A stretch of DNA of 64,000 nt from Diplonema japonicum (GCA_964019335.1 OZ025707.1:447803-511802), one strand, 5' to 3'; positions 1 to 64,000 are shown, counted from the first letter of the stretch. Numbers and translations: made by a program. Notes: generated by a model not told the origin, from the letters alone.

Positions 1-2
1 GC

Positions 3-2710
3 AGGCAGGAACGGGAAACAAGAGACTTCACAGACGAGCTCAAACAACAACAGGAGAAATTCGTAGGTGATATGACAAAGCGGCATGCCGACCAGATACA
101 GTCGCTTGAGAAGGAGCTCGTCTGTGAACGCAAGAGGAGTGAAGATCTGGTGTCTGACTTGGAACGTATGAGGAAACAGGCAGCCGAGGCTGAGAAGGCC
201 CGAGAAAGTATAAATGAGTATCAAAATGAGTATCAAGCAGAGGTCAACAGACTAGAAGGAGAGCTCGCAGAGCTTGGAGAACTACTGGAGGCCAGGGACG
301 CAAGCCAGCAAGAGTTGTTGAGCGTCAAAAGCAATCTGTTAAAACACAAGCAGAGGGCAGCACAGCAGGCCGCAGAGTTTGAACAGCAGCTAGACTCGGA
401 GGTGTCGAAGAGACGGGCTGTCGAGGACAGGTTTGCCCGGGAGCAGGAAGACCACGAGAAAACGAGGGACGCCAACAAAGCCGCCCAGCAGGAAGCCCAG
501 CACGCGATGGACGGTCTGCAGAAGAACATGACGGAACTGAAGAAGAGCCTTGCACATTCGCAGGACACTTGTCGGGATGGTGTCGTGGCGAATGAGAAGC
601 TGCACACAAAAGTGAAACATCTTGAGAACGCGAACATGGAGGCGGAAAACAGGAAACAGGTGCTGCAGGACAAACTGCGTTCCGTTGAGGGGCAGATCAG
701 AGAGCTGCAGAACGGCAGCGATCAGCTGCGCCACACCATCAGCAGTCTCAAGGCAGAGGCAGATGCTGTAGCTGCACGGAACTCGGAAATCGAAAGCGCA
801 GCGGAGCTTGCCAGGAAAACCGCGGAAGAAGCACGCAACGCCGCCGAAGCAAGGGAGAAGTCAGCTGTCACCAGAGCTGACCAAGCGGAGGAGAGATATG
901 AAATAAAGTATCGCGAAGCCGAGGATGCCATAGACAGGGAACAACGAATGGCACAGTCGATGGAACTGGACAAGAAAAGCAGGTCACAAATCGCGTCGGC
1001 CGCCGAGGAAGAGATAGCAGGCATGCGGAGGACTGCCAACGAGCTTCGCGACGAGCTGCGAACAGCACAGTCACAGCTGCATGATTTAAAATGTGAGCAC
1101 AGGGAGGCTGAACAGGCACTGGACGCCAGCAAGGCAAACACTGAAAAAGAGATCACAATGCTGCAGGACAACCTCACACGAGCACAAGAACAGCTGGAGA
1201 GGGAACGCAGGCGCAACGAGCAAGCAACTGAGGAGGTCCTCAGCATGCGCCGTGGGCAACAGCATGACGCGGCGGAAGCGGAGCGCTTGCTCCGCGAAAA
1301 CGAAAGCCTTCAAGAGGAGCACAAAAAAAAACACGCCGAGCATGTCATATCCGCCAGCAAAGCAGCCGACTGCGAGGCGGCTTTGAAAAGCACGAAGCAA
1401 GACCTTGAACACACAAGACAGGACCTCGAACGCACTCAGGCGGACTTGGAGACTGCACGTGTGCAAGTTGAACAGTTGGACATGCAACTCGGCCAATGCA
1501 CGGAACAAGACGAGACCTTGAAAATGCTGCAACGCGACACGGAACGTGGAAGGGAGAAAGAGAGACATCTCCAAGACCTCCTGCACAGGGAGAAAGAGCT
1601 CATGAGAATCGTGAGCGGAGCGTTGCAAGACCTGGGCTCAAGACGAAGCGTGGCGGGGGTGGCTGCAGGGAGCCTGACAGCAGACCTGCTGAATGTCGAC
1701 AGGTGCATCGAGGAGACGATGGCCGAGTGCGAACAGCTGCGGAGAAACCTCTCCGAGGCTGAAGCAGAAGGTCGCGAGCACAGAACACGCGCCGACGTCA
1801 CAGCTTCCGACGCCGAGAGGGCACGACGTGTAAATGATGCCACCGAACGCCGGCTCAACGAAGAAGTAGCAAACATGAAAGCTATCATGCAGGAAGCCGA
1901 CTCAAAGCACCACAACGCTGCCACAGAGCTGCGGGACAAGGTGAACCGCCTAGAGAGCGCACTGTCGGAGGCACAAGAACAACTCGCAATTGAAATACAG
2001 CACAACCACAAACAACGGCAGGGCGTCGAGGAGGAGAGGAACGAGCTGCAAGGTGCTTTGGAAAACGTCGAGATGGAGCTGCAGGCTGTGCGCAGGGAGC
2101 TACGCGAAGTGAAGAGGGAGCTGCGCAATGCGACAGAAGACTCACGCGAAATGGAGGCAAGAGTGCACAAGCTCTCGGGAGAGGTTGAGATGCTACAAAC
2201 CGCACTTGCCGAATCCGAGGCAGGACGGGAAAAGTTCAAACGGAAAGCAGAGACAATGGAAACAGAGGCTGTCCAAGGCCTTGCAGGTACGAAACTCTTA
2301 AAAAGAAAAAAAAAAAAAAAAAAAAATAAAAACAAAAAATAAAAACAGAAATTCATGAGACGGTGAAGGATTCAAACAGGCGTACGGCTGCTGCGGAGAG
2401 GTCGATGCGGGCTGCAGAGATCGAACAACGGAGGTTGCAGAAAGTGCTGGATTTAGAGCGGCAGGAGAAGGAGCACAGCGAGCAAGAATTCATGAAGGTA
2501 GCCTCGGAACTAGAAGCGAAGGCGAGGGAGGTACAGGCGAGATCGGATGAGACAAAAAAGTCACTTAGGAAAGCGGAGGCAGATGGCGAGGAGCTCCGTC
2601 GGCAGTTAACCCAAGACACCGCCTTAGCGGCACATCGGAGAATGTCACTCAGGGAGGCCACACCCATGTCGCATGGGTCTGCCTACCGCACTTCACGTAC
2701 GTTGCTCTAG
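3..2710 (+). CDS. Long coiled-coil protein (5'-partial); exons <3-2286 and 2349-2710
   Basis: The frame of ORF 72..2342 is open from base 3 and is E/K/R/Q/L heptad-rich. A GT-AG intron at 2287-2348 joins it in frame to ORF 2363..2710 (…QGLA E IHETVKDSNRR…) and removes the poly-Lys artefact. Confidence 0.8.
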
Positions 2711-3558
2711 AGCTTTTAGATTTTATGTTTTTTTTTTTTCCTTCTTCTTTTTGTACTTTTTTTTATTTGTTGAATTCTAAGGGTTACTTTCTGTCACTCG
2801 AGTGAATGTTTCACTTGCGTGTGAGTAAAAATGGTGGTTTTAATTTTTTTTTTTTATCTCCTCAATTTTACTTCATTTCAGTAGTCCCTATAAAAAAATC
2901 AAAAACTGCGGGGAAAGTGGTCACATTTTGCGCACCAAAATCTGCAAAAGAAAAATGGGGGCCCCCGGTCAAATCGACCCGGGACCACATTTCTTTACCG
3001 GGCGTGGGATGCCGCCTGAGGTACGTGCTTGTTGCCCATCCTATCACCGATTTATATCGATGAAAAAATTGGTGTTTCCTGGAGTGAAAAGAAAAAAAGA
3101 AAAAAGTAAAATTGAGATGAGTGTACAGACAAGGTTAGACTTTTTTTTTTGTGTATTAGTAAAAAAAAAAAAAAGAAAAAAAAAGAATCCCGAGGACTGG
3201 CAACCAAAGGAGAAAAAAAAAAAAAAAAAAAAAAAAAAAGGCCATTAGCCAACTGTGGAAAGAGAATACCCATGTCACAAAGGTGCTAGAACAATAACAC
3301 AGGCCGACACGAAAGCACGAACGTCTCAACACACTTCCGTTGGCTCCACACAGCCCAGCTGGGTGGGGTCGGTCTGGCTAGACCAAGAGGAGGTGGAATT
3401 TAAAAAAAAAAAAAAAAAAAAAGTATAGTATTTTTCTTATGTTTCCACTCCCTCCCTCGCCCCCTCCCCCCCTTTTTTTTTCCAAGGACAAAAAGAAAAA
3501 AACCCCCCCTCCCCACAGGAAAAAAAAAAAAAAGCGAAGGGAAGAAGAAAAAAAAAAA

Positions 3559-3633
3559 ATGTCAGCTGAGGAGATAGCAGCTTTGAAGGAGGAGAATGAA
3601 CGGTTGAACGAACAGGTGAAACAGGTAACGACC

Positions 3634-3664
<31 letters not shown>

Positions 3665-4480
3665 AGATGAACATGCAAATGATTGGACTTCGCTTTGCAT
3701 CAAACACCCCCGACCTGGACGACGCGTACGACCGGAGGAAAGCGGCAGTTGAGGTAGAGTCGCCGGAGATCGGTACAAGAGTGAAGATCGTGAACCAAGG
3801 GAGCAAGTACAACTCAAACGATTTCAAGTCCTCCTTCGGGGAGGGTCTGGACTACACCGACGTGGTGGAGCAGGGCGCCATGGGTGTCGTTACACAAAAG
3901 TGCCAACATTTCAAAAAGAGGGGCACCGAGGTATTCTTGGTGAAGTTCGACTCCGGTAAAAGCGCAGTCCTGGCACGAAAGGGTATCGAACCGTCTTTCT
4001 GGGTTGGCTCCCATGTAACCATCACCAACGTTGGGTGCAAGTACGCCGCAAAGGACTTCTCCTCTCGGTACCCTGATAATACTGTCACCGACGAATGCCG
4101 CGTGAGCCAGCGTGGTGTTATAATCTCCATTCAGCCCCACTACAAGGCGAAGAATACTACTGTTTTCTTGGTGGCCATCGATTCGAAGCTTCGTTGTGTG
4201 GTGATGAACGGTAAGGGGTGCACACCGCGTGAAATCCCCGGCCTGCGGGACTACTCACGCAGAAGGGAGAGGAAGGAAGAGGAGCGAGCGAAGAAGGAAA
4301 AAGAAGCGGAAGAGAAAACCACCACCGAGGAACAATCACCCGCTGCTGAAGAAGAACCCGTTGCGGGACAAGAATCTGAAAAAAGAGCGGTATGTGGGGA
4401 ATTAAAAAAAAAAAAAAAAAAAGGCGAGCGAGGAACCCGAAGACGCCCCGAGTGAGAAGAAGAGGAAAGTCGAAGAGTGA
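3559..4480 (+). CDS. Uncharacterised protein with two tandem beta-rich (SH3/KOW-like?) repeats; introns 3625-3666 and 4390-4423
   Basis: ATG follows a poly-A leader. Both introns are GT-AG and restore the frame (…QVKQ|MNMQ…, …EKRA|ASEEPEDAPSEKKRKVEE*). Internal duplication: IGTRVKIVNQGSKY…HFKKRGTEVFLVKFDS vs VGSHVTITNVGCKY…HYKAKNTTVFLVAIDS. Confidence 0.7.
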
Positions 4481-5209
4481 GGGGAAAAAAATGGATTAAA
4501 AAAGTGTTTTTTTTTAGGGGGGGGTTTTTTTTTTCTGGAAAAGGGTATCACTTTGCTAAGGAAGGGGAGAAACAAATCGGGAAAAAAAAAAAGAATAGAA
4601 TGGAGGGGATGTTCTCTTGTTTGTTTTCTTTTCTTTTGTGGTCTCCTTTTTTTGTTTTGTTTTTTTTCCTTTTCTTTTTTCCTTTTTGTTTTCATCAGGA
4701 TACAAGCAAAAATAAATATTTTTTTGTAAGGGTAAAGCCGCATCGAAAAGTGTTTGTCTTTTTTATTTCTTCTTTCTTACAAGGTACCAACCCGTAGTAA
4801 GCAATCTGAATTTCTTTCCCCCCCCTTTTTTTTCCCCTACTTCATATTATTTAAAAAGGTTTCCTTTCTTCATTCTGGGAAGGGGGGAAGGGGGAACGGA
4901 TGCAGCACAGAGGAGAAGCAACACTTTATCCCCCCCACCCACTCCCTCAACATAATTCCCCCCACCCTCAAATACGCAAAAGGAGAGGAAAGCGGGGAAA
5001 AAAAAAAAAAAAAAAAAAGAAAATCAGATTTTGTGTAACACATTATTTTTTTTTCCCCCCACCTCTCGCCCATCCCCTTTGGTTTTGCTCTTTTTTTTTT
5101 TTCTTCTTTTTTTTTAAAAAAAAAAAAAGAAAAAAAAAAAAAAAACCACGTCCCCCCTCTGAATTTTTTTTTTTATAATTATAAATAATAAAAAAAAAAG
5201 GATGAGAAC

Positions 5210-7738
5210 ATGGAGCTTGCGGGAGTGGTAGAGGTACCACCGCACCCAACGGAGTTACCAAAGGCCACCATGAGCCCCGTGCGACAGTCGGGCAGCGAGG
5301 CTCCACAGGGAAGCATTATAATGTCTCCGGTGATATCTCCGAGCAGGCAACTGAACCTAGGGGACGCGTACACAGACCTGCGGGAGCGGTACGATGTGCT
5401 GTGCTCCACACACGACGACGTAGTGGTGAGCCAGGTCCTCCCCCTGCAGCACCGCCTGTCAGAACTCGCAGTAGTTCTATCAGACGAACGCACGCACCGC
5501 GAAGGCCTGGGCATCCTCCTCGAAGAGAAGGACCGCGAGCTTGAAATCCTCAAGCAGGAGATGAAACGGCAAAAACTCCTTGAGTACATGATCATCAGGA
5601 AGAAAGACGACCAGATCACAACATTAGAGAATACCACCAACGCAGCCGCCGGCCACGGTACAGGTCCTCACGACCTCCAAGGCCACGGTCACGGTGAAGG
5701 ACACACCCCTACCCACGGCGGTGTACACCTTGGGCATGATGATGCTAACATGTCAAGCGATGTGAGCGGCCATCGTCAAAGGCAGAGCGTCCGGTTGGAA
5801 AGCCCTGTCGAGGCAGGGAAGCATCCCATCGGCGGCCCTGCAGTAGGCCCCACCGAGTCATGGGAAGGCCCTCCCAGACGGAACGGAACAGGAGGCAGTG
5901 TTTCAAGCACTGGCGAACGCCGCCGACGTGCTGCAACCTGCAGCAACCCTGACACATCAATGGCCTTGTCCGGCACCTCTGTCCCAACACGGCGATCGGA
6001 ACGAAGGAAGTCAGATGTTTCCTTTAAAGACATGGAAGGTGCTTATAACAACGACCCTGAGGCAGAACAGTCAGAAGAGGGATACAGCCACGACAGCCAG
6101 TCGGAGATGATGTCCAATGGTATCCCCCCTGCAGAACGCGAGGCGCTCATCACCCGTGCGGACGAGGCTGCGAAGGATGCTACCGAAGCCAAAGCCGAGA
6201 TAGAAGTTCTCAAGCAACAGCTGCAGGATGCCCAGAACGTTGCCGCTCAGGCGCAGAAGGAAACGGGGGACATCGCTCAGGAGCTGCTGGAGACCAAAGA
6301 CGTGGACGACCGCAGGCAGGACGTCATTAAAGACATGCAGCAGCAGATCGAGAACTACATACGCGCGGAAGACGAGATGCCTGCTGCGATACAAGAAGCA
6401 GAAGGGCAGATCATGGACCTGCAGAAACAGCTTTCCGACCAAAAGCAAGAGGCGACCTGTCTGTACGATGACATGAAGAGGGAGTTCAAGACCCAGTTCT
6501 CGGAGACCGTGTCAGAGCTTAACAACCAAATCGAGGTGTTGAAGCAGCGCGTGAACTCCCTCAAGGACGAGACGGCGGAGCACGAGAATGAAAAGATCGC
6601 TTTGCAGAAGCTGACGCAGCAGCTTCGGCAGGCGGTTGCACAGGCATCACGAGAAGCATCAGTCGCTGACAAAAAAGCACAGGCTTACGAACAGGAGAAC
6701 AGAATCTTGAAACAAAACACGGCGCAAAACAAACGTGACATCGAACTGCTACGCGACAAGGCGAAGAGTCTAGAAGCGGCGAAGAACCAACTACAGGACG
6801 CGGCAGCGCAGCTCAACAACGAGTACACCTTACTGTTGGGAAAGTACAACACGACAGAGACGGAGAAGTCCGGGGTGCAGAGAAAGGTAACAGAGATGGA
6901 CACGGAACTGAGCAACACACACGGGGAATATCTATCGCAGCTGAAAAGCTCTGAACAGGAAATGATACGCTTAATGGAGAAACTAGACGCTGCAGAGGAG
7001 AACGCTCGCGCAATGGAAACCGAGATCAACGCGTTGCAGGACACCTTATCCACAGAAAAGTTACGATGCGAAGATGAAAAGCGCCGCGCGGACCGAGAAG
7101 AACTCGTTTCGAAACGTCTTAGAGAAGAAGCACAGCGAGCAAGGTCGGACGTTGAAACTCTCCGTGCGGTGCTCAGCCAACAATCAGGCGTCCTTGACGG
7201 CGTTGACAGTGCTTTGGCGGAAAAGGACCAAACAGTTATTGAATACGAGCGTGAGATACGAACCGCAGCGGAGAAGAACCAAACCCTCCTAGAGGTGGAA
7301 CAACGCCTCCGGAAGGAGCTCCGAAGGGGGGAACAAGAATGGGCTATTCTCGAAAAGGAGTACAGAGAAAAGGAGCGCTACCTTGCTGAGTGGGCGAGAA
7401 AAAGCGCAGATTGGGAACTTCGGGAATCGGAGCTCACGTCGAGGATTCAAGATTTGGAAGGTGCTGCTGGTCAGATCAAAGCGTCTTATGTGGCCGCCAA
7501 GCAAGCTGCCGCCGCAACGGAATCCCGTGTACTTGAAGAAGAGCGAAGAGCGGTGACCTCAGAGGGCGAGGTCAGGATTTTAGAGGCGCGTGTTGCGTCG
7601 CTTTCCAAGGAGCTGCTCCATGCGCAGACGCAGCTGCACAAGACACACCTCACCACCTCTCTGCAGGGGGTGCAGGAATCGGTGTCCGTCTCTCCCCCGC
7701 GACATCAGCAACGCCTTCCCAAACCTTTTAGCTTTTAG
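5210..7738 (+). CDS. Coiled-coil protein, 842 aa, function unknown
   Basis: Long ORF with coding-like composition and an extended heptad region. Confidence 0.8.
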   Translation: MELAGVVEVPPHPTELPKATMSPVRQSGSEAPQGSIIMSPVISPSRQLNLGDAYTDLRERYDVLCSTHDDVVVSQVLPLQHRLSELAVVLSDERTHREGLGILLEEKDRELEILKQEMKRQKLLEYMIIRKKDDQITTLENTTNAAAGHGTGPHDLQGHGHGEGHTPTHGGVHLGHDDANMSSDVSGHRQRQSVRLESPVEAGKHPIGGPAVGPTESWEGPPRRNGTGGSVSSTGERRRRAATCSNPDTSMALSGTSVPTRRSERRKSDVSFKDMEGAYNNDPEAEQSEEGYSHDSQSEMMSNGIPPAEREALITRADEAAKDATEAKAEIEVLKQQLQDAQNVAAQAQKETGDIAQELLETKDVDDRRQDVIKDMQQQIENYIRAEDEMPAAIQEAEGQIMDLQKQLSDQKQEATCLYDDMKREFKTQFSETVSELNNQIEVLKQRVNSLKDETAEHENEKIALQKLTQQLRQAVAQASREASVADKKAQAYEQENRILKQNTAQNKRDIELLRDKAKSLEAAKNQLQDAAAQLNNEYTLLLGKYNTTETEKSGVQRKVTEMDTELSNTHGEYLSQLKSSEQEMIRLMEKLDAAEENARAMETEINALQDTLSTEKLRCEDEKRRADREELVSKRLREEAQRARSDVETLRAVLSQQSGVLDGVDSALAEKDQTVIEYEREIRTAAEKNQTLLEVEQRLRKELRRGEQEWAILEKEYREKERYLAEWARKSADWELRESELTSRIQDLEGAAGQIKASYVAAKQAAAATESRVLEEERRAVTSEGEVRILEARVASLSKELLHAQTQLHKTHLTTSLQGVQESVSVSPPRHQQRLPKPFSF

Positions 7739-7949
7739 ATGTTTTTTTTGTACTGTATTAAATATAATAAATTATTTTTTTTTTTCTTCCTGTATTTCTT
7801 TTTTCCCCATTATGTTGTACAACTTTTATTTTTTTGTTTGTTATTTTCTGCAAAAGTTCTTTTTTTTTTATTAAAAAAAAAGAAGAAAAAAAGGGGTTTC
7901 TTTACACACCGATTTACACGAATCCAAAAAAAAAAAAAACCAAGAAGAA

Positions 7950-8183
7950 ATGGGCAAGCATCCACTTACGGTGATCGGGGCATCGTGGTGTGGGCATACT
8001 ACGCATGAACGCGCAGAGCTGAAGAGTGCGGGTGTGGCTTACAATTATATCGATGGTGACAAAGATGCTGCTGCTGCTCAAAAGGCGAAGCTGTACCCGA
8101 CTCTGATGTGCAGCAGCAACGGCAAGGTACACTATGGGGAGATGGCAGGCTCGGCAGTCAAGACTTGGTGCCCTAGTACTTGA
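7950..8183 (+). CDS. Small glutaredoxin/thioredoxin-fold protein (WCGHT, monothiol CxxT)
   Basis: LTVIGASWCGHT active-site pattern, GVAYNYID strand, cis-Pro motif YPTL; ATG follows an A-rich leader. Confidence 0.65.
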   Translation: MGKHPLTVIGASWCGHTTHERAELKSAGVAYNYIDGDKDAAAAQKAKLYPTLMCSSNGKVHYGEMAGSAVKTWCPST

Positions 8184-8360
8184 GCTTTTAGATATTAAGA
8201 TTCCATTTTTTTTTTTTTTGTTCTTTTCTTTGTAAACACTGCCAACAGGGGAAAGGGGAAGGGGGGAGAAAAAAAAAGTAAAATGATTTGAAACTGAGAA
8301 ATGCCACTGAACATGCCGAGCCGATGGAATCTGAACGCACTGGACAACCCGTACCCTCTT

Positions 8361-8455
8361 GGGTCTTGCCGTGAAGCGCGACAGCATGAAATCGATTGCA
8401 TTGTCGACACAACGGACGCGGCCACCAGCAGCATCTCCGCCTACTGCTCCGTACC
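8361..8455 (+). repeat. Intergenic degenerate copy of CDS segment 35609-35713
   Basis: gggtcttgccgtgaagcgcgacagcatg…caccagcagcatctccgcctactgc…gtacc occurs at both sites, with a few substitutions and a ~10-nt deletion here. Confidence 0.9.
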
Positions 8456-11351
8456 TCGTCATGACCGACGAGGTCTCGTTTTTCTTTCCTCTTCTCTTTT
8501 TTTTTTTATTTGCAAAAACGAATCTTCGACTTGTCTAAACAAAAAGGGGAACGTTGGCAACGTGTTTCGGTTCCTCTTTTTTTTTAATATTAGTTCTGTT
8601 TTGTTTTTTTTTTTTTTTTGTGTTCAACAAGAAGTACTGCTCACTTGTAAGAGCAGAAAAGAAAGAGTAGGGGCAGCATGCAGTATTTGTGCACAAACAA
8701 AATGCTAAAAACCTTTTTGAATTGTCTGCGCGGGCAAGCTCCTCTTTGTATTCAGAGTCCAGAGTTCAGGTTGCATTGCGGCTCTTTCCTAGTGTTGATG
8801 CGTACTGCTGATATCCTTTGGTCCGAGGTAAAACCCAATGCGTCAAGACCTGCACTCTATGAACGGTGGTAATGGTGCCCTGTGATTAGGCTAAGAAAAA
8901 GAATACCACTAAAGAGGTAGGCTGTCGGGTCCACCGCTCTTTTCTTTTTGTTTTAACAAGAATATTATTGTCGAAAGCGCGGATGTGTCCCTTTCCACTT
9001 CACGAGCAATAAAAAATACAAGATTTTGAAAGGGAAAAAAAAAAAAGGAGTACAACCAACAATCAGCTGACTCTTTTTCTTCTTTCTCCTCTTGTCCAGC
9101 CTTCGCCCTGAAACTGTCGTTAGGCTCCTTTCAAAGACATCCTTATTTGCTGTGTGGAAAAGAAAAGTCAAGGCTTGTTAAGTTAAGACTTTTTTTTAAA
9201 CGTTCCGTGGTGGGATGGGAGCCCGACTACTTTGAAAAAACCGATAGTTGCGTGGGGGCAGAAGGGAAGCTCACGGAACAAGCACCCCCCTCTGCACACT
9301 GAATTCTTTATCGTGCCGTGGATGGGATCAGTGCTCTCCAACCCACTGGGTGGCACTAACCCTTAAAGGATGCTAGAGTTTTCACGATCGCCAGAAATTG
9401 CATAAGCTGATTCACAGAGTTCGATACTCTCTTTCTCTCTCTCTCTCTGAGGAATGAGAATAAGAAAAAAAAGAAAAAAAAAAAAAAAGAAATGAGGATT
9501 TGCACAAACAAAACGCCGGCCTCCTTTTTTTTTTCTTCTTTTCTTCTTTCGTTTGGACAGGAAGAAACGACAATCGAATAATGCATTTGTTAGTGGTGGT
9601 GAAGAAGAGCAATGCACAGGGCACAGGAACCACGCCCCCTGTCAGCCTCACCGACCATAGCAGCTTGTTTATCCCTCTACAGGTTAAATCCACAACTGCT
9701 GTAATGCACAAACACAGATATCTGTCTAAGAAAACGAATCTTTAACTTCGTCTAAACAAGAAAAAAAGAAAAAGAAGAAAAAAAAAAAAGGGAATGGAGG
9801 GGGACGTTTGTGGACCTTTTTTTTTTTCTCTCTAGGGTCTCCCCTCTGTTCTGTTTTTTTTTTTTTTTTTTTTCTCTTTTTTTTCTCTGAAGAAAATGCT
9901 GACGAAACAACCTACTCTGCAAGGGCAAAGACGCAGACCTACCTGTACCCCCTCCTCCCCTCCCCTCCCCTCCCCCCCCCCCTTCTCGACGTGCACGGCC
10001 GAATCGATCAGTAGAAATATTTAAAAAGGGACGGGCCTGCAGTAGTAATGCTTTGCTGTTTTCACAATAAAGATTGTTTTTTTTTTTTTTTTTTTTTTTT
10101 TACTGTGCCCTCCCGCCTCTTATTATAGTTCCCCCCCTCCCCCTTTTTTTTTTGATGCGTATTTCCATTTTTTGTGAACCAGTCTGCCGATCCTTTCCAA
10201 GTTGAGAACAAAAAGAAGAGAAAAATTCTTTTTCGTTTGTTTCATCGACACAAACGGCGGGAGGTTTTTTTTCTTGGAAAAATGGTTGGGAGGAAATAAA
10301 ATGAATGACCTTTTTTTTTTTTTTGTTTTTCTTTTTTGTTTGGCAAAGACCACCAAAAGGAGGAGAAACCGCTGCTGAAAGGGAATAGTGCAGGTGGATG
10401 AGAACAAGGGGGAGCGGTCTCATAAAAAACTTCCATAGCCCACAATTTCTTTTTTCTTTTTTTTGGAACAGACCAAAAAAAAAAAAAAAAAGAAAAAGGG
10501 AAATCCTCTTTTTGACTGTTTCTTTTTATCCGGATATTTTATTTGTCTTTTTTTTTTCTTTTTGTTCAGTCAAAAAGCGTGATTTAAATGCCAATACAAG
10601 GGTTGAGTCAAAATTTGTTTTGTTTTGGTTGAGATTTCTTCTTTTTTTTTTTCTTACGATAAACACACACCTTTTTTTTTTTTTTTTATGTGTGAAAAAC
10701 TGTGCAGAAACGTGCTCACACCAGAGCAAATATGGTTGTGCCCTACACCTTAGTAAAAAAAAAACCTAGTTTTTTTTCTTTTTTTTTTCTTCTTTTTTGT
10801 TTCTGCCTAAAGGCCGCACAAAGAAAACACAGCGTCCCGGACACAAGTATCCTCTTAATTTGGGAACGACTACAAAAAATAATTTCCCCCCCCCCAAAAA
10901 AAAAAGAAAAAACCCGCCTTTTTTTTGCTGCAGAAAAAAAAAAGGGGGTTTTTAAAATTAAGACAGCTTCATATCTCTAAAGCCCGTTTTTTTTTTTCTT
11001 CACTGGGGGGGCCTCATAATTTAACGCGAAACCGGGCCCTCGTGCAAAAAAAAAAGTACATTTTCGGGAACTCGAGTCTAAAGAACGGCTCGTTATTTTG
11101 TTGGCAATAAATAGCTGATATATATATATTTTTTTTTTTTTGACGGCGGGTCTTTAGAGATATGAAGCTAACAGTTCATTTTTTTGTCTACCCCCCCCAA
11201 AAAAAACACAAAAACAGCACACATAAAAAAAAAAAAAAAAAAACATACAAAAAACACTCCCTTCTTGCTTCTTTTCGTCTTTTTCTTCTATTCGTCAACA
11301 ACGGTATTCTTCTCGGCAGCCGACGAGGACTCCCCGTACTTGGAGCCCAAG

Positions 11352-12814
11352 ATGCAACTTAAAGAAAGGATTCAGAAGAGGCTAGAGACAAGCGGGTTCA
11401 GTGTGGCCAACCTACCGGAGTACCATGAGACGCTGTCGCAGATGATGGCGTTGATGCTTGCAGGGGGGAAGGAGAAGGATACAATCCAAGCAGAGCTTGA
11501 CAAGTACTTACTGCCAGGTTCTTTTGACGCATTCTTCGAGATGGCGAAGCAGGAGTACGACACAATGGTGGAGAGCAGCTGCGACATAGAAGGTTCCGTG
11601 CTGACCATCCAGGGCACAGACGCCGATTTAAAGCCAAGTGCCACTAAAGAGATGATCGAGGCACGGCTGAGGAAGTTCGGAGCGTCAATGGCCTCCGCAA
11701 TGGCCGCACAAGAGACACCTGCGAAAAACAAAAAAAAGAAGAACAAATCCAAGACCACCGCCGACGGCACCATCACCATCAAGAAGCAGTCTGACGGGAA
11801 ACAGGTATTCGGCCGCAAAGCCGGCGGCCGTGGTCGGGGCATCGCCTTCATCGACAAGCAGAAGATCGAGTCCATCGTCATCACGGGGCGCGGGAGGGGG
11901 CGTGGCGTGGGGAAGTCCGACGCACTCCCGCCTACAATGTTCCAAACACAGCAGAAGACCTTCCAACGAGCCGGCGGCCGAGGGGTGCAGACCCCTGTCC
12001 CTGCACAGTCCCTCCAGATGCAGCAGGCACGCGTCGCACAGAACACCGCAAATGCCCTGCAAGTTCAGCTGCAGCAGGCGACCGAGATGAAACAACATCT
12101 TGCTGTGCAGGAAAGGCAGAACAACGCTCAGCAGGCACAGCTGATGCAGGTTTGTGGAGGGGGAGGGGGGAGGGGGGGAAAGAAAAACACAACACCTCCC
12201 AGGCTCAGCAGCAGCTGCTTCAGCAGCAGGCGATGTTGCAGCAGCAGCATCAGCAGATGAGGCAGATCCCCCTGCAGCAACAGCAGCAGCAGCAGGCGTT
12301 GATCCAACAGCAGGCTGTGCTGCAGCAGCAGGCTGCAAAGCTCCAGGCTCAGCTGCAGCATTCTCAGTTGCAGCCAGGTGCGCAGCAGGCACAGACGCAA
12401 TCACAGGCTCAGGTTCAGGCCCAGGCCCAAGCCCAAGCACAGGCTCAGGCACAGGCTCAAGTGCAAGCACAGGCCCAAGCCCAAGCACAGGCACAGGCAC
12501 AGGCTCAAGTGCAAGCACAGGTGCAGATGCAGCCCCGGGTGACCATCGGACACCAGGTGCAAGGGACTCAGGGCATACAGGGGATCCATATCCCCCAGGC
12601 GGCTTTGCAAGGGATGCAAGGAGTGCAAGGGGTGCAAGGCGTTCAGATTCCCTACCTTGCTGGCTCCCAGTTGATGGTCCCCCAACAAGGTGTGCAAGAC
12701 GCATAGCAACAAACAAACAAAACCACCTTTTCAGGCATAATGATGAGCGCCGCCGCCCCGCAGCAGATCCAGATCGGGATGCCCCAGCAGGGCAGGGTCA
12801 TCCAAAGAGCATGA
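11352..12814 (+). CDS. PWI-like (Nab2/ZC3H14 N-terminal-like) protein with GRG repeats and Q/QA-rich tail; introns 12150-12202 and 12690-12734
   Basis: The N-terminus (LSQMMALMLAGGKEKDTIQAELDKYL…FDAFFE) resembles a PWI-like helical domain; GRGRG motifs are present. The introns join ORFs 11184 and 12152 in frame and add a final exon ending …GRVIQRA*. The start codon is uncertain. Confidence 0.6.
12400..12530 (+). repeat. Coding (Gln-Ala)n low-complexity repeat
   Basis: caggcacaggctcaagtgcaagcacag units are repeated. Confidence 0.8.
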
Positions 12815-13094
12815 GATCTTCTTTCTTCTTCAAAAAAGAAGCGTCAAAAAGAAGAGTATCTTCTTTCTTTTTTTTTTTTTTAACTATCCCAAGAGATAAC
12901 GGCGAAGAGTGTGTTTTTTTTTTTTTTTTCATTTTTCTTTCTTGGTCAAAGCCGGCAACCTTTTTTTTTTTTAAAGAAATAAGAAGCCAAAAGATATTAT
13001 TATGCCCCCCCCCATATTTTTTCTTCTCTCTTCTCCCCCCCATAAAAAAAAAGGGGGAAACCAAAAAAAAAATAAAATTATAAAATAAAAAGAA

Positions 13095-14672
13095 ATGCTT
13101 ACAGACCGCGACCTGGTGTTAGAAGGCTCCCGGGAGGTGACAAAAAGAGTGAAGGCATATGTAACGCAAGGGGGCAAGCCGGGAGATGTGAATAACATGC
13201 TTGTAGAAGGTTATGAAGGCGGTCCCGACTTGTGCACGTTGTTGGGCGTGTGGAATGAGGGGCTGGCCAAGCTGAGAGGGAAGGAGGCGAAAACGGGGAG
13301 CAGCGTCAGGCAATGCTTGAAGACAATGGTGGGACACGGGGCGCAAAATGCAGAACGGCTGAAGGGTCTGGACGATCTTGTTATGAGTGCTGTCAGCCCA
13401 CCCACCTGGAACGAACTCCTGAGAGTCGACGAGGAATGGTGCAACATCTTATGCTCACTCTGGGTGGAGAAGCCAGACAGCCCTGCATTACGCTTTTTCT
13501 TAACAGGCCTCAAGAGATCCATGGCACCATCATCGCCCCTCCCGAACCCGATTCTCGCAGCAGCGTTCCCATCTGTCTTCCAAGACATGCTTCGAGGAAT
13601 TCTTATGCAGTCATCAACAGATGTTCTCCTTAAGGATGAAGCTTGGGTGTTGCAAACCTGCAATTTAGGGTATCATGCAACACTGCTTGCGGTGTTGTTT
13701 TTGGAGAACTGGAGGAAGGACAAAGCGACGGAGGGGACCGCGCATAAAGCCGACAGGTTGCTGCACGCGATTCAAAAAATGACGGTCGAGACAAGGCCAA
13801 ACCAACTCTCCGCCGCCTTCCCATTCTCCTCGAAGGCCCTCCGCACCATCCTTCACGAAGAGTCTCTCTGCGGTGCCGACGCGGTCAAGATCAAACGTGA
13901 GACCGACCTCACACAGTTCAAGCACCCCGTCCTTCTCCTTCGAATGGTTTCAGAAGCACTTGCATCAGAGAAATGGGTCGACATCCTCATAGACATAACC
14001 AACGCAGACAGGGAAGCCGTTAATGAAGTCCTCTCTGCGTATAAGAAAGCCGAGAAAGTTGCGAATGAAAACTTCCTTCTTGAAGACGTGCTGTCAGATG
14101 TAACACATGAAGTGGTGGAGAGCAGCAAGAGGAGTGGTGTCGCTGCTTTGCTTGCCGTGGTCGGGTTTGGGAACGTGTTGAAGACAGTTGTGGAATCCCT
14201 CTCCGATGAGGTGTCTATCAAAGTTATTCGCTTGGTCCTTAAGGTTCTTCTCGGGGTTGTGGTGGGAAATCGTCCTGCGCTTGGTCCGCTGCTCTCGGAA
14301 CGCATTCATGAGGTGTGCTTGTCGAGTCATACTTCTGATCCTGTTACGGAGCAGGCGTTTTTTTATCTTGCTAGTGCGTTTTTTATCGCAGCTGCTTCGT
14401 CGCCTTCTCCTCTGCCGGCGCTCCACCTTCTTGCGGTGTCCGACCTTTCTCCCCAGAACCGTACCGTGCTCCACTTCACCTTGGCTATGATATTCGTGTA
14501 CCTCCCGCCGCCATACTCCCCCGAGGCGGCCGACGTCGTGAGGTCCCTCGTTGCCACCCCTGCGAGCAAGGAGGCACAGCGAACCTCTTTGCCCGTGCTG
14601 ACACCGTTCATACCAAAACATATCAGACTGGACCCGGCTGCGTTCAAAGAATTCCTGAAGTCCCACGGGTGA
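13095..14672 (+). CDS. NELFCD: Negative elongation factor C/D (TH1-like) homologue
   Basis: RDLVLE…VKAYVTQGGKPGDVNNMLVEGY…LLGVW and PPTWNELL…WCNILCSLWVEKPDSPALRF parallel the recalled TH1 blocks RDYIME…[22 protein letters not shown]…LLAEW and PPAWLEQMI…WRDLFYKLAEAHPDCLMLNF. Confidence 0.7.
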   Translation: MLTDRDLVLEGSREVTKRVKAYVTQGGKPGDVNNMLVEGYEGGPDLCTLLGVWNEGLAKLRGKEAKTGSSVRQCLKTMVGHGAQNAERLKGLDDLVMSAVSPPTWNELLRVDEEWCNILCSLWVEKPDSPALRFFLTGLKRSMAPSSPLPNPILAAAFPSVFQDMLRGILMQSSTDVLLKDEAWVLQTCNLGYHATLLAVLFLENWRKDKATEGTAHKADRLLHAIQKMTVETRPNQLSAAFPFSSKALRTILHEESLCGADAVKIKRETDLTQFKHPVLLLRMVSEALASEKWVDILIDITNADREAVNEVLSAYKKAEKVANENFLLEDVLSDVTHEVVESSKRSGVAALLAVVGFGNVLKTVVESLSDEVSIKVIRLVLKVLLGVVVGNRPALGPLLSERIHEVCLSSHTSDPVTEQAFFYLASAFFIAAASSPSPLPALHLLAVSDLSPQNRTVLHFTLAMIFVYLPPPYSPEAADVVRSLVATPASKEAQRTSLPVLTPFIPKHIRLDPAAFKEFLKSHG

Positions 14673-14809
14673 TGACACCAGGGGAAACGAGAAATAAAAA
14701 AAAGAAGAAACAACATTTGATTTTTTTTTTTCTTTTTTTTTTTTGCCGCCCAGTCAGGTGTAAAATCCCAAAAAGAATCCAGAACTCCGACACAAAAAAA
14801 AGAAAAGAA

Positions 14810-16903
14810 ATGTTCGGTAAGATGGGCGACATGATGCGGGGTGTGGTGAGCACGCCCAAGCGGAAGAAGTCTATAGCAGGGAAGAACGGGTCCCCGGGGT
14901 CGCCGGACGCCTTCAAGTTCGAGGTGATGGAGAACGCGATGCAGGAGAAGCTGAAGATGGGCGTGAAGTACAACATGAAGGTACTGATAAAAGGCGAGAG
15001 AGGCGCGGGGAAGAGCAGCCTGCTGAAGAGGCTGCAGGGAAAGCCCTTCGAAGCGGAGTACACAAAAACACCGCAGATCCAAGCAGCCACCATACACTGG
15101 CACGCGAGCACAAAAGAAGAAGCCGTGAAGGTCGAAGTCTGGGAAGTCATCGACGAAGGTTTCAGAACGCAAGCAATGCAAGACCAATGCAAAAAGCTAC
15201 AAGGCCAAGCTGGACTGCTTGACGCGATTCCCATATCAGATGCCACCAACATCGATGTCTATCGGGATGCGCACTGTGTTATGTTTGTCTTGGATGCCAC
15301 AAACCCCGATGCCCTTAACTACCTCAAAACAGAGCTGCCGAAGATACCGAAGTCCATCTGCGTGCTCGTCCTTCGCAGCAAGTGCGATCTCGACGGTGTC
15401 GTCATCACAGAGGAGCACATCCACAAGGTTGTTGCAACACACAAGCCCGTCTCCACACCATTTCTTCTCAACATCTCCCACAACAAGATCGACTCTGCGT
15501 TCTGTGTTGCCCCGCAGGTCGTCTCGACCTCGATGCTGAACTGTTACGGACTTAAGCAGTTGTACTCTTATCTTAATGTCCCGTTTGAGTTCCTCAGAAC
15601 CATCACCATTGAGGCACAGCTTCGAAAGGTCTGGGAAGGCATTGCATTGGTACAAGCCGGGATCACAGAGGAAGCTTCGGAATCATACTCTGATTACTGC
15701 CTGTGGCTGGAGAGCACTTCGCAGAGCAAGCAAGATGTTGTTGAGGACATTGAGGTGACGGAGTCCGAGGTGAGCGAGCCGGTGCAGCCACAGCAGCAGC
15801 AGCTCCAATCACCCCCCATGATCGAGGGGAAGAAGGAGAAGAAAAAAGGCTTCAAAGCACGCTTTCTCGGTGGGAAACGGAAAGACTCGTCACCATCCTC
15901 GAAGTCGGACAAAGACGCAAAAGAAACCCTCAAAACAGAAACCCCTCAACAAGACGCCCCACCACTCGACTTCACAGGCGGGAAGCAAGAAACGGACCTT
16001 GACGGTCTGGACGGCTTCTTTGGCGACCTCAGCGATGACGACAAAGCGGAAGACGCGAACAGGGTAGCATCTGATATCGATTCTGACGATTTGACAGCAG
16101 GGCAGCTTGCATGGCGCAACGCGAACACAACTACCGCCCAGCGGACGCGTAAACGGAACCCCTCACCGTCCTCAGAAGAGGAAGAACAAGAAGAAGAACA
16201 AGAAAAACCCACACCTGATCCCGAACCCGAACCTGAACCCGTACCCATCGTCAAGAAGGAGACGGAGGAAGAACGCGCGGAGCGAAAAGCCGCCAAGAAA
16301 GAAGCGAAGAAACGGGCCGCCGAGGAAAAACGGCAAGAAGACGCTGCGAAGAGGGAAAAAGAAGCACGGGAAAGACGGGAGTGGAAAGAGAGGGAGGAAA
16401 GAGAGAAAAGAGAACGCGAGGAAGAGGAACAGAAGAAAAACCAAGAGCTAGCTGACGCGGCCATCGACATGGGCATGCCCGAGGATGATGGGTTTTTCAG
16501 TGAAGAGGAAGAAGAAGCCAAAGAACAAAAGGAAATACCTGCAAGTGAAGCGGTGCCTGAAGAGGAAGAGGAAGAAGAAGAAGTAGAACAAACACAACAA
16601 ACAATATCCGAGCCCCCACAAGAGGCCCCGCAAGAGGCCACTCCAGCACCCCAGGGGGCAGAAGCCGTATCCGCCCAAGCGCTTGAAGCCCTAGCCCTTG
16701 CCATGTCATCCATGCAGCAGGACGTTCAGGAAGCCGAGCCCCTCCCCAAGGAGAAGAAGGAAAAGAAACCGAAAAAGGATCGGAGCGAGAGAGACAGGGA
16801 GAAGAAGGAGAAGAGACGCCGGAGAGACGACGGCCCTTCAGGCGAGAAAAAAGAACGAAGAAGGCGGCGCAGAGAAGAAGAGGCATCCAACGAAGGGGAG
16901 TGA
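14810..16903 (+). CDS. RABL6: Rab-like protein 6 (RABL6/PARF) GTPase with acidic/basic C-terminal tail
   Basis: GVKYNMKVLIKGERGAGKSSLLKRLQGKPF..EY..TPQIQ..TIHW…VKVEVWEVID and SMLNCYGLKQLYSYLNVPF match RABL6 family signatures. Likely ATG at 14810. Confidence 0.85.
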   Translation: MFGKMGDMMRGVVSTPKRKKSIAGKNGSPGSPDAFKFEVMENAMQEKLKMGVKYNMKVLIKGERGAGKSSLLKRLQGKPFEAEYTKTPQIQAATIHWHASTKEEAVKVEVWEVIDEGFRTQAMQDQCKKLQGQAGLLDAIPISDATNIDVYRDAHCVMFVLDATNPDALNYLKTELPKIPKSICVLVLRSKCDLDGVVITEEHIHKVVATHKPVSTPFLLNISHNKIDSAFCVAPQVVSTSMLNCYGLKQLYSYLNVPFEFLRTITIEAQLRKVWEGIALVQAGITEEASESYSDYCLWLESTSQSKQDVVEDIEVTESEVSEPVQPQQQQLQSPPMIEGKKEKKKGFKARFLGGKRKDSSPSSKSDKDAKETLKTETPQQDAPPLDFTGGKQETDLDGLDGFFGDLSDDDKAEDANRVASDIDSDDLTAGQLAWRNANTTTAQRTRKRNPSPSSEEEEQEEEQEKPTPDPEPEPEPVPIVKKETEEERAERKAAKKEAKKRAAEEKRQEDAAKREKEARERREWKEREEREKREREEEEQKKNQELADAAIDMGMPEDDGFFSEEEEEAKEQKEIPASEAVPEEEEEEEEVEQTQQTISEPPQEAPQEATPAPQGAEAVSAQALEALALAMSSMQQDVQEAEPLPKEKKEKKPKKDRSERDREKKEKRRRRDDGPSGEKKERRRRRREEEASNEGE

Positions 16904-17255
16904 AAAAAAAAAAATGTTTCAAAAAAAGAAAGTGTCGGACACGCCCCTGTTTTTTTTTTTTTTTTTTCCATCTGATTTTGTGTCCCAAAACCTTTTTGTT
17001 TTGTCCCCCCTCCCCCCACGGGAAAAAAACAAACTATACGGTGCTGCTTCTTGCAGTGATTCCCCCCCCCCCCCCCCCCCCCAGTGAAAGAAAAAAACGT
17101 TTCTTTTTTTCTGGGGGGGTGAGAATGACGAAAAAAGCAAATTTTCTTTCTTTTTATGGTCTCGAACAAAGTGATTTTCTAGGCCTTTTTTTTTTTTCTC
17201 CTCCTCCCCACATCCACTTGTTTTTTATTAAATCTTTTTTTTTTTCAATCCCCGC

Positions 17256-17286
<31 letters not shown>

Positions 17287-17383
17287 AGAGAGAAAAAAGA
17301 AAAAAAGAAATACAAATTTCCCACAGGGGGTTTTGAAAGGGAAAAAAAAAAAAGAAAAAAAAAAAGAAAGTGACAACCACAAA

Positions 17384-19008
17384 ATGAGTGGAGTGCCTGA
17401 TGTAGGCGACAAGCGGAAGGGCATTGATGATGAAGAGGAGCTGACTATCAGGGAGAGATTAGACGACTGCTACTGCCTGCTGGGTCAGCTGGTAGTACAA
17501 GGGATGGACCTTTACGCAGGTAACGGTTGTGTGAGCACAGAGGAACTCATCTTAGTAGCCAGGCTTATGACCCTCAGGAATGTGGGGTATCTACCCCCCG
17601 TTGCCGAGATGTACAGGTCCTTCTCTTTAGACGAAACGCAGCAGCGTATTGACCGTTATAACAGTCATCCAGGACGGGTGGAGTATCCACCCACAAAGGT
17701 GAGCGCTCAGGAAGAAGAGGATGACAGCGAAGAAGCACCGCTGATAAAAGAAAGACCTGCTGCGAAAAAGCCCGCGGCGAAAATATCCAAAACAAAAGAC
17801 GCCCACCAAGAAGAGGACAAGCAGTGGACGGTGAGCTCCGCAGTGGAAAGAATCCCGTTCCAAAACAAGGAGGTCAGGCATCTGACGCTTCCGGAGCTGA
17901 GGGTTTGGCAATTTTCTTTTTTTTTTTTTTTTTTTTTTTTTTCCCCAAAAAAAAAAGAAAAATAAAAAAAAAAAGGGTTGGTTCCAAAACGAAGGTCTCC
18001 AAATGAACTGTGGAATCCGCAGGGCAAGGAAAATCCTGGAAACCCACTGGGTATGTTTTTTTTTTTTTTTTTTCAACAAAAAAAAAAAGAAAAATCGTAC
18101 AGAGAAGCAAGCACAGAGAACACTTGGAAAAGGACATCTACGCAAGGGTATCAAAATCATGGGTGGACAGAAGCGGAGTGGGGGTTAGCTCCATCCGCCC
18201 GGTGGCGAAGGACGTGGTAGTGGACAAAGTTCCAAGCTTCATGATGCACAGGCTAGGGTACCATTTTGAAAACAACGAGACGCTGCCCACGCTAGACGTC
18301 CCAGCAGAAGACCTAAAGTACTTGCCCCGCGAGGTGGACGAATACCTTCGGTCAATGCAGTGTGTGGACTACACACAAGATGCCGACGGGGTCATGCACC
18401 TAGCAATGCTTGGACCCAACACCTTTGCAGGGCTTAGCCAATGGGTCAACGCTGCAGTAAAAGGAAAAGCGAACTCCACATTTGGAGCTGGCGATCCTGA
18501 TGACATCACCTACAACCACAAGATACAAACTGTAGTCGAATGCGCTCTAGGAGAGGAGTTCACGGTGGATTACAATGGACTCTTTGACAAGAAATGTTTA
18601 GAACAGATAACCGGATACAAGGAGAAGTCACGGCAGTTCCAGAAGAACCCCTCTGGCAACGACGGGTCCACTTCGGACGTGAGGCTTGCTAACCTCCCCA
18701 CACATCTCAAACACCTCGAAGGGACGTTTTACATATGCGGATGCTTCAACAACTACCCCCTCTTCCGTAAAAAAGGTACTGTGTTGCCTATGCCGATCTG
18801 GATCGCTTTTCAGGATAATCGGTGGACTTTTTACACCAACCATCTCTTCACCCACGATTGCATTGCGCTCATGGCGTCTAAGGCGGGGAAGGCCTACCCC
18901 AGCGACGTGGAAGGGTGGAGCATGATAGAGACCGTCACCAAGAGAACGGCCAAGCGCCGCAAGAAACAGGACGAGGTCATCAAGCTGAAGTTCACCATTG
19001 TGAAATAG
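17384..19008 (+). CDS. Uncharacterised protein; introns 17903-17975 and 18051-18102
   Basis: Two GT-AG introns join three ORF pieces in frame (…LPELR|GWFQNEGLQ…LETHW|RSKHREHLEK…). Confidence 0.7.
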
Positions 19009-19022
19009 TAAAAAGGAAAGTT

Positions 19023-19061
<39 letters not shown>

Positions 19062-19497
19062 AAGGTTTTTTTTTTTTTTTCTTCTTCTTTTTTTTTTTTC
19101 GGTAGTAGTGTTTCAGACGACGAGAAAGTGTTGTAATTTCATTTTTTTTTTCTCGAGTTTTTTTTTTTTTTTTCTTGGTGGAAAACGGTTTTTTGCACAA
19201 ACAGTCAGCCCGACTCTTTTCCCCCGTTTCCGGAGCATGTCGTGCGTCCTGACACGGTGTCCCCCTCTTTTTTGTTGTTGTTCCCAATGGTTTTCCCATA
19301 GGGTGGGGGGGGAGGGAAGAAAAAAAAAAGCTGTAAAGCCAGCTTATCAGCTGGGGTTTGTAGCGCTCAGCCTGTTGGTAAAGCCTTGTAGTCATACGTT
19401 TGTGTTTAACCCCCCCCCCCACCGTTTTTTTTACCTTTTCTAAAAAAAGAAGAAAGGACCTTTTTCGAAACACACCCCACACCGCATCATAGGAGGT

Positions 19498-20957
19498 ATG
19501 GTAGCAGAGGCGCCGCCCTCTGAGGGCTCCTCAATCGATGCACCTGGAATGCCGCTTTTCGAGCCGTCTCACGATGCAGACGCGAAGCGGCTACTAGACG
19601 AGCAGTTGAAGAGTTTGATGTGGGAGGGCGAGACGTCCTTCAGCTGGGTTGCAAACGAGTCCTTCTGGATTAACTTCGTGAGCCAAGCACAGCTCTCCCC
19701 CGAGGCCTCCAAGCAGCCCCTGTTCAAGGTCAAGGCTTCACACAACGGGTCCGTGCAACTGGTCAACCAAACATGGTTGAAGTCCTTCGTGGGCGCCTGG
19801 GAAAGATCCCACCCACATGTAGTGACGGTCACGGTGCCCGGTGGGAGCAAGAAATTCCACGCGTCAAAAGATTTTTGGAGTAGAGTGTTGCAACTGAAAC
19901 CGACCACCGACGGTACTGTGAAGGCAACGTCCAGCCTTGAGCCCGGTCTTGTGATTTCAACCACGACAGAGGGTTGGAAGGATCTTGTGACGCAGTGGGA
20001 GGTCGACAATAAGTGCACCGCGGAGCACCGCTACGAAGCGTTGCTAAACAGGGAAAAGGAGGTCGTCGAGCAGAAAGCAAGCCACAAAATAGAGGCCACG
20101 GTGTCCCCCCAACCGCAGGCCCAGTCTATAGCGTCTCCCACCCACACTATCCTCACCACCGCTTGTCATAAGTGCGACGAGCTGGCCTCCCGCGTGAAGT
20201 CGCTCGAGGAAATCCTCGCTTCAGCTCCCTCCACCGCTTCATCCCCGAGATTCTCGCCCTCGTTAAAAAGCGTTTCTCAGCAGCGGTCTTTGCCGTCACC
20301 GTCTCAGAAAAGCCCTTTAAAGCGACGGGTTGTTGCGTTGAAAAACATATCCGTGCCCAAGCACGAGACAGCAGTTGTGAAAGGACAACACGGCATGGTG
20401 ACGGGAAACGGCAATAATGACATGCTGGTTGTGAGGTGGGACAGGAGGGAGGATGGGAAGACCTCGCGGGTCTCCGTTGAAGAAAAATGGGTGCGGACGG
20501 TGAACAGCGGGAGGTTGTATGAAGAAGCATCAGGGCCGTTGCTCGACCTGTACGAGCAGTACTCAACCGCGGACGTGATGCCGCTGAAGAAGTTCACCTC
20601 TCTCCTCACCTCGAAGGGTATCCTGACCCCTGCAGAGTGCCACGATGTGTACCTTCAGCTTGTCGGTGTGACCCGTAATGATGGCCTCACTTACGACGGG
20701 TTCAAGTACCATGCCTTGCCACGTGTTTCTGCCCTTACTGAAAGGCGTCATCTAGTCGCTACTCTATTGGGCATACCTATGTACTGCTCGGCGTCTGTGA
20801 GGAGGGGCGGGGCTGAAGGTGCGAAAGACGGTGTTCCAGGTATGGGGGGAAAAAAAAAGAAAATGGAAAAAGAAAAGAAATGTTTCATCCTTCCCCCCTT
20901 CCGCCAGGTGAATATGAACCATATCAATCTTGGCTGAACCAAGGGATAACGGAGTAG
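19498..20957 (+). CDS. Uncharacterised protein with C-terminal EF-hand/TPPP(p25-alpha)-like region; intron 20840-20907
   Basis: Long ORF. MPLKKFTSLLTSKGIL…GLTYDGF..ALPRV resembles the p25-alpha/EF fold. Splicing gives the C-terminus PGEYEPYQSWLNQGITE*. Confidence 0.6.
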
Positions 20958-21816
20958 AAAGTTGATGGAATTTTTTGATGAGAAAAAGAAGGAAAACAAT
21001 AAAAAGAGAGAGAAAAAAAAAAGGGGAAAAAAAATAATAAGAAAAAGCCGAGGTAGTGGTACGTGTTGTTTGGGGGGGGGGGGGGGGGGCTTTTGTTCCT
21101 TTGTTTCACAGGTTAATCGACTCTATTTTCCTTTTTTTTTTTATTTTGCTTGAACAAGAAAAAACAATAATATTGATAATGAATTGTTTATTGCTAAAGA
21201 GTAGTGGTAGCATTGTTGGGCTTATCCTTCTACAGGTTAACCCCCCGGCTGTTCACAAACAACAATCAACGGACTTTTTTTTTTCTTTTTTTTTTTTTTT
21301 CCAGCGCTGCCACGCAGATAGAGAACAGCAGGTAGGCACCCGACAAGTCAACAGGGGACAGAACGAGGTGAAACCTTTTTTTTTTCAAAATGTCCAGTAC
21401 TTTTTTTGTTTGTTTGTTGTAAAAAAAAAGAAGAAGAAAAAAAAAACTAGAATTTGTATGAAAAAGGATGAAGTCGAATTTTTTTTTTATTTACATCACC
21501 TTTTGTTCTTTTTTTTTCTCTCTCTCTTTTTTTCCCCCCCCCTTTTTTTTTCTTTGAACCAGTGAAAAAAAAAAGCATAATAAAACAATCGATTTATTTC
21601 CTCTTTTTTTTTTATTACTTTACTTCTTTTTCTTTTTGTAGTTTTTTTTTTTGCGCTCCGCTTCCCATCCCCTCCCCCCACCTGGCTACTGCCCATGCAA
21701 GCACCATGTGCGCAGGGGGGCAACTAAAAAATGTGTTGGTGAGGTTCGTGTTCCTTCATTCTTTTTTTTTTTCCCCCTCTTTTTTATAACACAATCACCA
21801 AACAAACAGGAGGGAA

Positions 21817-24699
21817 ATGGGCGTCCCGGGATTCTTCGGCTGGCTGGTGCAGCGATGCAGGGCTGCATTAGTGGCTGCACGAAACCCAAACAGCAAGCCG
21901 GGGGACAAGGAAAAGAAGGAAACAGGCGAAGGTGAAGCAGAGCTGTCACGGACACAGATGGACTGCCTGTACCTGGATCTAAACGGGATTATCCACCCTT
22001 GTTGCCATCCAGACACAAACGCCCCGACAACAGAGGAGGAGATGATGAGCAGAATATGTCAGAAAATCGATGAAATTGTTCAACTTGTACGGCCCACGAC
22101 CCTCTTGTTCCTTGCTATTGACGGGACGGCCCCCAGAGCCAAGATGAACCAGCAGCGGACAAGACGCTTCAGAGCTGCTCAAATGCGCGAGACGGAAAAG
22201 GATATCATCGAAGAGGTCAAGCAAGACTGGCTTGACTCGAAGGTCAAGCCCCCTGCAGACAAAGACATTGAAGTGTGGGACAGCAACGTGATCACCCCCG
22301 GCACCCCTTTCATGGACAAGGTAGCAAAGCACCTTGAGTACTACCTCGCGCTCAGGCTAAGCAAGGACCCTGTCTGGGAAGGCCTCACCGTATTGTTCTC
22401 CGGCTCTAACGAACCCGGCGAAGGTGAACACAAAATCATCCAATACATCAAAAGGCAACGCATGGCACCCGGCTACAACCCAAACACAACGCATTGCATT
22501 GTCGGTGAAGACGCCGATCTGATCATGTTGGCAATGTCCATTCACTCACCACACATCTACATCCTCCGTGGAGCGCGGCCTCCAAGAGGCAGAGAACGGG
22601 AGAAGGACGACCCGCGATGGAATTATCTTGTGATATCCATTATCACCGCGTACTTCGAAAAAGTCTTCCAGTCAGTGCTCACCGACGAGAGCATTCCGAA
22701 GGAGAAGCGCGACCTTCAAAGAATGCTCGACGACCTCACGCTGGTCTTCTGCTTGGTTGGGAACGACTTCCTCCCGCACATCCCGGGGATGAAGATCCAA
22801 CACAACGCGCTTGCAGTCTCCCTCCTGGCGTACGTGGAGGTGTTCAGGGAGCTGGACGGTTACCTCACCGATCACGGTGATATCGATCTTCCCAAGCTTG
22901 GCATTCTGTTAGGACGGCTTTCAAACAATTTCCGCACGGTCACTGACTCCGACGCAGACAGAGCCGCGCAGGAGGAGATGCAAACAAGGCCACCCCCACA
23001 GCCTCCCACCATCCCTGAGATCGTCCAGATGAATAGTGTTGGAAAGAAACAAGCCTTCCTAGCAACCGTGAAGTACCATTTGGACATGCATATTGAGAGA
23101 GACATTGAAGAGCAGAAGGCGAACGACAAGGTGTGCGTTGGGAAGGTCGGCTGGGAGGACCGTCACTACCTCGAAAACTTCCCCGAGATGAAGGAGCTCG
23201 TTGATGTGGACGACGAGGCGAAACAAGAGAAACTGGAAGACCTGAAAAAAGACGTTGCAAAGGAGTACCTGAAAGGTTTGTGCTGGGTGGTGGCGTACTA
23301 CTTCCAAGACTGTCCGTCGTGGTCGTGGTACTACCCTTACCATTACTCACCGGTTCTGAACACGGTGGACTGCAGCGTGTTCGAAGACGAGAAGATGGTG
23401 ATGCCGCCCAAGTCGAAGCCGTACACACCCTTCGAGCAGCTGTCAGCCGTCCTCCCTGAAACGACCGCCACAAAGGTGCTCCCCAAGTCCATCACAAAGT
23501 GGTTGATCAACAAGAAGTCCCCGTTGTTCAAGTTCTACCCGAAGTCGTTCTATGTGGACCTCAGAGCGTGCCCGCCGCCATGGCACTGCACGGTCATCCT
23601 GCCGTTCATAGAGGACAAGGTGTACCTCCCGATCCTCAAAAAGCTTCAAAAGAAGGTGAAGGACGAGTCCGACGTCAAACGAAACGGGTCGCGCCCACCG
23701 ATGGTCCTGGTGGGCAAAGCGAACAAACTGTTCAAAGCCGTCAAGAAGCAGCCCAACGGGACAGTGGGGTACTCCAAGTGCAACATTGCTGCGCAGTACA
23801 CATCGGGGTCAGTGCTTACTACCCTTGACTCCCCATTCTCCGCTGACTACGCTACGGATTACCCAACAGTGGAGGAGAGCGGAGTTGCCATCGCAGATGT
23901 TTCATTCCCGCCTTTGGAAAACAAGTCTATGATGCTTGAAGGGACGAACGTTCCCGACCACTCAGCCAGGTTGAAGCCGGGGCAAGGCTGCAAGAAACCA
24001 TCGTTCTCTTTCCAGTCCAGAACAATGAAGGCGGGGCTGCCTATTGTGCTTCAACCGGGGAAGGCGCTGAACTCGCTGCAAATTTACTGGGCAGGCGACG
24101 TGCTACCCTGCATGCACTACGCCAACTGGGGGAAGTGCAAGTACGGGGACGATTGCAGGTACTCACATGATGCCGATGCGGTTAAGAACAACAGCTACAA
24201 CAGCAACAGCGGGAAGAGAACGGCCAGTGTGCTCATTGACGAGGCACCACGGGAGCCTGCCAAGAAGAAGCAGAAGAAGGAGGTTGTTGACTGCACCAAG
24301 CTGTACATCTGTGGCGGGGCAAACATGTCACGAAGTGACCTGGAAACCTTCATTTCAAAGCGAACAGGCATCACACCTGACAAAGTTAAATGGAAGGTAC
24401 CGGGTGGGAAGTCCACAGGTACTGCCGTTGTTCGCTTTGCCACTACCGAGCAGGGGCAGGCTGTGTGTGAGAAGGTCACTGGTAGTACTCTCCCCGGTTC
24501 CTCCCATCCCCTGTCTGTGGAGAAGGCCCCTCAGAAGACAGAAACGCCTGCAGTGGTCCCCGCTGAAGCGCCCCCTGCCAAGAAGCAAAAGAAATCGCAA
24601 CCGTCCGCAGCACCTGCGGAGCCGTCCAAGGCACCTTCTGCATCTCCCATAAAGAAGCAAAAAAAGAAGTTGAAGAAGAAAAAGAAGTCCCAACAATAA
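21817..24699 (+). CDS. XRN2: 5'-3' exoribonuclease, XRN2/Rat1-like, with C-terminal CCCH zinc finger and RRM-like domain
   Basis: MGVPGFFGW, YLDLNGIIHPC, AIDGTAPRAKMNQQR.RRF, DSNVITPGTPFM, PGEGEHKI, GEDADLIML, VGNDFLPH, WSWYYPYHYSP; CMHYANWGKCKYGDDCRYSH (CCCH); KLYICG…GTAVVRF (RNP2/RNP1-like). The family is secure, exact orthology is not. Confidence 0.9.
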   Translation: MGVPGFFGWLVQRCRAALVAARNPNSKPGDKEKKETGEGEAELSRTQMDCLYLDLNGIIHPCCHPDTNAPTTEEEMMSRICQKIDEIVQLVRPTTLLFLAIDGTAPRAKMNQQRTRRFRAAQMRETEKDIIEEVKQDWLDSKVKPPADKDIEVWDSNVITPGTPFMDKVAKHLEYYLALRLSKDPVWEGLTVLFSGSNEPGEGEHKIIQYIKRQRMAPGYNPNTTHCIVGEDADLIMLAMSIHSPHIYILRGARPPRGREREKDDPRWNYLVISIITAYFEKVFQSVLTDESIPKEKRDLQRMLDDLTLVFCLVGNDFLPHIPGMKIQHNALAVSLLAYVEVFRELDGYLTDHGDIDLPKLGILLGRLSNNFRTVTDSDADRAAQEEMQTRPPPQPPTIPEIVQMNSVGKKQAFLATVKYHLDMHIERDIEEQKANDKVCVGKVGWEDRHYLENFPEMKELVDVDDEAKQEKLEDLKKDVAKEYLKGLCWVVAYYFQDCPSWSWYYPYHYSPVLNTVDCSVFEDEKMVMPPKSKPYTPFEQLSAVLPETTATKVLPKSITKWLINKKSPLFKFYPKSFYVDLRACPPPWHCTVILPFIEDKVYLPILKKLQKKVKDESDVKRNGSRPPMVLVGKANKLFKAVKKQPNGTVGYSKCNIAAQYTSGSVLTTLDSPFSADYATDYPTVEESGVAIADVSFPPLENKSMMLEGTNVPDHSARLKPGQGCKKPSFSFQSRTMKAGLPIVLQPGKALNSLQIYWAGDVLPCMHYANWGKCKYGDDCRYSHDADAVKNNSYNSNSGKRTASVLIDEAPREPAKKKQKKEVVDCTKLYICGGANMSRSDLETFISKRTGITPDKVKWKVPGGKSTGTAVVRFATTEQGQAVCEKVTGSTLPGSSHPLSVEKAPQKTETPAVVPAEAPPAKKQKKSQPSAAPAEPSKAPSASPIKKQKKKLKKKKKSQQ

Positions 24700-24919
24700 G
24701 AATAATCACCCCCCTCACCCCTCCTCCTCACCCCTCACACAACACACAAATATCTTAAGCATCCATCCATCCATCATAGTGTACAATATTTCATTTTCTA
24801 AAAAAAAAAAGATTTACCCCCCCCCTTTTTTTGTACTTCTTTTCCTTTCTGAAGTTTTCCGCACACCCTCTGTCCCTCATCATATACATTTTATGAACAA
24901 GAAAAGAAAAAGGGGGGGA

Positions 24920-24950
<31 letters not shown>

Positions 24951-25013
24951 CCCTGCAGAGGAGGGAGGGCGGGAGGCAGGCAGGCCGAAAAGCTAAGAAA
25001 GAAAAAAGAAACA

Positions 25014-26038
25014 ATGTCCGCGGGGGGGTTCGTGCCGTTCATATGCGTGACGGTCAACGGGGTTGTCGTGAAGCTGCCGACGCCGTCCATGAAGAGAGTG
25101 GCGAAGACGGTGCTGAAAGGGGAGAAGATGAACAACCTGGACATCCACACGCAGGAGGACGACTTCACTGTGTGCATCACCCTGACGGTACCCTTCCCAA
25201 CAGACAGCGGCGACGTCGACTGGGGTGTGTCTGCGAGGTTCATGACAGAGTCAGGCAACGACCCTGAGTACGTGCTTGGCGTCATCTCGTCACAGATGAC
25301 GCACCCTAAGGTCTTCACACAGAAAGTACCTATTAAGTCAAGTTGCGTATGTTATCTTTTTTTCTTTTTTTCACGACAAGCCCCTCCCCTTTCCAAACAG
25401 CTGACAGGCATAAAATTCAAAGCCATGCCGCAAATGACCGACAGAAAGGAACACCGTGAGATGCTCCTGCAACACCTGGATGAGGTCATGTCTGAGAAAA
25501 TGCAGGCATTGACCGCGTTGGTATCGGAAAAAAAAGAAAATAAAAAGAAAATAAAAAAAAATAGGAAGACCCTGAGAAGATTGCAGCGGAGGAGAGGGTG
25601 GTCAAGGCGGGTTCCGAAGAGCTTCGGAGGTTGGTGGACGCAAAGCTGAGAAACACCGATTTGAACGAAGAGGTGTGGCTGGAGTTTTTAAAGCACCAGA
25701 ACAAGTTCATGGTGGAGACAGACGTCAAGAAGGAGCTCATCGTATCAGAGATGTTCAGCAAAAAGAAAGACCCTTACTACTGCTCCGAGGCGCCAGTAAA
25801 CTACGAGGATGTTATTGTTGATAGGGTAGTGCGAGCGCTGAAGGAGAACGGTTCCCTGGAGCTCCCTCTCCTTATGGAGATCCTTTGGACAGACGAGGAG
25901 CCCCTCCTCCGCCAAGCGACCCGGAGGGTGCTATGCCCCAACTGGAAGGTCCTCAAGGAAATACTCTATGACAATAAGAATAAGTTTGAATGGAAGACCA
26001 ACCACAACCCCCCTTACATCTGTTTGAAAAATAACTGA
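25014..26038 (+). CDS. Uncharacterised protein, paralogue A; introns 25347-25400 and 25521-25564
   Basis: Introns join ORFs 25014 and 25598 in frame. Shares motifs with 28670-29955. Confidence 0.7.
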
Positions 26039-26328
26039 AAAAGATTTTTTTTGGGAGGGGTTGGAGAGTGAGTTTCTTTTTGTTTAATCCGGGATCTAAG
26101 GTTTGGTAGGGGGAAAAAAGAAGAAAGCACACACAAAGAAAAAGAAAAGGGATAACTTGCTCCATATATTTTGTTTCTTTTTTTTTTCTGCTCGGCCGAG
26201 GTGCGCCCCCTGTAATTAAGCAGACAGTGCTTGTGCAGCGTGTCACTGGCCTCCAATATATATATTTTCTTTTCTTCTGTACCCCCCCTGCCTTCATATC
26301 AAAGTTCAATTATTAACAATAAAGATAT

Positions 26329-27333
26329 GAGCTCGTCCGGACGAAAATGTCAACACTTTTTTGGGCACCTCCGAAAATTTCTTGTTTTGATTATTTGAGC
26401 AAAAAAAGGGCAGCATGCAACCATAGGAAGATGACATATATGGTATGACGCCGTTCTTTCAATTGCGATGCTTGTTTTGCCATGAGGGTGGCAGGCTTTG
26501 CAACCGGCTGCCCCCAGGAAGCGAAAAATAGAGGTCAGAAAAACGGCGGAAAATGTTTAAAATGCAATTTTATTGCTTAAAATGCAGCATCTAGGGTGCA
26601 TAAAATTGGTGATCAAGCGCACTTGTGACCCCTGGGTACAACCCAGGGTCGGGTTACTGTTAAAAGTACTTAGCGAAAAATATATGGCGCCGCATAGCCC
26701 CCGAAAATCCGGTTTTTTACACCCTATTTTTTGGCTTTTTCAAGGGGTTCCTAAGGGATTTTGGCCTTTTTCAGAAAAACCAATTCTTAACACTTGCCTG
26801 CTCATGCAGAGCTTCGACATTGGTATCTTTGGGGTCAAACTTTCATTCTCAACCCATCTGCTGATGGTTTTCCTTTTCTTTTGCACCCATATTACTTTAA
26901 AAGTGAAAGTTTTGCTTTTTAAGGGGTTTTAAAGGGATTTTAGCCTTAAATAGGCCAAAATGGCACTGTAAGGGTAAGTTCTCCCCACCCCATTTTAATA
27001 GAGATTTAGAGTCCAGCCCACCCAAAATGACCCCAAAGGTTTCACAGATTTTCAGCCTGCGTCCATTCCTCCTGTCACTTTTCACGGAAAAACGAAAATA
27101 AAAAATGGAGTCTGGGTTATTTGTAACTTCCAAATTGAATCGTTTGCCAAAAACCATTCTAAAAAACATGTTTTTGCACGTGCGTTTTAAAAATAAAACA
27201 AACGGCGAGCATTTTGACCTATATGGTGTTCAAGCACAAAGTGGTGTCGGACTACTTTTTTACTTAGAAATTTAACGGGGGTTTTCCGCCGCATAGGAGG
27301 GTCATTTGTTGACATTTTTTTCCGGACGAGCTC
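26329..27333. mobile_element. Non-autonomous DNA transposon (~1 kb), GAG…CTC termini, ATAT flanks (Sola-like)
   Basis: Near-perfect ~27-bp TIR: gagctcgtccggacgaaaatgtcaaca (from 26329) and tgttgacatttttttccggacgagctc (27307-27333). ATAT flanks both sides (TA plus TGAG…CTCA termini is an alternative reading). No credible ORF inside. Confidence 0.8.
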
Positions 27334-27579
27334 ATATATAAAAAAGAAAAAAATTACGCACCCCCCCCGGCAACTTTTTTTTTTTGCTGTTTTCAAAAAG
27401 AACAAAAAAAAAAAAAGAGGGGGAAGGGGGATTGGAGTAGTTATTGCAAATGTCTCGCAACTTTGTGTGTACAAGGCAATGAAAGGCTGCACCTACGGCT
27501 TCCCCCCCCTTTTTTTTTCTAAATGTCTCCTTTTTTTTTTGGCGTTACCGAGTATACAAAAATCGGGAATCCCCCTCAG

Positions 27580-27610
<31 letters not shown>

Positions 27611-27945
27611 GAACAAGTAAACAAATTTTGAAAAGAATTGTTATTGCAGGAAAAGAGTGGAGCTGGTCCGTTTACCCCTACTGTAGGAAAACGGCTTGCA
27701 CAAAACAAAGAAGCCCTTATCAGGTACTTGCGGGAGGTGCTGTGACCCCTTTTTTTGAAGTAGCCCCGGTATGGGGAAAATAAAAAGATTTGTTATTTCG
27801 AGTGAAAAGTTCCTTAATCTGCGTCGACAGGGGAAGAAAAGATGGGAGGGGGAGAGGGTAAGTGTCTTTGCTGCCTTTTTTTTTTCCCCTTTTTTCCCTT
27901 GTAAAATTGTGTTTCTTTTTTTTTTGGGGATAGGTGCAGGTAGAA

Positions 27946-27995
27946 GATGAGAACAAGGGGGCGTCTCACAAAGACTTCCTTTAACTCATATATAT
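27946..27995. repeat. 50-bp dispersed repeat, identical copy at 40792-40841, degenerate copy at ~10388-10434
   Basis: gatgagaacaagggggcgtctcacaaagacttcctttaactcatatatat. Confidence 0.9.
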
Positions 27996-28097
27996 TTTTT
28001 TTCTTTTTGGCCTGCGGCTCTCGCGCGGAGTTTGCATGTGTCATCGACTTTGTTTTCTTTTTTTTTCCAACGGAAACTCTCGAGTTTATGACTCTTA

Positions 28098-28132
<35 letters not shown>

Positions 28133-28608
28133 TGATGTATGGGGATGTGCCAAAAGCCGTCCTTTTTCGTTGTTAATATGTCCCCGGAGAAAGATAGTAA
28201 AAAAAAGAAATTGTGTCTTTATCAAAGCAGGTGGACTTTTCTGCCTATTTTTTTTCTGGGGTCATTTTATGGGAAAATCCAAAAAAAAAAACCGAGTTCA
28301 AGTTTACCCCCCCTTTTTTTCTTGGAACTTTCCCTCCCCTCCATCGAAATATCTTATTTACAATTCAAAAGAAAAGAAGAAAGAGGGGGGGGGGGGGGGG
28401 GAAAGGAAAACGCCCCGCTAAGTACTAAAGAACTAGAAAAGAATGCCGTCCCCACCCAAAAGAAAAAAAAGAAGGAAGCGAAGGGGGGGGGGGGGGGGGG
28501 GACGTTTAAGGAAAAAAGGGAAAAAAAGAAACAGGAAGGGCTTTTCATTTGTCTTTTTTTTTTTTATATTTTATCCTCTTCTTTTTTAATGTATTTTCTC
28601 GTTCTTGC

Positions 28609-28669
<61 letters not shown>

Positions 28670-28674
<5 letters not shown>

Positions 28675-29955
28675 GTTCTCACACAGAGCTTCGTTCACAG
28701 CACCGCTGCCTTCTAGCACGCATACGGCAGCTGTCCCGAGTTCCTTCGACAACCTGACGGGGTTGGGACAGCAGCCCAGCGGGCTGACACAGACCACTAT
28801 GCCCTTTTTCCCCACTTTTTTAAACGACATAATCGGAAACGAGAAAATAGCATGGACAGGTTGCTATGAGATGGATGCCGAGGGGGAGGGGGAGGAGGTC
28901 GGGGGGGAGGACTGCGACAAGACCCCCCCCAAGCTGGACGAGTACCGGGATTGCCCGTTCATATCCGTCGCCCTCAACGGGGAGGAGCTGAGGCTCCCCC
29001 TCCCCACCACCAACACCACAGAGGACAATTACGAACATCTTGTCACCCCCGCAATGGACCCTTTCCCCAGCCGGCAGTTCTTCGACCTCCACGTGTCCAT
29101 GATTATCCCCTTCGACACCGTCAAGGACGAGGCGTGGGATTCTTATGAGTACGACGTCACGGTGGACTTCGAGAATGCTACAACCAGCGACAGAAGGTCT
29201 TACTTCCTGGGCACGCTTACAGGGGGTCTGCAACCCGCACCTATTGTATCCGAGAAACTACTGTTCAAGCCGACCACGGTATTGTCTTTTATTTCATTTC
29301 ATGACAAAAAAAAAAAAAAAAAAAAAAGATGACGTTCAAAGTGAGCACGAGAAACTGGAAGACCTCAATGCTGCCTTGCGCGGGACGCCCCGAACCGGAT
29401 GTGCTGCGCTTGATAGGTTCGATCCTCAAACTGTTGGAGCTGAAATGTGTCACGGGGTATGTAATCTCCACAATAAAAAAAAGAAAAATAATAAAAAAAT
29501 AAAGTTCCGGCCCGATCAAAGCGACACGGTTAAGAAGCGATATTAAAGAAACATCGAGCAACGAGCTGATCATCGCAGGGTTGAAGGACATGAAGTGGAC
29601 TGAGTTTTTGAAAAAACTGCATGACCAGGGCTACCTGTGGATGACGTCGAAGGGGCAAGAAAACTGGGTGTCCCTCCTCCCCCACGACAAGGAAGATTGC
29701 ACCAACTCGATGGCCGAGAAGCGAAATGTAGCCCAGTGCATGACACACTTGCTTCAGTACAACAGGATGACACCCATATCAGATGCCATGGATATGCTCT
29801 TCGATCACCCAAAGGCCAGCGGCGACCTCTGGAAGATGATGTCGCCAAACTGGAAGACGCTACGAAGGATCCTTGTCAGCCAGGAGGCCAACGAAGCTCA
29901 TATCCACTTGGACCCTTGCGGCGATGGGTGTGTGAAGGTATCGCTACTCGAGTGA
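28670..29955 (+). CDS. Uncharacterised protein, paralogue B; introns 29279-29328 and 29457-29504
   Basis: ATG follows poly-A and splicing restores one frame. PFISVALNGEELRLP vs PFICVTVNGVVVKLP, and SPNWKTLRRIL vs CPNWKVLKEIL in paralogue A. Confidence 0.7.
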
Positions 29956-30040
29956 ACTGGAAAAATGGAACGAACAACGCTTGGAGGGGGGGGAGGGGGA
30001 GTGTTCTTTTACAGTGTTTTTTTTTTTTAAAAAAGAAATT

Positions 30041-31781
30041 GGGTAAAATTCAAAATAGGGGTACAGAATTTAGCCCTTTTTTGGATTTGGCTATAAAATG
30101 ACCTAAGGTGAGGAAGAACACCTCACGGTTGTCACCAAAACCACCCTGTGGGCCCATTCCTGGGTGACAACAGTGATAGGCGCACGTATTTTGGGAATAT
30201 TTCCCTGTTTTTGTGTGTTTTTGGGCCCTTTTTGGGACTTGTCAAGAATGGACAGATTTTCCTGTTTTTCGTAGGTGCGCCAAAAAAATGGAAAAAATAC
30301 ATGTTTCAAAGTTGAGTGGGGGTGGGTTGTACCCAGAGGTGTCGTAGGGTGTGAAACATGCCATTTCCTCACCCCAGGGGGGTCATTTTATGAATCAGAA
30401 AAAGAACTGGAAACCCCTGACACCCCCTGTCACCCCCCCTGTCATAGGGGGGCACCCCCTGACACCCCCTATGACAGGGCTCAGAACACCGTCTTTTTGA
30501 CATGTTGCATGTCAAAACACTATATTTTACCCCAAAAACACCGAAACACCACGGATACCACCCCATGGGACCCTTGAAAACAAGTCTAAAATCGACTTTG
30601 CAATCCTGGAAGGGGAGCGGTTTATGGCCAAAAAGGAGTTACGTAAGACATGGAAACTGGACAAATCGAGTTTAAATTTGTTTCTGCAGCATATTAAGAA
30701 CACAGCACTCTTAAGAAAAGCTGGAAAGAGGTTCAGGTGCTTCAAGTGCAGCCACACAACAGAAGGTTGCGCATTGTCTCGAGAAGGTTCTGTGTCGTCA
30801 ACAGAGTCAAGCCCCGCAAGTCCTGCTAATGAAAGTCCGTCTGAAAACAATCGCAAACAAGGTGCAACACTCCACGGCCTGCAAGACTTGCAGCTGAGTA
30901 TAGTAACCCCATTTAGCGAACGGACCAGAGGGTGAGCTGATCGTCCTCAGTGTGGACTTCAAGAAGAAGCCCAAAATCCCGATGAGGGTGGAACAGCCGA
31001 ACCAAGATTTTTATAATCAAGCTGGGTTCGCATTTCTGGGTTTCACAGCCCATTATTTAGAAGGCGAGGAAACAAAAGTCCATCACTTTGACTTCTTATT
31101 AAGGTCCCTCAACCAAGACAGTCCTGTTGTCATCAGCTGTTTTGAAACCTTAATGAAAGAGGACCTGTTCAAAACGAAGCTCAAATCACGAAGTTTGAAC
31201 ATATGGTGCGACTCTGGGAAACACTTCCAAAGCCAGGTCGTCGCATCCTTTTCCTTCTCCATTCCCAAACCCGTTTCTTAAATTTCTTTCCGGGCTGACA
31301 CGGAAAAAACGAATGTGACTCACACTTCGGGGTGGTCTCCAGAACTGTCATGCCCTATGTGCGCCACACATCAACATCCTCACTCAGCGACTATCAAAGA
31401 GTCGTAGCCGGCATCTCTTCTACAACTGCCATTCTAATGGACTTAAAAACCACTACTCGCGAGATGCAGGTGTTGGATATCCCCTTAATCACGGCCATAC
31501 CCTCCTATTCGGTCACGAAGAGACCCAAGAGAGCGATAGCAAAACTTCCTTTTGCAGGTTCGTCTGAAGGTCTGCTTATCTCCACTACTACCACCAGTGT
31601 TCAGGTGAAGCACGATGTAAGGGAAAGAAGTTTATTCACCATTTTAGTGGTTCTCCCACCCCCACTTGGTTCCTAGGGGGTCTGTGATGGCGAAAACCAC
31701 CCAGAAACACCTCGGGAGGGCGTGGAAAGACATCAGGGCAATCCAGTGCTAAATTCTGTACCCCTATTTTGAATTTTACCC
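30041..31781 (+). mobile_element. Sola2-like DNA transposon with decayed transposase
   Basis: Perfect 34-bp TIRs gggtaaaattcaaaataggggtacagaatttagc (30041-30074, 31748-31781), GGG…CCC termini, AATT target duplication, internal transposase motifs. Confidence 0.85.
30624..31676 (+). pseudogene. Frameshifted DDD transposase remnant (Sola2-like)
   Basis: Pieces in different frames: DFKKK…QDFY (30952), IWCDSGKHFQS, and LNFFPG*HGKNECDSHFGVVSR (~31278-31343) with an in-frame TGA. Confidence 0.75.
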
Positions 31782-31864
31782 AATTCTTTTTTTTTTTTTA
31801 TATATATATACCTGTCCTTTAAGTTCCGTTCTTTCCTCTTTATTTTTATGGGGGTGGTGGTGAT

Positions 31865-31886
31865 ATAACTGGCTTGTCGCGACGTT

Positions 31887-31918
<32 letters not shown>

Positions 31919-31966
31919 ACCTAGACAAGCAGAATTGTCTAAGGGTTGGATTGTTCACCCACTAAC

Positions 31967-32010
<44 letters not shown>

Positions 32011-32024
32011 TTACCCTACTGATG
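31865..32024 (+). rRNA. LSU (28S-type) rRNA fragment from the peptidyl-transferase region; isolated pseudogene piece
   Basis: gatccttcgatgtcggctcttcctaacctag…ggattgttcacccact…gaacgtgagctgggtttagaccgtcgtgagacaggttggttttaccctact. The ggctcttcctaacctag and caggttggtttt variants resemble kinetoplastid LSU. Apparent internal deletion after ctggcttgt; no other rDNA nearby. Confidence 0.9.
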
Positions 32025-32783
32025 GAGAGAGAGCCCATCGGGCCAGCGTATCTCAACAGCAATATGGGGTTTAAAAAAAGAAAAAGAATGGGGGGAAAAG
32101 AAAAATGGAAAGAAGAAAAGAGGAGAAAGAGAAAAAAAAGGGGGGGGGCTCTTTATTTCATTCCCCTTCCTCGTATTTTTGAAACAGTCTTCTTTTGGGA
32201 AGGCGATGGGGAGAGAGAGCCAACCCCATGTGTGTACGGCTTCTGCTACTTTTCTTTCTTTTTTTTTTGTTTCAATTCATATTCCTTTCTTCTCCCTCCC
32301 ATCCCCCGGGCTTTTTTTTCTTATTTCCTCGATGAATTAAAACGGCCTTTGTTCTCTTCCGGCTTACCCTTGCCTTTACTGGGGCAAGGGTTCCCCCCCC
32401 CCCTTTTTTTTAAAATAAATGGTCTGGGGAAGAAAAAAGAAGAAGAAAAATAAAAGAAAACACTTTGTTTGCATCCTTCTCAAGCCCCTTGCACGCTATT
32501 ATATTACTTTTTTTTTTTTTTTTTTTACAACTATTTTGGGGGACCCGCCATATCTGAAGGCGACCATTTTTCAGATCAAAAAGCACGCCCCACAGTGAGT
32601 TGTCTGTTGTAACTAAAAAACAGCTATTTGCCTTGGATTACAATAATTGAAGAAGAAAAGGGGGGGGAAATTCCTCCAAGGTGCGAACAATTGGGGGGAG
32701 GGAAAGGGGGAGGGGGGGATATTTTGCTCCTTTTTTTTTTCTCGAGAGAGAAAATAATTTAACATATCATGTCTCTAAAACCC

Positions 32784-32823
<40 letters not shown>

Positions 32824-32918
32824 GAAACGGGAATGAGCTGCACAAAGGTACTGCAAGGATGATGAAATGAGAATTCGTTTTTAGAAATATCCACTGAAAG
32901 GCACCTCTCTTTCTTTGA

Positions 32919-33118
32919 NNNNNNNNNNNNNNNNNNNNNNNNNNNNNNNNNNNNNNNNNNNNNNNNNNNNNNNNNNNNNNNNNNNNNNNNNNNNNNNNNN
33001 NNNNNNNNNNNNNNNNNNNNNNNNNNNNNNNNNNNNNNNNNNNNNNNNNNNNNNNNNNNNNNNNNNNNNNNNNNNNNNNNNNNNNNNNNNNNNNNNNNNN
33101 NNNNNNNNNNNNNNNNNN
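32919..33118. other. Assembly gap (200 N)
   Basis: Run of n characters. Confidence 1.
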
Positions 33119-33211
33119 CCCCAGGTGAAAGGGAATTAAAAAAAGGGGGGGGGGAATACCAGCGAAGAAGCGGAAGACTAGTGTAAAGTGGGGGGGGGGG
33201 GGGGGGGGGGG

Positions 33212-33386
33212 GGGCTATGCTGGCAAGAAACGGGGAAACGTTTCCGTTTTCCGTTTCCTTATTTTTCTTGATACTTTTCAGAGGAAACGTGTTCCCCTTA
33301 AGGAAACGGCGCTAAAAAAAAAGAAACGTTTCCTTATTTTCAAAAAAAAAAATGCTTGGAAACACGTTTCCTTGCCAGCATAGCCC
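33212..33386. mobile_element. ~175-bp MITE (hAT-like end) inside a poly-G tract
   Basis: TIR gggctatgctggcaag / cttgccagcatagccc(tg), many internal ggaaacg/cgtttcc motifs, poly-G on both sides. Confidence 0.7.
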
Positions 33387-33902
33387 TGGGGGGGGGGGGG
33401 GGGGGGGGCAATTCAGGTTGTAAAGATATAGGTAAAAAAAAGAGAAATAAGAAAAATGGTTTTCCATTTTATCAGAATCACCCCTTCTATTTTTCAAAAA
33501 GAAAAAAAGAGAAGGAAAAAAAAAAAAAATCCGCTGCGACAGCTTACGTTTGGGAAGAGAGCAAAGGGGAGGGAGGGGGGAGGTTTGTTTTTTGTTTTCT
33601 TTGTTTTTTTTTATATTTGTGTTGAAAGGGGTCAATCGGGCTTCAAATGCCTTATGGATATGGAGCCCAATTTTTTTTTCTTTTTTTTTTTATTGTGTGT
33701 TTTTTTTTTTCTTCATTTTTTTTCACCCCCCCACTCCCCTCCTCTGCCCATCAACGCGAGAGCTTTCTGTCTTATGAAGTTTTATTCTGTTTTTTACACA
33801 TAAAAACACAAGTTTCTTACCAACCATCACCACAGTGGCAACACACACACAAAAAAAAGAAAAAAGATAAGAAAAGAAGGAATATGAGACAAAAGGGAAG
33901 AA

Positions 33903-36900
33903 ATGGGAAGCGAAAAGTACAGGGTAGCAGAGGTGACAACGTACAATGCTTCATTCCTGAGCCCGATCGATGATTGCTTGGGGAAGTGTTCCTTGCAGAA
34001 GGTCACTAAGGGTTTCAGTCCTCAGTGGAGTGGCGATGTAAACCGTAAGAAGCTAAAGGAGCTCGCTGTTCTAGTGGGGGTTGGTGGCGAGTGGCGTGAC
34101 CCACCCGCCTCCAAAACAGTAATCAGGTCTTACAAATCTATCACGCTGCCCGCCAAAGCCGGTTACATTAAAGGGCTTCCCAGAATGAAACAAGGAAGGA
34201 AGAAGCGTGGGGCTGCCCGCCCTCCTTCCGCGAAAATAACGTACAGGATGGAGCCTGTCACCGTCAGCAACATCCCCTACATCCCTGTGGTCAATGAACA
34301 GTTAAGGGGGAAGCTCCCTTCCAGACCGCAGTCTGCATCTGCACAGCAGCCGCCGCCGCCACCAGTGGGCATCGATTTCAACGCCACGACACCGGTCACC
34401 AACGTCGTCCCTTCGTTGTCCTGTGTTAAAAAGCACTTCTACGGTTCCATTGCGGCTGGTTTCAAGATCCCTGCGGCTGACGTACCGGGGCCTTCGTGGG
34501 AATCCCTTGACTACCAGCCTCCTCAGCTTTCTGGCAGCCTTGCTAAAGACCCGACGCTCACCTACTCCACTGGCCCGGTCGCTACTCTGTCCGACCGTGT
34601 CAAGGCCGAGAAGGACAAGAAGCGGTTTGTGTTCTCCGAAGATGATAACAAGACTGAAGAGAAAGAAGTAGGAGAGGGCAAGGAATGGGAGCCCACGACG
34701 AACAAGCGGGAGGTGAACAAGAATGTTCAAGAGGCGCACCCCCCTGCGCTCCGTAATTCGTTCTCTTTGAAGAAACGGCTGCCCCACGCGGGGACAAAGG
34801 GGCGAAAGGGGTCGCCATCAGACGTGTTCGGGTTCTGGGAAGACAACTTGCCGTCCACTGTGCCTGAGATGCCCCTTGCGGATAACGTGCATGTTTCACC
34901 CCCCGCGTCTCCTGCTTCTCCGGCGGTCCCCCTCGCACCTCTCGAGCCTGTACCACATCTCCAAAAAGATATCCCCCCTGTCCCCAGTCTTGTCTCTGCT
35001 CCCGCTCCTGTTCTAATCCACGTCCCCACCCCCCTTCCAGTACCCGATCCTGTTCCTATTGTTGTCTCTGAGCCTGATCCGCAGTCTGAAGCAGAGTTTG
35101 CACCGCCAGAGGTTGCTGAGGAGAAGGTGGTCACCCCGATCGCCATCCCTCAGGTCAGCTTCACCCAGGCAAGCCCTTTGCTTTCCATGATGACATGCAC
35201 CTGCACAATCACAGCTGCCCTCAATCTAGTCGTTTTTTCACTCCCCAGCCCCTCCCCGGTCATAACTGCCCCTGACTTGGAGGTTATACCTGCTGACGAT
35301 TCTGAAGCCGCATCATGTGAGCAGGACGTGAATCCTGATGACCTTGAAATCAGTGCGTTAGAGATCTCGGACTTGGAAGAAGACATAGTAACCATTCCCA
35401 CTTCTCCTGCTTTCGGGGACTTCTGCGACAGTGTGCCTGTGTTGGTCTTGGCTGCTGCAGTGTGCCAGTCCAATGTGATCACGCGGTGCGGCTCCTTTGG
35501 GATTATGAACAACTCTTGCAGTTTGATAGACTCTGTTTCCCTTATCTTGGACGAGCAAGGAAGCAGGAGCAGCGCCAGCACTCCCAAGGCAGAGTCCTTG
35601 CTACCACCGGGTCTTGCCGTGAAGCGCGACAGCATGGAATCGATAGCATTGTCGCACACGTCGCACACAACGGACGCGACCACCAGCAGCATCTCCGCCT
35701 ACTGCTTCGTACCACGAACGCGGTCCAGGAAGTCCATCCCCACCATCCCAAAGAAGAAGAGTTTGCGCAGCCCGAAGTCCCGCCGTATGAAGCGGAACAC
35801 AACCCCGGACATCACCAGCACAGTCTCTGAGTCTACGACAAACCTTCTGTCCTTGGCCGCGGCTGTGAAGGAGATGAAGCGCCACACGGTCAACACATTG
35901 AGCCTGATCCCACCTGTTTCATCTTTCTCGTCCCCTCCTCCATCTGTAATGGGGTCCCCCCTTTCCCCGAAAGCGAGTTGCAAGGGATTTGGGAAGGCAG
36001 CGCCGCAGCAGCACACCTTTGCAGCACGAATTATCAAAGCAAAAATACTTGGGGGCATGGCGGCTATTGCAGCCTCAGAGATGAGCCCGCCAATGAGCGT
36101 CGCGAGGCACAAGGTCGACCCTGACGCGATATCGGTGAGGGTGGTGGAGAAGCCCAGGAAGGGTGTTGCTCCGTTGGACGAAAAGAAGAAACGTGCTGCG
36201 GTGGTGATCGGTGTGGCGGAGACTGTCGACGTGCGTATGCCGTGCAGCAAAGGAATAGAGAGAGATGTGGAACAGGTGGCGAACGCACTGCACAGCATAG
36301 GGTTCAGGGTGCTGCTCTACCACACCGGACTGGAGTCAAGGCTGCCCACGAAAGTGAACATCTTGGATGGAATACGTGAAGCTGCTGTGGGCGTAGACAC
36401 GGTGTTAGTTTTCTACCAGGGCTTGACGCACGTTGGGCACCTTCAGCAGCAGCTCTGCTCATACAACGAGGAGGTCGATACGTACCTGTTCACCCAAGAC
36501 ACGCTGCTCGGACCCAACATGACAGCGGAGGAGAATTACCTGACACTGCGAGACCTTCAGGGCACAGGGAGCAACCTTGTCTATGTTGATGCCACAAGCA
36601 TCATGCAGGGCTGCCTGGGGTCCTCTCTTGTACACGGTGTTGCACACGCAGACTGCCCAAAGTCTATCGGAGGCCGCATCAACGGAAGATACGAGTTGGC
36701 TCACAGACATCTAATGTCATATTACTTTGTGAAAGGCTGTCAGGGGAGTGCCCTTAGGGATAGGGTGCTCACCCCGAACTCGCTGAACGTTTACTTGGCA
36801 AAAAAGCTGAAGGCGAGAGGTATTGAAGTGTCAACGAATTCATCAAGCCTGAAGATAGGCGACCTGGTGCTGGCGGACAAGACCGATTACGGTACACGAT

Positions 36901-38069
36901 GTGACAAGACAACATGCAGCAACAGGAAGCTTATCGCGAAGGACGTCAAGGCTTGGGTGAAGATCACATTCAGAGTAGACAGAAGGAACCATGATGCCAC
37001 GCTGACCGGCTTCACCAGCAATCTACTCAAGCAGCTGGACAGGGTGGCGAAGGCAAGGCTGCCGCTGACAAAGAGAAAGATGTCTTCAAGACGTGGATCA
37101 AAAATGGGGTTGGAAGTAAACAAGGCAACTATTTCAGACTTTGGCGTTGGACTCTTGAGCATCGTGGCCGATGCTGTGCTGTATGTTGTGTTGCAGGGCG
37201 ATCCTTGGGTGGATGCAGTGTCCAGCACAGACAGGCTCCCACGGCAGTATGAGTTCGAGTCCATGATCAGAGATCTTGCTTCGAACCCCCCCCGCCCCAA
37301 CGTTGTTATGACGCTGCAGCAAGGCAAGCTTGTGGCTTTGATCTCCGCACATTCTGAGGACAACGCATTCGAGATCAAGCAAGGCCTGAAGCGGGGGAAG
37401 CCCGTGTCAGGCGGCTTCATTGTGGTTGACATTCTGGAGCACATCACTGTATCGCTGTCAACGACTGATTACTGCGCGCACAAGATCGACAGGGCTTGTC
37501 GTAGCGGGGAGTTGTCTCAGTTCGGAGAGATAGCTTTTTTTGGATGCGGTGTGTCGCCTGTGGATTGCAACTATGAGCGGGACATCGCCGCGTTATTCAT
37601 ACAGGCCTTCTCCACCGGCTGCAAGACCCGCAAGAAGTTCAAACCACGCATGGCATTGGCTTTGGAAGACTTGCAGTCACGATACCATGTGACACAGGAG
37701 GAGGAAGGCTGTCTTAAAGACATCGCCCTCGATATGTACAACGACAAGATTCTGATGCTCGTCAACGAAGAGGATACCCTGCGATGGGACAAGATCACGT
37801 GGGAGCGTGAAGAGAGAAGCGATATCCATAGCAGAGTCAGCCGGGTTCTCTTTGCTGCCGAGGATCGGGTCCGAGCCTGCAACGCATCGCAAGAGCACCT
37901 TGAATTCAAAGAGGCTCTCCTGAGATGGCACGTGGAGGCTACTCGTCTTGTCGGTTTGAAACACTTACGACAGCACCACCGCCTCGTCACCACCTTCCAC
38001 ACCAGCCGTGACAAGATCGAGCGGCAGGAAGTCGCCGGCTTCTCGGCTCTTAAAAGCACAATCCTTTAA
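33903..38069 (+). CDS. 1388-aa protein: disordered Pro/Ser N-terminus, degenerate caspase-fold (peptidase C14-like) domain, IQ-like motif
   Basis: KRAAVVIGV…GIERDVEQVANALHSIGF…PTKVNILDGI…TVLVFYQGL…LVYVDATS…YFVKG follows the C14 strand order but has no catalytic HG or DAC. AALFIQAFSTGCKTRK is IQ-like. Confidence 0.65.
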   Translation: MGSEKYRVAEVTTYNASFLSPIDDCLGKCSLQKVTKGFSPQWSGDVNRKKLKELAVLVGVGGEWRDPPASKTVIRSYKSITLPAKAGYIKGLPRMKQGRKKRGAARPPSAKITYRMEPVTVSNIPYIPVVNEQLRGKLPSRPQSASAQQPPPPPVGIDFNATTPVTNVVPSLSCVKKHFYGSIAAGFKIPAADVPGPSWESLDYQPPQLSGSLAKDPTLTYSTGPVATLSDRVKAEKDKKRFVFSEDDNKTEEKEVGEGKEWEPTTNKREVNKNVQEAHPPALRNSFSLKKRLPHAGTKGRKGSPSDVFGFWEDNLPSTVPEMPLADNVHVSPPASPASPAVPLAPLEPVPHLQKDIPPVPSLVSAPAPVLIHVPTPLPVPDPVPIVVSEPDPQSEAEFAPPEVAEEKVVTPIAIPQVSFTQASPLLSMMTCTCTITAALNLVVFSLPSPSPVITAPDLEVIPADDSEAASCEQDVNPDDLEISALEISDLEEDIVTIPTSPAFGDFCDSVPVLVLAAAVCQSNVITRCGSFGIMNNSCSLIDSVSLILDEQGSRSSASTPKAESLLPPGLAVKRDSMESIALSHTSHTTDATTSSISAYCFVPRTRSRKSIPTIPKKKSLRSPKSRRMKRNTTPDITSTVSESTTNLLSLAAAVKEMKRHTVNTLSLIPPVSSFSSPPPSVMGSPLSPKASCKGFGKAAPQQHTFAARIIKAKILGGMAAIAASEMSPPMSVARHKVDPDAISVRVVEKPRKGVAPLDEKKKRAAVVIGVAETVDVRMPCSKGIERDVEQVANALHSIGFRVLLYHTGLESRLPTKVNILDGIREAAVGVDTVLVFYQGLTHVGHLQQQLCSYNEEVDTYLFTQDTLLGPNMTAEENYLTLRDLQGTGSNLVYVDATSIMQGCLGSSLVHGVAHADCPKSIGGRINGRYELAHRHLMSYYFVKGCQGSALRDRVLTPNSLNVYLAKKLKARGIEVSTNSSSLKIGDLVLADKTDYGTRCDKTTCSNRKLIAKDVKAWVKITFRVDRRNHDATLTGFTSNLLKQLDRVAKARLPLTKRKMSSRRGSKMGLEVNKATISDFGVGLLSIVADAVLYVVLQGDPWVDAVSSTDRLPRQYEFESMIRDLASNPPRPNVVMTLQQGKLVALISAHSEDNAFEIKQGLKRGKPVSGGFIVVDILEHITVSLSTTDYCAHKIDRACRSGELSQFGEIAFFGCGVSPVDCNYERDIAALFIQAFSTGCKTRKKFKPRMALALEDLQSRYHVTQEEEGCLKDIALDMYNDKILMLVNEEDTLRWDKITWEREERSDIHSRVSRVLFAAEDRVRACNASQEHLEFKEALLRWHVEATRLVGLKHLRQHHRLVTTFHTSRDKIERQEVAGFSALKSTIL

Positions 38070-38204
38070 CAGGGATTTCTCTTTCTTCTTCTTCTTCTTC
38101 TTCCTTCTAAGCACAATTAAAGTATCCCCCTATTTTTTTTTTTGAACGTCGTTCAGCGAGTAAAGCATAGTTTTTTTCAACCACACCTTAGCAGGGCGGC
38201 AGTT

Positions 38205-40561
38205 ATGACCGCAGCGCACGTCAGGGCGAACTGGCCTATGGACCCGCGAGTGGCACAGCTGGAGGAAGGGATGAGGTATGAGAGGCACAGAGAGTACGGG
38301 GATGACTCCGGTGTGGACAAGCTGGTGATGCTGTCAACGACAAAGAAGGGCGCGAAGGACACCGGCCCGAGGGGAACAAACCGTGAGAGGGGATTCTACC
38401 AAGGGCCCTACAGCCCTAACTCGACGAGAAAATCGCCACGATCGACACCTGTGCGGCTCGGGTCACGCCACGCTGTGACCCGCAGGGGGTACAGCGATGT
38501 GATATCAGACACTTCATCGAGAAGGGGCACGCCAACGAGGCGAAGAGACTCCATGCGGTCGGGGTCTGTAGGGGTGATCGAGGACCAGGACTTCTCCGAG
38601 GTGGACCCTATCGTTGCCATCCGCAGATTGCTGGAGCTTTCCAAGGTGACGGGAGCGAAGAATTTTGTGTCGCATCTCTGCTGCGCGCTTGCTGACGACC
38701 TGGGCACCATGGACACCATCATGGAGGTGAGGAAGTTCCTGCACTTCGAGCGGACAAGAAGAAACCGCGTGATCCCCCCCCCTGAAGGATGGGAGACAGT
38801 GCGCGCTGCTCTTGTGGAATTCCATGGCACCATCAGAGCAGCCTTCACGAACATGTGCGCAGGTAGGAGAGGCGGTGTCATGAGCAGCCCGGAGCTTCAC
38901 CGTGGGATGATCACAGTTGAAATGCCGCACGTTACGGAATGCATCTTGAATGCTGTGTGCCCCGAGCAGACCATCGCGCCCGACGACATTTTCATCGATT
39001 TTGAAGAGTTCATGTGGATCATGAATGGTTGTGGGGATCAAGGCTCCCCGCCCCCTGCCTCCCCTCGTGTCATGAAAGACGTCGCCGCGACCGCACAGAT
39101 TGAAACCCCCGAGTCCCCCAAAGAGCACACGCCCGTGAAAGAGGTGAGAGTCGAGGCGAAACCTGATAAGTCCGAAAAAGAAAAAAACGATGTGGTCGCG
39201 AACCTTGAGGCTAGACTTGCCCAGCTGGAAGCGGCCTCCAGCAGAGCGAACACCTCACCGCCGCCTGAGCTTCCCTCTGTTCCGCGCTCCCCATCAACGA
39301 AGAACGTTGAGGCCGTAAAATCTCCCATCACCTCAGACCCCGGGAAGAAAACCTTCCCGCAGCTTGTCTCTGTGTGGGGGGACACCGACATCTCCTCTAT
39401 GAACAAACGCAGCAGCAGCCCCGACCCGCCGAAGTCCCCAACGTACTACAAGGTATGCAAACTGACCTGTCAAGCCACGTTGCAGTCGCCATCGATGAGA
39501 CCAGCGACACCCACAAGAAGGGGCAGCACAGCAAGCATCTCTGGCAGCGTGCGATACACGACACCCCCCAAATCCTTGCCACCAGGGAGGCTGCCCGATG
39601 ACGTATGCAATATGAAAAAACAACAAAAAATATTTTATTACCGAACACAGTTCGAAGGTGTGTACCCTGCGAAGATCCCAGTGGGGGGGGCCACCTACGT
39701 CTCGAGGGTCCCGGCACCGAACCACTCATTTGTGAGGCCGCCCAGCCCGACGGCGTCTGTGAGGTCTGCGCGGGGGTACCATGGTCCTGTTTCGCCGGTG
39801 TCGCCAAAAAGCCCTTCTTGGCGTCCTGCAAGCCCCTCTTCGTCTCGCCCGGTCAGCCCTGGACGCTCTGGTCATGGAAGGACATTCTCGATGGGCTCCT
39901 TCGACGGGTCCGTCTCACGCATCTCGTCTAGTATCAAGAGTATGTTAAAATGAGTGTTACGAATATACTTTCTCAGGTCCCGTGAGGCCAAGGGGTTCGA
40001 GTGTGACGAAGCACCCGGGGGTGGTGATGCCGCCACGGTCGCGCCCGCCTGTGACGAGTGCTTTTGATGACGCTGACACGCAGAGTCAGAGCGGGACCTA
40101 CCCCTACCAGAGGGCGTCTTCGGAGGTGGTTGCTACGCCGACACATCACTTTGCACACCAGCCCGGTAGTCCGAGCTCGTTCAAGAAGCCGCCTGGTGCT
40201 AGGGTATGATAAATCAGTGAGCCATTAGAAATTCCAACAACAGAGAAACTCGATTGCTAGCTCGGTGGCGTCGAACACTGTGTCAAAGGGGCCACGTCCT
40301 GACCCCCCGTCCTCTTCTTCCTCAGATGAGGTTATCGAAGCCAACCCAACTGAAGCTTCGTCCCCGAGACATGCGGGTCCGGGGGGCAGCCCCACCATGG
40401 TACCTGCATCGCCTACTGACAGGTCCCTCAGCCCTGGTAACAGCTTGGGTATGAGAATATGAAAAGGAAAAGAATAAAAATAAACAGCTTCGTCTGCATC
40501 TGTCAAAGCCGCGCCGAGGAAACCAGAAAAATTGCCGCCGCCCCCGTTCAATGAGGGGTAG
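38205..40561 (+). CDS. Uncharacterised Ser/Pro-rich protein with EF-hand-like region; introns 39453-39485, 39603-39650, 39940-39976, 40204-40243, 40449-40487
   Basis: All five donors are GTATG and the introns chain ORFs 38142, 39982 and 40265 to a last exon ending …PPFNEG*. EF-like motif IDFEEFMWIM. The first two introns are in frame without stops, so they are inferred only. Confidence 0.65.
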
Positions 40562-41306
40562 AAGGATGTTGTCGAGTTAAATTTGTAGAGGGGGAAAAAA
40601 GAAATTAAGCAGACGACAAAAAAATAAGTAGTAGTAGTTGCTTATATTTAATTATTCAGCTCTCCCTTTTACTCTTCCCCCGCAGTAAGATAAGATTTTT
40701 TTTTGAAGCAACAGAAGAAAGAGGAAATAAAGAAATTAGGTACGAAGTTCGTCTGCTCTTCGGGAAGAGAAGGGGGAAAAGAAATATAATTGATGAGAAC
40801 AAGGGGGCGTCTCACAAAGACTTCCTTTAACTCATATATATATAATTTCTTTGTTGATATCTTTCCAAACTAAGCAGTTGTTGGCTTTCCTCAATAAGAA
40901 ATCAAAATGTATAGTCCTTACCCTCCCCCCGCCCCTTTACTTTTTCTCACCTGTGTGCGCCCTTTTTATTTTTTTCCTTTCTGCCACATACATTCTCTTC
41001 ATATGAAATCCCACCTTTGTACCGTGTCCCAGCACCCCCTCCAGTATCTTGTCTTTTTTTTCCCTTCACCATCCCCCTCTTTTTTTGTTGCCTATCTGTC
41101 ATCTTTGACGGTGCGTGATCTGGAAAAAAAAAAAGGAATGAAAATGAAAGAAAGAAAGCATCCTCAGAGCAGTTTTCTTGTTTTTTGTGTGTGTTAGTTT
41201 CCCTTGTTTTTCTTATATCTCCCATTTGTCTCTTGTTCCCCTTGTTGCTATTTTTTCCCCCTCTTCACAATTTAACACTGCCCCTCATATACGGGCAGGC
41301 TTCACA

Positions 41307-44216
41307 ATGGTGAAAAGAAAGTATGCAACCATCTCTGACCCGAAGGTGTACCGCAGGAGGACCAGTCCCGACGACCTGGAACGTATGGTCGCAGAGCTGA
41401 AGGGCTACCGCACTGCCGAGGTACTGTTCAGGGGTGGCGAAGGAGGCGTTGAAGACAGCACGAAAAAGGTGCAGGAATGGCTGAAGGGGTACCCGGAGAA
41501 GTCCTTCCTGGGACTGATCACCAACGGGGCAGTGGAGGCGCTCGCTGATGGTGTCAACAAAGGCCAAGAAGAGGAAGTGTGTGAGGCAGTGTGGGTCCCA
41601 CTTCTATCGCTCACACACCTGGCGGGCGATGAAGGCTATTCCGTATGCCCCTGCCTTACTCGTTACACCCAGGCAGCTTGTATTCTTCTCAAAAACACAC
41701 TTTCCTTCGGGGCCATTGAAAGCATCCTCCCTGCACTGACCGTTCTTGCCCAAAACGGCACCGCTTGCGACTATTCGCTCGCGATGAGCTCTGTGAGGAC
41801 CCTTGTGGTCCATCATCTCAAAACCGGAGTCCCCAACCCACACATGGCGCCCCTCCTGGCACACCCTTTTACCTCCGCACCCACCACCGATAAGCAGCAG
41901 CTTCATGAAATCTGCAAGACCCTCGTGGCAGCTGCGGTCCCGTCGCAAAGCCTTGTCCTCTTCCTCCGAGAGATCCTCGGAACGCAAGCGATCATCGACG
42001 TTGAAGGGCTGCCCTGCAAGAGGGGCGTCCTGGGGGCGTACACCCTCAGCCTTCTCTTGCTTGACTCCGATAAGGTGGCGTTTCTCGCAGATGTGATAGC
42101 CGTGTTGCCCAACCCCGAGAAGCTCGTGGGACACTTGCTAGATAAGATGAAAGCCAAAGGAGTGAAACGCCACGTGATCGACTGCCTGAAAGGGGTGCTA
42201 AGTGCACCGGGGTTGACCGACGGCATGGTGGACATCATAGGTACCATACTGACTGAGAACCTCAAGGAAGCTGACCTGCTGGTGGCGGCGAAGGCGTTTG
42301 CAGGCGTGAGGGTACTACTGGAGGTACACGGCGAGGCGTGGCACGACGGTGCTGCGATCGCCGGTGTGATGGATGCCTCGTTCAAGACGCTGTTGTCCAC
42401 GTCAGCGAGGCTGCGCTCTGCTTCGGGTAAAACTTTGCTTCTTCTCTTTCGAAAGATGCCCCACCTCGCCCCTCATGATGCCTCTATACTGATCCAGCAA
42501 GCTCTTGTGTTCCTCTCGTCGTTGCCCAAACCGACTGACCTGGACACCAACCTTGTGGAGACGCTGGCAGATGTCCTTGCCTTGCCACAGGTCAGCGGGT
42601 CCTTGTCACTCGTGATGACCATCCCTTACGATGTTGTGAAGGCGAAGTACATTGCAAAGAAGCATAGAAATGTGGAAAGTATGCTCTCAGAACTGCCCGA
42701 CACCTTGTGGGGCGAAGCTGCCAAGTATGTTCCTCAGGAGGCGTACCCGGCAGACACAACGAACGCGAACCTTCTGTGGTTCAGGGCAGCAGCGGAGCCG
42801 CTTATCGCAAACGTTGATGAAGCAGTGCGTAACGTGTTTGAAGGCAACAGGCTGCTGGAAGCGAGGTCCGCATTGAAACTTGCTGCAAAGAATCACCTGC
42901 AGTGGCCTTACAAGCATCAATTTCTTTCGTACTGCCTCCAAGCCCATCCTTTGGAAACCCTGCAGTACATCGACACCTTGCCCGGCACAGACGCACGTGA
43001 GGTCGCCTACCCGCTGCTCATTGATCTGGAAAAAAGAAAGATGTATAGAAAACTGATCGAGCTGCTGACGGCAACGGTGGTGATCTGCAAGGAAAAATGG
43101 TTTGAAACCGCGGAGGGTAAATGGGTAACGGTGCAGGACAAGGTGGAGGACATCGAAAAAGAGGAAGGTGACCCGCAAGACGAGCAGGACAACTACTTGA
43201 AAGACGACCAGCTGAAAAGGGAGAAGCAAGGGTACGTAAAGAGGTTCGCCCAACTCGCTTTTCAAAACGGGATCCTGTCAAGGTACGCCACCTTCGTGTC
43301 GAGGAACATAGCAGACGGCGGCGCTGCGGAGTGCGCAGTTCAGGTCGTGAAGATAGCCCCGGGGGCCGTCATTGACCAGATGGGCCATGCTGCCGTTTCC
43401 AGCTTGACCCCCATCACTGTCAAGGTACTTGCAGAGTGCATAAGGAACGGCTTCCCTGGGGTAAAATTGCTGTCTTCGGTGCTTTCTGATCCAGATGCAG
43501 AAGGTTCATTGAAGGTCTCTGTGGCAGAGGAGCTTGGTGGGTTCCTTCTGAGCGGGCAGGTTCGTGATTCAGTGGACCTTCTCGTGACGATGTCTCTCTG
43601 TGTTGGTTCGCTCGACGCCAAGCTGTCAGGCTGTGCGATTAAATACATCAGATGCCACGTCAAGAGCGATCCGCACCCAGGGCAAGCCGTTGTCAATCTC
43701 TTTACATCGCTTCCTGAGAAGACCAATGTGGGGGTCGCTCTTGCGATCCTTGCCGGGTGTCCCCAGGTTGCTTCTGCCGCGTCGTCTCCCTTTGTGAACC
43801 TGTTGACCGATTCTCTGAAAGCCGCAGCGGAGGGGACACCACTAGACACCCGTGCCTTGGACGTCGCTGAAGTGCTCGCAGCCCTTTCTCACACCGGTCA
43901 CTCTTTGGGTGTTTTGTATACTTATCTTAAACCACTCGTTCCGGAAGGGCAGGACGAGGACCACAAGCTGCCGCAAGCCTTGATTGCATCTCTTTTGAAG
44001 TTAGTGCAGAAACAAGGCAACGAGAAGTCTGGTAAGGGGAACGCTTTGGCAGAACTGTTGAAGCAAGCAAGCGGCAAGACGTCCGGTTACAGGAAGAGAA
44101 GCCACACCGAAACGAAGGCGAGGACCAACGCGCTGAAAGAGTACGAAATTGCTGTCGCCAGCCTGGCGAAGATTAAGAAGCTTGCGGAAAAACCGCTTCA
44201 GGTGTTTACACTCTGA
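41307..44216 (+). CDS. HEAT/ARM-like helical repeat protein (possibly a divergent Scc2/NIPBL or related HAWK)
   Basis: ~970-aa Leu/Ala-rich helical ORF with weak resemblance to Scc2 blocks (see findings). Confidence 0.55.
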   Translation: MVKRKYATISDPKVYRRRTSPDDLERMVAELKGYRTAEVLFRGGEGGVEDSTKKVQEWLKGYPEKSFLGLITNGAVEALADGVNKGQEEEVCEAVWVPLLSLTHLAGDEGYSVCPCLTRYTQAACILLKNTLSFGAIESILPALTVLAQNGTACDYSLAMSSVRTLVVHHLKTGVPNPHMAPLLAHPFTSAPTTDKQQLHEICKTLVAAAVPSQSLVLFLREILGTQAIIDVEGLPCKRGVLGAYTLSLLLLDSDKVAFLADVIAVLPNPEKLVGHLLDKMKAKGVKRHVIDCLKGVLSAPGLTDGMVDIIGTILTENLKEADLLVAAKAFAGVRVLLEVHGEAWHDGAAIAGVMDASFKTLLSTSARLRSASGKTLLLLFRKMPHLAPHDASILIQQALVFLSSLPKPTDLDTNLVETLADVLALPQVSGSLSLVMTIPYDVVKAKYIAKKHRNVESMLSELPDTLWGEAAKYVPQEAYPADTTNANLLWFRAAAEPLIANVDEAVRNVFEGNRLLEARSALKLAAKNHLQWPYKHQFLSYCLQAHPLETLQYIDTLPGTDAREVAYPLLIDLEKRKMYRKLIELLTATVVICKEKWFETAEGKWVTVQDKVEDIEKEEGDPQDEQDNYLKDDQLKREKQGYVKRFAQLAFQNGILSRYATFVSRNIADGGAAECAVQVVKIAPGAVIDQMGHAAVSSLTPITVKVLAECIRNGFPGVKLLSSVLSDPDAEGSLKVSVAEELGGFLLSGQVRDSVDLLVTMSLCVGSLDAKLSGCAIKYIRCHVKSDPHPGQAVVNLFTSLPEKTNVGVALAILAGCPQVASAASSPFVNLLTDSLKAAAEGTPLDTRALDVAEVLAALSHTGHSLGVLYTYLKPLVPEGQDEDHKLPQALIASLLKLVQKQGNEKSGKGNALAELLKQASGKTSGYRKRSHTETKARTNALKEYEIAVASLAKIKKLAEKPLQVFTL

Positions 44217-44317
44217 AATCTCTCATGTGTCGTTTTCTCTTTTTCTTTTTTAACGTACACCTTCATAAACACCCTTATTTTGTGCTCACAATAGACATGT
44301 TATGAATATGAGTACCT

Positions 44318-47300
44318 ATGAGTATCGTGACCTTCGAAAAGGTTGAGGAGCAGTCAGATAGCTCAAGTAACAGTAGCAGCAATTGCAGAGATGTTAGGAC
44401 GGTGAGTAGGCTGTGCGATGCGATGAGTGTGCCTTCGAGCGATTACTTGGAGTGTTTTAGTAGCGGTGATGATACTGAGAGCGAGACCGATGACGAGGAA
44501 CGGGATCCAACCCTCGTGCGACGCATTGTGGAACACCCCTACATGGAGGTAGGGGTCGCCCTTTTGATCTTCGCCAACTGTATCACGCTGGCCCTCGACA
44601 GCCCCGGCGGTGACGAGTCCCCTGTGCTCAATGGGTTCGAGTACTTCTTCACCGTCGCCTTCTTCATCGAGGCTGTGCTCAAAATGATGGCAAAGGGTGT
44701 TATCCATCCCCGTCGCGCGTACCTCCGAAGCAACTGGAACAAATTCGACTTTCTGATTATTGTTATCAACGTGATATGTCTCGTGACCAATGTGGGGAAG
44801 AACGTGTCCTCTATCCGCACTCTGCGTGTTCTGAAGGCGCTTCTCATGGTGGATAGGACCCCGGGCCTCAAGCAGATGGTGGTTGCAACCATCAAGTCGC
44901 TGAAGAGTTTGGCGCACCTTGCGTTGCTGATTCTGTTCATCGTTGTGATCCACAGCATCTGGGCAGTGCAGATGTGGAAAGGCACGTGGAGGTACCGTTG
45001 CGTGAATGCAGAAGGGTTGCTCGACCACACCGGAGGGTGCTCACCGAACATGACCTCTACCGTCTCTCTTGTCATGTCGCATGAGTGTTCCGATGGATAC
45101 AAGTGCCTCCCTGTGGGCAACCCTTCTTACGGCCTTGCGTCTTTCGACAACTTCGGAGCATCGGTTGTGCTCATCGTGCAGTGCATCACTCTCTCAGGAT
45201 GGTCGCAAATCATGGTGCACACCATCGATGCCAACGGGGACTTTCCGATTTTTTTCTTCGGTGGCATCGTTTCCATCAGCAACTACATCGTCCTCCCCCT
45301 CTCCATCATCATCGTGAAGAACGCCCTGCACCGCATCAACACGCACAGACCTCTGTCTCAGAAAAGGACCGCTTTCCGTCTCATGCGCAGCAGCCTCCAC
45401 TCTGCCCCGCCCACGACCCCTTCCAGGCTTTCGAAGCAAGTCTTTCTTGAAGGTCGGAAACAACACAAGTTTCTGATAATTCTAAGTTTTGTAGTTCCAC
45501 CGCTGCTTGTGATAAACGTGTTGCTGATGGCGATGGTGCACTACAAGATGGACAGACGTTGGGAGCAGGCTATCCATGCCTTCGGGACCGCTGCGTCTGC
45601 CTTCTTCTTTTTAGAAGTGGTTACAAAGTTCATGCTACTGCGTCGGTCCTACTTCTCCGACTACTTCAACATCTTCGACCTCATACTAGTCCTGCTGTCT
45701 GTCATCAGCCGGACTGTATTTTCAGGGGATGGCAGTGTTGTCATCGCCTTGCGTGTTCTGCGTCTTGTCCGTGTCATCCGCCTCTTGAAGTCCACGTCCG
45801 TGCGCAGACAAATCGAAGGCATCATCGGCGCGACGAAGAAAACCGGATACATGCTGCTGCTTGTCCTCATTTACACGTTCATGGTCGCACTGTTCCTGAT
45901 GCACATGTACGGCAGTGCTACGGAGGCGTTCTCCTCCTTCAACAAGTCGATTCTGGCTTCGCTTCAGGTCATCACCGGCGACAAGTGGGGCAGCGTTATG
46001 TACGCCGTGATGAACGATCACACTCCAGCGGCTGCTGTAATGTTCATCGTCTTCCATTTTTTGGGGCATTTTCTGACCACAAAGCTCTTTGTCGCCGTGG
46101 TGATGGAATACTACGAGTTCGTACAGGAAGCGCTGGCGACATGTGGGACAAGCGGGAGGCGGAGACGTGCCGACAGCAGGATGAAGAAAAGCATCAAGAC
46201 GGTGGAGAGGCTGAACCATCGCGATCAGACGCAGCGTGATGAGTTGGTGCTGCACATCCAGCTGGCTGTCCCGCACGACTACAGGCACACCCCTGAGCTG
46301 TGTGACGCTTACATGAAGGGCGTGCTGGAGGCGTCTTACGAGAACCATTCAATGGTAGAGCTGTATATGAAAAACGAAGTACGCGGGAAGAAGCTTGTTG
46401 AAGCATTCACACGTGGCAGGGGAACGCGTGAGAGTGTCAGTCGTGACAAACTGTCAGTCCTGTTAGGGTGGTCAGCCACTCTCGCTGCGTTAACCGCCGT
46501 GCAGCCGCATGAGGACCTCGACAACGATGAGAACTCGATGTTCATCTTCCCCCCCTCCGTACGCCAGCACGTGGCATGGGTTGTCAAGAGGCCGTGGTTC
46601 GATAGGATCGCCATCATCCTCGCGCTGCTTTCATGCATCACGTCCGCACTCGGGAGCTTTTATGAACACGAGATCATGGTGGTCGACTACTACATCACGG
46701 GGTTCTTCTTCGTGGAGATGCTCTTGAAATCCGTGGCATACGGGTTCATCAAAGGCGAGGGCGCGTACCTTAAGAACGGCTGGAACCAGTTCGACTTCAT
46801 GATCCTCCTTGTCGTGCTGCTGTCGTACGTGCTGGCTCCTTTGCACATTTCGGTGGTGAAAGTAATCAGATCGCTGAGGGCGATCCGGCCTATGCGGTTG
46901 CTGAAACGGTGGAAGGGTGTCAAGCTGGTTGCCCTGGCATTGGTACGATGCTTGCCAGGTTTGCTATCGGCATTTGCATTGGTATCTTTAGTGTTAATCC
47001 TTTTCGCCGTGTGGGGCGTTAACATCATGAAGGGCAGGTTTGGGCAGTGCACCGTTCCGTATATTGGCGCGATGACCGACTGCCACGGCGAATACTTTTA
47101 CCCCGATAACTTCACAGATTACACCTTTCCTGAAGAGCTGGTGATCAACACGACTGAGGGGGGTTTCATTGTGACGGCTGAGTGGGTGTCGCGCGCCCAG
47201 CACTTCGACCATGTATTCGCAGCAGTGCGCAGCCTCCTCGCTTTGTCCACATACGACAACTGGCGAGCACACTTGGAGCTCTACCAGTCGGTTTGTTTTG

Positions 47301-49102
47301 AAAAGTCACCCGGGCAGTGCGACCCCAGTGCTGCGCCTGTGGTGTTCCTCTTACTGTTTCTGGCGTGGAATGTTTTCTTTGTGTACCCGATCGTGACGGC
47401 AGAGGTGGTCGTGATATATATCGAAGTAAGAAAAGAGATAGAGCACACTGCGGACTACTCGGTGAGGGAACTGGCTTACTTCTACATGATGAAGATGCTG
47501 TTTCTAATCAAACCGAGCTACAAGAACAGTCCACGGGACTCGCAGCTAGCCAGGTATTGCTACTTCGTGGTGACGCACAGGTGGTTCGATAACATCATAG
47601 GTGTGACGATCGTCCTGAACATCATCACGATGGCGACGGAACATGAGGGGATGCCCGACGTGCTGGGGAAAATGCTGCTTGTCACAGACACGGGTTTCAC
47701 ATTCTTGTTTCTCATCGAAGCTGTCCTGAAGCTCAGCGCCTTCGGGACCGCGTACTTCAAAGAAAGCTGGAACCGGTTTGACTTCTTGTTGGTCACGGCC
47801 TCCATGATTGAGTTTATTGTGTTCGTTGTGATGGGCAGCAACAGCCTGCCGGTCAACCCGTTCATTTTAAGATCGCTCCGTGCATTTCTCCGCCTTCGCA
47901 AGGCGCAGAGGCTTCTCAGGTTGGTGAAGCGGACCCGGGGAATCCAACTCCTGTTTGAAACATTGTGGGTTGCCCTCCCGTACCTCTGTGCGAATGCATT
48001 CTTCTACTTCATGACCACGTTGGTGTACTCCATCGTGGGTGTCGGTCTGTTCAATTCTGTCAAGTGGACGCCAAATGGGTTGGACACACATGTGAACTTC
48101 AACAACGTGCTTTCTGCAAGCATCACATTGCACCGGGTTGCCACCGGTGACAACTGGGCGGTCCTCATGGAGAACTGCATGCTGTCCCCGCCGTACTGCT
48201 CGGAAGAGGGAGACACATGCGGGTACCCATTTGCCGCACCTGTCTACTTCATCACTTTCAAAGGTCTGTCTTACATAGTGATCGTGACCCTTTTTATCGC
48301 CACTGTGGTTGATCACTACACGGCAATGACAAAACTCGGCGGTCTCACTGGCGGGATGCGCGAGATCTCCATCCTGCACTCGGTGTGGTCTGAGATGTTT
48401 TCGAACAAAGAAACCATCCCCGCCATGTGCCTCCCTCCACTCATGGTGGAGATTGGCAAGCGCAAATCCGTCGATTACACCCCGAAGTTCTTCCTCCCTG
48501 AGAACTACACGAGGTTGGACTTCTTCAAGATCTTCGAGTCGTATCAGATTATCGACCACCAGGGGGTGGTTCACTTCTCCTCCCTTTTGCTCGAGGTGGC
48601 CTTCAACCAGCTGTCGAAGGTGAACGGAAAAGGCATCACGAGGAAGGAATGGTGGTCCTTCGAATATGACTGGTACCGTTTGGTCCCTGCAATCAGGCTG
48701 CCTGTGAGCAGGCTGCTATGGTATAGGTACAGGTTGAGAGACTACTTTGCGGTGGTGTTCATCCAACGGTGGTATCGGTTCCTGCTGCGCCTTTCCAAAA
48801 TGAGGAGGCTGCTGCCGTTGGATGTGGCCTACTGGAAATCAAAGAGGGCGCAGCCCAGGCTTGAACGGGGCAATACTTTCACAAAAGCACGGTACCGTAG
48901 CCCTACGGAACTCGAGAAGGTTCATGAGAAGAGCCTTACATTCCCAGACAATGTCAGCAGCGTCAGCTCCTATGTGCTCAGCGCCCCTACCGCGACACTC
49001 GCCACGCCCCTCCTTGCAGACTTTGCGCCCCAGTTTTCTCAACTTTCAAACCCCCTCCTCTCCACGAGCCACAAATCGGGCCCCAGCTCTGTGCTGTTGT
49101 AA
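44318..49102 (+). CDS. Four-repeat (24-TM) voltage-gated Ca2+/Na+ channel family alpha subunit
   Basis: Four repeats with WNxFDF-type S3 motifs and Arg-rich S4 (IRTLRVLKAL, LRVLRLVRVIRLLK, IRSLRAIRPMRLLKR, LRSLRAFLRLRKAQRLLRLVK), four pore loops, IQ motif FIQRWYR. Confidence 0.93.
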   Translation: MSIVTFEKVEEQSDSSSNSSSNCRDVRTVSRLCDAMSVPSSDYLECFSSGDDTESETDDEERDPTLVRRIVEHPYMEVGVALLIFANCITLALDSPGGDESPVLNGFEYFFTVAFFIEAVLKMMAKGVIHPRRAYLRSNWNKFDFLIIVINVICLVTNVGKNVSSIRTLRVLKALLMVDRTPGLKQMVVATIKSLKSLAHLALLILFIVVIHSIWAVQMWKGTWRYRCVNAEGLLDHTGGCSPNMTSTVSLVMSHECSDGYKCLPVGNPSYGLASFDNFGASVVLIVQCITLSGWSQIMVHTIDANGDFPIFFFGGIVSISNYIVLPLSIIIVKNALHRINTHRPLSQKRTAFRLMRSSLHSAPPTTPSRLSKQVFLEGRKQHKFLIILSFVVPPLLVINVLLMAMVHYKMDRRWEQAIHAFGTAASAFFFLEVVTKFMLLRRSYFSDYFNIFDLILVLLSVISRTVFSGDGSVVIALRVLRLVRVIRLLKSTSVRRQIEGIIGATKKTGYMLLLVLIYTFMVALFLMHMYGSATEAFSSFNKSILASLQVITGDKWGSVMYAVMNDHTPAAAVMFIVFHFLGHFLTTKLFVAVVMEYYEFVQEALATCGTSGRRRRADSRMKKSIKTVERLNHRDQTQRDELVLHIQLAVPHDYRHTPELCDAYMKGVLEASYENHSMVELYMKNEVRGKKLVEAFTRGRGTRESVSRDKLSVLLGWSATLAALTAVQPHEDLDNDENSMFIFPPSVRQHVAWVVKRPWFDRIAIILALLSCITSALGSFYEHEIMVVDYYITGFFFVEMLLKSVAYGFIKGEGAYLKNGWNQFDFMILLVVLLSYVLAPLHISVVKVIRSLRAIRPMRLLKRWKGVKLVALALVRCLPGLLSAFALVSLVLILFAVWGVNIMKGRFGQCTVPYIGAMTDCHGEYFYPDNFTDYTFPEELVINTTEGGFIVTAEWVSRAQHFDHVFAAVRSLLALSTYDNWRAHLELYQSVCFEKSPGQCDPSAAPVVFLLLFLAWNVFFVYPIVTAEVVVIYIEVRKEIEHTADYSVRELAYFYMMKMLFLIKPSYKNSPRDSQLARYCYFVVTHRWFDNIIGVTIVLNIITMATEHEGMPDVLGKMLLVTDTGFTFLFLIEAVLKLSAFGTAYFKESWNRFDFLLVTASMIEFIVFVVMGSNSLPVNPFILRSLRAFLRLRKAQRLLRLVKRTRGIQLLFETLWVALPYLCANAFFYFMTTLVYSIVGVGLFNSVKWTPNGLDTHVNFNNVLSASITLHRVATGDNWAVLMENCMLSPPYCSEEGDTCGYPFAAPVYFITFKGLSYIVIVTLFIATVVDHYTAMTKLGGLTGGMREISILHSVWSEMFSNKETIPAMCLPPLMVEIGKRKSVDYTPKFFLPENYTRLDFFKIFESYQIIDHQGVVHFSSLLLEVAFNQLSKVNGKGITRKEWWSFEYDWYRLVPAIRLPVSRLLWYRYRLRDYFAVVFIQRWYRFLLRLSKMRRLLPLDVAYWKSKRAQPRLERGNTFTKARYRSPTELEKVHEKSLTFPDNVSSVSSYVLSAPTATLATPLLADFAPQFSQLSNPLLSTSHKSGPSSVLL

Positions 49103-49298
49103 TTACATTTTAATAATGGCAACTTCTGTTGTCCATGGAAAAAGAGAAAAAGAACATTAGTAAGGAGACCCACTTTTTTTTGTGTCTGCCAGCTTCTTCA
49201 GTCTTGAGTTTTGAGCAAGCTTTGATCGTAGAGTAGCCTTCTTCAAAACGATACAGGTTGGGGTACACAAGAAAGGAAGGGGGGGAAAAGAAAAAAGT

Positions 49299-51249
49299 AT
49301 GAATGGACACAACGGCGTGGCGGTGTCCACAGCTACACTTCCTGTTGTGGAGGAGCTGTGGACGGCCCCGCAGTTCTCTGTGTCGCCGGGGTTCAATGAT
49401 GACTTCAAGTATGGTTTTCTCACTCTGAAAGAAAACACAAACCCTACAGCCGGTTGCTAGGGGCGCAGACCACCCCTCAGCAAGAGCCTGTCCCTGCTTC
49501 CACGGCGAACACACTCCTTCAGTACAGCGTGAACATGAACGAGAACCTAGGCCTCAGCCCCATCCCACACGAGACACCCGTTCGCAGCGACGATGTCGCA
49601 GCCCCCGTCTCGCCACCCAAAGTCGAGACCTCTGAAGAGGATCGACGCAAGCATCTGATTGAAAGGGGTCGCGCTGCATTAGAGGACTGGCGGTCCTGCA
49701 AAGACAACGGGGCAAAGTTCCTGGTGCCTGAGGACGACAAGGATGATCTGCAGGCAACGCACCAAGAGCTGAAGCTGAAAGAAGCGGAAGAGACCATTGT
49801 TGAACTAAAGAAGCAGCTGGAAGATCTGTCGCAAGAGATGGGCGAGAAGGACGCAACCATTGAAGGGTTGAAGCAGCAATCCTACTGTACTGAGGATCTG
49901 GGCAGCCTGTCTGCGTTGAAGGTATCGTTACAGGAGGCAGAGGACAGAGCAACGAAGGTACTGCATGAGGCAACCCAACAACACGCAACAGGCAACCATG
50001 TTCGCACAACAGAAATCCGACGTGGCGTCGACCCTTGCCATCGAGGTTGCGAACCTGCAGACTGCCTTGGACAGGTCGAAGGTACCGGAGGCCAATGAGG
50101 TATGCACTGCAGATCACCACCACTGCCAACCGCAGGATATTCACACTACAAACGAACACTCCCTGGAGCTTGAGCAAGCTAAAGCCGAGCGGATAAAAGC
50201 CGAGAAAGAATCTGCAAAATGGCAGAGCCTATACCAGGTATTTTTTTTTCTTTTTTTTTTTCTTCCAAATTTTTAAAAAGGAGTCCCACGACAAGAACCT
50301 ACACCTAGAGAGAAGCATGCAAGACATGCGTGTCGAGATCAACTCGGAGCTGAGCCTGACCTACGAAAACCAGATCTCAGAGATGACCATAAAGCTTCAC
50401 GACATACAGCGAGGAGAAGAGACCTTGAGAGAACAAGCTGAAAAAGAGAAGGAGGCCTACAAGGGGAGGCTGAAGGACATGGAGGAGAGCATGCGGATGG
50501 GGGACGAAGGCAACTTGAAGGACGAGGTGCAAGCGTTGAATTCAGAGAACGAACGTCTGGCGAGCATGCTGCAGGAAAGGGAGGACGGCGACATGGACCA
50601 GGTAGTGAATGAAAGGGACACGTTGAAGGTAAAGCTGTCGGAGATGATGAACGGAGGCGATGCCGAGAGGATTGCACACCTGGAGATGCAAGTCTTGAAA
50701 CTGACTGGTGAGCTAGCGGACTCACAGCAGGACCCTGCGAATGTGGACACTATGAACCGACTAGTGGCACGCAGCGAACAACTTGAAAACCAACTAGCGG
50801 CTGCAACAACCGGAGGCATGACCAGTGGGGATGCCCTGCGGGCCAGGCAAAAGGAAAAAGAGTGGAATCTTGAGCGGGAAAGGTACACCGTGTTCCAACG
50901 AAGGCTGGAAGGGGAGACAGAACGACAGCGATCCCTCATTGCAGACTACGAGGACACCATAGCCACCTTGAAGGAGGAGCTCATCAACAAGGGTGGTGAG
51001 CTGCCCGTCGAATCCCCCAAGTCTCCTGTGCCCCCGTCTCCTGAGTTGCCCCCCGTGCCCCCTGTTGCTGTTGTCGCGTCCACAGCTCCAATCCCCGCAC
51101 CAGCTACGCAGAAGCGACTTCTCAACAAGTCCGCTGTCTCCCTCCCACTCTCCGTCATGGTCTTCGAGGCTATCTTCTCACTGGGTGGGCTGCTGCCTTC
51201 GACACGACACGCGCAGCATGCGCATTTAACGGGAGAGTTTAAAGTGTAG
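49299..51249 (+). CDS. Coiled-coil protein; introns 49409-49449, 49958-49991, 50100-50135, 50238-50280 (3' end uncertain)
   Basis: GT-AG introns join an upstream exon and ORFs 49454, 49965 and 50317 in one frame. Confidence 0.7.
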
Positions 51250-51407
51250 TGTGAGCGTTTTTCTCTTCTTTTTTTAAAGTTAAGTTTTCTTTTATTTATT
51301 TTCTTATTTTTTCTTTTATTCCCGTTGTAATGAGAGGTTTAAAGGAGGGGGTAGTGGTCCCTCCCCTCCCCCACTTCTTTTTTTTTTTCCTCAATAATAA
51401 AAGAAAA

Positions 51408-52294
51408 ATGAATAAAAGTATATCTGGGAGTGTGCTGAGGCGTCGGTGTGTGCCCGTTGTACCGTGTGGGAGTTTAATGCGGTCGGTGCCGCTGTTTGAG
51501 GAGAGCACAAGGCGGGAGATGGAGAATCTAGAGGCGAGAAACCTGCAGCTGGAGCACAAGCTGAAAAACCAAGCTCGGGGCACCACATTCGGGAATATTC
51601 TCAAGCTGCTGGTTGGTGGGATGGGGTGGGTGCTCTTTGCCAGCACGTTGTACTCGATGAACGAGCTTTTTAGCTTTTTACAATTTTTGGACGTCGCCTT
51701 CCCGAGGAAATGGCACTCCCTGTATGTGGTTTTTTTTTTATTATTATTTTTTTTTTTTATTCACACACAAACCACAGCCGCCTGTGCTTTGACCTAATGC
51801 CGCCTGAAGAGAAAATGCGGTTGGTCAACGAATTCAGAAAATTACAACTGTATGTGTACAGGAAGAAAAAAAAAAAAATGCTTTCTCCCCTCACAGAAAT
51901 GGCTACGACGACAGTCTGTTTGACTATATCAAGGAGTACCACCAGAAGGTTCTCTCTGCCAATGGATTGACGCCTGAGGAAACTTTGAGGAGGCTGAATT
52001 ACGTGAGCCGCCTGATTTATGAGCAAGGCGAAGAGGCTCAGGAGAGATGGGTCTCTTTGGTCAAGACAATGCAGCAGAGGCAGAACATGACACAGGTTTC
52101 TTTAAAAAAATAAAAAAATAAAAAAATAAAAAAAGGGAGCGCGTTTGGAGCACCTTCTAGCCAAAGCACCTGAGGCCATTTATGATAAGAGTTCGCTTAC
52201 GTACCCTGGGCCTAATATCTACGATAATATGGTCGATGCCGCATCTGGGGCCCCCTCTTCTTCTCCTTCTTCCTCAAAAGGGAGATGGATTTAA
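51408..52294 (+). CDS. Small membrane protein with Arg/Ser-rich N-terminus (possible mitochondrial presequence); introns 51722-51777, 51850-51896, 52096-52135
   Basis: The spliced frame is stop-free to TAA at 52292-52294. Hydrophobic segment ILKLLVGGMGWVLFASTLY. Confidence 0.6.
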
Positions 52295-53076
52295 TTCCCC
52301 CCCTTTTTTTTTTGGTTTTTTTTTGTGTCACTTGCAACGTAGGACATAAAGGTTGCCTTAATGGGTACCTGGAGCTGGTATTTTAAAAAAAGAAGAAGAA
52401 GAAGAAAAAAAGAAAAAAGAGGTGCAAAATCAAGTGTTTTTTTTTTCCTCCTTTATTTTTTTTGTTGATGGACATCGTTGCTAACCCCGACATCATTTGT
52501 GTAATTTTTTTGAAATGGGGGGGGGGGGGATGTAAGATATTTTCCAAAGGGGGAAGGACAACGGGGAAGGGCGACAGAAGAACTCAGTTTTTCATGAGAG
52601 GAGGGAAATAAATAAAAAAAGAAATAAAAAAGAATGTGAGGTGAAACGAATAAAAAAAAAATAAGAATGTACTCTTACGGTAAGATGCTGCCCCCACCCC
52701 CTTGCCACCTTCATGTCCTTCCCCTTTTTTTTAAATTAAAGTTTTTGTTTCTTTCCAAGGATTCCTTTACGCCGAGCAAGTAACGATGCTAGACAAGGAA
52801 CGTGAAGTTCACCTCTTTTTTTTTTTTTATAAATTATTATCCTTTTGTAAAGAAAATAAACTGGGGGAAGGGGACGCTTACTGAGACGAAACCAAGGCCG
52901 TGAGCTCAACACAACACATTTTCTTTGTCAAAAGAAAAAAGAGGGGGAGAAAAAAAAGAAGAAGAAAAAACAATACCACCTTTCCTTCCCCCCACCGTTG
53001 CAAGTGATTACCTTCAGTTTTCTTTTATACTCTTTTTTCTTCTTCTCAAAACCCGTTCCCTCCCACGCCACAGGAA

Positions 53077-53697
53077 ATGGAAGTGTGCGCACGGCTAGAT
53101 GCAACTGGGGAAACCAGGGTTATCGTAGTCAAGGAGAACAGCACAGTACGGGATGTGGAACAGCTGGTGAGCGAAGCCTTTGACGGATTGGAAAGCTTCA
53201 GGGTAGAGACGAAAGGGGACGTGGAGGGGTTGGTGCAGGGGGATGAGGTGGTAGTGCTACATGATGAGAGGCGAAGGGCTTGCAAGAGCATAGCCAGGCG
53301 GGGTTTAGAGGGTACGCACGAGGAGTTTGGACATGCCCTGCTCACCATGGACGACGGCCTCATACATGACTTCATTGCGTCTACATTAGTCGATCCTGGA
53401 ATCGAATTCCCTCAGTACTCTATGCGTTCCCCTTTGTCGCTTGTGTCTGAACACTCACCCGGCCCCTCCCTTACCCTCCTCCTAGCGCACCCTGACTGCA
53501 ACATAAACGCTGTTGACAAATACGGCAGATCAGCTTTGCACCACGCTGCACTTTACGGTGAGCATGCCACCTGCACCATGCTGCTGCAACACGGCTGCGA
53601 TCGCAGCATCGAAGACACAAACGGCCGGACCGCAGCGGTGTGGGCACGAAAGGAAGGCCACCGCGAGGCCGCTGAAATTATCGAGATGGCCCCTTAA
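53077..53697 (+). CDS. Ankyrin-repeat protein with ubiquitin-like N-terminus
   Basis: INAVDKYGRSALHHAALYG…LLQHGCD..IEDTNGRTAAVWA; N-terminal beta-grasp-like pattern (TVRDVEQLV). Confidence 0.8.
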   Translation: MEVCARLDATGETRVIVVKENSTVRDVEQLVSEAFDGLESFRVETKGDVEGLVQGDEVVVLHDERRRACKSIARRGLEGTHEEFGHALLTMDDGLIHDFIASTLVDPGIEFPQYSMRSPLSLVSEHSPGPSLTLLLAHPDCNINAVDKYGRSALHHAALYGEHATCTMLLQHGCDRSIEDTNGRTAAVWARKEGHREAAEIIEMAP

Positions 53698-53783
53698 TAG
53701 GCGCCCGCCCTTAAGTAACACAGTTTTTTTTTTTTTTTTTTTTCTCTTTTTCTTATGACCCATACTTTTTTTCAACACGGCCG

Positions 53784-54236
53784 ATGCAAATGTACCCAAG
53801 GGACATGATATCGCCTGGGAGGATCGTGCGCCCTGATGATGTGGTCTTTGAGGACCTAGAAGCCGACGCCCCACGTCGTGTGCAGTGGGCTGTGCCTGCT
53901 CAAAGGCACAAGGACCCCATGGTGCACTTTGCGAACCCCAACAAGACGTATGTGTTCCCTGCGTGGGGGGTCAGGTCCTCCGCCATGCGGAAGGCAAAAA
54001 CTAGCGCGCAGTCTCGCTCCCCCGTGAACCTTCCCTTGTCTGCACGGTCGGTGGATCCAATTTCGCGTCCGCAGTCCACCCGCCACGCGGGTGCTTGGAC
54101 TCTCACACCGCCCTACAACCACTGCTACGGGTATTACAAAAAGTACGGGACTTCGGAACGGCACGGCAGCCCCTCTGGAGCACCCCCCTCGCCCTTGCAT
54201 GTCTATTCCACAGGGCCAACGCCTACCTATGGGTAA
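53784..54236 (+). CDS. Hypothetical protein, 150 aa
   Basis: GC-rich ORF on the cluster strand between homopolymer spacers; no recognised motif. Confidence 0.5.
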   Translation: MQMYPRDMISPGRIVRPDDVVFEDLEADAPRRVQWAVPAQRHKDPMVHFANPNKTYVFPAWGVRSSAMRKAKTSAQSRSPVNLPLSARSVDPISRPQSTRHAGAWTLTPPYNHCYGYYKKYGTSERHGSPSGAPPSPLHVYSTGPTPTYG

Positions 54237-54773
54237 TATGATGAACAGAACACTTGCTGGCTGGTGAACGCAAACGCAAATTTTAAAATTGTCTAGTTTT
54301 TCTTCTTCTTAATTGTCTTGTATTTCTCTTGTGTTTTTTTTAGTGGAAGGTCTTTTTTTTACTGCAGATTTTTCAAGCCGCACGCAGGAGGGTTCATGGC
54401 GGGCATTGTGAGGCCCAGTGTGACGCCTCCGGAAAGGGATCTTGTCGGGCTGGGCCAGGCGTGGATGCGGCATGGGATCTTACCGGAGCTGACGAGCTCA
54501 GACCTAGCAGTCTGTTACCTAGACGGCGCATGCACACCCGACAGGTGGCGCGAGCACAACAGCGTAGAGACAACACCATGCGGCGGGGGTATTTTCTCTC
54601 TGTCCCCCGGGACCACAGTCTGCACCCCATCGACAACACCTAACTTCCGCTAGCAGAAGACTTAGATAGCAAAAAAAACTAGATTATTTTGTTGCATTTT
54701 TTTCTTCTTTTTGTTTTCTTGTTTCACCAAAACACTTAAAAAAAAAACAGTTAAAAACTTACGGAAACAAAAA

Positions 54774-56213
54774 ATGCCGGTTGGACCTTTCAGCCCCAGG
54801 GCTTCAAAACCTTGGGATGAACTGAACCTTGTTACAGGGAAGTGCGGTAATGACCCTCTGTTTGAGGGCGGCCTCAAGGAGGAGGCACCCATGAAGCACA
54901 GCGACGCAGTGATGAGTGGTGACCTGTCGACTGTGGGCGAGGTGGACCTCGTCATCGTGGGTGCCGGGCTCAGCGGATGCATCCTCGCAGAGAAATGCGC
55001 CTCGGAGCTCGGTTTGACGTCTGTGATCCTTGACAAGAGGGACCACATTGGGGGGAACGTGTACGATGAGCTGCACAAGGAGACGGGGATCAGGGTGTCC
55101 CAGTATGGTGCGCACCTCTTCCACACGCAGTTCGAGAGGGTGTGGAAGTACGTGCAGCAGTACTCCGAGTGGGAGCCCTTTGACCATCGTGTGGTGGGGA
55201 GGGTTGCCGACAAGGACAACGTCGACCAGCTGGTACCCATCCCGCCCACCTCCATCTCGGTGAACAAGCTCTTCGGAGAGAACATCCAAACGGAGGAGGA
55301 GATGCAAGCCTGGTACGACAAGGTTCGCGTCCCCAACGCCGAGCCCCAGAACGGCGAGGAGGCCGCCCTCTCCCGTGTCGGCCCCCAGCTGTACGAGAAG
55401 ATCTTCAAGCACTACACCAAGAAGCAGTGGGACAAGTACCCCTCTGAGCTCGACGCCTCCGTCTTGATGCGTCTGCCCTGCAGAACCACCACTGACGACA
55501 GGTACTTCCCCGACAAATGGCAGGCCCTCCCTGTCAGGGGGTACACGAGGATCTTCGAGAACATGCTGTTCACCGGAGCTGCCAAGGACATGGTGCAGCT
55601 TAGGTTGAACTGCGACTTCTTCAAGGCGAAGGCTGAGGGGAAGCTTCCCAAGCACAAGATGCTTGTGTTCACGGGGCCAATCGATGCCTTCTACGCCAGC
55701 CAGGGGCTTCCCAAGCTGGAGTACAGGTCCATCAGGTTCGAGGAGAAGGTGATGAAGAAGCCTGACCAGGGGTTCTTCCAGGAGGCGATGGTGGTGAACT
55801 ACACGTCCGCCGAGGTCCCCTTCACGAGGATTGTGGAGTACAAGCACACGCCAAACCAGCCTGAAGCCATCAAGGCAGGCGAGTGCAAGGACTCTGTCGT
55901 TTACTACGAATACTCCACAGCTGAGGGCGACCCGTACTACCCTGTACCCAACCCTGCCAACGCTGCACTGTATGAGAAGTACAAGGCCCTCGCGGAGAAG
56001 GAGGAGGGCGTCTGCTTCGTGGGGAGGCTCGCAAGCTACAAGTATGAGACTACGGGATCTTCACACACACACACACACACACACAGGTACTTCAACATGG
56101 ATCAGGCGATCCTGAACGCACTTGAGATGTTCGACAGCCTCAAGGAAACTGGCAAGCTCGTGCCCAAGCGCTCTCCTGCCGAGATGCAGGCTTCTGCTCC
56201 CGTCCTGAGGTAG
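54774..56213 (+). CDS. glf: UDP-galactopyranose mutase, bacterial-type; intron 56042-56086
   Basis: GAGLSG, HIGGNVYD, YGAHLFHT, YTKKQW, DDRYFPD, GYTRIFENM, TGPIDAFY, LEYRS, FTRIVEYKH, PYYPV, GRLASYK|YFNMDQAI. Removing the 45-nt (CA)n intron restores the YKYFNMD motif. Confidence 0.92.
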   Translation: MPVGPFSPRASKPWDELNLVTGKCGNDPLFEGGLKEEAPMKHSDAVMSGDLSTVGEVDLVIVGAGLSGCILAEKCASELGLTSVILDKRDHIGGNVYDELHKETGIRVSQYGAHLFHTQFERVWKYVQQYSEWEPFDHRVVGRVADKDNVDQLVPIPPTSISVNKLFGENIQTEEEMQAWYDKVRVPNAEPQNGEEAALSRVGPQLYEKIFKHYTKKQWDKYPSELDASVLMRLPCRTTTDDRYFPDKWQALPVRGYTRIFENMLFTGAAKDMVQLRLNCDFFKAKAEGKLPKHKMLVFTGPIDAFYASQGLPKLEYRSIRFEEKVMKKPDQGFFQEAMVVNYTSAEVPFTRIVEYKHTPNQPEAIKAGECKDSVVYYEYSTAEGDPYYPVPNPANAALYEKYKALAEKEEGVCFVGRLASYKYETTGSSHTHTHTHRYFNMDQAILNALEMFDSLKETGKLVPKRSPAEMQASAPVLR

Positions 56214-57269
56214 GAAAAGAAAAAAATGAAAATTCTCATTCACCTTTTTTTTCTTTTTTTTTTTTTTTTTTTTTCTCCGTAAAAACGGGGGGAGAGTGGG
56301 GGGGGGGGGAATGAACAAGCGTATTTTTTTTGAGGGATATATAAGAGGAGGGAGTCCCCCCCCATGCACCCCCTTTTTTTATTTACAGAAGAAGTGTCCC
56401 CTCTTTTTTATTTATTTATTTCTTTTTCGTCCCTTTGTCTGAACCGTTTGAACCATTGAGACCTACCTTGTAAAGGGGAGGCAACCCCCCACCTTTTTTT
56501 GCCGCTTGTCCCTTCGCTAGATAGTTTCTTCTTCTCTCTCCTGAACGTTTTTTTTTTTTTTCCCCCCCTCGCGATCATCAGCTCCTTGAATTGGTAATGA
56601 TATTGCCCGATTTTAACTTTTTCACACACACGCATTTTTTTGTTTTTTTTTTAAATTGAAAGGGAAGGAGGGAGGAAGGGGGAAAACAGGAAAAAAAAGG
56701 AAAAAAAAAAGGTTTCCAAAAAATACTTCTTAGCATGATTGTTTGTCTTTCAGGGCCCACCTTTACCGGTCGTTTCTCTGTCCTATCATTTAAGAATTTT
56801 TTTGAGCCCCCAAAAAGAAGAAAAAAACAAACACAATATAAGAACATGTCACGAGCATTGCTCATTGAGAAGGGAAAAGTAAATATGTGTGCTTTTTTTT
56901 TTTTTTTTTTTTTTTTTTTTCCCCTCCCCGCTCCCCTGATTTTCGGACAAAGGCGCGCGTGTGTCAGGGAAAAAAAAAAGGGGGGAAAGAAAAAAAAAAA
57001 GATGAAAAATATATCCACACAAAAAAAAAGAAGCCCCCTCCTTTTTATTTTTTGATATATATCTTGGAAGCAGAATTTTCAGAACAGGAAAAAGGGGAAA
57101 GAGGGGTTTTTTTTGTTTTTGTTTCTTTCTTTTTTTTTTCTTTTTCTTCCCTCTTTTCTTTTTTTTCTTTACCGTAAGCTTTTCTTTTTTTTTTTTATTT
57201 TATTCTTTTTTTTTTAAAAAAGCGTCAGACAATTTGTTTAAAGGTTCCCCACTACTATGAAACAAGAAA

Positions 57270-59864
57270 ATGAGAAACAAACCTCAAGCAAGTCGGCGAT
57301 GCGGCGGGGGGTGGATCATAAGCAGCTTAGAACAACACGCCCATAGCGAATGGGAGGAAACCCAACGAAGGAGGAAGGCCGCAACTTTGAAGGTCACGTC
57401 CGACCACGCCTATGCGTCGCTGCAAGACAGCGCACCTCAAGTCCAAGAAACGACAACACCACCACCACCACCACCAGAAGATCTTGCCCCAAAGACGGAA
57501 CAACCACACGGGGCCACCATGCAAGGACACCTTGCTTCTATGCGGACCAAGACCACTCAGAAGACAACAATGAAACTAAGCACCTCTGAGGAAGCGCATC
57601 TCAACAAGCTGAGAGCGGAACTGAAAATGCACAAAGAGGTGAAGCCCATCGATGCACAGTACAAAACCATCGCAAAGGACGAAATGGTCCGCCTGCTGCG
57701 CATGATGGGCGGGCAAGAGCTCTCCCAGGAGGCGGTGGCCTCCCTTGCCGCTATGGGCATCGACACATCAGTTCTCGACAATGCCAACCTAACGAGCGTC
57801 AATGACATGACTGTGCGTGATGTTCGCATTCGCAACCTTGACAACCCACCCATCGGTATTGATATGCTTCCTGCCATGCGCACTACCGCGGATGCCATTG
57901 AAAGCAACGGCCACGCAGGCTTCGCAAAGCTCTTCCTTGCCCCCGAGGTCACTCGTTACGGCACGCTTCTCTTCTGGTTTGTTTTCGCCGCCTTTTTTCA
58001 GAAGTCCGACCTCCCGCTCTTCCGCGACCGGCTCAATGAGGGGACAACCCTGCAGCTCCGGCTCTACCCTCCTTCCAACAAAACCTTTTTCGAGTTCTTC
58101 CACACTGCCATGTCGCAGGCCATCTGCATCACCCACATCAAAGCCTTCAAGGGCAGCGAGTTCTGCTTCAAAAGAACATGGGCCGACCGTGTGTATGTTC
58201 TGATATTTCAGCTTTTAACTGGGCTGATCCACACCGAGCAGGCCTGCGCTTCGATCAGACGAAAGACATTTAAGAACGGGCCTGCCTCGCTTCCAGCGGA
58301 CAAACCGGTCAAAAAGGAGGACCCAGCCCCTCCAAAGGCAACGGAGGACAGCCACGTCGTGAAGCAGCATCCGTTGAGGGAGCTTGCAATCGGTTGCCAG
58401 AACGCGTGGGGTGCGTACGATGTAGGGGTGTACCTCCCTAGGGGGTCGCTTGTCGATGGTGTGCAGCACGCTGAGGCTTCGATACAGACAATGCAGAAGC
58501 AGTGCACGTTCAACCTGAAGAAGGAGCGATACAAGTTCGGGCGGTTTCCTGTCAACATCAACATCGGGCAGTTTGAGGCCGACTTCAACATCTTCAACTC
58601 GCAGATCTTGGACTACGACGTCGCCATGAAACACCGCAGCGGCCAGGTTCGCAGGAAGCCTGCCCACACGGCCTCTGTCACGAACCCGCTTCACTTCGCG
58701 CCAATAAACAATAATTTTTCATCGGAGTACCAAAGCCTCGTGAGGGGGGAACCTACACGTGTCAAGGCAGCAGGCAGCAAGCCCCTCCCCCCTGGCTGCT
58801 ACTACGAAACTTCCACTCAGCATTCGCAGATGTCACAGGACAGAATGGACGACATCACACACAGGCACTCGTACGTGAAGCCCCCGTCGCCCCGGTGCGA
58901 TCCCTTTGCTCTGGAGCTCTGCAGGTCGGCGTTCCGAAAGGCGTTGGACGAGTACACGTTTGTGTACAGCGATGCAAAGGCCCCCAACACAGATAGGATA
59001 GAACGAAGGGCAACAATGGACCTGAAGAACATAACACGGCTCATCGGCGCTGGGCGTCGCGCTGCCAACCGGCTGGCCTTGTCAGTGGCGTCTCTCACAC
59101 TTGCCGCTGCAGCGTTGGTTGGTGTGTGTGAGAACGTCATTGCAAGCCCCACAACAGAGTACGATGAGGAGGTCAAGTCGATGATGAGCGACATCCTTAT
59201 TTCTCCCGAGAAGAACACCACAAAGCTAACCGAGTTGCTTCGGCACGAGGCGCCCGATAAGCGGAGTGCTCCTGTTCGCAGTCAGCATTTGGAGCCAACC
59301 ACCGCCACCGCTGAGACATCTCCGAAGGCGTCCAAGAAACGCCAGTTTAAGAGATCCTGCAGACGAGGCGCGAACGGGATGATCACAGTGCCGACCTACC
59401 TCTATGACGTGAGTCCTGTCATCAAGGGCACCATGGGGGCACCGATGGAAATGCGTGTGTCTCAGAAGGTGATGATGCGGACACTGACCTTTGGGGGTGC
59501 GGAATTGGGCAAGTACGAGAAAGCGACGGAGATCAAGAAGATTCACGATAAAAACGAAAAGATGGAGCGAGAGCAGGCTGTTTCCCTGTACACAAGCAAC
59601 CTGCGCAAGCGGAACCACTTGGAACAGGATATTGACAGGATTGATAAAGTGCAGAGTAAGGCGAATAGCGACTCTAAGAAACGTTCTGAGTTCTGCGACC
59701 AGATAGCCTCCGAGTCCAGGCTGCAGACCACTGCCATGCGACGGGACGACAACGCCTTCAGCGGCACCATCCTGGCGCAGGCGGCGATGGGAGTTGTGCA
59801 CTCGCTTGAAAAGCAGCTTCGCAAGTTCGACGGAAAACCCGCACCCAGATCGCAAAGGAGGTGA
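57270..59864 (+). CDS. FAM227-like protein (FWWh domain)
   Basis: LLFWFVFAAFFQ…FFEFFHTAMSQAICITHIKAFKGS.FCF…IFQLLTG matches the recalled FWWh pattern. Confidence 0.6.
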   Translation: MRNKPQASRRCGGGWIISSLEQHAHSEWEETQRRRKAATLKVTSDHAYASLQDSAPQVQETTTPPPPPPEDLAPKTEQPHGATMQGHLASMRTKTTQKTTMKLSTSEEAHLNKLRAELKMHKEVKPIDAQYKTIAKDEMVRLLRMMGGQELSQEAVASLAAMGIDTSVLDNANLTSVNDMTVRDVRIRNLDNPPIGIDMLPAMRTTADAIESNGHAGFAKLFLAPEVTRYGTLLFWFVFAAFFQKSDLPLFRDRLNEGTTLQLRLYPPSNKTFFEFFHTAMSQAICITHIKAFKGSEFCFKRTWADRVYVLIFQLLTGLIHTEQACASIRRKTFKNGPASLPADKPVKKEDPAPPKATEDSHVVKQHPLRELAIGCQNAWGAYDVGVYLPRGSLVDGVQHAEASIQTMQKQCTFNLKKERYKFGRFPVNINIGQFEADFNIFNSQILDYDVAMKHRSGQVRRKPAHTASVTNPLHFAPINNNFSSEYQSLVRGEPTRVKAAGSKPLPPGCYYETSTQHSQMSQDRMDDITHRHSYVKPPSPRCDPFALELCRSAFRKALDEYTFVYSDAKAPNTDRIERRATMDLKNITRLIGAGRRAANRLALSVASLTLAAAALVGVCENVIASPTTEYDEEVKSMMSDILISPEKNTTKLTELLRHEAPDKRSAPVRSQHLEPTTATAETSPKASKKRQFKRSCRRGANGMITVPTYLYDVSPVIKGTMGAPMEMRVSQKVMMRTLTFGGAELGKYEKATEIKKIHDKNEKMEREQAVSLYTSNLRKRNHLEQDIDRIDKVQSKANSDSKKRSEFCDQIASESRLQTTAMRRDDNAFSGTILAQAAMGVVHSLEKQLRKFDGKPAPRSQRR

Positions 59865-60631
59865 ATCTGCTAAAAGATAAGAACTTAACTTGGGTTATTT
59901 TACAATTTCCAGTTAATTGTAGTTCTTTGTATTACCACTTATAATTTGTATCTTGCAGTGCTAGGGACTTTTTTGCTTTTGGGACTTGGCTTAGATGTCT
60001 CTTGGGTAAAAGAATATCGGTTCGTGATGGTTCTAAAAAAACTCGGTTTTTTTTTTTTTTTGTCTTTCCCTTTTCCAACCTTGTTGAGCATTTGTGAGAC
60101 ATTGGGGAATTTTGAACTAATCGGGTGTTTTGCGCATTTTGAAAACCGATTCATTAAACTTAGGGGTCTAGTTGGCTCTTTTGGGTAGGCAATAAAATAG
60201 CTCATCGATGCTATAAACTAGTCTTTGGTATTGTTAAAACAAAAATTAAAGTAAGAATGGATGAAAGTAGTGAACTGTCTTTTTCTTTCTTTGCACCACC
60301 ACGCACCGAAATTTATCAAATTTTCTTTTTTGCTTTTCCAAGAAAACCAATAACTGTAGTGAATTGTTTTTGCTAAAAGAGTCGAGGCAGCTTTCTTCAA
60401 CCTTAGCCTTCTGCAGGACAAAACCGACTTTAACTCAAAGTTAAAAGTAGTTCTGGTGATCTCTATCTATTATTCTTCTTTTTCTTATTCATTTGGCTTC
60501 TTTCAAAACAAGTACACTGGGAAAATAAAAGAACAAAGCAAAAAGGGCGTGGGGGGGGGGGGGGGGAAGAACGAAACTAAAGGAACATGAATGGAAGAGA
60601 AAGAGATCAGACGAGGGGATGAACGATAACA

Positions 60632-61046
60632 GTGTTCGTGAAGACGGGAGGCGGGGTTCACGATGTGGAATTGTCGGGGAAGGAGACGGTGGGGAGCCGG
60701 GTGTGCTCGAAGGCAAGTTCAAACTGGTTTAGGAGAGGTCCTGAACGCGGTGAATCTTCAGGACTTGGGCTCGTGGAGGGCTGCGTGGTGGAGGTGAAGA
60801 TGAGAACCGTTCAGCTGGAGGACCTTAGAGCTCAGAAGTCGCTTCGGAGCTTGAGGGCTGACCCTGAGCTAGTTCTGGTGGTGGCGGTCAGTTCCTTGTT
60901 GTCACCGACCCCTCGTCATCCTAGGACATGCCTTCTTCAACGCGTGCGACAAGATGTCGCAGATCTGGATCGGGTGGTACGCCGACGAGGGCCGCGAGCA
61001 GTCCGCAGCCTTTTACAAGGGCCATATCATCGAGGACCTGCACACG
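60632..61046 (+). pseudogene. Decayed chimeric coding fragments (ubiquitin-like piece, DUF4116-like piece, second unrelated fragment)
   Basis: VFVKTGGGVHDVELSGKETVG…LGLVEGCVVEV, SLRADPELVLVVAV; in another frame from 60903, HRPLVILGHAFFNACDKMSQIWIGWYADEGRE…, cut off by GCAAAC repeats and the SL exon. Confidence 0.4.
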
Positions 61047-61064
61047 GCAAACGCGCAAACCCGC

Positions 61065-61103
61065 AACCAACGATTCTAAAGCTACAGTTTCTGTACTTTA
61101 TTG
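61065..61103 (+). ncRNA. Complete 39-nt spliced-leader (mini-exon) sequence, diplonemid type; relic or insertion-site copy rather than a normal SL RNA gene
   Basis: AACCAACGATTCTAAAGCTACAGTTTCTGTACTTTATTG: 39 nt, ending in the conserved euglenozoan CAGTTTCTGTACTTTATTG. Followed by GTCGTT instead of the usual GTATG of the SL intron. Confidence 0.9.
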
Positions 61104-61275
61104 GTCGTTCGTGTTCTGCTGGTGCCTGCCGCCTCTGCCTGGGTTTGCCGCTGCGTCCGTCGTCCGTCGTCGCCGTCGTCCGGGGGGGTTGTTTTGCCCG
61201 TCGGCCTGCCCGCCGCTTACCGAAAGGATCCCCTCCCCCAACACACACTTTAAAAAAAAATAAAAAAAATAAAAA

Positions 61276-64000
61276 ATGGATCCAAGACGGAACGCAAGAG
61301 GAGGTGACCGCGCAAACCGCAGGGAGAAGGAACCCCGACAGGCCGCCAGGCTGCACACGACGCCAGGGCCGACCCAACCAGACTATCTGGTTGGGCAGTA
61401 TGAATCCCCACCCCCTAGATCCCCCCACCCCCCTTTAGAAAAAAAAAATAAAATAAAAAAATCACTAGCAGAGACCGCGGTTTTGACCGCCGCTGCTACA
61501 GCCACGGCCGCCCCAGCCGCCCTGAACGCCGCAGCCGACCCTGCCGCCCTGATCGCCGCAACTGAGACCGCCGCAGCCGCCCCTGCCGCAGCCACGACCG
61601 CCGCGACCACGACCCCTGCAGCCGACCCTGCTATTGTTGAAGAGGGAAGAAAAGAGGGAGAAAAAAAGGGGTGGGTACTGGTGTATGGTGAACACCCTCC
61701 CGGGTTGAGGACGGGCCCTGCCCCTGCCTTCCCGAAAGCCCTGCTTTCAGGAAAGTGGGAGGCCCTGTCTGGGAACTCAGGGAGGGAGACCCTCCAATAC
61801 GGGTACCGGTGGGAGGGGACGAACGCCAAGGTGCGCCCCACCACGGGGATCCCAGGGGGGGCGGAGGGGTGGGTGAGGGAGGTGGCCGCCGCCGCAGGAC
61901 TCAAGGTGGTCCCCAACCAGGTACTTGTCAACAAGTACAAGTCTGGTTGTGGGATTGCCGCCCACAAGGACGACGCGAGGCTGGGACCGATTGTCCTAGT
62001 CCTCTCGTACGGAGCCGAGACCACAATGGTCATGAGGAGGGGGGACAGGGTGGCGAGATACCTGGTGCCCCCCTTCTCATGGGCACTGTTGGAAGGTGAA
62101 GCGAGACACCAGTGGACGCACCACATCCCGTCCGGGATGTCCACTGGTGTCAGGGTGTCGATCACCCTGCGTGCGGTAGGCCCCAAGCTCACCCGCACAC
62201 CCCAGGAAGACCCATCCCCTGGGTTAACAGACGAACCCCCTTTTTTAGATCCCCTTTTTTGTGGGCAAGGGGGGGTGGCACTCCCGAGAGAGGATAGTGC
62301 CCCACCCGCCCCCTTTTTTTTTTTAGAACCCTCTTCGGAGGAAAACAGACCCTCTTCGGAGGAAAATAGAGAGAAAGGGGAAGAGGTGGCACTCCCGAGA
62401 GAGGGTGGTGCTCCTCCCCCCCATTTGTCCCCCCCTTTTTCATTTTTAGAGCCCTCTCCAGAGGAACCCTCCACGGAGGTAAAAAACAGACCCTCTTCGG
62501 AGGAAAACAGAGAGAGAGGGGAAGAGGTGGCACTCCCAAGAGAGGGTAGTGTTCCTCCCCCCCATTTGTCCCCCCCTTTTTCTTTTATAGAGCCCTCTCC
62601 AGAGGGACCCTCCACGGAGGTGAAAAACAGACCCTCTTCGGAGGAAAAAAAGGCAGAGGGAGAGACAGCACGCCCGAGAGAAGGTAGTGCCCCTCCCTCT
62701 CTGCCCCCCATTTTTTCTGGACCCTCTACGGAGGTGTACACCCTGGTCCCCAAGGGCCGGGGGCTTTTTTTGAGGGTGGAAGGGAAAGAAAAAAAAAAAA
62801 CAAACAAGGAGGAACCTTTTTTCTTTTCAAACAACCAGGGGGACCCAGCATCCACCCCCACCGCCCGCCAAGGTGTGGTTGGGGCGGAGGCTGCGAGCGA
62901 CGTGAGAGCACCACTGCACACCCTTGTGAGAAGACAGAAAAGAGCCCCCTGGATTGCCATGGGTGGCAGGGAACCTAAGCCAGCGCCCAAGCGGAAGAAG
63001 AACAGGAGGAGGCACAGGAGCGAAACGGCCCTTCAGAGGCGTCGGGAGAAGAGGACCAAGGCGAGGGAGGGGGCGAGGGAGGCTGCCAGACAGGAGAAGA
63101 AAAGGCACCGTCGTGCGAGGAAAGAAGGGAGGAGGAGGGCCCGCAGAGAGGAACACGAGGCCGCCCTGGAACAGAAGCCAGATGACCCTGCAATGGGGCT
63201 GAAGCGGACCGAGGTGGGAACGCCTGGAGCCCAACCCCTGGCACCCAGAATCCCGGCACCTGGGGCTGCAACCGGCGCAAGGAGGCACCGCAGACGGACG
63301 GGACACAGCAAGGAAGGGGTGAGATGGGAGCACCTGGGGGCGTGGGCCTGGGTCGCCCTGTTCTCCCTCTTGCTGATCCCAGGGGTGAGGCAGGTGCTGG
63401 GGGCGGGCGTCGGGATGGCCCCCTCCTTCCTGCATGCGGCAGTGTTGTGGAAGAGGCCGGGGAGCGACAGGAGGACCACCCGCAGGTCAAGGGTACAGGT
63501 GGGGCCCCGAGGGGATGAATGGTCCGCCGGGGAGCTCGCTTGGCTAGCGGTAGGGGGCACTCTGGTGGGAAGCACTTCAGTTTGGATAGGGCTGATGTCG
63601 CTCTGGGCCATGGCGGAAGTGATGGTGGGGAAAGCTGGTGCTGGCCCGACCCAGAGATTCGGACCGGTAAAGCTGAAGAAGACAAGACGCGGATCGAGAG
63701 GTCACTACCGGCCGGTGTACTTGGGCCCGCCTAGAAGCTCAAGACGCAGAAAAAAGAAGGAGGACGCCAAGCAAGCGGCGAAGGAACGAGCTGAGACGGA
63801 GGATAAGCTCTTTCAGGCCGAACACCTGGACGCAAACCCGCAAACCCGCAAACCCCGCAAACCCGCAAACCCGCAAACCCGCAAACCCGCAAACCCGCAA
63901 ACCCGCAAACCCGCAAACCCGCAAACCCGCAAACCCGCAAACCCGCAAACCCGCAAACCCGCAAACCCGCAAACCCGCAAACCCGCAAACCCGCAAACCC
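61276..64000 (+). CDS. Unannotated ORF, stop-free to the window end (~850 codons before the repeat array): Ala/Thr linker, AlkB-family 2OG-Fe(II) dioxygenase, in-frame repeats, Arg/Lys-rich and hydrophobic segments
   Basis: Manual translation from ATG 61276 (MDPRRNARGG…) finds no stop. GRETLQYGYRW…PNQVLVNKYKSGCGIAAHKDD…IVLVLSYG…LLEGEARHQWTHHIP…RVSITLR (~61740-62175) carries NxY, HxD…H and RxSxTxR. It is absent from the ORF track, presumably because it has no stop inside the window. Confidence 0.85.
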   Translation, partial: MDPRRNARGGDRANRREKEPRQAARLHTTPGPTQPDYLVGQYESPPPRSPHPPLEKKNKIKKSLAETAVLTAAATATAAPAALNAAADPAALIAATETAAAAPAAATTAATTTPAADPAIVEEGRKEGEKKGWVLVYGEHPPGLRTGPAPAFPKALLSGKWEALSGNSGRETLQYGYRWEGTNAKVRPTTGIPGGAEGWVREVAAAAGLKVVPNQVLVNKYKSGCGIAAHKDDARLGPIVLVLSYGAETTMVMRRGDRVARYLVPPFSWALLEGEARHQWTHHIPSGMSTGVRVSITLRAVGPKLTRTPQEDPSPGLTDEPPFLDPLFCGQGGVALPREDSAPPAPFFFLEPSSEENRPSSEENREKGEEVALPREGGAPPPHLSPPFSFLEPSPEEPSTEVKNRPSSEENRERGEEVALPREGSVPPPHLSPPFSFIEPSPEGPSTEVKNRPSSEEKKAEGETARPREGSAPPSLPPIFSGPSTEVYTLVPKGRGLFLRVEGKEKKKTNKEEPFFFSNNQGDPASTPTARQGVVGAEAASDVRAPLHTLVRRQKRAPWIAMGGREPKPAPKRKKNRRRHRSETALQRRREKRTKAREGAREAARQEKKRHRRARKEGRRRARREEHEAALEQKPDDPAMGLKRTEVGTPGAQPLAPRIPAPGAATGARRHRRRTGHSKEGVRWEHLGAWAWVALFSLLLIPGVRQVLGAGVGMAPSFLHAAVLWKRPGSDRRTTRRSRVQVGPRGDEWSAGELAWLAVGGTLVGSTSVWIGLMSLWAMAEVMVGKAGAGPTQRFGPVKLKKTRRGSRGHYRPVYLGPPRSSRRRKKKEDAKQAAKERAETEDKLFQAEHLDANPQTRKPRKPANPQTRKPANPQTRKPANPQTRKPANPQTRKPANPQTRKPANPQT
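62275..62730 (+). repeat. Coding minisatellite, ~4 units spaced 111/141/138 nt
   Basis: gtggcactcccgagagag…gccctctccagaggaaccctccacggagg…aaacagaccctcttcggaggaaaa units start at 62275, 62386, 62527 and 62665. Confidence 0.85.
63831..64000. repeat. (GCAAACCC)n 8-mer tandem array, about 21 units, runs off the window; telomere-like composition
   Basis: Seen directly; one unit has an extra C near 63855. A short version gcaaacgcgcaaacccgc lies at 61047-61064. Confidence 0.95.

Follow-up and report, generated by a model that had tools for sequence, protein, structure and literature searches.

The window analysed here is a stretch of 64,000 nucleotides from Diplonema japonicum (GCA_964019335.1, OZ025707.1:447803-511802), and its last position, 64000, is the end of contig C60 (511,802). 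Towards that end it holds the following features, given in positions of the window:

60482-60888, no strand assigned: piece of another dispersed repeat family (similarity to dozens of copies)
60911-61050, + strand: internal coding fragment of an ABC-transporter gene, 140 bp, in sense orientation (sequence matches)
61047-61064, + strand: inner telomere-repeat tract gcaaacgcgcaaacccgc, 18 nt, at the boundary between the ABC-transporter fragment and the 5' end of the element
61065-61103, + strand: exact, reverse-transcribed copy of the spliced-leader (SL) exon, 39 nt (sequence comparison)
61104-61275, + strand: GC-rich 5' leader of the element, 172 nt (sequence unlike the SL-RNA intron)
61276-63831, + strand: first 851 codons of a polyprotein ORF (ORF reading and comparison of copies)
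61771-62172, + strand: AlkB-like 2OG-Fe(II) dioxygenase domain (HxD...H and RxxxxxR motifs intact)
62342-62697, + strand: 141-bp in-frame tandem repeat, 2.5 copies (TRF and comparison of copies)
63831-64000, + strand: terminal telomere tract (GCAAACCC)21, up to the contig end (TRF)

All the parts that a first-pass annotation had listed (repeat, SL, leader, ORF, AlkB domain and downstream repeat) were found again in place, and its reading of the unit as a retroelement has been borne out, the 5' end being a reverse-transcribed, RNA-derived SL. The ORF starts with an ATG at 61276, stays open for 851 codons up to the repeat and continues in frame to the end of the window; it is cut at 63830/63831, with 1 nt overlapping the telomere repeat. 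At 21 other loci the element continues past '...cacctgga' with CCCCTTTGCGGACTTGACG..., where the window copy has telomere repeat instead. As these loci run past window position 63830, the window copy is 3'-truncated: 61065-63831 is the 5' 2.77 kb of a non-LTR retrotransposon of ~9.6-10.7 kb, whose distal ~7 kb has been lost here and the break sealed by telomere repeats. The unit is not bracketed by the 8-mer, as had been proposed: the downstream array caps a copy that lacks its 3' part. Nor is the upstream coding fragment part of the element: it is a piece of an ABC-transporter gene, 99% identical to C116:117326-117461, where the gene continues, and full copies of this gene lie on C116 and C102. 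The last 4 nt of the fragment (GCAA) are common to it and the telomere-type repeat, of which the inner tract comprises about 2.25-2.5 units (2.5 by TRF). The dispersed repeat further upstream shares 72-77% identity with dozens of copies, among them clusters on C95, C93 and C91.

The intact element consists of the 39-nt SL, the 172-nt leader, one ORF of ~2,800-3,000 codons, a pyrimidine-rich 3' UTR with 26-bp repeats, and poly(A). Genome-wide nucleotide matches at 95-100% identity number at least 81, on the minus strand at low and on the plus strand at high contig coordinates, and give at least 80 copies, several of which are open for 2,826-3,005 aa with the AlkB domain included. The ORF encodes, in order, the AlkB-like dioxygenase, the 141-bp repeats (whose copy number differs among copies), a basic region, zinc fingers, an OTU protease, a reverse transcriptase (RT), a CCHC motif with a restriction-like (REL) endonuclease, and a long tail. 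In one copy (L043, on C75) a 2,318-aa ORF downstream of the AlkB ORF (L043:1307-8263, minus strand) contains OTU at aa 456-561 and RVT_1 at aa 961-1164 (E=2e-16). The solved proteins nearest to the RT are R2 proteins (E=3e-7), and the RT has 242 homologues at 30-46% identity. The endonuclease motifs, C-x4-C-x10-H-x3-C-x6-RHD-x19-E-x10-RPAD-x15-D by motif reading, are conserved across homologues and fit the CRE-type consensus (PMC12857005), with spacings slightly off and RPAD instead of R/KPD. Upstream of the RT, inspection reveals zinc fingers of the form C-x4-C...H-x5-HH and a second Cys/His cluster; neither cluster has a Pfam match.

Judged by these encoded domains, the element is an autonomous non-LTR retrotransposon of the REL-endonuclease (R2/CRE-like) kind, and its placement in the CRE clade is suggested by motifs and by the automatic 'SLACS' names of homologues in Diplonema papillatum rather than by a tree. 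The first-pass annotation, which saw no RT in the window, had left autonomy in doubt and called for a search for RT, endonuclease domains and a poly(A) tail; all of these are found in other, longer copies, the full-length ones encoding RT and endonuclease in the same ORF. The Penelope-like/Athena type considered there does not apply to an R2/CRE-like RT accompanied by a REL endonuclease. Elements of that type have a telomerase-like PLE-type RT, a GIY-YIG endonuclease or none, and short reverse-complement telomere tails, whereas the 3' end here is poly(A). A literature search found no published description of the element, and the D. japonicum genome note is silent on both telomeres and retroelements.

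The array (GCAAACCC)n is the telomere repeat of this genome. It was found at 19 of the 19 contig ends examined, with the same polarity at all of them, and among all inspected matches to five tandem GCAAACCC units (5,287 in total) only contig ends occur. TTAGGG arrays are absent from the assembly, and in the literature the 8-mer, in all its rotations, yields chance primer or sequence matches only. The repeat had earlier been considered as a possible target-site duplication or tail of the element; it belongs instead to the chromosome, and the tail in other copies is poly(A). Of 49 element 3' ends, at least 40 are found no more than ~10 kb from a chromosome end and are directed towards it; the family is almost confined to such ends. 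Its sense strand runs in the same direction as the C-rich telomere strand, and the poly(A) end faces the terminus; from the sequences, the polarity of the telomere strands looks inverted, the C/A-rich strand being the one that appears to end 3'. A TERT-like gene coexists with telomere repeats and element in this genome.

The junctions are variable. Poly(A) at the 3' junctions is 2-67 nt long; what comes next is CCCGCAAA... in phase, a scrap plus telomere, a 5'-truncated copy or the SL of a further copy. The copy on C75 shows A7, then 19 nt of repeat, then A50, as a transcript extending into the telomere tract would leave. Copies of the element do form head-to-tail chains at repeat arrays. Logan contigs, from runs of which none is recorded as RNA, aligned over window positions 58001-63853 and silent on RNA ends, strand and the physical ends of the DNA, connect the telomere repeat to at least 11 different positions inside the element. 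Telomere units flank the element on both sides in the window copy and in C9, L017 and L022, and short tracts precede the SL in L006, L018 and L068, as well as again in L017 and L022, while many other copies adjoin poly(A) or element scraps. On their 5' side many copies lack the telomere repeat. Inner tracts ahead of the SL are always short (16-48 bp), which is not what random insertion into 150-900-bp tracts would predict.

Taken as a whole, the findings are very probably best explained by a telomere-associated, SL-headed LINE of the REL type, present in the window as an end-truncated copy. Read-through of an end-directed transcription unit would yield the element RNA, which would receive the SL by trans-splicing. 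The REL endonuclease, whose specificity for the telomere repeat is putative, would nick the G-rich strand (GGGTTTGC), and its TTT-3' end, or else the poly(T) facing the poly(A) of an adjacent copy, would pair with the poly(A) tail and prime reverse transcription. The cDNA would end at SL base 2, because the capped, modified base 1 would not be copyable. Template jumps would make head-to-tail chains and collect scraps such as the ABC-transporter piece, and terminal copies would later erode and be re-capped.

The same element could also do without an endonuclease cut, if critically short or eroded ends captured its cDNA: the 3' end of the chromosome would anneal by microhomology to the 3' end of a free first-strand cDNA and copy it, and the new end would then receive telomere repeat. 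In favour of this, the inner tracts are short, and many SL heads adjoin 3'-truncated element pieces without repeat, as if joined to eroded ends; the junctions also show microhomologies (GCAA in the window, AAC in C9, AACC in L022), and the series poly(A), repeat units, next SL in L017 and L022 resembles successive additions to an end. However, the endonuclease has kept its conserved motifs, strand-specific nicking directly accounts for the fixed orientation, and poly(A) at a 5'-truncated copy is simply explained by poly(T) priming in the neighbour or by template jumps, whereas free cDNA would require a primer that capture leaves unnamed. We consider capture possible but unlikely, and keep to nicking and priming on the G-rich strand.

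Turning to the 5' end, the SL of the window copy is the same from nt 3 onward as in over 30 further genomic copies and as the exon of the SL-RNA gene in reads. The SL-RNA intron has the sequence GTACCCAATCTGATCC... (GTACCCAATCTG...), from which the leader of the element differs. Across 34 SL junctions, base 1 is A in 10 and base 2 is A in 28, and the flanks upstream are diverse (telomere units, poly(A) or scraps). Judged from these junctions, the 5' SL has been copied from RNA. Two kinds of junction are splice-acceptor signatures: a relic form, SL+TTTCTGTACTTTATTG, begins right after the internal CAG of the SL in copies with three leader variants, with the relic TTTCTGTACTTTATTG standing after a full SL at L018, C8:849418, C12:811871 and C20:399041, and the SL is elsewhere joined at GATCCCC, which stands after AG in full-length leaders. 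They suggest that the transcript of the element carries a trans-spliced SL; as the evidence consists of DNA copies, both expression and trans-splicing are inferred. A point against this is that re-splicing of a genomic copy would be expected to give the relic forms, which are the rarer ones, and not the exact single SL. Apparently several LINE families of the genome are SL-headed. An Rfam scan of 60800-61500 returned no family, and thus no match to an SL-RNA model. A candidate internal trans-splice site at 62783 (joining 61103-5 to 62783-5) was rejected: the read contigs diverge from the element after 62808, and the fusion has no genomic copy, its only matches being another family with an A-rich 5' UTR.

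Alternatively, the SL may be missing from the mRNA, the RT jumping at the 5' end of an intact or broken element RNA to a free 39-nt SL exon (a trans-splicing intermediate) or to another SL-capped RNA; end-to-end template jumping has reportedly been described for the R2 RT (Bibillo and Eickbush 2002). Several fusions have no preceding AG (SL|CTGGTGCC, SL|AAAGGATCC, SL|CCTGTCGG) and therefore fit template switching better than splicing, and the double-SL junctions at L017 and L020 likewise indicate template switching. Moreover, a search of the assembly for a master copy, with an AG acceptor before the leader and no SL, found none, but only two SL+TG variants. Against this stand the relics that begin exactly after the internal CAG in three leader variants, the fusion at GATCCCC after AG, and the main SL-leader junction, identical in dozens of copies. 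We regard the jump to a free SL as improbable, if still a contender, and retain trans-splicing of the element RNA as the preferred source of the SL.

Far less probable is the insertion into an SL-RNA gene in the manner of CRE, SLACS and CZAR, in which the SL would be the exon of the target gene, as the first-pass annotation had allowed. The RT and endonuclease are indeed of the CRE/R2 kind, and the automatic names of the D. papillatum homologues point the same way. Yet the entire exon is fused to a leader unlike the SL-RNA intron, the variable upstream flanks contain neither a promoter nor a repeat of an SL gene, the copies lack SL base 1, and the location is telomeric. Equally hard to sustain is an assembly chimera or cDNA contamination at the contig end: although the short Logan contigs listed do not bridge 61048-61065, dozens of contig ends in a HiFi assembly show this arrangement, runs from three studies contain 60-93% of the words of the window, and the many element/repeat junctions in the reads are independent.

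The AlkB domain sets this LINE apart. A Pfam match to 2OG-FeII_Oxy_2 (PF13532) covers aa 166-299 of the window ORF (E=8.8e-14), and the best solved relative is ALKBH8 (E=2e-9), to which AHKDD, WTHHIP and RVSITLR align. Both the HxD...H iron triad and the RxxxxxR 2-oxoglutarate site are retained, also in a second subfamily, and the domain is under purifying selection, since dN/dS is 0.23 (0.22-0.24 in comparison with a subfamily that is 72% identical at the nucleotide level). A word-based search for homologues of the AlkB domain by itself gave no match, but an exhaustive HMMER search did find homologues, and D. papillatum has homologous AlkB(+OTU) polyproteins. Some of the D. papillatum models named 'AlkB-type genes' and 'tRNA (cm5U34) methyltransferase' are retroelement domains. 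About 85 element-borne AlkB domains follow the rule of chromosome-end location and orientation. A window without RT, in a genome with 8-10 cellular-type AlkB genes, might suggest a simple processed retrocopy of a cellular AlkB gene, produced by the RT of another element, but the probability of this is close to negligible, as in other copies the same ORF continues into OTU, RT and REL domains, the cellular genes sit at internal positions with far higher Pfam scores, and the HMMER search found no short AlkB protein more than 42% identical to that of the element.

As to function, analogy suggests that the most likely task of the AlkB domain would be to strip base methylation from the RNA that the element uses as template, and that of the OTU domain to process the polyprotein or to remove ubiquitin. 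A joint reading, which we hold to be quite doubtful, would make the C/A-rich (GCAAACCC)n strand the 3'-ending one and have the ends co-maintained by SL-capped LINEs priming on the G-rich strand, with AlkB stripping base methylation (cap-4-type SL marks, m1A or m3C) so that the RT could reach SL base 2.

Among known systems, MoTeR of Magnaporthe and FoTeR of Fusarium are telomere-targeted LINEs of the CRE clade (PMC12857005). They share with the element an RT followed by a C-terminal CCHC/RHD...E...R(P)AD...D/E endonuclease, a restriction to chromosome ends in one orientation, in which the sense strand runs along with the C-rich strand, and variable tandem repeats with a link to end instability. 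In the fungi, however, the 5' end faces the terminus, whereas here the 3' poly(A) end does, because the polarity of the telomere array is opposite to the fungal one. The fungal ORFs, of ~1,150 aa, encode RT and REL only; the ORF of the element is ~2.5 times longer and adds AlkB and OTU, and a poly(A) tail and the SL as 5' end are further differences. HeT-A, TART and TAHRE of Drosophila are end LINEs that replace telomerase repeats and are primed by the chromosome end, so that their poly(A) faces the centromere and erosion is 5' (PMC5537684). Head-to-tail arrays at ends with eroded terminal copies are common to both systems, but here the element occurs alongside repeats and a TERT-like gene, its poly(A) is directed to the end and truncation is on the 3' side. 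Dinoflagellate retrogenes carry relict SLs, with nested relics cut at the internal AG of the SL, from repeated rounds of trans-splicing and reverse transcription (PMC5585692, PMC6050394, PMC12014239). The genomic copies headed by a DNA-encoded SL and the nested internal-AG relics are alike, although the SL there heads retrocopies of ordinary genes and here autonomous LINE families.

SLACS, CRE1-2 and CZAR are likewise euglenozoan REL-endonuclease LINEs linked with the SL, and D. papillatum homologues of the element are auto-annotated 'SLACS 132 kDa protein'. SLACS, CRE and CZAR have their insertion site within SL-RNA genes, where they interrupt the SL exon between nt 11 and 12; here, in contrast, a complete, RNA-copied SL exon heads the element, and the flanks are telomeric, with no SL gene. 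TRAS1 and SART1 of Bombyx mori are LINEs that lie in telomere repeats in one orientation, with poly(A) joined in phase and TRAS1 collinear with the C-strand. The element shares the one-orientation insertion and the in-phase poly(A), but the Bombyx elements have an AP-type endonuclease (R1 clade), two ORFs and canonical polarity, and no SL, AlkB or OTU. AlkB domains have reportedly been described in Flexiviridae-type plant RNA-virus replicases by van den Born et al. in 2008. In these polyproteins AlkB is followed by an OTU protease and the viral enzyme is an RNA-dependent RNA polymerase. The order AlkB then OTU, embedded in the polyprotein of an RNA-templated replicator with a presumed role in repair or demethylation of its own RNA, is thus common to viruses and element, although the polymerases differ and the sequence relation shown goes no further than the superfamily, the nearest solved relative being ALKBH8.

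LINEs dedicated to telomeres have been found in insects, fungi and Giardia. We know of no earlier case in which an SL 5' end, an AlkB/OTU polyprotein and a non-TTAGGG telomere were seen together. The SL at the 5' end of the element offers direct DNA evidence for a trans-spliced LINE RNA as transposition intermediate in a euglenozoan, and other LINE families of the genome are probably trans-spliced likewise. To our knowledge, the pairing of AlkB and OTU is otherwise confined to plant RNA-virus replicases, and its presence here makes a retroelement that demethylates its own RNA template a testable idea. Finally, a non-TTAGGG 8-mer telomere with apparently inverted polarity would, if confirmed, be an exception to the rule of the G-rich 3' strand.

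The unit at the right end of the window is built as the first-pass annotation listed it, from 8-mer units through an exact spliced leader (SL) exon, a GC-rich leader and an open frame with an AlkB domain to a terminal array, and the window (C60:447803-511802) stops at the last base of its contig (C60, 511,802 bases):

61047-61064: units of the 8-mer repeat, 18 nt
61065-61103: SL exon, exact, 39 nt
directly after the SL, up to the ATG: GC-rich leader, 172 nt
61276: ATG, from which the frame is open for 851 codons onward
amino acids 166-299: 2OG-FeII_Oxy_2 (AlkB-type) domain (Pfam, E=8.8e-14)
63831 to base 64000: 8-mer array, 21 units of GCAAACCC

This unit is a truncated copy of an element that is far longer. 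The genome-wide search suggested at first pass, carried out on the D. japonicum assembly (62.5 Mb, 132 contigs), found it to be multicopy, with at least 81 matches to 61065-63830, most of them at 95-100% identity. Past '...cacctgga', 21 other loci continue with CCCCTTTGCGGACTTGACG...; a change to the 8-mer at this point is peculiar to the window copy. An end-to-end copy, L043 (C75:1-10000, minus strand), consists in order of the SL, the leader, the AlkB ORF, 141-bp repeats, an ORF of 2,318 aa and a pyrimidine-rich 3' UTR of ~650 nt with 26-bp repeats, followed by poly(A). The 2,318-aa ORF encodes an OTU protease (aa 456-561, E=4e-12) and a reverse transcriptase (RT; RVT_1, aa 961-1164, E=2e-16) whose closest solved relatives are R2 retrotransposon proteins. 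Downstream of the RT lie a CCHC motif and then RHD...E...RPAD...D, both kept in homologues from D. papillatum, a sponge, Symbiodinium and a moth; judged by these motifs, which fit the consensus quoted in PMC12857005, the region is a predicted restriction-like (REL) endonuclease of the R2/CRE kind. The AlkB and RT parts are in different frames in L043 and joined in other copies: a Pfam scan of the genome detected ~85 element-borne AlkB domains, several within open frames of 2,826-3,005 aa. Of the 18 copies retaining the start codon, four, including the window copy, show no stop within the fetched stretch, and a fifth stays open for 1,284 codons. Since RT, REL endonuclease and AlkB are joined in long open frames, the element is autonomous, its intact form being one giant polyprotein; the earlier caution that autonomy was unproven, no RT being visible, thus no longer applies, and the Penelope-like/Athena type proposed at the same time does not agree with an R2-like RT accompanied by an endonuclease of the R2/CRE kind. 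A second subfamily has three tandem copies on C24 (6263, 16922 and 27581; L072/L073) with a period of 10,659 bp, identical 160-nt upstream spacers and 3,005-aa open frames in two of the three, an arrangement that looks more like duplication in tandem than like three independent insertions.

The 8-mer is the telomere repeat. The assembly has 5,287 matches to five tandem units, all of those inspected lying at contig ends, and has no (TTAGGG)4 anywhere. On the top strand the repeat reads GGGTTTGC at left ends and GCAAACCC at right ends, with no exception among 19 ends examined; the ends carrying it include the window (63831-64000), C1, C3, C4 and C5, and the contig pieces L005, L017, L021, L022, L024, L043 and L045-L060. 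The polarity of the array is apparently inverted: at all 19 ends the C/A-rich strand runs 5'-to-3' toward the chromosome end, opposite to canonical telomeres. A TERT-like ORF of 1,083 aa with weak Telomerase_RBD and RVT_1 matches lies on C41 (L065:709-3960). We found no paper describing this repeat, and the D. japonicum YPF1604 genome paper (62.3 Mb, 118 chromosomes; PMC13598402) mentions neither telomeres nor retroelements.

Telomere repeat is added directly onto arbitrary broken sequences. In the window an element codon passes into the 8-mer with 1 nt of overlap, at other ends the repeat adjoins 15-60-nt scraps that come after poly(A), and in public read sets (Logan contigs, none on record as RNA) at least 11 different internal element positions are joined to it with phase differences of 1-5 nt. 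The array downstream in the window is therefore a healed chromosome end, and not the target-site duplication or element tail that had been supposed. Scaffold C30 has an internal (GCAAACCC)n-N200-(GGGTTTGC)n (L067, C30:334800-336000); here Hi-C scaffolding fused a pair of chromosome ends head-to-head, and C30 may thus represent two chromosomes. At the left end of C100 (L049) and the right end of C21 (L056) there are long, uniform stretches of variant repeats, the 9-mer GCAAACCCC and the 10-mers GCGCAAACCC and GCACAAACCC, which point to slippage on the template or to local variants being copied.

The element is concentrated at these ends. Of 49 of its 3' ends (…GTCCCCCTTTTT plus 2-67 A), at least 40 are no more than ~10 kb from a contig end and turn their poly(A) toward it. 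What follows the poly(A) is telomere repeat in a constant phase (A(n)CCCGCAAA), telomere repeat behind a short scrap, a 5'-truncated copy from the element's own family, or the next copy's SL. Whether copies consistently sit beside the 8-mer, as the first-pass annotation asked, has a divided answer from the upstream flanks of 34 SL heads: telomere units precede the SL in the window, L006, L017, L018, L022 and C9, but the remaining heads adjoin the preceding copy, at its poly(A) or 3' UTR, or else pieces of other copies that lack the 3' part. The cleanest case is on C9, where unique DNA is followed by four telomere units, a partial SL, the SL, a full-length element, A7 and ~600 bp of distal telomere reaching the contig start. 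In the window, the supposed upstream coding fragment does adjoin the repeat, through a common GCAA, but consists of 140 bp from the interior of an ABC-transporter gene, in sense orientation (60911-61050; full copies on C116 and C102), with a piece of another repeat family proximal and telomere units distal to it; its source is probably template switching or end repair. The full-length copy at the left end of C75 terminates in ...TTTTT-A7-CCCCAAACCCGCAAACCCG-A50 (L043:423-510), its RNA apparently having been transcribed into the telomere tract, polyadenylated 19 nt inside and then retrotransposed.

The SL of the element is derived from RNA, and five observations support this. It continues as GTCGTTCGTG..., unlike the genuine SL-RNA gene (tandem copies on C15), which reads TTATTG|GTACCCAATCTGATCC..., the continuation found most often in DNA read sets. 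At base 1 only 10 of 34 copies have A, a random level; at base 2, 28 of 34 do, and agreement is near-universal from base 3, a pattern that would be expected of cDNA stopping before a capped, modified first base. The flanks upstream of SL heads are mutually unrelated. In four copies with three different leader variants the full SL is followed by TTTCTGTACTTTATTG, the SL portion beyond its internal CAG; this known signature of dinoflagellate relict SLs (PMC6050394) would mark the splicing of a fresh SL onto the transcript of a genomic SL. Finally, in one sub-lineage the SL is joined at GATCCCC, a point that in full-length leaders comes after AG. Of the two origins first offered for a genomic SL on a coding unit, reverse transcription of a mature mRNA thus stands and insertion into an SL gene, given the different continuation and the unrelated flanks, does not. 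RT template switching is also indicated, by double-SL junctions in L017 and L020 and by fusions at positions other than AG; the assembly holds no SL-less copy of the leader start, and relic SL forms are a minority, though re-splicing of a genomic copy should yield them. That the SL was gained by a jump onto a free SL exon nevertheless seems to us the less probable course.

An SL head is seemingly a general trait of LINEs in this genome: at least 234 SL 3' halves precede many distinct recurrent sequences genome-wide, and several of them are located 3.3-3.7 kb upstream of, and on the same strand as, RT domains from other families (C20:670782/RT 674091; C44:64535/RT 60484; C3:788275/RT 791929; C51:127996/RT 123935). 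At C2:150582 an SL exon with genuine SL-RNA intron sequence lies 3.8 kb upstream, on the same strand, of an RT of a different family (C2:154407-155096, within a 2,072-aa frame), and this may be a true SLACS/CRE-style SL-gene insertion.

The element's sense strand is collinear with the C-rich telomere strand, and its poly(A) passes in register into the AAA of the repeat. The most likely start of first-strand synthesis is therefore a 3'-OH on the G-rich strand or in a neighbour's poly(T). We propose that the REL endonuclease would nick, and that the 3'-OH of the G-rich strand (…GCGGGTTT-3'), or alternatively the poly(T) opposite a neighbouring copy's poly(A), would prime, both nick site and priming step being deduced from the junctions. 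Template jumps could then produce the head-to-tail chains, the captured scraps and the tandem 377-bp copies of the 3' UTR only in L047, while terminal copies, the window copy included, would erode and be re-capped. Capture at ends without endonuclease cleavage, which the consistently short inner telomere tracts (16-48 bp) favour, is the less probable course, at perhaps one chance in four. Priming in the G-rich strand agrees with the strand rule of TRAS1. It likewise fits that of the CRE-clade telomere LINEs MoTeR and FoTeR, the nearest known systems; the element's own clade placement is a putative one from motifs. From MoTeR and FoTeR the element differs in its SL head, AlkB and OTU domains and poly(A) tail, in an ORF 2.5-fold longer, and in its orientation toward the terminus, the last because the polarity of the repeat array is apparently inverted.

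The long ORFs in window 1-59864 are nearly all on the + strand (for example, UDP-galactopyranose mutase, 54711-56213), and the repeat-rich stretch from the last of them, ending at 59864, to the contig end is only ~4 kb here. This chromosome arm is transcribed telomere-ward, which would supply end-directed read-through of the element.

The AlkB domain has intact HxD, H and RxxxxxR motifs, which are kept in the second subfamily (72% nucleotide identity), against which dN/dS is 0.22-0.24. Among solved relatives, ALKBH8 has the nearest AlkB domain (E=2e-9), and among the best 150 of 1,398 distant relatives none exceeds 48% identity; we found no paper on AlkB with OTU inside a retrotransposon. By analogy with viral AlkB domains, we infer that it may demethylate the element's own RNA template. 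D. papillatum has homologous AlkB(+OTU) polyproteins; its P0134, P0127 and P0271 are pieces of AlkB-OTU-RT retroelement polyproteins carrying the GenBank names 'tRNA (carboxymethyluridine(34)-5-O)-methyltransferase' or 'SLACS 132 kDa protein'. Part of the 'dozen AlkB-type genes' cited in PMC10161547 may be such polyproteins, and the count of cellular AlkB genes in the D. papillatum genome is probably inflated.
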